A stretch of DNA of 61,929 nucleotides, counting the filler. It is 8 parts of 8 records of this genome, joined end to end, with 100 filler letters (N's around TTAATTAATTAA, not from the genome) between each part and the next. Parts side by side here need not be neighbours in the genome. Positions count along the whole stretch, not along the records: positions 22,234 to 26,012 come from SRR7504441_6204; 7 more parts are not named here. One strand, 5' to 3'. This document shows positions 1 to 61,929 of this stretch, one piece after another; position 1 is the first letter of the stretch; each line of letters begins with the position of its first letter. Made by a program: the position numbers and the translations under genes. The notes below the pieces were generated by a model. The model saw only the letters and a list, made by a program, of their open reading frames with translations, ran no database searches and had not been told where the DNA came from.

Positions 1-123
1 CAGCTCCCGCAGCCGCTTCAGCTCCTCGTCTTTCTGCCTCAGCTCCTTGCGCTTCTGCTTCAGCTTCTCGTCCCGCCGCTCAACCTTCTGCTGGAGCTCC
101 CGCTCTCTTCGGATTGCCGCCAT
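1..123 (-). CDS. 5' part of a coiled-coil protein (runs off window start)
   Basis: ATG at 123 opens MAAIRRERELQQKVERRDEKLKQKRKELRQKDEELKRLREL with no stop before the edge; E/K/R/L heptad composition. Confidence 0.5.
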   Translation of the reverse strand, partial: MAAIRRERELQQKVERRDEKLKQKRKELRQKDEELKRLREL

Positions 124-453
124 CACTCTGCGAGTTCGTATTATGCAAGTAGAGTCTATACCACAAGGCCGTCTCACTCGGGATGAACGGTCATGAACCT
201 GGCCTCGCTCTATGGTGTAGATCTATACAATGGTTCTGTATCAACTCGTACGAGTTATTCTTGTAGTCGCAATGCTTAGAAAAGCCGATTAGCTTTACAA
301 TTTAAGTAAAGACTTCCTAATGAGATCACTAACTCTAACTAGTATTGAGCCAACTAGAGTTCTGGTAGAGTCATGGTCGGAGCCACCACGCATTCACGTA
401 GCATTCAGGTGCGCAGCTCATGAGCTGATGCATGCACTAAGACTCATGACTGA

Positions 454-3400
454 TCAAGACTGCGTGATCTTAACAAACACAGTGCCGTGGCTCGGGACAC
501 TCGTAGCGAAGCTGCCTTGCTTGGAGCCCAGATCCCGTCTGTTCCACAGATCGCGCACTGTTGCGACTCCCTTGATCCCAATATCTTCCCAATGGGCAGT
601 GACAGTAGCGTCAGTGGATCCGAGATTGAGGAGCACAACCCCCACCGACTTGCCATCGGACATCTTCTTCCGCCAGACCTCAGTGGTGGCGGTGGCATTG
701 ACAATCACACCCTGGACTGCCCCACCCAGCCCAAGGTCCTGATTGATGGCTGTGACCTCGCGATTGGCAAGGATCGCCAATGTTGTCGCGCTTGCACCGA
801 TCAGGTCTGTACCCGCCAAGAGCGGCGCGCCTGCTACGCTCCACAGGCTCATTTGCGAGTACTGCTCGGTCACAGTCAGTCCCACGTTCCCTACCTAGTA
901 AAGCCAGGCAGTAAGTATCACGCTGCTCGGGAGGGAATAGCTACTTGGAGCATGTCGGGATCGTTGAATTCGCCTGGCTTGGCCACAATGGCCATCTTGT
1001 TGTTCGCATGAATGTTGGACATTACCGAATCCCAGGTAGCCTGCACGTCTGAGGTGGTCCGCCACAGGTTGGCTAGCCCTCCTATCCACTGGCCACATCC
1101 AGCTGGGTCTCTGCAGTACTCGATCGACTTGACAACGTATCGGCCTGTGCGCTTGAAACAATCGTCAAATCCGTTCTTGAACAGCGCCCACGACTTGTTC
1201 TCGGCCGGCCAGTTGGCTCCACCGCAGTTATCATTCTTCAGATAGTCCAGCCCCCACTCGCAGTAGGTTGCAGCATCGATAAGTTCGTGCTTGTACGCTC
1301 CTGGCCGATTCTGGCAGGTCTTCGAGCCACGGGCGGTGTAAACTCCAAATTTGAGCCCATGGCTGTGAGCATAATCAGCCAACGCCTTGATTCCACTCGG
1401 AAAGCGGACTGGGTCCGGCTCAATGGTACCATCAGGATTACGCTCTACCTGCCACTACCCAAGGCTCGCGCAGCCAAGTGCGGGCACGTACGCAGTCATC
1501 GATGTTGATGTACTCGAACCCAGCTTGCTTCATCCCATTGCTTGCAATCGCATCGATTACCGCTTTTACAGTGTTTTCGTCGATGTTGCAGTGGTAAAAG
1601 TTCCAACTGCCACCCAATCAGGCCTTGGGCTAGCACAGAGCGCTGCCTGTTGAAGCCCATTGGAGGGCTTTGTATAGCTCCGCTCCGGACCTTGGGAGGA
1701 AGCTTCTCCGGCTCAGGCGCCGCTTCAATCATGTGGACAAACGGGCCAAGAGGCAGCGAGGCATTATTATACAGCACGCACTCGACAAAGTCCAGCCAGC
1801 CATAACGCACTCCTTTGGCCTGGCCCACGTTCCGCAGCTCGACCGACGAGCCCTGTACGCTTGTATTGTTGAGCGTTACCCGGGTCCAGTTGGCGCCGTT
1901 CGACACCTGAGAGCCAGTCGGGCCCGGCCTGCAGCCAAGGGCACCTCAAACGGCGCGGCCTGCGCACAGCACAAAGTGCAATTGTTCCAAGTGCCTGCCA
2001 CCGCTCAGCGCAGGGCTACGCGCTGCTGTACCATCGGGGTTTTGGCTTCGGATTGACTCGAGTCTCATTCCGATACTCGACCGGGCGGCAAAGCTGAGCT
2101 TGACTCGGTCAGAACTAACTGAGACTGACGTGAGTTCTGGGCCGGTCCAGAGCGGCTGTTGCTGGGCATAGGCTGAGTGCAAGGTCTGGAGGGCCAGCCT
2201 GTGTGCCATTTGATTCTTATTGGGTGGATGATCAAACCCCCAGCCGCTCTTCCCGCCCTGGCCTCGCTCAGCCCTCGAGCGCACCCAAGCGCACCATATC
2301 AATCCCAACCGCCACCCCGCTGATGTCAGTGAGTCCATTCGGGTGCGGTAGCGTCTGGGCCTCGGCTAGTCGGATTTCCATCCTGCCACTGTACGGTTAC
2401 ACCTTCCAATCAGCCAAAACAAAGACCTGCCGGTGCCCATCTGCGCAGCGTAGCTCGTACCGGCCTGCACTCGGCTCAACTTGGCTCAACAGCAGCCTGA
2501 CCGGCACGGAAGGTGGGAGCTGCATGGTCACAAATCCAAAGTCTCCCATAGCCTTGCGCGACCTCCAGTCCTTGATCATCGCCTGGAGCATCACTGCATA
2601 GTACTCAGTCTGGTCGATCCCCTCAATCTTCTGATCTGCGTTGGCCTCGCCCTGGTACCACAGAGCTGCCCGCACAGCAAACTGGTTCCAGGGTGCAATC
2701 ATCGCGTTGTACAGCACCGTCGCGCTGTTCTGGCCAGCCCGCGCTGGCACCACCTTTCCAAAGCTACCTGTGCCGGCGATTGCCTCCTTGGACATCCAGG
2801 CCTCCACTCGGGTCCCGCCCCACGCTGACTGGATCAGCGCCGTTGGACGGTCTCTAGTGTGCATCTGGGCAATGTCTCGAACAGTCATGAAACAAACGGC
2901 GGAGAACTTGTTGATGAACCCGTTTGCCGCCTCGGCCGCCGTCAGCCAGCGGTTGCAGTCTGCAGGGCGGTCGGCGTCGCAGCTGGTGTTGGTGGCGAAA
3001 TCAAACTGCGGCTGGTCGGCGAAAGCTCGGCCGGTCATAAAGAACCGGAAGTTGGGGAAACGGGCGAGTGTTTTGGCTTCCAGGGAGGCGTTGTAAGCCA
3101 GATCGAGCGGGAAGACCATATTAGACTGGCCACTACAGAAGAAAACATCCCCGAAGTGCACTTGGCGGGCTTCTACGGCCGGTGAGCCCGAGGCGCCGCG
3201 CACCGAGATGTTGCACGGGCTGTGCGAGCTCGACGGGTTGAGCTGCACGGTCCAACGGCCGGAAGGATCCGCCGTGGTGGCGTACTCGCCCCCAAAGTGG
3301 CTCATCCCACCGGAGACGCTCACCGTGACTCGTTCGCCGGGGTCGGCACGGCCGTTGAGGAAGGCCCGGGCCCCGTACTCGCTGTTGGTCTGGAGCACCA

Positions 3401-3500
3401 TGTGGTCGCCGAACCAGCTTGGAAGCGAGACACGCGCCTGAACCGGAGCCAGTGCGAGCACGGCCACAGCCAACAGTGTCCTCATGGTATTATCCGACAT
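454..3500 (-). CDS. Secreted fusion: sialate O-acetylesterase-like SGNH esterase (N-terminal) + GH27 alpha-galactosidase (C-terminal), multi-exon
   Basis: Signal peptide; esterase motifs DVFFCSGQSNM, ALWYQGEANA, DHPPNK; after removing short introns the frame continues into GH27 motifs PPMGFNSWN, YINIDDCW, GLKFGVY, DYLKNDNC, WRTTSD, NDPDML and the C-terminal beta-sandwich (VRDLW...VPSHG). Confidence 0.85.
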
Positions 3501-3604
3501 TCTGAGACGGAGGGACCGAGCCGGCGGGATTCGGATTGCCGTTATTCTATCAACGGCACTGCGGAATCGCCGGGCTGCGCCGATTCGACCGACTCTAGGT
3601 CGGC

Positions 3605-4819
3605 ATGCGCGCTTTCGTCCGGCCCTTGAGCTGTGCTGCTAAGCAGCCCTGCGGCGCGCTGTCTGTGTGCGATCAGCTGCCCTGCCCAGTCTACGACCAC
3701 GGGCTGATCCAAGACGCGGATTCAAATATCGTGCTCTCCGGCGGATTCTCGCACAAATGGGTCCCTCCTCTGCCCCGCCGCTTGCCCTGGCCACTCATGC
3801 ACTGTGTGCAGACATACGACGCTCTGGATGCTGGGGACTACCTGACAGGCCCGATGGCGACGCGACGCTGGTCGTGGGGGTCAGCCTCGCACCTAGGCCA
3901 GCTGCTGGAGCCTGCTTCCCGGACGCAGCCGTGGCCAGTCAGCCGCGGCGCACACAGCATGTGCAACACCCGGGCAGGGATAGTACTCTTTGGAGGATTC
4001 GGGGGCCAAAACGAGACGCTGGGCGACCTTTGGCTGCTGAGAGTCGGGAGCGACCGTTGGGAGCGGCCTGAAGTTCGGGGCGACCCACCGTTAGCTCGCT
4101 CAGGCCACTCGATGAGCGCGCTGCCCGGTGGGCGAGGCTGCGTGCTGTTTGGCGGGTACTCGGACATGGGACCACTGCAGGATGTTAGCCTTTTACAGTG
4201 CGATGACCGAGGAGGCCTCTCCTGGCAGCAGGCCACGACTGACCAAAGCGAGAGCGAGATCCCCGATGCGCGCTGCGCTCACACGATGACCGTGGATGTG
4301 ACCGACGGTAGCTTGTGGTTGTTTGGCGGCTACTTTGCCAGCCCGTGCAACGATCTGTGGCGCCTGGAGGTGGACCAGGAAAGCGCGAGTGTGAGGTGGC
4401 AGCAAATGGCTGGCGGCAGCAGCACAGAGGCAGCTGACAGCAGCATCTCCCGAGGCAGTGGACAATGGCCCGCGGCGCGTTCCGGTCACGTGAGCGCGAT
4501 GATGAGGTATGGCGGAGGTCAGTCTCTGCTGGTGTATGGAGGGGTGGGCGACTTTGATCCTGAAGGGGCCCAGACCCTGTACGATGACGCTTGGCTGCTG
4601 CACATGCCGGCTGTAGCTTCTAGCTCCTCGCCTGTGCAATGGCAGCCTTTGAGCTTGTCCAAGCCAACTGAATCCGAGACGAGTCCAGTGTACAACCAGA
4701 AGGGCGTGGTGATCAATGTGGGCCACGATGAATCGCCGCAGCAAGCACTGCTAGTGACTGGTGGAGTGGACAGGCAGGACACACCCACAGCGAACGCAGC
4801 ATTGTTGACTGTAATATGA
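3605..4819 (+). CDS. Kelch-repeat beta-propeller protein
   Basis: Repeated R-x-[AG]H-S/T...LFGG...DLW motifs; a short in-frame intron near the 5' end is possible. Confidence 0.85.
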   Translation: MRAFVRPLSCAAKQPCGALSVCDQLPCPVYDHGLIQDADSNIVLSGGFSHKWVPPLPRRLPWPLMHCVQTYDALDAGDYLTGPMATRRWSWGSASHLGQLLEPASRTQPWPVSRGAHSMCNTRAGIVLFGGFGGQNETLGDLWLLRVGSDRWERPEVRGDPPLARSGHSMSALPGGRGCVLFGGYSDMGPLQDVSLLQCDDRGGLSWQQATTDQSESEIPDARCAHTMTVDVTDGSLWLFGGYFASPCNDLWRLEVDQESASVRWQQMAGGSSTEAADSSISRGSGQWPAARSGHVSAMMRYGGGQSLLVYGGVGDFDPEGAQTLYDDAWLLHMPAVASSSSPVQWQPLSLSKPTESETSPVYNQKGVVINVGHDESPQQALLVTGGVDRQDTPTANAALLTVI

Positions 4820-4961
4820 TATCAATATATAGGGGAGTATAGATGCTTCGCATCAGTACATTATCAGTACGTATACTATCAAGTATATACGCAGCCGTGA
4901 GCAACGGCTCGTACGTTAGACCGACTCCGATCTGGGCAGCCCGCGGTCGGTCACGGTGAGC

Positions 4962-6008
4962 ATGCCTGCGGTGAAGCCCAACAGGGTGTTCGTCAGTGCG
5001 CTGGAGGCGGCGGCCGACGGATCCGCGGAGAGGCTGCGCCGGGGGATCAGGGCGCTCCACGGGGACGGAAACTTCCGAGGCTGGAAGGCGTTCGAGCCCG
5101 GGGACCCGCACCACAGGACCCTGCTGATGGCCGCCGCTCACCGCGGGCAACCCGAGTGCGTCCAGCTGCTGATCGAGGCCGGGGCCGAGCTGGACACAGC
5201 GCTGGACGCGTTTACATACACCGAACCCCGCAGCAAGTATCACTCGGGAGGTCGGAGGCTGGTCAAAGTCTCGGCGCTGGCGCTGGCATGTGGGGATGAC
5301 TCGCCGGGGCACATAGAAAGCACCGCCCTGCTGATCGCTGCTGGTGCCAACCCCTCCGCAACGGGTCTAGATGTCTGGCAGAGGCTCAGCTACCGGGCGC
5401 TAGCCCCCGGCAAAGGCTCAGGGGCTGGTGACCTCCAGCTATGCATGCTCCTGGCGGCCGGATCTCACTCCCTCAGAGGCACGGCAACTGCACAGCTAGT
5501 GCTGAACAAGGCACGGCAACTGCCGTGGCTCAGCCGCATGCTCAGAGGGCCGGTACATGCGGATGACGAGCGGCTGTGGATCACTGCGCACGTGCTCGCT
5601 GTCTGCCCGCAGCTAGAGCAATGCCTCCTTCAAAAGCACCCGGACCTGCTCGAGAGAGCCACAGCGCACTGCCAGCGGGCGATAGAAGCGATAGGGCAAA
5701 CCACCAGCCTGGCCGAATGGACGGATGTGGCGCACGGACTATGGCACGATCCCCTGGTGTGCCCAGGGCCCACGCGAGCAGCTGTATGGACGCTCCGAAC
5801 CACCCGGGCGCGGGACAGGATCGCGGCGGCCAACGGAAGAGCCAGGAGTGTGTTTGGGCAGCTGCCGGGCCCGATCATGATCATGATCCAAGAGTGGGTC
5901 AGGCTGTTGAGTCTGCCGAGACCGTTACGGATAGCGTGCGGCGTCATCCCTGCATTGCAAGATCAAGCCAACGTGCTCCGGGACCAGTGGAGAACTCGCA
6001 ACTCATAG
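4962..6008 (+). CDS. Ankyrin-repeat protein
   Basis: TLLMAAAHRGQPECVQLLIEAGAELD and SALALAC...ALLIAAGANP; first ATG at 4962. Confidence 0.7.
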   Translation: MPAVKPNRVFVSALEAAADGSAERLRRGIRALHGDGNFRGWKAFEPGDPHHRTLLMAAAHRGQPECVQLLIEAGAELDTALDAFTYTEPRSKYHSGGRRLVKVSALALACGDDSPGHIESTALLIAAGANPSATGLDVWQRLSYRALAPGKGSGAGDLQLCMLLAAGSHSLRGTATAQLVLNKARQLPWLSRMLRGPVHADDERLWITAHVLAVCPQLEQCLLQKHPDLLERATAHCQRAIEAIGQTTSLAEWTDVAHGLWHDPLVCPGPTRAAVWTLRTTRARDRIAAANGRARSVFGQLPGPIMIMIQEWVRLLSLPRPLRIACGVIPALQDQANVLRDQWRTRNS

Positions 6009-6058
6009 CATACCATACTATGCATTTAATATTCCATTAAAATGCCGTTAAAACATAT

Positions 6059-6898
6059 TCACGCCTTGGTACAAACGCAAAACATAAACGAGGCGGTCGG
6101 GGCAAACTTGTCAGTAGGAAATCGACCATAATTAAGCCCCTCCTCCCCAAACCGCCAGAACTCGAGCCCAGTCCAGCCATGCTCCGTCAGCGCCTCCGAG
6201 GCCTCCGCCCGACTCAGCGCGTTGTCTAGCGCACCCGGCGTGGCCCTACCAGTTTCGCTTTCGGAGGCGTCCATGAACTGCAGGACGAGCACGCTCCCAG
6301 CAGCCGCCGCTGCGCTCACATCTTTGATCAGCTTGAACTTACCCTCCAGGCCCAGGTACATGACCAGCCCCTCGGACAGGAACAGACTCGGCTCGCTGGA
6401 GTTAAAACCGTTGCTCTCGAGCTCGGCCGCCAGGGAAGTCTCCTCGCTCTTGAAGTCGAGTTCTATATTGGTCACGGGGCAGTGGGGGGTAGGCGACCCC
6501 AGGAAGTCGGCAAACACGGTGCGTTTACCCGCCTGCACAATCGGCATGTCCACGTCGTATGCGCCCAGCCGGAACTGGCTGTAGCACTCGAGCCGATACG
6601 CCCGGGTGTCCATCCCAGCGCCGCAATTGACCAGCTGGGCTAGCGGCCCGGCGTGTTGGGCCACTCGCTCGTCGATGAACCGGGTGCGGACCGCCACCCA
6701 CTCCCGGTGGAACTCGGGCCAGCCCGGGAGCTCGAAGAGCGCGGCCATGCCACAAAAGTTTTCCGAGAGTTTCTCGCCCTTGCTGCCGGCCAGGGCCGAG
6801 GCGAACGGGTCATCAAACAACCGGTCGGGCCGCTGGCTCTCGAGGTGCCGCTCCCATGCAATCATCATCGCGCTGTCGTTGGTGAACTCGTCTACCAT
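6059..6898 (-). CDS. SAM-dependent methyltransferase, LCM/O-methyltransferase family
   Basis: DRLFDDPFA, AVRTRFID, QLVNCGAGMDTRAYRL and LSEGLVMYL motifs; intronless. Confidence 0.85.
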   Translation of the reverse strand: MVDEFTNDSAMMIAWERHLESQRPDRLFDDPFASALAGSKGEKLSENFCGMAALFELPGWPEFHREWVAVRTRFIDERVAQHAGPLAQLVNCGAGMDTRAYRLECYSQFRLGAYDVDMPIVQAGKRTVFADFLGSPTPHCPVTNIELDFKSEETSLAAELESNGFNSSEPSLFLSEGLVMYLGLEGKFKLIKDVSAAAAAGSVLVLQFMDASESETGRATPGALDNALSRAEASEALTEHGWTGLEFWRFGEEGLNYGRFPTDKFAPTASFMFCVCTKA

Positions 6899-7018
6899 GT
6901 TGCAGCAATATCTGGTCGGCCCCGGCACACTTGAAGTTCGTTATTCCCAGAAAGCTGGTAGGTTTCCAACTGGCTGAAAGTGATAAGTCAGCTGCCGGTC
7001 TCGGTTCACTCACAAAAG

Positions 7019-9690
7019 ATGGGCGAGCCGAGCTCCCCCTTCCAGCTGTCTCGCGAGCTCGACCAACACGAGCAGGACGTGCGAGGGGTGGCCAGCCTGC
7101 CCAACGGCATGATCGTCACCGGCTCCCGCGACGACATGGTCCGAGTGTGGCCGGACCAGCCCTCATCCGGTCAGGAGAGTCCGGGGTTCCAGCTGCCCGG
7201 GCACACCCACTTCATCTACTCTGTGCACACCGGCCCAGATGGCCGGATCGTGTCGGGCGACGGGGACGGCAAGATTATCCTCTGGGACCTGGGCACCGGC
7301 GGCCCGGCCGCTAGCCTGGCCGGGCACAGCGACGCGGCCACCCAGCGGCGGGCGGTCACCGGCCTCGCACTGCACGAGGGCCAGCTGGCGTCGTGCGGTT
7401 GGGACCACACGGTGCGGGTGTGGAGCGCGGTGCCCGGGGCCGACGGCCAGTACGCGGTCCAGCGGATGCTCAAGGGCCACGAGGCCGCGGTGTGGGGGGT
7501 GGTGGTTCTGCCGGACGGCACGGTGGTCTCCTGCTCGGCCGATAAGACCATCAAGCTCTGGAACGGGGACGGGTGCACCAAGACTCTCACCGGGCACACC
7601 GACGCGGTCCGCGGGCTGGCAGTGCTCCCAGAGCTGAGCATGTTTGTTTCTGTATCCAATGATGGTTCGCTGAGGGCGTGGGGGTTCGACGGGGCGTTAG
7701 TCCAGGTGACCCAGGCGCACGACCATTTCATCTACGCTGTGGCCTGCAACCCGAGCACGAATGAGACATTCACTGTGGGTGAGGACCGCACCCTCAAGGT
7801 GTGGGGGCCGGACTTCACATGCCGGCAGAGCGTCCCACACCCGGCCATCATCTGGTCGGTGGCGGTCACCGGCGCCGGGGACGTCATCACCGGGGCGGCC
7901 GACCACATAGCCCGGGTCTGGACCCGGAGCCCGGAGCGAGTCGGGTCGGCTGAGCTGATCGAGCTTTACTCTGGGAGGATGTCGGCAGCCACCATGAGCA
8001 GTAACGACATTGACGGCGGGATTCCGGCCGACAAGATCGAGCAGCCGTCCGCCCTCCAGCTGCCGCCGGCGCCCGGCCAGGTTCGCACTGGCGGCGGCAG
8101 CGCTGAGTGTGGGGCTGTGCAGGCTCAGAAGTTCATCCGTGAGCCCTCGGGCCAGGTTGGGGTCTACTCGTGGAGCGCTGCGGCTGCTAAGTGGGAGAAA
8201 ATCGGCGATGTGGTCGAGGCGCCGTCAGGTGCGCCGAAACTCTGTGGACTGGCTGAGCGGTCAGTGCAGGCGGGAGTGGGGCGGGCGTGCAGCAGCTCGG
8301 GGATGACGGGCAGATGTACGATCACATCTTCCCTGTCGAGCTCGATGGGTACGGCGCGATGAAGCTGTGCTACAACCAGCAGGACAACGCGTACACAGTG
8401 GCTGAGAAGTTCGTCCTCAAGCACAACCTGGGCGTCCACTTGATGGAGCAAATAGTCAAGTTTATTATGGCAAACACCCCCGACGTCGGCACCGCCGCCA
8501 GCAACTCGGGCAACTGCTACACGAGCCCAGCCGCTGCCGGGGGGGGCGGCGGTGGATTCAACCCGTTCGGGCAGCAGCCCGGGGCCGTGGCGGGCCAGCC
8601 GCTGGCTCAGGTGCTCGAGCCCGTAGGCTGCTGCCTCACTTGTCTGTAGGTGGGAACCGGCAACAGCATTGGCGCCCAGGCGTACGGCTTCACTTCGATC
8701 TTAGACCAGCCACTCGCCCAGTGCGGGACTGCAGGCGCCAGCACACAGAGCCAGCAGGCTCCGGCTCCGGCTGCGGGCGCGCCCGCTCAAGGCAACAGAA
8801 AGCACTTTCCCAAGACGCAGCCCCTACGTTTCGCAACTGACGCGGGCACGCTCGGGAAGATGCTGACCAAGATCATGCAGATGGCCGAGGTGCGCGGGCA
8901 TAGGGCCCTGCGGAGGTGGGGCAGGCCGACGGAGAGCTGTTGAGGCCCACAGATCCCGACCATCTGAAGGCGTTGTTTGAGACGCTTTCGAAGTCGTCGT
9001 TCTACCACACCACCAGTATCACCGACTACCAGCTCGGCAGTGTGCTGGTGCCCCTCGCCCCCTGGTCTGGCTGAGCCTGAGCTGCAGCACGGGCTGAATG
9101 CGGCTCGCGAGTCGACATTTCCGTTTATAGACACTGCGCGTGCAATGCTGCTGCACCCAGAAGGTGCCCAAAAGCTGCTCACCGCACCGCACATGGCCAA
9201 GCTTCTCCAGCTGGGAGCGTTGGACGGGCAGGCGCCAGTCAACATCGGTCTGGTCCTCAAGCTCTGTGCCAACATCTTCTGCACCGACCAAGGGGTCGGC
9301 TTCCTTGCAGCCAACCCGCCGACCCTGCTCAGTGTGATCCAGTACGCCGGATCATGCGCCCAGACGGGCAAGGCGGCGGCTCGGTTGGCTGGTGCGTCCG
9401 TGCTGCTCAACCTGTCCGCTGTGTACAGCAAGAGCCAAGAACTCAAGGCATGTTGGTCGACAGAGTGCACAGAGCAGGCTGTGCTGGCGCTCACGGCCTA
9501 CATGACGGCTCAGGAGGACCAGGAGGTAGTCTACCGGGCGATTGTGGCTGCGGGTACTCTGGCGATCTCGGGCGCCGAGGTGTTCCAGGCGCAGGGCGGC
9601 CAGCTGGTCGGTACACTGATGGCGCATGCCGGATCGAGTTCGCAGAAGGTAGCGGAGGTTGTGGCTGAGATCGACAACTGTGCCGGATGA
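7019..9690 (+). CDS. PLAA: Phospholipase A2-activating protein / Doa1 (Ufd3) homolog (WD40-PFU-PUL), multi-exon
   Basis: WD40 repeats (HEQDVRGV, GHTDAVRGL), WEKIGDVV, PFU (YDHIFPVELD...YNQQDNAYTVAEKF), PUL (FPFIDTAR, YRAIVAAGTL); short GT-AG introns between 8081 and ~9085. Confidence 0.9.
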
Positions 9691-9948
9691 AGTCATAGCG
9701 TATTGTACGAGTACATGTACCGTACTCGTACTTTAGTAGTACAAGAAAAGGACGTGCGTACGCCCATTGTAGTTTTACACGTATGCGAAATCTTTTATGT
9801 TATATTTTTGCTATTGCAATAAACTACCGGCTCGAGAACAGTCACTCGCGTTCAATGTGTATTTCGGTTTATTGCTTCTACGAGTATAATGTGCACAATT
9901 GCTCAAGTGCAAAAGGGAATAAAATCGACGTTTCCTCGTCGTACGTAA

Positions 9949-10552
9949 TCATCTCCACGAGCCACAGCTAGGCACCATAGCCGCCAGTGGTATACAGCGC
10001 ATCCTCTGCCCCCGCAGATCAGCCTCGCGGGCGGCCCGGGCCCACCGTGCACTCGCTGGTACTTCTCCAAGTCTAGGCGAGCCACCGTCAGCTGCCCGCC
10101 GATCGGCCGGGCCGGGGCGGGGGGCGGGCACCATCTGCATGAGCACCTCGTTCCGGTACTTTAGCATATTGTTCTCCGAGCTCAGCTTTGTCACCCGCTG
10201 GTGAAGCTCCCTGTTCTCCTCCTCCACAGTCAGCGTCCGCCCGGCCATCGACGTAGTCTCTGCCAGCGGCCTGACCGGGGCCGGGGCCGGGGAGGGGCAC
10301 CCTCCACCCATCGTCCATTCACAAACCGCACCCGCACCATCCCGAGGTCCAGCGAGACCGGATCGTGCTTCATCGGCTCCTGCCCGGCCGCTCTCTCCCC
10401 GTCCCCTGGCCGCGGGTTCGCACCCGGCGCTGGGCGTGGGTCTGAGCGTGCTGCTCGATCCGGGCCTGGAGCGAGTCGACTGCCGACTGGCGGAGCGAGT
10501 CAGGCTGCGCCGCGTCCAGCCCGACCGCCGGCCCTGGGTTGAGCCCGGACAT
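9949..10552 (-). CDS. Chibby-like coiled-coil protein, multi-exon (3' end uncertain)
   Basis: Spliced model gives PVSLDLGMVRVRFVNGRWVE then ENNMLKYRNEVLMQMLT, matching the Chibby pattern L-x-F-x-x-G-x-W and ENNLLxLKxDILLDML. Confidence 0.6.
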
Positions 10553-10686
10553 CTCTGCTGCGCACCTGGGTTTGGGCGTTTGAGTTTTGTTGCTATTTCC
10601 GACATTGGGTTGGCAGGCCGTTGGGTTTGCCGGTGCAAGGATTCCGTTGCTGCGATCAGTTGGCGAGCGAGCGCGCCAAACTCTCC

Positions 10687-13476
10687 ATGGTGTCCACCGA
10701 GCTACGCGAGGCTCTCGTCCACAACGGCGACGACTCCGGTTCACTCGAAGATCGCCCGCCGTCCCGGGCTGCGACCTGCCGGCGTGCCGGCTGGAAATGG
10801 GCGGCCGGGGCGTCCGGGTTGGTGGCTTGCGGGCTGCTGGTGGCGGTGGTGATCGTGGCCAACAACCAGGACAGCCCGAGCCCGAGTCCGTCATCGGGCC
10901 ACTTCAGCGGCCAGATGCTCATGCCGGAACCCGGGGTCGTGGATGCTGTAGTCCCTCCACCCGCTGGACGCGCTTCGGGGTCGGAGGCCAAGACTGGGTA
11001 CACGCAAGCCCCGCAGGTAGATCCGAAGACAAAGGGCTGGGCGGGCACAGATCTGACTAAGTCGGCGGTGATCAGAGCAATGATCTTCCCGCCCGGCTTT
11101 GATACAGAACGCATGGAGAAGATATTTGACGATATCACCGACCCGACGAGCTCCAAATGGCTGCAGTTTCTCAGTAAAAAGCAGATCCAGGACCAACTTC
11201 CAGAAACAGGGCGATGCCTAGACGACCTGTGGGCCTGGCTCGAGAGCAACTTTGCGGATATCGACATCGATAAGAAAAAGCATACGCTGCACATTGAGGT
11301 CACCGCCGCGACCGAGGCGATTGGGAAAGTCTTCGGCATCAACTTTCAAAATTTCAGTCACCCCCAACATCCGGATTCTATTGTCAGGACAACTGACACG
11401 ATCAGATTGCCTCCCGAAATCGAGTCTTGCGTTGATCACATACTCGGTCTTCAGGAGCTGCCTCAAATTTCCCACAGTACGAGCGGCGGATCACAAGCAC
11501 CACCACCTGCATCCCAGTCTACAGAAAAGCGAAGGAGCCCACCGTCGCGAGGCACCAGGAGAGTGTCGTCGGCTAGCAATCTGGCACCAAGGATGTGTTA
11601 TGATATACATGGTCATCACACGCACAACTGCACTATGAGCCAGACCTGTGGAAGTACATTACAGGGCGAAGACGCCTGCTGTCCAGTTGGCTTGACCCTG
11701 ATTGGAGGAACATGCATGAACTCAGCTGACGACGTAGACAGAACCAGCATCTTGAATGGAGATTTCATCCGCTCATATTATAACTTGGCCTCTGGTGCTC
11801 GTGTACCTGCAGAAAACAACTACGGGCTGGGCCAGGGAACTCTGGAGAACTCAAATGACTACACCCCGGAGGCACTGCGTGCGTATCTCGATGTGGTTGG
11901 ACTGCCAGACGCTGATGTTAAGCTGCAAGGCAGTTGGAACCACAAGGTCAACTCAGAGGCCAACCTTGACATACAATGCCTCCTTTCTACTGGAGCTGGC
12001 GCTAAAACGTATTTCATGAATCCGTTCGTGTTCAGCCCGGATGTTCCTTCGCTGCATAACGCCATTATTGGCGCGTATGACTGGTTAGAAGATCCACTGC
12101 AACTTCAAGTCATTGCCACCAGCTACACTGTGCACGAGAACATCGCCCATCCCAGTGCCACCGGCTACGCTGTGAACACCGCCCATCCCAAACATGAAGA
12201 GTTCGCAAACCGTGCGCTGCTCCTCATGGCACTGCGGGGCGTCGGGTTCTTCTCAGCTTCTGGAGATTCTGGTGCTAGCTCGGGTGCTGGGAACAATCCT
12301 ATCGACCTTGCAAGAACTGCAGAATGTGGTGGAGGTAAGAATTGTGCCATATCAACAAAATTCCTTCAGAATAATCAATGCGTCTCTTTCACGTTTTCCA
12401 TTCGAAACACATCAAACCTACAATCCTCTGCTGCCTGCAGCTATCCACAACTTCTAGACCGGCTAAACGATTGCTTGGACAACATGCTCCTTCCTTTCAA
12501 CGCCTCTTACAAGAGATCTCAGGAAGTCTCCTCCCTCGTGAATGATTATTTGAAATTCAACAATGGATGTACTGTTGAAGCGATCAACAATGGCGATCAG
12601 CAATACATGGGCTCCAATTGCAGCTGTGGTGCTCTTTATGATGTCAAAATACCGAATAAATATGAAATGCATGGCCACACCTATGACATGTACATTACTC
12701 CAGGTTACCAACAGACCCAATTCAAGAATTGGTTCGGGCAGAGTTCCGCAGCAACTTCCTTCGATCCGTTTTTTCCTTCAACAAGCCCTTATGTTACTGC
12801 AGTCGGGGGTACGCAGTTGACCTCTGCAAGAGACAATGGCTGCCGTTTCGGCGCTTGGGACAACTTCCCAACAAGATGCACCTCTGGAGAACGTGCAGTT
12901 AGTTATAACTCTCAAGGCGGTGTCACCTCTGGTGGTGGCTTTTCCACCATGTTTCGCCGTCCACGTTACCAGGAGACAGCAGTGAAGGGGTATCTTGACG
13001 GTAAGTCACTTGGCTTCTTACCACCACCTGAACTTTTCAACCACAGTAATCGTGGATTCCCAGATGTCTCGTTGTTCGGTGGTGGTGCCCTTTTCAACGT
13101 GGATAGCTCAATTCAACCAGCACTTGGATCAGGGACGTCATATGCTTCTCCCTGGTTCGCAGGCTTGATGACTCAGCTCAATTTTGAGCTTTCGTTGCGG
13201 TTTAACCGCACAGTGCATTTGGGCGCGCTTAACCCACTGCTGTATCATTTTGGTCGAAACAGCCCACAAGTGTACAATGATGTTGTCTTAGGCGATAATG
13301 CATGCACAGAAAGCTATTGCAGCACCTTTGGTTACCGGGCAACATCTGGTTGGGATCCTGTCACCGGGTTCGGATCAATCGACTTTCCGAAGTTCCGCGA
13401 TCAAGTGATCAATCTATTGGAGTGGCACCAATCTCAAGGGTCGAGCATCTTCAATTCCGAATACAGTAGCATTTGA
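10687..13476 (+). CDS. S53 sedolisin / tripeptidyl-peptidase I-like protease with N-terminal TM anchor and prodomain
   Basis: Pro-domain (DITDPTSSKWLQFLS), catalytic SEANLD, ASGDSG, GTSYASP, PSTSPYVTAVGGT, RGFPDVS, Ca site GWDPVTGFGS; intronless. Confidence 0.9.
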   Translation: MVSTELREALVHNGDDSGSLEDRPPSRAATCRRAGWKWAAGASGLVACGLLVAVVIVANNQDSPSPSPSSGHFSGQMLMPEPGVVDAVVPPPAGRASGSEAKTGYTQAPQVDPKTKGWAGTDLTKSAVIRAMIFPPGFDTERMEKIFDDITDPTSSKWLQFLSKKQIQDQLPETGRCLDDLWAWLESNFADIDIDKKKHTLHIEVTAATEAIGKVFGINFQNFSHPQHPDSIVRTTDTIRLPPEIESCVDHILGLQELPQISHSTSGGSQAPPPASQSTEKRRSPPSRGTRRVSSASNLAPRMCYDIHGHHTHNCTMSQTCGSTLQGEDACCPVGLTLIGGTCMNSADDVDRTSILNGDFIRSYYNLASGARVPAENNYGLGQGTLENSNDYTPEALRAYLDVVGLPDADVKLQGSWNHKVNSEANLDIQCLLSTGAGAKTYFMNPFVFSPDVPSLHNAIIGAYDWLEDPLQLQVIATSYTVHENIAHPSATGYAVNTAHPKHEEFANRALLLMALRGVGFFSASGDSGASSGAGNNPIDLARTAECGGGKNCAISTKFLQNNQCVSFTFSIRNTSNLQSSAACSYPQLLDRLNDCLDNMLLPFNASYKRSQEVSSLVNDYLKFNNGCTVEAINNGDQQYMGSNCSCGALYDVKIPNKYEMHGHTYDMYITPGYQQTQFKNWFGQSSAATSFDPFFPSTSPYVTAVGGTQLTSARDNGCRFGAWDNFPTRCTSGERAVSYNSQGGVTSGGGFSTMFRRPRYQETAVKGYLDGKSLGFLPPPELFNHSNRGFPDVSLFGGGALFNVDSSIQPALGSGTSYASPWFAGLMTQLNFELSLRFNRTVHLGALNPLLYHFGRNSPQVYNDVVLGDNACTESYCSTFGYRATSGWDPVTGFGSIDFPKFRDQVINLLEWHQSQGSSIFNSEYSSI

Positions 13477-13957
13477 CGGTGTAAATCGGAGTCTAGCAGC
13501 ACGACACACGCCAACACCCTCTCTTGGGGGATATGCGAATCATCCATGGGTGCTATGCAACCTCCCGTATTGCAATAGAGTACTACCAGTAGTACACGTG
13601 CTTAACGCGTGCTTACGGATCTTCTGCGCATGATTGTATGTTAAAGGTACCTCCGACCCCAAATGTCTTATGATGTGCGCTTGCCATAAACAGGATGCGA
13701 CTTTGGGTGTTCTTATCATACAATGTCATGAATAAAAAAGCTTTGATCTAGATCGGTTCGGCTAGGTAAATTGGTAACAGGATACAATCATGTAGGTAAA
13801 TAAATTATTGGTTACGCGACGTTCCACTGAATCCACTCATTACAATCATGTACATGTACATTGTTATGTATTAAAGATTCATTAAAAGATTCATGAGATA
13901 GCCGATTGCGGGGAGGATACATGTAAGATTCATGAGATTGTAATGAGATTGCACGTT

Positions 13958-16900
13958 TCAAGAACAAACGCCGTGAAATTCATACTGACCACCGCCGATG
14001 CGAACTAGGACAAGCCCCAGTTGCATGCCTGCGATGCCAGCGCTCTGAAGTGTCGCATCTCTTATGCCTAGACGAGGACGGAAGGTGCCGTTGTGCCACA
14101 CGGCAATACCACGCTCGTAAATGGTATTCGTGCGACACGAGAAGAGCACAGCCGCCTCTGTGTTCGGCGGAGTGCTCACATTTAGAGCTAAGCGCAAGCT
14201 GGCTGCATCGTACTTCCAAGATACAGCAATCAAGCCCCGCGGCGAGTACCAGTGGCCACTCGCGGCAGGCAGGTCGGTGTGGTTGACTATGCGGGGCGCA
14301 ATGACAGGGCGAGAGAAGGCGGTTCCGTCGCCTTGATTCAGCCCAACCAGATCAGACTGCAGCCACTGCCCGATGCTCCCGAGAAAGTGATGGTTGTGTG
14401 AAGGACCTGCGCCCTGTTCTCGGGGGCTGCTCCCCACCCCAGCACGCCGCACGGGGAAAGTTTGATTGCCTGACCAGTTCTCCCAAAGGGTCGTGGCCCC
14501 TTGGTTGACCTGGTAACCATACGACGGGCAGCTCGTCTGTATCGCCATTTCCAGTGCTAGGTCGGCCCTCCCGAGGCCTGACAGTGCTGGCCACACGTAC
14601 TTGGTCCCGACAAGGCCGGTAGTCACGTGCTGCCCAGCCTCCGCAAGCTTCTGCAGCAGCGTTTGCTCCACATCTTGCCGATGTTCAGGCGGCACTGGCA
14701 CCCCTGCACGGCCCAGCATCGCCGCTTGCTCTGCTTGCCCCCCAGGCTGCCCCGGTGTGGCGTACCTGAAGCGGCCAGCCTTCTCATCCTGGGTCAAGTA
14801 GACCTGATGGAATGATTCCCACAACTTCGTGGCCATCGCGCCGTATTTGCTGGCATCGTCGAGTTTACCGAGCAGCTGCGCCATCTGCGAGAGCAGGCCG
14901 ACATCCACGATATAGTGATAACTCGATAAAATAGGGCCTGATTCTGACTCCTCGCTGCTGATGGGCTGATACTCCATCCAGTCCCCATTCATGTAGTACC
15001 AAGGCAGCTCTGGATGTCCCGGAGCGTGTGTCATGTCGCTGGTGGGCGGCCTGCATGCCGAGCACCGCCTAGGAGTGGGCAAATAATCAACAAACCGCTT
15101 CATCGAGTCATAGCGCGCCCGAATCAAGCCAGCATCCCCAGAGTACTTGTACACCAGCATGGCGATTTGCAGGTAGCTTGTGGGCCAAGTGAGGTCGACC
15201 GGCGGCGTGTGCTTGGCAAAGGGGATAGTTGAAGAGAGCGCGCCGTGGTCGCTCCCTCCAGGACAGCCAGGTTTGCCAGGGCACTGGGCATCTTCGTAGT
15301 CCTGCAGCCATTTGGCGTAAAAACTGGTCATGTCCAAGTTTCTCACGGCCGTCTCAGCCGTCGCTTGAGAGTCACCTGTCCTCCCCCGTCGCGCCGGGTG
15401 CACAATCAAATTAAGACTTGCCTGTCCAGCCGACACGCTCCCTAGTAGGGCAATCTGACTCAACGGAGTGCATGTTGCTCAGCAGCGACCGCACAATGTT
15501 CTCGTTGATCTGATTCAAAATAGCAGCCGGGCCGGTGTCCGGGAACTTCAATTCGGCTATCCGCCTGTTGTCTGAATGAACCACAGTCGCTATGATCGAG
15601 CTGAGAGTCGGCGGGGCACCCTCGCTCGGCCACCCAGTGAGTTCCACAAACTGAAAGCCGTGGTAACTGAACACAGCACCGTAGCTCTCTCGCCCCCCCC
15701 GGAGGGTGTAGGTATCCACAGCACCTCCCCACGCATAAAAGGCAGACCCAGTGTCGCAACCCACAAGACAGACCGTGCCGTTAGGGAGCCGCATTTGTTC
15801 GGCGTGCGCGAGCTGTAGAACAGTGCCGGCCGGCAGTTGCACGTCATTGAGCTCCGCCCAGCCCACATTGTTGTCCGCAAACCAGAAGACGTACGAGTCG
15901 TTTGATGGCTTGGTGATCTTGATTGGGTATCTGGTGCCTGTTCGGCGGATGGGAGTGAACACATGTGGTCTCATCTGTCCGAACAAGGACGACGCATTGC
16001 GGACAGCCACTGTCGGCCCCCAGCCGCTTGCATTGAATCCAGGCCGAGAGAACCCGTCTGTCAACTTCCGAGCGTCAAAGCTGACTCCTTTGAATACATC
16101 ATCCGACACGAATGGGGACACAGCCGACTGCCACGTGTGAGGCTGGCTCGAGGCGAGAGTGAACACAGTCCCGTTGTCCAGTGTAACCCTACCCACCCCG
16201 CTGGCCCCGCAGCCCACCGGCCGGCCACCTCAGCAGCAGCCGCAGTCCGAGTGCTGGGACACACCCCGGTCGGTTGCACCAGGCGCGAGTCCAGCTGGAG
16301 TTATATTGGCCGTTGCCCAGCCACACCCCTATCGCATTCCTGCCCGTCGCCACAAGACCAGTCACGTCCTTGCACCTGTACAGAATCCGTTGCGACCAAG
16401 TTGTCCACGGTCCAAGCGCCTCGTCCGGTCCGACTTCGGCGCCGTTCAGCCAAAGCTTGCCATAGCCAATACCGACCCAGAACAGCGTGGCGTGCGCTAT
16501 CTTGCCGGCTGCACTCGAAGGGACATCGAACTCGGAGCGGAGCTGTGTCCGGTCTGCGCCGTTGATCCACTCGGCACCCAAGCTGTCCCAATCCGCCGGA
16601 TCGAGCGCGGTGCCAAAGTCGCTCCAGTCAGACGGCTGCAGCTCGTCACTGTCGCTCCCCTGAACCAGCACCCGCCAGCTGTATCGGCCGTCACTGGCCA
16701 GCCGGGCTTTGCCAGCGTAACGGACGAACAGCGTGGCGTTGCTGGCCACAAGCCCGCTGTCCCAGATCCCGGTGCCGTTGGCCTCCCGGAGTTGCAGCCG
16801 GTACGCCGCCTGGACGAGTCCCCGCTGCCCGGCGGTGGCCGTGAGCTGCCAGCTGAACCGAAGCTCAGCCCGGCTGTCCACGAAGCTCAGCCGCTGGTCC

Positions 16901-17001
16901 GGTGCCCCGTAGTCTACGCTGAGCTTCGTCGGCTGCAGTACCGCGGTAGCACGGGCCGCCATCAGGGCCACCATCACCCCGACTGCGCTCACTCGTGCCA
17001 T
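13958..17001 (-). CDS. Secreted GH78 alpha-L-rhamnosidase, multi-exon
   Basis: Signal peptide; IWDSGLVAS, FSYHGFQFVE, SDCPTRERVGWTGD (joined across GC-AG intron 15376-15421), GATTLWENW, SHNHHFLG. Confidence 0.9.
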
Positions 17002-17057
17002 CGTCAGGCAACCAAGGCCCACAAGGTCCTCCGGGTCGTCTAACGGCATTCTGTGTC

Positions 17058-17612
17058 ATGATGGCAGGGGGTCCGGGACTGCTCGTCTGGCTCGCACTGT
17101 GCGCTGCGAGTGGCAGTGCGCAGTCCGAAGGGGAAGAGTGCGAGATGGAGGAGCACCGCGAGCTGGTCCGGCAATCTTATTTCAAAGCAGATCCGGGCTG
17201 GTCCACGATAGCTTTCTACGCGCTGCTCTGGCTGCTGGTGGCCGTCGACGTGGTCCTGATGCTCCGAGCCCGGCCAACCGAGGAGCAGCGGGGCGATCTG
17301 AGGATGCTGCCGGTGATGCCCAGCCTGTGGGCCCGGCTGGGGATCCACCTGCGCCGGGCGAGGAAGCAGATGATTGGAGTGCACGCCATGGCCGGACTGA
17401 TCACAATCGCCATCCTGTACTCGGCGGTTGAAGAGCATGTCGATGTTGTTGACACCTCGGGCACCGATGATGAAGCAAAGTCTGATGATGAAGCGAAGAC
17501 CGACCTAGAAGCGAAGACCGACCTAGACAAGGTATCAAATAATTTGGAACTTCATGTCAAGCTGGAGCACCAGTCGCCCAGCTCGCCTGATGATGGAATC
17601 ACCGTCATATAG
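17058..17612 (+). CDS. Hypothetical membrane protein
   Basis: Signal peptide, two hydrophobic segments, acidic C-terminus with an 18-bp tandem repeat (DDEAKS/TDLEAK). Confidence 0.5.
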   Translation: MMAGGPGLLVWLALCAASGSAQSEGEECEMEEHRELVRQSYFKADPGWSTIAFYALLWLLVAVDVVLMLRARPTEEQRGDLRMLPVMPSLWARLGIHLRRARKQMIGVHAMAGLITIAILYSAVEEHVDVVDTSGTDDEAKSDDEAKTDLEAKTDLDKVSNNLELHVKLEHQSPSSPDDGITVI

Positions 17613-17845
17613 AAGCGACGAGGTACGCATAATGTAAAATGTCAATTAAACGCACTTTAAAATGTTGGATTCAAAATGAATTACGAGTATATACTCGTAG
17701 TAGTACTCGTAAAGCTATATGTTTATATACACAGTGAGCTATGAGAGGGTACTTTAAGTTCTTGAGCATCGGAGGCAATGACTTAGACATTGCTCATGAT
17801 TGATTGACAGTGTGATAGCTTGCTTGCACGTCCCTCTGCACGCAG

Positions 17846-18940
17846 TTATCCAAACAGCCGCCACAGCTGGTTCATCACTCGAGACGGCCGGAGCGCGCGC
17901 GAGTGCTTTGCCCCGTCTTCCCACTCCTCCTCAGACCATCCGACCTGCTCCAGAGCCATTAGATGCTGCTCATACCCAATCTGGTGGTGCTTCCGGAACC
18001 GGCGCACCTCGCGCTTCTCCTCGGGCGGCACCCGGCCATCGGCGGTCACAACCTGGATGACCTCCTGGTAGTACTTGTTCCCAACTTGCGCGCTCCCAGC
18101 TCTGAGTTTGTTCACCAGAGCGAGCGAGAACGCCGTGGTGGCCTGGAGAGCCAACACCTGATCCCGTCGCAGCACCTCCCGGAGCGCCCCCGACTCCCAC
18201 TCGAACACACAGCTCGGCTCGACCGCGGTGGCGCTCACTAGCGCCATCTCTTCCTGCTCTATTGCTGGCACCTCCAGGAAGCTGGCCTCACCAACAAACG
18301 CACCAGGCTCGCCTCCGACCAGCTGCCAGGCGACAGAGTGCCCAGACATCTTGACCGCAACCCTGCCCGAGTGGACCAGCATCACTCGGTTGAGCGGGGC
18401 CCCCTCGGCGCACAGGACGTGCCCGGCCGGAACGTGACGCCAGCGCCCGCGCTGGATAAGCTGATGGAACTGCCGGGGCGAAACCTCGTGCGGCATGAAC
18501 TGCTGCTCGTACATTTCTAGCTCGCACTGGGAGAACTCCCACTCGCCCTCGTGCAGCAGCATCAGCAGCATGGCGCAGTTGGCTCCGACGAATACCCCGC
18601 CCCAGGCCACATTCGGCCACACCGGCGGTTGTCGGCTCAGGTTGAACAGGATGCCCAGGAAGGATCCGGAGGCGCAGAGCGCGCGCAGCAGCTTTTGATC
18701 GGACATCAGGTACCCGGAGAGCAGCAGCAGGTTGCCCATTCCTAGTACGAGCACACCGCGCGCCCGGAGCAGCACCACTGCGGACCGCCGCACTTGGGTG
18801 GCCCGCCTCTTGGCCGCGGCTAGTGTCCACCGGCTGGCCGCAGTGCCGCAGTACCGCGCCCCCCGCCAGCCCGGCCGGGCGCAGGCGGGCCGGGCCAAAC
18901 CCGCCGGACCGGAGCACAGCATCCGCCGCAGACGCATCAT
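17846..18940 (-). CDS. Popeye-like / cyclic-nucleotide-binding domain membrane protein with Arg-rich transit-peptide-like N-terminus
   Basis: Three TM helices (YLMSDQKLLR...VWPNVAWGGVFVGAN), 'ELEMYEQQF...SPRQF' linker, cNMP fold (LVHSGRVAV...FVGEASFL). Confidence 0.75.
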   Translation of the reverse strand: MMRLRRMLCSGPAGLARPACARPGWRGARYCGTAASRWTLAAAKRRATQVRRSAVVLLRARGVLVLGMGNLLLLSGYLMSDQKLLRALCASGSFLGILFNLSRQPPVWPNVAWGGVFVGANCAMLLMLLHEGEWEFSQCELEMYEQQFMPHEVSPRQFHQLIQRGRWRHVPAGHVLCAEGAPLNRVMLVHSGRVAVKMSGHSVAWQLVGGEPGAFVGEASFLEVPAIEQEEMALVSATAVEPSCVFEWESGALREVLRRDQVLALQATTAFSLALVNKLRAGSAQVGNKYYQEVIQVVTADGRVPPEEKREVRRFRKHHQIGYEQHLMALEQVGWSEEEWEDGAKHSRALRPSRVMNQLWRLFG

Positions 18941-18998
18941 CGCCTGGCCACCGCCGCCCGATGACACTGCGGGTCCGCAGCTGGCGTTCAACGGCAAG

Positions 18999-19901
18999 AT
19001 GGCCTGGCGGCTGCTCTCAACAACAGCAGCGCTGCACCCGCGCCTGGCGGAGCTGCCGGACGGCCGGGTGCACTACGCGCCGACCCGGGCCGTGCGCCAG
19101 CCGTGCAGCCGGCCGCCGGTGGCGCTGATCGCTGGGACGGGCCAGACGATCCAGTCGTGGCTGGGGCACGCCCAAAGCCTGGCCGAGCGGACAGATGTGC
19201 TTCAGTACGACTGCCGGGGGCAGGGCCGGCTGACCAGCCTGCCACTCGACCGGTGCGACCTGCTCCAGCACGCCGAGGACTTTCAGCTGCTGGTGCGGGC
19301 CCTCAGGGCCAGCGGGGAGCTCCCGGAAGATAGGCGGTTGGATCTAGTCGGGTTCAGCTTCGGCGGCCGGGTGGCGGCGGCGGTGGCCGCGACCGCGCCG
19401 GAGCTGGTGCGGGCGGTGGTACTCACGGGTGTCCCGGCGGACCGAGGGGCGGTCGGGCGGACGGCGCTGCGAGGGTGGCGGAGGAGCTTGGCCGCAGGTG
19501 ACCTGGAGGCGTTTATGTGGCAGGCTGTGCTGGCTGGGCACTCGCGCCGGTTTCTGACGCGGCACGAGGGCAAGTTGGCCGGCTGGGTGGACTCTGCGGT
19601 GCGACAGAACCGGGCAGAGGCTGTGAGTGCGATAGTGAACGGCTCGCATTTCGAAGACCCGGCAGATCCTCAGCACAGCCTGGCGCTGGTGGCGCGTGCG
19701 GCGGGGCATGGGGTGTCTGGGCTGGTCATAGGCGGGGAGCTTGACGTGCTGGCGCCGCCAGATCAGGTGGAAGCGTTGGCCGCGCGAGTAGGCTGGCCGT
19801 GCACTATGATAGCGGGCGCCGGGCATTCGAGCTGCATAGAGGAGCCGCACAGGTGGCGAGCGGCCGTCTCTGACTTCCTGGACCAGCTCGACCAGCGCTG
19901 A
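18999..19901 (+). CDS. Alpha/beta-hydrolase
   Basis: YDCRGQG, nucleophile elbow GFSFGG, GGELD, GAGH. Confidence 0.85.
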   Translation: MAWRLLSTTAALHPRLAELPDGRVHYAPTRAVRQPCSRPPVALIAGTGQTIQSWLGHAQSLAERTDVLQYDCRGQGRLTSLPLDRCDLLQHAEDFQLLVRALRASGELPEDRRLDLVGFSFGGRVAAAVAATAPELVRAVVLTGVPADRGAVGRTALRGWRRSLAAGDLEAFMWQAVLAGHSRRFLTRHEGKLAGWVDSAVRQNRAEAVSAIVNGSHFEDPADPQHSLALVARAAGHGVSGLVIGGELDVLAPPDQVEALAARVGWPCTMIAGAGHSSCIEEPHRWRAAVSDFLDQLDQR

Positions 19902-19981
19902 CCTGTCTCTAAGGCATCTTCTATCTATTACAACTATTGTGATACTAAGCGTTAACAACGGAGCTACATCTAAACATACAG

Positions 19982-20245
19982 CTACACCTTGAGATCGCCG
20001 TCCGATCGGCGGACTGGCGCCTTGGACTTCCAGGGCTTGTAGTACCCGCAGTACTTGCACCCGCCAGTACCGGAGCGCGGCTTGCCGCACGCCTCGCATT
20101 CCTCCACCGCGGCCTGAGCCGCCCGGCGCTCCTCCTCCAGCTTCTCCTGCTCGGCGAGTCGCTTGGCGTGAAGCTCCAGCCGGGCCTGCTCCTTCCGGGC
20201 GCGCTCCTCCGCCAGCTCCTTCTCGGCAACCGTCTGGCCGCTCAT
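19982..20245 (-). CDS. Small coiled-coil + CxxC..CxxC zinc-ribbon protein (87 aa)
   Basis: MSGQTVAEKELAEERARKE...CEACGKPRSGTGGCKYCG; GC3-rich codons. Confidence 0.6.
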   Translation of the reverse strand: MSGQTVAEKELAEERARKEQARLELHAKRLAEQEKLEEERRAAQAAVEECEACGKPRSGTGGCKYCGYYKPWKSKAPVRRSDGDLKV

Positions 20246-20323
20246 CCCGCCCGGCTCTCCGCAGAGGATGCGCTCTGTCGGCTGGCAGGCTGCCTCCCCC
20301 AAAGTAACGGAAGGTGGGTCGGG

Positions 20324-21559
20324 ATGTTCCCGGTGCCTCGAGGGCCGAGGACCCGGGGCTGGGTTCGAGGCGGCCGGACCGGACCAGCTTGCCGCGGCTC
20401 CCCGCCGTCCTCTTCGCTCTGGTGGCTGCTGCTGTGCGCGGGGGCTGCGGCGGGGTGCGAGGTTCGGCCGGGTGAACCTATCCAGCCGGCGCTCGACCAG
20501 CTGGCCCGATCCGGGGGCGGGCTGTGTCAGCTGCTGCCCGGTGTCCACCCCGTGACAGCACCGATCGCTGTCCCCGCCAACACCGGGCTGCACGGGGCGG
20601 GCTCTGCCAACACAGTGCTCCGCTCGCGGATGGCCGACCCGGCCAGCATCGGCCGGCTGTGCAGCTGGTCAGGGGGGAACTGCGCCGTGATCACTGTCAA
20701 CAACCACTCGCGCGAGAACATCACTCTGGCCCAGTTCGCGATCGACGGCGGACTGACGCCCGCGCTGCGGCAGTGGGCTGGCGGCCATTGCGGCGGGTTT
20801 GGGATCGGGGTGTCGGACTGCCCGCCTTGCGAGCAGGTGGGCTACCCCGAGTGCAAATGGAACAACTTCGGGATACTTCTATGGGACTACCATGCGGGCG
20901 GCCCGGTGCGCAACGTGCTGATCGATAGCGTGCGGGTAGAGAACGCTTCGATGGGCTTGCATGTGCTGGGCGGCCAGAACGTGACAGTGCTGAACAGTGC
21001 GTTTGCGTGGAATGGAAATGGGAACGCGTTTTTCCACAACGCTTACTTCTTGAGGATGCAGCGCACCAGGCTGGTCGGGTGTGACTTCACAGACTCATCG
21101 GGGCATGGGCTCAAGATCACCGCCCAGAACGACACGCTGGTCCGAGACTGCTACATTGCGCGGAACAGCTGGCAGGGGATCTGGGTGGGGGGCGAGCAGG
21201 GCCAGCCAGCTAATTATGGGCTCACAATAGATAACTGCACAGTGGAGGCGAACGGCAAGAACGGGATTCAGCTGGGCGGGACTAACGGATTCGCTGTCCG
21301 CCGGTCTGTTGTGAGGTACCACGCAACGGTTCAGATGGCCGGGCTTGCGATCGACGGATCGACCGATGGAGTGGTGGAAGGCGGGCTGGTGAATGGCAAC
21401 GCAATCAACATTCTAGCTGAGAATGTGCGGAACGTGACGGTGTCGGGGGTGGGTTGCGATGTGGCCCTGTACGGCCAACCGACCTGTGTGGCCAAGACAA
21501 AGGGGTTCGGTATTGTGAATAGCAGCTGCAGGGCCATACAGGCGGCCAGTTGCGGATGA
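20324..21559 (+). CDS. Secreted right-handed parallel beta-helix (pectin-lyase-like) protein
   Basis: Hydrophobic leader; IQPALD..., LHGAGSANTVL, NITLAQFAIDG and repeated N-x-T-[VI]-x-N/D-[CS] coils. Confidence 0.75.
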   Translation: MFPVPRGPRTRGWVRGGRTGPACRGSPPSSSLWWLLLCAGAAAGCEVRPGEPIQPALDQLARSGGGLCQLLPGVHPVTAPIAVPANTGLHGAGSANTVLRSRMADPASIGRLCSWSGGNCAVITVNNHSRENITLAQFAIDGGLTPALRQWAGGHCGGFGIGVSDCPPCEQVGYPECKWNNFGILLWDYHAGGPVRNVLIDSVRVENASMGLHVLGGQNVTVLNSAFAWNGNGNAFFHNAYFLRMQRTRLVGCDFTDSSGHGLKITAQNDTLVRDCYIARNSWQGIWVGGEQGQPANYGLTIDNCTVEANGKNGIQLGGTNGFAVRRSVVRYHATVQMAGLAIDGSTDGVVEGGLVNGNAINILAENVRNVTVSGVGCDVALYGQPTCVAKTKGFGIVNSSCRAIQAASCG

Positions 21560-21801
21560 AGCTGATGAAGCCTACCTAAAGAACACCAAATTCCAAACAA
21601 GCAATACTTCAACATTGACCAACTAAATTACTTCATGCTCAAGTGTCCTCGTAACGACCGCCGTACGGCGTAGTCACTATACAATGTCGATGTGTCATGT
21701 TAGTTTCATGTACACGTTTGAAACTAGCATTAGGCAAATGCATGCGCGCGGCATTCATTTTAATGTAAACCGAGTAAGCTTATATATATAGCATTTCTTG
21801 T

Positions 21802-22133
21802 CTATTTCTTGTCCTCCTCGTCGACGCAGGGCTCCACTTTGACACGCTTGGCGCCGGTTGGTTGCCTCTCATCCGCCGGTGCTGGAGAAATAGAAAAGTC
21901 GAACCCGCCCGGCATCTGCTCCAACTTCTGCACCGCACAGGCTCATCCTGACTCGTCAGAAATGGCACACTCGCCTGCTGCCACTCGAACGGTAGCTGTG
22001 TGGTGCCCAGTGGGTCTTCGCCAACCTTGAGTGCCACCTCACTGTGATACGAGATGCGCTGTTTCCAGCAAAAATCGTAGAGCTCAGAATCCTCGGACCA
22101 GCTAGGCTCAAGCCGGCCGGGGTTGTCCAGCCG
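21802..22133 (-). CDS. 3' end of an unknown spliced gene (5' part lost at contig end)
   Basis: Open frame from the contig edge, GC-AG intron 21928-21974, last exon KLEQMPGG...AKRVKVEPCVDEEDKK*. Confidence 0.45.
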
Positions 22134-22233
22134 NNNNNNNNNNNNNNNNNNNNNNNNNNNNNNNNNNNNNNNNNNNNTTAATTAATTAANNNNNNNNNNN
22201 NNNNNNNNNNNNNNNNNNNNNNNNNNNNNNNNN
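22134..22233. other. Artificial contig linker
   Basis: 44 N + TTAATTAATTAA (six-frame stops) + 44 N. Confidence 0.99.
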
Positions 22234-22297
22234 TCAGGCGCCCTCCGAGAACTGCCAAGGCTGAAAAATACAGTAAATCTGAGTTCTGGAGAAAGCT

Positions 22298-25200
22298 ATG
22301 GACGGGCGGGTCTGGTTGCTCCTCGTGGCGGGGACGGCGGCCCAGTACGCGCTGCTCGGGGATGGCGGGAGCCAGTCGCTCGGTTCGGCCGCGGGGGTGC
22401 GCTGGAGCGTGACCAACGGCAGCCTCACCGTGCCGGCATCGGTGCCCGGGGCGGTCCACTTGGATCTTGAGCAAGCCGGTGTGATCAACGACACGTACTA
22501 CAGGCTCAACCAGCAGGCCAACAGCTGGGTGCGGCAGAGCTCGTGGCGATACGAGACCTCTTTCGAGCTGAGCCCCGACCTCGCCTCGGCCGCCAGGCTG
22601 TGGCTGGTCATGGACGGGTTGGACACGCTCGCTACAGTCCTCTGGGACCACCCGCCGCCCGCGGCCGAACCCACGCAGTGCTTCGAGCTGTTTGCCCGGA
22701 CCTTGCCCGTCCCGCGTACACCGTTCGCCCGGACACTCACAGCCGACCTCGCACAGTGCTCCTGGGCCTGCGTCGCCGACCCAGAATGCACCGGGTTTTC
22801 GACAGCGCACCAGGGCCAGCCAGGCGTGTGCTGGCTCTACCACTACCCTGCCGGGGCTCACACTAGCAACGGCACCGGGTTCAACGACGGTGACTGGCAC
22901 GCTCGGGTCTCGGGCCGAGCTGGGTGCGAGGCACTGCCTCTGCTTGAGGCCGGCGATCAGTTTCAGCGGTACGCGGTGCCGGTGTCGGGAGGCGCTGGCC
23001 GGCACAATCTGACGGTGCAGTTTCAGTCCGTTGACGGGCTGAGCACGGGAGGTGCCAAGTGGGCGCCGGTGAGGAAGGAGCCTTCGAATTATGGGTACGA
23101 CTGGGCTCCTGTCACAGAGACTCAAGGGATCTGGTAATTTGCTTATTATTAATGTGAAGGCGTTAAGTTAGTCAGTTGCCTGAATAGGAAGGTGTGAGCT
23201 ATGTCATTGCCTGATTAGGAAGGTGCAGGTTGCCGGTGTATTTAGTGGCTCAACGGGAGCTGGTGATGCTGGATATGATGGTCACAGTGCTTAGCCAGCC
23301 GACCGACCCTCCCGCCATGCTCCAGCCCGACACGGCCGAGTGGAGCGTCACGGTGCGGTGCAGGTGATTTCCTCACTAGGATTGCGTTAAGCTATGCTAT
23401 TGCCTGATTAGGGAGGTGCAGGGTGAATCTGGTGAATCCGGGCTCTGTGCGCTTTGAGGTCCATGGCAACTGGTCGCTCAGCCCCGTCGGCAAGCTCCTG
23501 GCGCTCCCTGCAGGCGTCTCGGAGATATCCCAGCAACTCTCTGTCCGAGACGTCCAGCTGTGGTGGCCGGCCGGCAGCGGGGCTCAGGCCTTGTACACCG
23601 TCACAGCCTCGGCCACCGCCAGCCGGTCCAACACCCCTGTGACAGCGTCCCGATCGGTTGGGTTTCGAACCTTCAACATCCACGCCTCGCCTGGCAACTC
23701 CTCCCACCCGCCGGTACAGGACTATCGTGTTAATGGGCTGACGATCTTCGCAAAAGGTGCTGACTGACTGGGTTCCCGCGAGACAGTTGCCTGATTAGGA
23801 ATGTGTTAAGCTATGCATTTGCCTAATTAAGAAGATGTTAAGCTAGGCAGTTGCCTGATTAGGAAGGTGCTGGTCATCAGGTGCCGACTGGGTCCCGCCT
23901 GACAGTTTTGAGTCGAGGGTATCCGAGACGTCGCTGTGTGGCTTGCTCAGCTCGGTGCGAGAAGCCAACATGAACTTTCTGCGGATCTGGGGCGGCGGAA
24001 TATTCCCACAGGTGATTTTCTCATTGAGAACGTTTTAAGCTATGCATTTGCCTAATAAGAAGGTGCAGGACTCGTTCTTCGAATGCGCCGACAGGCTCGG
24101 TATCATGCTCGAACAAGACCAAATATTCTCGGACAGCATCTACCCCACCGATCCTAAGTTCCTGAGCCGAGTCGCCGCAGAGGTACAGTATCAGGTCCGC
24201 AGGCTGGCCAGCCACCCGTCGCTTTTCCTCTGGTCTGGGTCGAACGAGGAGTACCCTTCCACACCCGGTGGCTGGTGGGATCGCGTGTTCCTGGAGACTG
24301 TCTTCCCAAACCTCACACAGGCGATTTCCTTATTAGGAAGGCGTTAAGCTAGGCCGTTGCCTAATTAGTAAGGCGCAGATCGATAGCTCCCGCCCGGTCT
24401 GGGCAGCATGCCCGGCCTTGCCATGGGTCACTGGAGTCGACAGCGGTGGTCTGCCCAACGGAGACCCTTTCACAGTGTCGGCACAAGCCCGACAGCACTA
24501 CCCTACGCCACCTGCCGAGGCGCATCAATAGTGCGCATGGCTGCTGACTGAGTTGAGTGAGCTGTGCTTGTGCAGTTGGTTTGATATGTGCGCCGAGCTC
24601 TCAGCGTGCAAGGTGATTCCCTTATCAGGCAGGTGTTAAGCTAGACAGTTGCCTGATGCCGTTGCCTGAGCTCAGCGTGCCAGAATTGCGTCGACGATAG
24701 CTTCTACGCCACCACTGTTTTCGCCTCAGAGTTTGGGTGGGTCGGCATGCCCAGCCTCGAGTCCCTGGCTCCCGTACTCGGCACCCCAGAGCAGGACTAC
24801 TCACTGCTCTCACCGGCCATGCAGGTGATACCTGATTAGGAAGGTGTTAAGCTATGTCATTGCCTGATTAGGAAGTTTCAGGCTCGCGAGAACACGATTT
24901 TCCACCAGCAGAAGCTGTTCAACATGGTTCTGTGGAACTTTGGCCCACTTGCGATCCCTCATCTCAACCAGAGCACCGTCGACAGCTTCAGACGGGTTAT
25001 ACACATGTCAATGGTCGCCCAGGCTGACTGCCTCAGGGCCGAGTCAGAACACTACCGTCGGGGCCGTGACACAGCCGCTAGGACGGCGGGCTCGTTGTAC
25101 TGGATGCTGGACGACAACTGGCCCGCGCCTTCATGGACCTCTCTAGAATATGGAGGCCGGCGCAAGCTGCTGCACTATGAAGCTAAGAGGTTCTACAGCC

Positions 25201-25886
25201 CGGTGGCCATGAATTCTTATTGCATGCCTTCGATTCAGAACTGCTCCGCGGTCAAAATCCATGTCGGCTCTGATCTGATAAAGCCCATCTCAGCCCGACT
25301 GACTGTCAGACTCACCCAGTGGTCTGACGCCAAATCGAGCGTGGCTTTGACAAGTGATCTGAAGCTAGCGTCACAAGGTGGGGCCAGCGTCCTCGTGAGC
25401 GCTGCCTCGCTGCAGGCTGGCCTCAAGGCTGCCGGCTGTGACTCAACTGCCGAGTGTTTCCTGACCAGCGCCTTAGCGCAGCCGAGCTCCAACCAGCCGC
25501 TGGCCCCTGACAACTACCAGTGGTGAGCTCGCTAGCTGCTAGCGGCCTAACACCCTGCACCCAGGCTTACCTTGTGGCGCGATGCCCGGCTGGCGGAGGC
25601 CACTTTTAGGATCGAAGCAAGTCCCGGCGAGGAGCCGGGCAGCGTGGTGGTGAGAATCACATCGGACCGGGTGGCGCCGTTGGTGATGGTCCACTGCTCC
25701 GAGCCAACTGACTTTGGTTGGTTTGATGACAACGGATTGCTTATGCTACCGAATGTCTCACAAACAATCCTCTACACACCGCGACCAGGCCCGTATCTGC
25801 CTTTCCGACCGTGCACTGCCGATCCAAGCAGCTTTTATGCGGTCTCGGCTTCAGGGTACACAATTGGCACCAACTCAAAGCGCTAG
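22298..25886 (+). CDS. Secreted GH2 beta-mannosidase with inserted PAN/apple-like module; 10 exons
   Basis: VPGAVHLDL, DGLDTLATV, RKEPSNYGYDWAP, KGADWVPPDSF, NMNFLRIWGGG, HPSLFLWSGSNE (acid/base), FASEFG (nucleophile), GSLYWMLDDNWPAPSWTSLEY. Introns 23134-23228, 23364-23421, 23757-23880, 24012-24068, 24321-24378, 24531-24575, 24613-24683, 24825-24881, 25523-25564 restore one frame. Confidence 0.92.
23134..23228 (+). mobile_element. Introner-like repeated intron, copy 1 (extra repeat unit)
   Basis: GT...GCGTTAAG...TTGCCTGAATAGGAAGG...TTGCCTGATTAGGAAGGTGCAG. Confidence 0.7.
23364..23421 (+). mobile_element. Introner-like repeated intron, copy 2
   Basis: GTGATTTCCTCACTAGGATTGCGTTAAGCTATGCTATTGCCTGATTAGGGAGGTGCAG. 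Confidence 0.75.
23757..23880 (+). mobile_element. Introner-like repeated intron, copy 3 (exon duplicate + 3 repeat cores)
   Basis: 5' part copies the downstream exon; then three TTGCCT(G/A)ATTA(G/A)GAA cores. Confidence 0.7.
24012..24068 (+). mobile_element. Introner-like repeated intron, copy 4
   Basis: GTGATTTTCTCATTGAGAACGTTTTAAGCTATGCATTTGCCTAATAAGAAGGTGCAG. Confidence 0.75.
24321..24378 (+). mobile_element. Introner-like repeated intron, copy 5 (GC donor)
   Basis: GCGATTTCCTTATTAGGAAGGCGTTAAGCTAGGCCGTTGCCTAATTAGTAAGGCGCAG. Confidence 0.75.
24613..24683 (+). mobile_element. Introner-like repeated intron, copy 6 (3' end replaced by upstream-exon duplicate)
   Basis: GTGATTCCCTTATCAGGCAGGTGTTAAGCTAGACAGTTGCCTGA...GAGCTCAGCGTGCCAG. 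Confidence 0.7.
24825..24881 (+). mobile_element. Introner-like repeated intron, copy 7
   Basis: GTGATACCTGATTAGGAAGGTGTTAAGCTATGTCATTGCCTGATTAGGAAGTTTCAG. Confidence 0.75.
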
Positions 25887-26012
25887 CGTCAAGCGATGGT
25901 GCCAGGGTGATGCCGCGAGCGCCTGCGAAAGCTGAACTTTTTTATATACGATGATGCTTTAACACTCTACAGTAACATACACACAGTTCGGACAGGTTTC
26001 GGACAGGGTTGC

Positions 26013-26112
26013 NNNNNNNNNNNNNNNNNNNNNNNNNNNNNNNNNNNNNNNNNNNNTTAATTAATTAANNNNNNNNNNNNNNNNNNNNNNNNNNNNNNNN
26101 NNNNNNNNNNNN
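26013..26112. other. Artificial contig linker
   Basis: 44 N + TTAATTAATTAA + 44 N. Confidence 0.99.
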
Positions 26113-26142
26113 CTCAGGGGATTGTAATGCTATTTAAACTGT
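26113..26142 (+). repeat. Left copy of 30-bp perfect inverted repeat at contig ends
   Basis: CTCAGGGGATTGTAATGCTATTTAAACTGT is the reverse complement of 29368-29397. Confidence 0.95.
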
Positions 26143-26371
26143 CCTGGTGAGGGCTCGGACTCGTCAACCAAGTATAAGCTACAATTAAAATACAATGTCA
26201 AAAGCTATTGATTAATAGGCCAAGCCTACAAGGATCTCGAATCAACGCTCGGTTGGAGCCACAGTCGCCACCTGGCCTATAGTTAGTTAATTATCTGCGG
26301 CCAACTTCCTCGCGACCTCAGGGCTGCTGTGGATCGCGAGCAGCAATGTCCTATATCACTGCTCAGTCGCA

Positions 26372-28110
26372 CTAGGCATGCATGAGGCGGCAGACCTGTG
26401 CGCCATCAAATCTCCACTCACCCTTGTCACAATCACCTGCCGCCAGGCTCTGCCACCCAACCGCCCCGCCCCACCGCGCTCTTGGCCACCGCCTCGCTTT
26501 GCGCCTGCCCGGCCGCTCAGCTGATCGCAGGCTGAGCCTTACATCATCCGGGTTCAGTGCAATCGCTACCCCCACGCTGCACACCGCTGCCTGCTGAACC
26601 AGCCCTGCCCTCCGATCGATCGGCCCCAGCACTGCTGTCACCGGTTATCTCGAGTTGATCCGAGTCCACAGAGCAGCGGATCTCGGCCGTTTGGTCCAGC
26701 AGCGGCAGCCCGCGTTGGGCAGCAGTTGCCACCACATGCAGCGCCTCCTCCGGTGGCACGCACAAGCTGCAACGGCGCTCAATCCAGCCTCAGCCGCTCG
26801 GCACCGAATGTACGCCGACTGCCCGGGGAGCTTGAAATGGAACCCACGTGGCCGGCCAGACGGCTGCGGCAGCTGCAAAAGCCCTGGACGCGATCCACTG
26901 CGTTCGCGCGTGACCAGCACCAGCTCGAGCGGCGCAGGGCCCAGCACCGGCCGGGAGCGTTCCAGCCTGGCCCAGGCTCGGCCGGGCGTAGAGATTGGCT
27001 GGGACCGTTCGAGCCGGGCCAGGATCTGCTCAATCACCGGATCGGGCGACTTTGGCACCACGTCGCACTCTTCAGGGCTCACCACAGCCTCTGGTGTAGT
27101 GACCGCCCCAGGCTCGCACCTGGACAAGCTAAGCTCGGCCGGTCGAGGGCTCACCACTGGCCATGCCGCCAGCAATTCTGCAGCTCGAGTGCAGTTGGTC
27201 TGATCTCCTCGTCTACAGCAAGCATTTGATACAGCACCGCCTCGAGGCCGTTAGAGCCGCTGCCTCAGCTCAGGGGCGGGTGCGGTATGGCTCTACCGCT
27301 CCGGAAAGGTCAATCGATCGGTTGCGAGGTACTCTCGGAACTGTGGACACTGACGTGGGGAGGCGACCTGCAGCCAATGCTGAGCCAACCCTGTGAGTGA
27401 GAAGAGGCACCTGCCAAGGGAAGCAGCCCATGGTCATTACGAACAGACAGATGCCCATGGACCACACGTCGGCGGCCTTGGGGTTGTACTCCAGGTGCTG
27501 GAGCAGCTGGCCGGCATGGTTTGATTAAACAGCCAAGCAGTCACCTGAGGCGCTGCATATCTGGCCGAGCCACATGGGGTGCTCGCTCGCTGACCCTGGG
27601 GCAGCCAGCTTGCCAGCCCGAAGTCTGTGATCTTGAGCACGTCGCCAGGCCCAAGCAGCAAGTTCTCCGGCTTGAGGTCTCTGTGCGCCACCCCAATCGC
27701 GTGGCAGGCGGCCAGGCCCGCCGCCAGCTGGCTCATGTAGTGCAGCGCTTCGTCCTCATCAAACCAGCCGCAGAGCTCGATGCGATCGAACAAGTCGCCC
27801 CGGCACAGCTCCATCGCGATGAACCCGTGGCTGTCTGTCTGCCCGATCTCGATCACCCGCACCACGTTCGGATGGGCCTGTCCCCCGGCTCGCCCGCGCC
27901 GGCCGGATGGGCCACCAGCTGAATCATCGCCTCCGCCTCCGCCCAGCGCCCGGGAGGCCGCGGCACCAGTTTGACCGCCACCTGCCCCACCGTTGAGCCC
28001 CGACCGGCCTGGGCGGCCGCCTCCCGCCCGCTGCTCAGGTCCACTCCGCCGTAAACCTGGCCGAACTTGCCCCGGCCGATCAGCGCTTCGATCCGCCAGC
28101 TGGCACCCAT
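26372..28110 (-). CDS. CAMK/SNF1-like Ser/Thr protein kinase, multi-exon (3' end uncertain)
   Basis: IGRGKFGQV, VAVK, HPNVV, HRDLKPEN, DFGLA, CGSARYAAPQ, ADVWSMG reconstructed across short introns. Confidence 0.85.
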
Positions 28111-28711
28111 CCCGTCAGGCGCGAGGCAGTCCGGGCGCGGCTCACCGGCCACTTAGGGTTGCTGGAGGGTGCATCGGCGATGAGGTTAGGAGGAGCGCAG
28201 TGGGCGGGAGCTGGGTGACGCCTGCTGGCAGTTCGGTGGCCAGGGCGCCCTTTCATCGCCGTTAAAGCGCGTTGCCATAAATAGCTTTAAAAACGGAAGG
28301 AGGATGACTGTAAGCTTACTCTTAGCGTACATGTAGCAGATCGTCGGATCGTCAGCTCGGGCGCGGAGGCTGCTTTGGGCCCGCGGGCCTAGCATGCTGG
28401 GGCTCGGTCTTCTCCCAGCGCACCGTCAGATCTGGCCCGCGGATTTTTTTACTGCATGTATTAATTGCATGTATTAATTAAACGTCGAGGGTACTCGTAT
28501 TAACTACTGTCAAATCCCATACGCAGTATGCGCTAGACTCTTTGGACAGGTTAGGACAGGTATGTCGTTAGGTCTAGCGCTGTTTGCAAGGTGCTCCAGG
28601 GGTGTACACGGGTCGGACGACTCCAGGGGGTCCCAGCCGAGCTCGTCGAGCGACTCAATGTGGGCCTTGTCCAGGTCGGGCTAAGGTCGGGAAGCCCGAG
28701 GCCAGTACGCG

Positions 28712-29395
28712 CTAGACTCTCTCCCGAGGGCTCTCATAAGTTGAACTTGACCCGCGCGGGGAGTAGGCCGGGATCTTGCGACCGATTTCGTGCAGGCTTA
28801 TCTGCAGCTTAGCCGAGCCCCGATCCTGTTGCAAGTGTTAATCGTGACACGTCGTGATCGCCAGGCTTGCAGCTGCTAAGGTGACGCACCTCGGAGAAGT
28901 GAAATGCTGACGACTCTAGCCCGACAAGCATGTCCTGAGACGTGGCGATGGCAGTCTGGACCTCCGCTCGCAACTTGGTCGATGCGGTTAGCTCGGGGGA
29001 CAATGCGACCGCCCCATAGGCCTGCCCACCAAAGTGAGGTGCTCATCTAGCGTTAGCGGCATGTGCACCTCGCGCTTGGAGCTCCCGAGCGAATCGAGTA
29101 GGATGGAAGTCTCGCCAGCAGCCTGCCACACAGCCCCGAGCATCATTTCCTCGCTGCGAAGCCATGAGATACCTGCGGTACAGCGGGCGATCCGGTCTGA
29201 TCCTTGCGGCGTAGAGCCAGGTTAGTAGACCTGCGACCAACTCAGGCACTCGGTGCTGATTGCTCACCAGAACGAGCTCGCGAGGTCCATTAGCAGGCCA
29301 GAGGCCAGGTACTGTATCTGAGCTGTGATCGTGACAAAGATTCCGAGAACAGCAGAGACCCACAAGAACAGTTTAAATAGCATTACAATCCCCTG
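28712..29395 (-). CDS. Unknown spliced gene with hydrophobic N-terminal segment (possibly 5'-partial)
   Basis: Four GT-AG introns give one frame QGIVMLFKLFLWVSAVLGIFVTITAQ...YESPRERV*; not in the ORF track. Confidence 0.5.
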
Positions 29396-29397
29396 AG
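29368..29397 (-). repeat. Right copy of 30-bp perfect inverted repeat at contig ends
   Basis: ACAGTTTAAATAGCATTACAATCCCCTGAG. Confidence 0.95.
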
Positions 29398-29497
29398 NNN
29401 NNNNNNNNNNNNNNNNNNNNNNNNNNNNNNNNNNNNNNNNNTTAATTAATTAANNNNNNNNNNNNNNNNNNNNNNNNNNNNNNNNNNNNNNNNNNNN
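29398..29497. other. Artificial contig linker
   Basis: 44 N + TTAATTAATTAA + 44 N. Confidence 0.99.
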
Positions 29498-32400
29498 CCC
29501 GTGCCAGTGCGCGTTGCCAAAGTATATTGCTTCCATTGTGCCACATCCATCATCCTTGTCGTCGGTCTCCGAATTGCCGTAGTCAAAGCAGCAAAGACCA
29601 TTGTAGTGCTTCCCGCTCATCACCGCGTAAATGGACTCCGGGTCATTGCCAGTCGGGACTCCTCTAGTCTTGTCGACGTGATAACCAAAGCCTGGATCGA
29701 ACCACATGCCATATACCGGTACACCGTCTCCAACAATGATCTGGTGCTTGGAGGCGTTGACTAGCCTGTGCCCGTTGCGCTTTCCAAGGTGATTCTTCAT
29801 TGGCGATTGGTCAAAGACATGAGAGATTAGACAGTCGCCCCGGGAGCAGAACTCGTCATGCTCCGAGATATTGGCAAACCCGCCAGGGCTGAGCACGCCA
29901 ACTGTGGTCCACGTGCCATCGCCTCGCGTCACGTTGTACAGAGGTCCGTCGTACGCAGCATAAAGTGCACGCACTGTCGAATGAGCAGCAACACATGGGT
30001 TTCCCGCCCTGCCTGTAATGTCACAGGGACCGTCGAGATCTGTAGCTAACCCCCACCAGTTGCTGGTGTCGCCACCGAATGCTGGATCTTTGGGCCATGC
30101 TACCGGTTGGACGACTAGTTGAGATCCAGGATCGTGGCCTGTCCGATGCACTACGACAGTGGCACCAAGCCCCAGAACCCCCAGTTCCCACCAGCCCGAT
30201 CCTAGCTTGGGCGCCGGTTTAATCGGGACAGATGATACTGGGTTGACTATGTCAGTCCACAGAAAAACACTCTGATTCACTTCCGATGGCGCAACAATCG
30301 CGAGCCAGTCTGTGCGATGCGATGTGCGGACTGCTGACACTTTGAATCCACCCTCCGCCACCAGCGAGGCGAACGAGGCATTGCTCCAGCCTGATGGCAT
30401 TGACGGAAAGACTCGGATCGCTGAGAAGGGTCGATCCGGCGCCGAGCGTTGCCAAGACTGGAGCATCATGAACTGGATCGCAAAAGCAGCCCCCAATGGG
30501 GACTCGTTGCAAGGCGCATGCGATGCCTCCCAATACTGCGTGCTCAAGCCGAGATTAAACCAGTTCCCGTTAGCGGCGCTCTTGAACCAGTTCGACAAGT
30601 TTCCGTAGGCTGCGTCAGCTCGACCTGGCAACATGGCTGACATGGCCGAGAACGCCACTCGCGGGAAGCCGTTGGAGATCAGCGGCTCGGGGCGTGCCGC
30701 CCCATTCATCTCGGCGAAGTGGTCCAGGCTCTGAATGGCTAGAGGGTCTGTTGGATCCAGGTTCATCAGAGGAAAGATCGAGAACAAATGAGACCAGTGA
30801 CGATGCCCATGTGCCAATTGAACGCCGTGGCCAATCAATAGTCCGGTGGCATTGTCTGTGGGGTATGGTGCGAGCTTGTCCAGTACATGCTGCCAGCGTG
30901 GGTCCTCTTGGAGGCCCGAAACTGACGCCAAAGAGCGAGAGATTAACTGCAAAGTCCGCAGGCCCCACGTCAGTAGTCCCAAGTCGTAATTGGTGTCTGT
31001 GGCAGTGGCGTACTCAGGCGACTCCGCCTCGGGCAGGTGAAGCTTCCCGTCGGCGCCAACTGTCAAAAGGCGGAGATAGTAGCCAATGGATCGCTTCAAC
31101 GTCGGAACCAGCACTGTTCGCAGCAGCGTGTTTGCCTCCGTGGCGTTGGTCTCGTATCGATATTGCCACCACAGGTTGTGACACACCCAGGCAAGGTCGC
31201 CCAACTGCACGCCCGGTGGCTCCACGGTGCAGTTCTTCAACAGAAATCCGTCGCAAGTGGCCTTCATGTCAAACCCGGTGTTGGCCGCCAAGGCAGCCGA
31301 GTCGTTCTGGTACTGCTCTGGCACAGACGCAATCAGATTTTCCATGTTCCGCCCGACCATCGCCCCGAGCGACCTCCCAAGGTCTGCATGATTTGAGGCG
31401 AGGACCAGCCAGTGGGCCTGCACGCACAGTCAATCAACCTGTAGCAGGAAGGCTTGGTCTTCTAGAGTATTCAACTAGCCCTAACTCGCCATCGGTACAT
31501 TAAGGCACCAGAGCACTAGACGCACCATCTGTACATTAAGGTCCCAGTGGTAGTCAGGCCAGCGCGAGCTCGCCACGTACCAAGGCCCTGCTAGATCGTA
31601 AGCCCAGCAGTTCTCCGGACCGTCGCATCGAGTGGCGGAGCCCACTTTGTAGAGCTGAATGTAATGGAATGCCTCGAAAACCCCGTCGCTCACAGAGAGC
31701 ATCGACCGGCCCCAAAACCTCTCCCAATAAGAACAGTGCTCGGCACCCAGTGCCTGGTCTCCGAGAGCGAGACCCGCACTCAGCTGTGCCTCAGCCAGCT
31801 GGCTCGACGTTGAGTTGCCCGACCGGCCCGCCGGAGCAGCATTCGCCACAGTGAGCAACACTGTACGCCCGCCGCCCCGGCCCTGCCACGCCGTGCTCCA
31901 GCCTGTCTTAGGCCCGGCCGGGAGCGACTGAATGCAAAGCCCAGAGACCTCGGAGTCAGTGGACTTAGCCGGTGTGCAGGACGGGTCAGGGTTGGGGACC
32001 CAGTTCTTGGGCGGCGTCTCTCCGCGGGCCGAGGCTGCCTTGTGCGGCACGAAGCTCAGATTGGCGGCGCACGGGCTGCCGGCGGACAATCCTCCGTCGA
32101 GGTTGAGCGCCACCAATGGCCGCGTGGCGTGGACGTATGCAGCGACTTGGCACTGGGATCCGTCTGTCAGCTCAAAGGTCATCGAGACAGTGGCGTTGGC
32201 CAGGTGGATTCTGCTCCGGCCGGCCGCGATGGCCGACCCGAAACTCAGCGTGAGCGTACCGACCCCGAGCCTGGGCTCATCCAAGTAGCTCTTGTCCACG
32301 TTAAGCCGGCTCCCGGGCAGTCGGACGTCCCACACGTCGGCCCGCCCGACCTCGAGGCTGGCCCGGCTGCCAGTCAGGCCATACAGGTAGATACCGAGCA

Positions 32401-32563
32401 TCCCATTCCCAGCAAACGGGCCGTCTGACCACTGGCTCGGGATCCAGCCGCCACTTTTCCAGGCCCAGACCGGATCCGAACGGGCCAGCTGGTGGTCAGC
32501 GAAGCTCGGGGCCCCGGCATGCGCGCACACTGCCAGCACGAGCAGCCAGCCCGTACAGCGCAT
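29498..32563 (-). CDS. Secreted fusion: GH95-like (alpha-L-fucosidase-type) module + GH54 alpha-L-arabinofuranosidase B catalytic domain; 3'-partial
   Basis: Signal peptide MRCTGWLLVLAVCAHA; GPFAGNGMLG, YHWDLNVQM, ESPEY, HRHWSHLFSIFPL, FASLVAEGGFKVSA; then in frame GPCDI...PCVAAHSTVRALY, CCFDYGNSE, GTMEAIYFG (GH54). Intron 31418-31525. Confidence 0.85.
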
Positions 32564-32694
32564 CACTACTGAGGGGCTCAAAATAATGCCGTTATCAACG
32601 GACGGAAGATCCATCTTGTTGGTCCATTCTGCAGACGCGGTGACAAGCCGAGGGCCCAGGCCGGCGGCGAGGCTTGCGAGAAGCCGTCGTCTGG

Positions 32695-53553: not shown

Positions 53554-56391
53554 TCAGAGCCTGCTGCGGCCCAAGCTCAATTGGCCCATCTCGGCCTCGC
53601 CTGCCGGCCAGTCCCCCCCCCCCCGCCGCTACCCGCACCGAACGGTTGGTACTGTCCCGTGCCGGGGGCCAACCAATAGAGCGGGTCCTTGACTAGCGTC
53701 GGGTCGAACCCCTGTGCACGGCACGATTAATTCTAGATTAATTCAATAAATCGGGTCGAGCGCGTCACCTGCTTGCGAAGCTCGACTTTCTGGTGCTTGA
53801 ATGTCCCGGTCACCTGTCCGTTGGATTCCGTTGGAGTCTGTTGGACAGCCCGAGCGGCACCCACCTCCATCTGAGGGAGCACGCGGATCCAGAGAGGCCT
53901 CGCGTACCCTGGCAGCTCACTCGTCACGTGCTTGGACAGCCTGTGGGTATATCGTCAGTCTGAGCCTGCACAGTGTGGCACCCGGACCAGTCGACTGGGC
54001 TGCCCGGCTCCTGGAGCGTTATTGCTGCCATACACGCCCGCCCGTCCTGCCCCGGCACCTGCAGCACCGGTCAGCTCGGCCCAGGATGAGCACTCGATCA
54101 CACCTGGACGCCGTAGACGTTGGCCTCGAGCACGCCAGGGAAGCACGAGACGGCCTGCGAGACCTCCGTGGTCGACACATTCTCCCCTTTCCAGCTGCGG
54201 CCGAGTGAGCTCCCCGATGCAGTGAGGCTCGGGGCACACCGGAACGTGTCGCCAATCCGATCGACAAAGTAGTAGTAACCTGCACACGATTCAGTGGCGC
54301 CACTCGGACTAGAGCGCTCACCGGCCGAGTTGCGCATCAGCAAGTCGCCGGTCCGGAAGTACATGTCGCCTGGCCGTGGCTCGTAATCCGGCTGTTGGGC
54401 GCGGATTGATGCCTTGCTGCCGCACGTTCCGGAGGATTTTGGATTCGGTGGACTTGGCGTCTGTATACCTACCCCGCGCTACCCACACGGCCATTGTTAT
54501 TATTATTGTTATTATTATTATTATTATTATTTGCTATTAAATAGCAATTATTATTATTATTATTATTATCACCCGGCGAAGCGAGTCTCTGGCCGAGTGT
54601 TGTCGATCTTGCCGAGCAGCTCGCCCGGCTCGCCGTCGTCGCACTCAACACACAGCCCTGCCCCTCCCGTCCCCCCCCGGCCAACGGAAACCTACCGTTG
54701 GATCCTCGAACAGGCGCCTCCGACTCGACATCGAACCTCGCAATGAACGCTCCGGTCACCTTCTTCACGAGCCAACCCATCCGGCCGACCTGCCCGCCGG
54801 CTAATTATAGCACAGTCGCCGCCCACCGCCCCGCGGGCCTCCTCGCTCCGGCAGTGGTTGATCAGCCCAACGTTGCCTTCCGTGGCACCTGCACTCGAAA
54901 TAATCAATAATAAATAATAATAAAAGCCGCGACCGTAGAACTCTCCGACCTCGGGCACCCCGAACCGTTGCTGAAACTCGGCCCAGATCTCCGGCCGCAG
55001 ACCTGTCCGTTGTAATCCGTTGGAATCCGTTGGGCCGGGCACCGTTTCCTATTGCAATCCGGACGCAATGCGCCTTCTCTGCTGCGTTCGGAGGCCCAGC
55101 AAGCAGGTAGCTGGACCGGCTCAGTCCGTTGTCCAACGGAAATCCGTTACCGGCAGAGCTCGCCGATGTATTGGATCACGGTGGCGCCGGTCTCGACCAC
55201 TTCGGGCCAGAAACTTGTGGCTGAGAACTTGCGACGGATCACGTAACTGCCGCCCGGCTCGCTCGGCACCATGCACAGGCCCGGACCTGGCGCCGTGCAG
55301 CATCGCCATCCCGATCCCGAGCGACCCACCTGGTCCCGCCCGATCTATTTTTAGCCTAATATGCCGTTACCAGCCGTGTGGTAGAGCGGGAGCCCGGAGC
55401 CGTAAATCACGTCGGTCGGTTTGATACCGAAGGCAGACCCAAAGGAGGCGCCCGTGATGTACATCTTGGCATGAGTGATTACTGCCGCCTTCGGGAGCCC
55501 TGCAGCCACACACTCGCCGAGCCCCCGGGGTTGGCACCAGTAGTCCCCGAGGTATAAATAAACCCGAAAGTGTCTCCCATCCTCACGCCTTCGACCAGCG
55601 ACTCATCGACCGGAGTACTCTCGCAGCGCAAGATCTCAGGATCGACGCTCGGAATCGCCGCGCTCTGACTCGCCTGTCGCCGCTCTGCTCGGCTCGGGGC
55701 CCGGCCGCACCCCGGCGTAGCAGACGGGCCTGACCCCTAGCTCCGACAGCTCGGTGAGCACATGTTCCGCCGGTTCGATGAGCGTGGGGCCGACCAGGAG
55801 GATCTTGGCGCCCGAGGCTTTGACGCAGTGCATCAGGCCCCGCCCCCGTATGTTGGTGTTGATCATAGCCACCTGCCCCAACCCTCCCGCCCGCCCCGGC
55901 AGGAGCCCGGCACTACCTGCACTGCCAGCTTGGCCAGCCCCAACCAGCAGCTGACGTACTCCGGCAGATTCTCGCAGAAGAGCGCCACGACGTCCCCCTG
56001 CCCCCAGCTCCAGCCCTGGCCCCGAGGGGGGGGGGGGCGCCTTGCGCAGCCCGCAGCTGAGGGCCCAGCGCGCCACCCGGCAGGCGTGCGCCTCTACTTG
56101 GCGGTATGATAGGCTCCGGCCTTCGAAGACGAGCAACGGACTTGCCGCGTGGGCCGGGAGCAGCTCCCGCCACACCCGCGCCATGGAGTACCCTCGCCGG
56201 TCGCCGCAGAGCGCTTTGAACCGCCGGCTGAACCTGTGGACTGGAGGTTAGCGGGCGGGTGGGGGCGGGGGGGGGGACGGGGCGAGTTTGAGCGCGGTGT
56301 CGATGTCGGCCCGGAGGTTGAGCTGGGCCTCGAGCAGGTAGCCCACCCCCGCCACCGCCCCGGCCGCCACACCAGCAGTGACCGGATCCAT
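53554..56391 (-). CDS. Fatty-acid transport protein / very-long-chain acyl-CoA synthetase (SLC27/FATP), highly intron-rich
   Basis: [86 protein letters not shown] reconstructed across more than 15 short introns. Confidence 0.9.
54493..54570. repeat. (ATT)n microsatellite inside a FATP intron (54469-54572)
   Basis: Two ATT tracts flanking the inverted repeat TTGCTATT-A-AATAGCAA. Confidence 0.9.
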
Positions 56392-56460
56392 GCTGTCACA
56401 CCTGTCGATCTGCCCCAGTGTTCCGTTGAAATCTGAGGGGCATGCTGACGGCGGCGGTGA

Positions 56461-56560
56461 NNNNNNNNNNNNNNNNNNNNNNNNNNNNNNNNNNNNNNNN
56501 NNNNTTAATTAATTAANNNNNNNNNNNNNNNNNNNNNNNNNNNNNNNNNNNNNNNNNNNN
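56461..56560. other. Artificial contig linker
   Basis: 44 N + TTAATTAATTAA + 44 N. Confidence 0.99.
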
Positions 56561-56860
56561 AGCAGTGTAGACAAAGTAAGGACGAGCAACTACGCCTGAG
56601 CGGAGGCACCCAAATACCGTACTAGCTATACGTGGTATAGTGGTACTCCCACCAAAGAGGGCAGAGCCCCGAATGACGGGGACAGCCGAGGCACAACCCC
56701 CCCCACACTCGTTGCTCCCCTCGCACCAGCAGAGCTGCCGCCTCAAAGGTGCAACTGCCATGTGATACACGACCCGTTCGTACATGTAACCAGCTGGCCA
56801 CAGGCCGGAAGAAGGCGCGCTCCGAGGTCAAGCTGTGTTCTAACGACACTCGGGCTCACG

Positions 56861-58082
56861 ATGCAGTGCAGCGAATGTGGAGCAGCGTTCAGCACGCCAC
56901 TGGTCCGGCGTCGGCACCAACTGGGCTGCCGCGGGCTGCTGAGCCCGGTGCTCAACGCCTGGGAGGCTGCCCCACGCGCCGCACCAGGCCAGCCGCTTTG
57001 GGTGGGCAGCATATCGCGCGGGGACTGGGAGCTGTCGCTGGACCAAGATGCGGTGCTGCTGACGCTGATAGGAGCTATCCAGGCAGCTCGGCAGCTGCCC
57101 GAGACAGTGAGGGGGCGCAGGTGGACTGGATCCGGCCGGCAACTACACAGCGGCTGGTTGATTCGATCATTCAGCTGGTGCGCTCGGCCGCGCCCGAGGC
57201 TCTGGATGCGGCTGTCGGGCGGTGGGCGAGCAGCGGACGGGTGAGCGATGACCAGTGGGGGCTGGCTAAGGAACTGCTGCTCGCCAGCATGCTACTGGAC
57301 GCCAAGATCGAGCCAGGTCGGCTTGTTCAACTGATAGATCCGGGCCGCGCCCCTCCTCGCGCCGAGTGGCGCCAGACGCTTAAGCTGCCCCTGCCGCGAC
57401 CAGAACGATGGCGGGCGGCGCCGAATCGACTACCAGCGCGGACGCCCGGGCTGGAGGCGCTGGTGCGTGCTCGCCCGGCTTATTCGGTCGGGTGGGGCTC
57501 TGTGTTGGGGTGCGCTGCCCTGAGGCCGAGGGCTGATAGGGGCTGGAAAGGTACGTGGTGCAGAGCACGCTGCACTTTGGGGAGGCGCTCAACCAGGAGG
57601 GTGTGCGGGCACTGGCTGCCTACCTGGCCGAGCGGGCGGGCGGTAGCACGGTGCTCGAGGTGGGGGCGGGCGATGGCAGGCTGGCAGGCTTGATAAACCA
57701 AACAGGGCTGGCCTGTGTGCGAGCCACCGAGCTTGAGCCGCCGGCTGGGGCGGATCTGTGGCCGGTGGAATCCATCAGGGATGACGCAGCGATCATCAAG
57801 TATAGACCCAAGGTGGTGTTGTGTGCGTGGATGAGTATCGGGGAGGATTGGACACCGCGCTGGCGGGAACTGGGTGTGGAGGAGTATGTGCTAATCGGCA
57901 ACCTTAGCGGCAAGACGAATGGCTACAGCTTGGACCGTGATCACTCGCCGTACCAGCGGTGCATGTTGGACTTGATCTCACGTGAGCTGATCGGATTGCA
58001 AGACGGGATTACACCTAAGATAGATTCGGGTTGCTCAGCAACATGTGCAGCCGCCTTTCGTCGACATGTTTGCAATAATTAA
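56861..58082 (+). CDS. Multi-exon protein with N-terminal zinc-finger-like motif and C-terminal SAM-methyltransferase-like domain
   Basis: CSECGAAF..RHQLGC; VLEVGAGDGRLA; VVLCAWM..DWT..EYVLIG. Confidence 0.6.
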
Positions 58083-58162
58083 ATCTTGGAAAGTTTTAAT
58101 TTGTCGCCACTTAGATAGCTACTAAGCGTGTGTCCTTGACTTAATTCTCATGTGCGTCAACA

Positions 58163-59325
58163 CTATCGCGACAAGTCCTCAATGTAATTATCTCCGCAGA
58201 CTGCTTGGCAAGGACTCGGATACTTGAGCTCCGATGGGATCGGACAAGTAAAGTAATTTTGGGTCAGATCACACTTGCGGTCCTCCTCCGTTCCGTTCAG
58301 CTTGCCCAACACGGCGCCGAGCTCCGCCGGCAGCGTGGTGAACTTGTTTCTTGAAAGATCGATATACTCTAAATTTGTCAGCTTAGCAAACTCCTGGGGA
58401 ACACTCCCGCTGGCAAACAACGGGTGATGCGCGCAGGCTTAGGGGGCGCACCGCAGCCGGTTCTGGGAGACTTCAAGTTGACGGAGCTCGGAGCCGGCAA
58501 AATCGGAAGGTACAGTCTATGAGGCACTTAGTTGGGCCAGGCCGGGCCAAGCCACCCCAGAGAAGAAGTTCTGGTTAAGCCAGACATAAGACAGATTGGC
58601 CGCAAAGGCGAGCGAGGGCAGTGTCCCGGAGATTTGGTTTCGGTCTAGTCGGAGTGTGATGAGATTTGTGAGCTCAGACATGTCAGGTGGAAGTGTCCCG
58701 GCCAACTTCTCATTCGGTAGACTGAGGCTGGTAACCCGACCCCTGTGCCCGGCTCGGCGCCCGGGACCGGCAGGCGCACACCATGGGTCGCAGGTCACCC
58801 CATAAAAATAACTGCAAAAGGGCTTCTTGTCCTCCGTCCAAGCAAAAGTGCCTTCTTGGCATCCTTTGCAGCCACCGCCCATCGCCTGTGCCCGGGCTCG
58901 CTCGGTTGGGCCATGGCTCCCACCTTCAAGAATGCTAGCAGCGCCGCCTTCTGTTTGGGGTACTCCCGAGCCCTATTGCACCCGTTGGGCACCGAGCATA
59001 CAAATCCCTTTGGCGTCGGTGCTCCGGTCAGCTTAAATGACGTTGGCGCCGCGGTAGGTACTAAGGTCCCATTTCCCACCGGTCCGGCGCTAGCCTCGGC
59101 GGTCGGGGCGCCGGTCGGGGCCCCGGTTTTGTTGCCGTCGGCGAGATCCTCGCCCAGCAACCCGAGGGGCCAACTGGCTCGGGGCCTGGTCCGGATGAGC
59201 GATGGCTCGTCCCATCGGTCCCCCGGACTGGACGCCCTCCATCCCCCCGGACGCGGCAGCCCAGCCACGCAGGCCCACAGCAGCGTGACGCTGACTGCGG
59301 CCCCCCACCCGGGGCTGGGCGACAT
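58163..59325 (-). CDS. Secreted leucine-rich-repeat protein with Pro/Thr-rich stalk, multi-exon
   Basis: Signal peptide; APT repeats; C...GVTC cap; LxLxxNxLxGxLP repeats; NYFTCPIP. Confidence 0.8.
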
Positions 59326-59485
59326 CGCGAGGAGCGTCGCTGAAAGATCAATCTTTTCTCTGATTCATTGCTTTTCATTCAATTCATTGCAGAAATAAAA
59401 AACACGGCAAAATTCAGCCAACGTCATTTTCAGCCAACGGAAGGCCAATCTTCAGTTGTAGCGTCCGTCCTCATACACACACATC

Positions 59486-60544
59486 ATGGCCAAGACTAGC
59501 ACAGGTGAGCTAACCGGCCTCCCCTTCAGTACCCGGGCAGCCCCGGCGCCGGCCGCTCCGCCTCGTCTTCCCTCGCTCCCCGAGCTAACCCGGTGGTCTG
59601 TGCTGCAGCTGAGCTCGAGGCTTCCCTCGCAGAACGCGTGAGCCGCCAGTCCCCCCCCAGCCGTCTGACCGCCCCCGGCTGCAGGCCTACCGGTACAACA
59701 TGCCGTACGGCTACGGCTACGGACACCCGTCCGCCGCCGCCGTGGTCCCCTACGGCGCCGGCCCAGTGGCCCCGGTCGCCCCGCACGTGTACCACTCCGG
59801 GCGTGTTGCCGAGGACCTCCGCGCCGAGGAGACCTACCTCGAGTCCCGGTGCGCCCTCTAGCATGCCAACCCGCCGGCCCCATGCCCCGATCAACCCCCC
59901 CCCCCTCGCTTCTGAAGATATGGGCCGCAGTCGCAAGCTGACCGAGGAGCTTCGCAAGGCGGAGACCAACGAGGCCGCCGCTGTCGACAAGCGGTACAAC
60001 GACGAGCGGATCGCCGAGATGCGCATCGCCGAGGCCACCGAGCAGAGCCGGTCAGCTGTCAGATCGGGGTTGGTTGGTTGACCGGTGGGCAGCCGCGCCG
60101 CCACTGCCGAGGCCATCGCTGCCCGGGCAACTGAGGAGCTTCGTCTGCGCGAGGCCGAGGCCAAGGCCTCGAACGCCGCCGCCGCCGAGGCTAAGGCCCT
60201 CTGCGAGCGTGCCGCCGAGGCTGACCGTCGCGCCACCGAGGCCCGTAACAACGAGGTGTGTCCCGCGTCAACCTTCCGCTTGTTAAGCTTGTGGGTAGGT
60301 CCAGGCCGCGAACGAGAAGTCGCGCTCGGCTCGCGAGAGCGAGTCGGTTCTGGCCAAGTCTGTCGCCGACAACGAGGCCGCCGCCGCCGCTCTGGCAAAT
60401 GTGGAGAACGCTGCAGCAAACACCCCTCTGCCGGGTGCGTACTGCTCAGGGCCGTACGAGCGGGCGTACGGATACGCGGGTCAAGCTGGGGCGTACGGTG
60501 CACCGGCTCCCCCTGCAGCCTACGGCTACCGCTACGGCTATTAG
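59486..60544 (+). CDS. Ala/Glu/Arg coiled-coil protein with Tyr/Gly/Pro-rich ends (structural-protein-like), multi-exon
   Basis: Five GT-AG introns give MAKTSTAELEASLAERAYRYNMPYGYGYG...AEAKASNAAAAEAK...AYGYRYGY*; strong codon bias; not recovered by the ORF track. Confidence 0.7.
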
Positions 60545-60703
60545 ATCAAGATAACCCACTCAACAAATCGAATAGAAAGTGATGTGTGACGGTACACACC
60601 GAAAAAGCAAAAAAAAAACAAAAACAAAGATTAATAAACAAGGTGTGTCATATGTAACTCGAACTTTCTATTCTATTGCTATCTTTGAGTACGGTAGCTC
60701 GAA

Positions 60704-61929
60704 CTAACGACGCCACACCTTGGTTTTTCTCTTAAGTGCACGCCGTTTCATTGCTTTACTTGCGGCTTTACTCTCAGACTGATCCTCCCTTGAGCATTCG
60801 CCGTTCTCTTTTGTCGAAACTCCCCAAGCCAGCCATCCACCTGCCAGCCAGGTCAGCAGCCAGCGGCAGGGGCCCGTGCCTTGGCGCGCATTGCAGTCCG
60901 GCGGGTCTGACACTCGGCCTCTTGCTGAGCCTGCACGGTCGCTTGCAGCCAGCGCTGCAACATTGCCCGGTTCTCCCAAACGAGCCAATGACTGCCCCCA
61001 CACAGCTCAGCCCGAGCTGCAACAAGATCAAACCTGGCCGCCAGCGAGCTGATCCTACGCCGTTCCACTGCAGCACTGGCCTGCGCAGTCGCTGCCAATC
61101 GACAGCTCAGTCAGCTCACGTTGCTAGATTCAGGCACCCCACACGTCTTTCCACTGAGCAAACTGTTGCTGCAGCCTCGCTCGCTGGTGCCGCCGCTGGC
61201 AGCTGTCGACCAGCGCCCGGACCAGCCGCAGCTGGTGCCCCCAGTGTGCCCAGCCACCCTTGAGCCGGGCCCTTGCGAAGGCGTCCGCCCAGTGCGCCGC
61301 CCTCAGCCCAATCTGCTCACAGCACGCACCGGCCATCGCTGCCACATCCGCTCAGCCGCCCGCCCAAGTGCCCGCAGCCATACCGCTAAAGTGCCGACGG
61401 AGAATGGCCTCTCGCGCGTGCCCAGCCGCCCTCCCCTCTCCGAGCTCCGACCGTGCCCGTGCCATCAGCCACATCCTCCAGCCCACCATCCGTACTGCGC
61501 TAAACCCGCGCGCGAGCATCCCCGGGCGCCGATCGAGCCACATCGCCTGCGCGGCCTGCCTACCAGCTCGCCCCCGCCAGCCGGCTGCCGGCTGTGCCTT
61601 CCTGGCAAGTTGGAGTCGCCGCTCTGTCTCAGCTGCTGCCAGCTTCTCCTGCTCCTCCTGCCCGCCGCTCGGTCCACCCGGCCGACTGGCGTGCCTTGAG
61701 CCGCTGGAGTTCGAGCTGGAGCTCGCGTTGCCGTTGCTCCTCGGCTTCTATGGCGGCCTGTTCCTGCCTGGCTCTCTCTTGTTGCTCAGCCTCTAACTTG
61801 ACTTTGCTCTTGAGTCTGCTAACCTCGAGCTCCATCGCCACAACCTGCGCGCGCTCCTCCTGCAGCCGCTGCGCCGCCGCCTCCCGCTCCCGCTCCCTGT
61901 CCAGCTCCGGCTCCGGCTCCGGCTCCGGC
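60704..61929 (-). CDS. 3' part of a spliced coiled-coil protein with (PE)n repeat
   Basis: PEPEPEPELDRERERE..., E/Q/R-rich helices, several short introns; exon model incomplete. Confidence 0.5.

Follow-up and report, generated by a model that had tools for sequence, protein, structure and literature searches.

Seven of the nine introns in a GH2 beta-mannosidase gene of an uncultured marine heterotrophic protist are built from one 32-nt unit, consisting of a 19-nt core and a 13-nt spacer. We consider it probable that they form a family of introner-like elements that creates minimal introns. The DNA analysed (hereafter the window; 61,929 nt, linkers included) consists of eight separate contigs with N44-TTAATTAATTAA-N44 linkers between them; the gene's own contig accounts for only 3779 bp of it (22234-26012). 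The named sequences closest to the host are a transcript from Telonema and a single-cell genome from Picozoa. The protein atlas resolved the host only to Eukaryota, a representative search with a WD40 protein was dominated by repeat proteins, and cluster look-ups for ten best hits without names yielded no organism.

The mannosidase gene (CDS 22298-25886, + strand, exon GC 0.62) has ten exons and nine introns. Excision of all nine leaves a single open frame that runs from the ATG at 22298 to the stop codon at 25884-25886 and encodes 993 aa. Pfam analysis of the exons identified Glyco_hydro_2_N2, PAN_4, Glyco_hydro_2, Glyco_hydro_2_C and Ig_mannosidase, with a PAN-like insert lying within the N-terminal domain. 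The open frame and these domains support the statement in a preliminary description of this DNA that removal of the introns restores the GH2 motifs, and every one of the seven element-intron coordinates given there was exact. The features are as follows.

22298..25886, + strand: GH2 beta-mannosidase gene; open frame, Pfam domains, colinearity with seven relatives
23134..23228, + strand: intron 1, 95 nt, phase 2; element with 2.6 units; follows CTG, the sole element intron without a preceding AG
23364..23421, + strand: intron 2, 58 nt, phase 2; canonical element, GTGATTTCC to GGTGCAG
23757..23880, + strand: intron 3, 124 nt, phase 1; 30-nt diverged copy of the downstream exon, 2.6 units, then CTGGTCATCAG
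24012..24068, + strand: intron 4, 57 nt, phase 0; canonical element
24321..24378, + strand: intron 5, 58 nt, phase 0; canonical element with GC-AG ends; spliced in RNA
24531..24575, + strand: intron 6, 45 nt; ordinary, GC-rich, not an element; spliced in RNA
24613..24683, + strand: intron 7, 71 nt, phase 0; canonical 45-nt 5' part, 3' end copies the upstream exon; spliced in RNA
24825..24881, + strand: intron 8, 57 nt, phase 0; canonical element
25523..25564, + strand: intron 9, 42 nt; ordinary, GC-rich
35228-35269, 35654-35698 and 35873-35917, + strand: ordinary introns of an MCM3 gene on another contig (comparison set), 42, 45 and 45 nt

With lengths of 95, 58, 124, 57, 58, 71 and 57 nt, four of the seven element introns measure 57-58 nt, as had been claimed. 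The contrast drawn earlier between AT-rich element introns and GC-rich ordinary introns of about 40 nt is likewise borne out, since GC content is 0.37-0.55 in the former and 0.58-0.78 in five ordinary introns of 42-45 nt. These five were verified by homology or reading frame and comprise introns 6 and 9 together with the three of MCM3, which were located from tblastn gaps against two MCM3 relatives and from the sequence and its GC content. A crude scan of the other contigs for ordinary introns returned 98 overlapping candidates and was too noisy to serve as a denominator, so the comparison was limited to the five verified introns. The ordinary introns verified in this host are uniform in length, at 42-45 nt.

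Sequence and build of the element

A canonical copy (57-58 nt) reads, in order, GYGA, a core TTTCCTNATTAGGAAGGYG, the 13-nt spacer TTAAGCTAKGCNN, a second core TTGCCTRATTAGGAAGGTG and CAG, and carries both a 5' splice site and the 3' CAG. Longer copies have one additional 32-nt unit, and across the element introns the tandem unit is repeated 1.6 to 2.6 times (TRF gives a period of 32 and 2.6 copies at 23784-23866, in intron 3). The core surrounds the near-palindrome CCTRATTAGG. Within it, 14 nt from the 3' end, lies a branch-site-like CTRAT, at the same spacing as in the ordinary 42-45-nt introns. In two copies the core has the near-perfectly palindromic form CCTAATTAGG, and paired cores fold as a hairpin. 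Beyond the palindromic cores there are no clear terminal inverted repeats in the element; sub-terminal symmetry is present and the outermost bases mismatch.

The core TTGCCTGATTAGGAAGGTG has ten matches at up to three mismatches, all on the + strand and all within 23176-24878, and 100 shuffles yielded none. An nhmmer profile made from six aligned copies gave nine matches with E-values of 8e-19 to 3e-8, all inside 23134-24881, the runner-up elsewhere in the window having an E-value of 0.49. Both searches uphold the original observation that the seven introns share one sequence. Pairwise identity among the copies is 64-80%, and the similarity spans their full length, spacer included, and so extends beyond the splice signals. 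All seven are in sense orientation. In five of them the element accounts for every base of the intron, from GT or GC to AG.

With the nhmmer profile, no copies were detected in the other seven contigs (58 kb), and nothing related to the element that could be an autonomous partner or a transposase source turned up in the window. The claim that no other gene of the window holds a copy stands in this respect, and is weaker than stated because the window joins eight separate contigs, of which the gene's own is just 3779 bp. Such a lack of copies across 58 kb would not be expected of a family that is spreading. Five DNA runs (X1-X5) contain this organism. In the DNA metagenome run X1, four contigs match the element alone and then continue into unrelated GC-rich sequence, representing at least three loci; one of them contains a complete intron-like copy of 71 nt set in new flanks, with AAG/GTG... 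and ...CAG/G ends. These metagenomic contigs suggest copies at no fewer than three loci in unrelated flanks, possibly those of another organism. An exact scan with the 19-mer core gave eight loci in metagenome_contigs, all of which are regarded as chance matches because the spacer and second core are absent. The same scan of genome_contigs gave four loci, none of them related; two belong to a repeat of a single bacterial MAG. An exact 17-mer core scan of viral_contigs gave none.

Insertion sites, flanking duplications and splicing

The sites occupied by the element are not a random sample of the exons. As the preliminary description had it, an exonic AG precedes six of the seven element introns, compared with 5.7% of exon positions (binomial P = 2e-7), and an exonic CAG precedes four of the seven (P = 2e-5). 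At introns 3 and 7, part of the neighbouring exon is also found inside the intron.

23757..23786, + strand: intron 3 duplication, intronic copy; supplies the 5' splice site
23881..23907, + strand: intron 3 duplication, exonic copy; start of exon 4, codes GADWVPPDS
24589..24612, + strand: intron 7 duplication, exonic copy; end of exon 7
24663..24683, + strand: intron 7 duplication, intronic copy, about 21 nt; supplies the 3' splice site

The local alignment of the intron 3 flank copy scores 16, and of 2950 control 35-mers taken from its own contig none scored as high; for intron 7 the score is 12, reached by nine of 2950. Both flank copies are anchored exactly at the junctions. These diverged 22-30-nt exon copies are the apparent footprint of a target duplication. 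At the intron 3 junction, 2 nt (TT) are common to flank and insert. The motif AG/GTGC acts as the 5' site where it occurs in the upstream duplicate; in the downstream duplicate it directly follows the 3' site, so that splicing takes out exactly one copy. No locus-specific flank duplication was found at the other five element copies, whose sites have only (C)AG in common; their common CAG may represent a 3-nt duplication, or it may reflect site preference only. Exons flanking different element copies are unrelated to one another, and the repeat families end at the intron ends.

Splicing is documented directly for two of the element introns. In a contig from marine oligo-dT RNA (X6 record 12), position 24320 is joined to 24379, with intron 5 excised at its GC-AG ends, and in a second RNA contig (X6 record 13) 24612 is joined to 24684, with intron 7 excised at GT..AG ends; a further 16 loose letters of the latter correspond to the end of the exon that precedes ordinary intron 6. 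The segments at introns 5 and 7 are therefore not unspliced in RNA, the outcome that had been named as speaking against the earlier interpretation. RNA cover from three runs comprises these two of the seven element introns, with no contigs over introns 1-4 and 8, for which the support for removal is the open frame and the gapless alignment to relatives. Among the reads of one DNA run (depth about 2-6), none was seen that lacked an intron at an exon-exon join.

All seven full-length relatives (48-56% identity) have uninterrupted ORFs across the nine intron positions, although most of these contigs are possibly transcripts, and the alignment to them is colinear with no indel at any of the nine junctions. 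A 21-kb single-cell genomic contig of Picozoa sp. COSAG02 has an ORF that is unbroken over the positions of introns 8 and 9. Conservation of the intron positions in distant orthologs, which the preliminary description had set against a recent gain, is thus not seen in the ORFs of the seven relatives; the comparison is partly informative, as most may be transcripts, and the genomic evidence, from the Picozoa ORF, concerns introns 8 and 9.

Origin of the introns

According to the introner-like interpretation, the element would be a complete minimal intron, and new introns would arise through its insertion into coding DNA, most plausibly at the DNA level. A full element landing after an exonic (C)AG could then be excised exactly by splicing. 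Two insertions, those now seen as introns 3 and 7, would have arrived with one element end missing or altered and may have survived through the 22-30-nt target duplication, which would supply the missing splice site. Splicing of these two introns would remove the insert together with one duplicate and leave the mRNA unchanged. That a single 3.6-kb gene contains seven copies suggests that the element re-inserts locally, close to a copy already in place.

The preliminary description had left the choice between recent intron gain by an element and local copying within the gene. The balance leans to an element, because at least three X1 copies lie in unrelated flanks and because two introns have flank duplications. 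Some local spread within the gene must still be invoked to account for its seven copies, given that the 58 kb of the other contigs have none. The word ‘recent’ should be softened, because copies that are only 64-80% identical are not a fresh burst.

Several other origins were weighed. One is intron transposition, a same-gene copying at the RNA level in which a spliced-out intron reverse-splices into its own transcript at new (C)AG/G sites, the transcript is reverse transcribed and the copy recombines into the gene. The confinement of seven copies to one gene, with zero in 58 kb of other contigs, would follow readily from such a process, as would the exact intron-to-intron boundaries without flank duplication in five of the seven, the strong preference for post-AG sites and the uniform sense orientation; same-gene intron duplicates are, moreover, described in fungi (PMC3609843). 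We nevertheless judge it unlikely. Reverse splicing yields no target duplication, yet introns 3 and 7 contain 22-30-nt exon copies and lack one canonical end, the X1 copies lie in unrelated flanks, and the number of 32-nt units varies among introns, unlike the result of exact intron copying. Flank duplications that are long and present at only two of the seven sites would be accommodated by repair of DNA breaks, in which end joining would take filler from a neighbouring element copy and the filling of staggered ends would leave variable flank duplications. The TT common to flank and insert at intron 3, the varying unit number, the truncation of some elements and the extreme clustering all agree with such repair. 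Its probability is low, and somewhat lower than that of RNA-level copying: five copies have identical precise ends, which are not expected from untargeted repair, and each copy at another locus would need a nearby template. Break repair and element insertion differ in enzyme pathway only, and the data here do not separate them.

It is very improbable that the introns are old and were homogenised later, by gene conversion or by a repeat entering pre-existing introns. Repeats within older introns can mimic introners, as noted for some fungi (PMC3609843), and intron 3 without its repeat array is 41 nt, the size of an ordinary intron. Against this, five introns hold nothing but the element between GT/GC and AG, which does not fit insertion into an older intron, and all seven positions are absent from the relatives' ORFs. 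The non-repeat part of intron 3 copies the next exon (0 of 2950 controls), unlike an old intron. Entry of a repeat into pre-existing introns was rejected specifically, as no older-intron remnants were found and the additional sequence in introns 3 and 7 duplicates the adjoining exons. Segmental duplication within the gene was also rejected, because the flanking exons are mutually dissimilar; they are not duplicated and code for different parts of GH2. The least probable account, and one we find hard to credit, is that selection has kept the shared sequence as a small RNA or protein-binding site in the introns of the host gene. The near-perfect palindromic core and the hairpin formed by paired cores are what would be expected of it, but there is no match to an Rfam family at gathering score anywhere in the window, RNA-fold z-scores are weak (-0.15 to -2.2), and the copies differ by 20-36%, the conserved block being only the core and the splice signals. 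To our knowledge, all known intron-borne snoRNAs are longer than 57 nt.

Comparison with known sources of introns

Introners are reported from Micromonas pusilla (IE1), Chrysochromulina, Florenciella, Aureococcus, Symbiodinium and Polarella (PMC9860276, PMC12130899, bioRxiv 10.1101/2020.10.14.339549, PMC11282704). These algal and dinoflagellate introners resemble the mannosidase introns in several respects: similar introns occur at unrelated positions, the hosts are aquatic and the orientation is always sense. The element carries one or both splice sites, the other coming from the duplicated target, and the mRNA is unchanged; the published examples with coordinates are also short, at 64-115 nt. 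Micromonas IE1 is described as carrying its 5' site and taking its 3' AG from a 3-nt duplication, which matches the ‘element plus CAG target’ arrangement seen here. The differences are equally specific. Here the element body is a 32-nt tandem unit in variable number, whereas the published pipeline removed families with short repetitive motifs (PMC9860276). The flank duplications measure 22-30 nt and occur at two of seven copies, compared with the 3-9 bp given for introners (PMC9860276). The mannosidase element has no clear terminal inverted repeats, and its seven copies lie within one gene, with zero in the other 58 kb.

A second comparison is with the same-gene or low-copy duplicated introns of fungi (Collemare et al., PMC3609843). 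These too occur as several similar introns per gene, have lengths near those of ordinary introns and are without the strong structure of the fungal high-copy elements. Half of the reported fungal cases are segmental, with exons included, whereas the exons here are unrelated, and the fungal copies are near-identical, in contrast to 64-80% here (PMC3609843). Seven in one gene is also many, and copies of the present element occur at other loci in X1.

Creation of introns by duplication of an exonic AGGT segment was reportedly proposed by Rogers in 1989. The AG/GTGC of the intron 3 duplicate, which serves as a 5' site, is reminiscent of this, but a foreign 83-94-nt repeat lies between the intron 3 duplicates, and plain duplication would give a 25-nt ‘intron’ only. 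Li and colleagues are said to have described, in Daphnia in 2009, intron creation by break repair with short flanking repeats. Break repair as a source of introns also receives brief mention in PMC11282704.

The process is already known from other plankton; what is unusual here is the clustering within one gene, the tandem-unit build and the long flank duplications. The element family may already be present in the published catalogues of PMC9860276 and PMC12130899, for which 520 Tara Oceans assemblies were screened. No reports of introners in Telonemia or Picozoa were found in the literature. It is conceivable, if doubtful, that the family is of a mechanistically new type, in which a 32-nt palindrome-cored unit in short tandem arrays re-inserts mainly within a few kb of a copy already present, via staggered breaks of about 25 nt, in an orphan Telonemia/Picozoa lineage of heterotrophic flagellates. 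If so, no introner described so far would have footprints nearly as long.

Of the sources of new introns, introners have the best support, but the families catalogued so far derive mostly from annotated genomes and from pipelines that require near-identical copies and discard repetitive consensus sequences. The element described here is barely longer than the minimal introns of its host, which belongs to a group of poorly sampled marine predators. Two of its copies appear to show how a gene can be rescued after the incomplete arrival of such an element, with a long target duplicate supplying the missing splice site. Should the clustering within the gene prove genuine, the locus could lend itself to studies of short-range re-insertion by intron-making elements.

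Intron structure and splicing of the mannosidase gene

The window consists of eight separate contigs joined by linkers of the form N44-TTAATTAATTAA-N44 (22134-22233, 26013-26112 and five more), and the contig bearing the mannosidase gene is only 3779 bp long (22234-26012). Any statement on ‘other genes of the window’ is hence a comparison between distinct contigs belonging to one bin. The preliminary description treated seven segments of the gene as introns. Their removal, together with two further short segments, leaves one uninterrupted reading frame, 993 aa long, from the ATG at 22298 to the stop at 25884-25886:

23134-23228, + strand, intron 1, repeated element
23364-23421, + strand, intron 2, repeated element
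23757-23880, + strand, intron 3, repeated element
24012-24068, + strand, intron 4, repeated element
24321-24378, + strand, intron 5, repeated element
24531-24575, + strand, intron 6, ordinary, 45 nt
24613-24683, + strand, intron 7, repeated element
24825-24881, + strand, intron 8, repeated element
25523-25564, + strand, intron 9, ordinary, 42 nt

As had been claimed, intron removal restores the GH2 motifs, and the joined exons match Glyco_hydro_2_N2, a PAN-like insert, Glyco_hydro_2, Glyco_hydro_2_C and Ig_mannosidase. The insert is a PAN/Apple-like cysteine module (residues about 139-182; window 22298-23131) inside the N-terminal galactose-binding-like domain, and is common to all seven full-length relatives. 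These relatives (P0122-P0127 and P0130; 921-1282 aa, whole-protein cover, 48-56% identity) were taken from the 15 matches obtained when exon 9 served as query for longer proteins, the other eight, partial or weak, being omitted. Alignment of the model to the seven showed no indel at any of the nine junctions, and all nine intron boundaries are thus exact; the closest indel is a variable loop ending one residue ahead of junction 7.

Splicing was examined by aligning three oligo-dT marine RNA runs and one DNA run to the mannosidase contig. For intron 5 (GC-AG), RNA contig X6 record 12 joins 24317 to 24376, which, given three ambiguous letters, is equivalent to 24320 to 24379. For intron 7, X6 record 13 joins 24612 to 24684 (GT..AG), and the 16 loose letters of this contig before 24576 match the exon end preceding intron 6. 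The expectation that the segments are spliced is accordingly borne out for introns 5 and 7, the two of the seven element introns that RNA contigs cover. Separately, a contig of RNA run X8 (record 15) leaves out 221 nt of exon 1 (22494-22714). This skip has CG..CG ends, a 5-nt CGTAC repeat on both sides and no splice signals, and its length is not a multiple of three; its probable source is template switching, as an artefact, or a deletion variant.

A 32-nt unit shared by seven introns

The sequence shared by the seven introns is a 32-nt unit, composed of a 19-nt core and the spacer TTAAGCTAKGCNN. At up to 3 mismatches the core has 10 matches, all on the + strand and all within the seven element introns; by chance none would be expected. 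Searching the whole window with a profile of six aligned copies gave nine matches (E 8e-19 to 3e-8), all confined to 23134-24881; the next-best match has E 0.49, in agreement with the earlier statement that no other gene carries a copy, a comparison made across separate contigs of a bin. Introns 2, 4, 5 and 8 represent the canonical form, 57-58 nt long, in which GYGA is followed by the first core, the spacer, the second core and CAG. One extra unit is present in intron 1, and in intron 3 TRF finds 2.6 copies at a period of 32. Pairwise, the element copies are 64-80% identical.

The core contains CCTRATTAGG, the A variant of which is a perfect palindrome. Its CTRAT sits 14 nt before the 3′ end, where, read from the sequence, the ordinary introns have CTGAC or CTAAC. 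In intron 5, GGTG is replaced by GGCG at all three homologous places (5′ splice site, unit junction and 3′ end), and the first of these changes makes it a GC-AG intron. The unit-junction C is also found in introns 1 and 2, and conversion between units is a possible source of the other two changes.

Ordinary introns were also located in the MCM3 gene of another contig, as tblastn gaps against two relatives:

35228-35269, + strand, MCM3 intron, 42 nt
35654-35698, + strand, MCM3 intron, 45 nt
35873-35917, + strand, MCM3 intron, 45 nt

The reported contrast between AT-richer repeated introns and GC-rich ordinary introns of about 40 nt holds, with GC of 0.37-0.55 in element introns against 0.58-0.78 in the five ordinary introns of 42-45 nt (exons 0.62). 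All three MCM3 introns are multiples of three with in-frame stops. This uniform 42-45-nt GC-rich style is all that was found to tie the mannosidase contig to the rest.

Further copies occur in the marine DNA run X1, where 4 of 11 aligned contigs fit the mannosidase contig only in part. In X1 record 5 (311 nt), a segment with 4 differences from 23787-23828 lies between unrelated GC-rich flanks of 78 and 191 nt; with the loose ends read in, the record carries a 71-nt intron-like copy with ends AAG/GTG... and ...CAG/G. In a second contig, matches to 23790-23813 and 24829-24875 are separated by 7 other letters and bordered on both sides by new sequence, and two more contain one end each. X1 thus holds at least three further loci whose flanks, read by eye, are unlike any junction of the mannosidase gene, and the host of these copies may differ. 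Exact core scans of three public collections returned chance matches only. Among them is a stretch of ~190 nt that carries the 19-mer and is nearly identical in two contigs from a single bacterial MAG (L009 2081-2269; L012, minus strand around 526-544); it was rejected as a bacterial repeat unrelated to the finding.

Intron sites, flank duplications and probable intron gain

Each intron was aligned to 35 nt of each adjoining exon, and the two positive cases were controlled against every non-overlapping 35-mer of the contig (n = 2950). The first 30 nt of intron 3 duplicate, in diverged form, the opening 27 nt of the exon that follows (score 16; control maximum 11, 0/2950 reaching it), and the last ~21 nt of intron 7 copy the closing 24 nt of the exon before it (score 12, reached by 9/2950 controls). 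Each duplicate is anchored at its junction. The canonical 5′ element end is missing from intron 3, whose 5′ splice site is supplied by the duplicated exon piece, and the canonical 3′ end is missing from intron 7, whose 3′ splice site likewise comes from the duplicate. In either case splicing takes out the insert and one duplicate copy, leaving the mRNA unchanged. The same alignment found no flank match in the other five element introns or the two ordinary ones.

An exonic AG precedes six of the seven element introns, as previously counted (P = 2e-7 against exon composition), and CAG precedes four (P = 2e-5). By the published method, as extracts of PMC9860276 describe it, such a shared AG or CAG is indistinguishable from a short target duplication. 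By manual count in introns 3 and 7, substitutions between intronic and exonic duplicates amount to about 9-11%, and twice this value approximates the 20-36% divergence between element copies; on this rough age check, with small numbers, one period of insertion would be consistent.

Old, inherited introns might be expected to recur at the same positions in orthologs. The ORFs of the seven full-length relatives are uninterrupted over all nine positions, and three have longest contigs of 8.7-14.1 kb, which suggests that their sequences are genomic DNA. Proteins of comparable length were also sought, and the 15 matches plus three cluster members gave 18 fragments for comparison with the model; 9 of them cross the position of intron 8 and 13 that of intron 9. 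One, P0140, is an ORF on a 21-kb contig of a single-cell assembly labelled Picozoa sp. COSAG02 (EukProt), unbroken over model residues 648-984. Since these relatives are distant, the apparent lack of the introns in them fits gain but leaves it undated.

Host and relation to known introners

Genes on the contigs include those for MCM3, a WD40 protein and a protein kinase, together with numerous glycoside hydrolases and peptidases; the sequencing runs containing the sequence are marine. Among named relatives, the closest for MCM3 is a transcript of Telonema subtile (EukProt; 85% over 81% of the query), named NCBI proteins reaching about 51-61% at most, and the closest for the mannosidase is Picozoa sp. 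COSAG02 (60%). From these relatives, the gene content and the marine runs, the host is an uncultured heterotrophic protist of uncertain placement. The other contigs are rich in secreted-type hydrolases, as seen at these loci:

29453-31429, - strand, ORF
13961-15478, - strand, ORF
10543-13473, + strand, ORF
19949-21556, + strand, ORF

One ORF matches arabinofuranosidase B as well as GH95; the others comprise an alpha-L-rhamnosidase, a sedolisin-like peptidase and a beta-helix protein. Such hydrolase-rich contigs fit a predator or degrader of algal material.

Extracts of PMC9860276 give introner target-site duplications (TSDs) of 3-9 bp, with splice sites element-borne or derived from the TSD, and a screen of 520 Tara Oceans assemblies in which the pipeline removed repetitive families. 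Those of PMC12130899 report 1,093 introner families in 201 species, the mechanism of some being unknown, and single Amoebophrya genes with tens of introner introns. TSD classes in dinoflagellates (bioRxiv 10.1101/2020.10.14.339549), a scheme for Micromonas IE1 (PMC11282704) and same-gene, low-copy and high-copy classes of duplicated fungal introns (PMC3609843) are described elsewhere. The strings ‘Telonem’ and ‘Picozoa’ are absent from the main text of PMC9860276 and PMC12130899, whose supplements may already catalogue the family, and a full-text search returning titles and abstract openings found no paper on introners in Telonema or Picozoa.

Taken as a whole, the evidence supports the reading of the seven introns as an introner-like family, that support not extending to the mechanism of spread. 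The features deserving attention are the 32-nt tandem build, the 22-30-nt flank duplications and the presence of seven copies within one gene.
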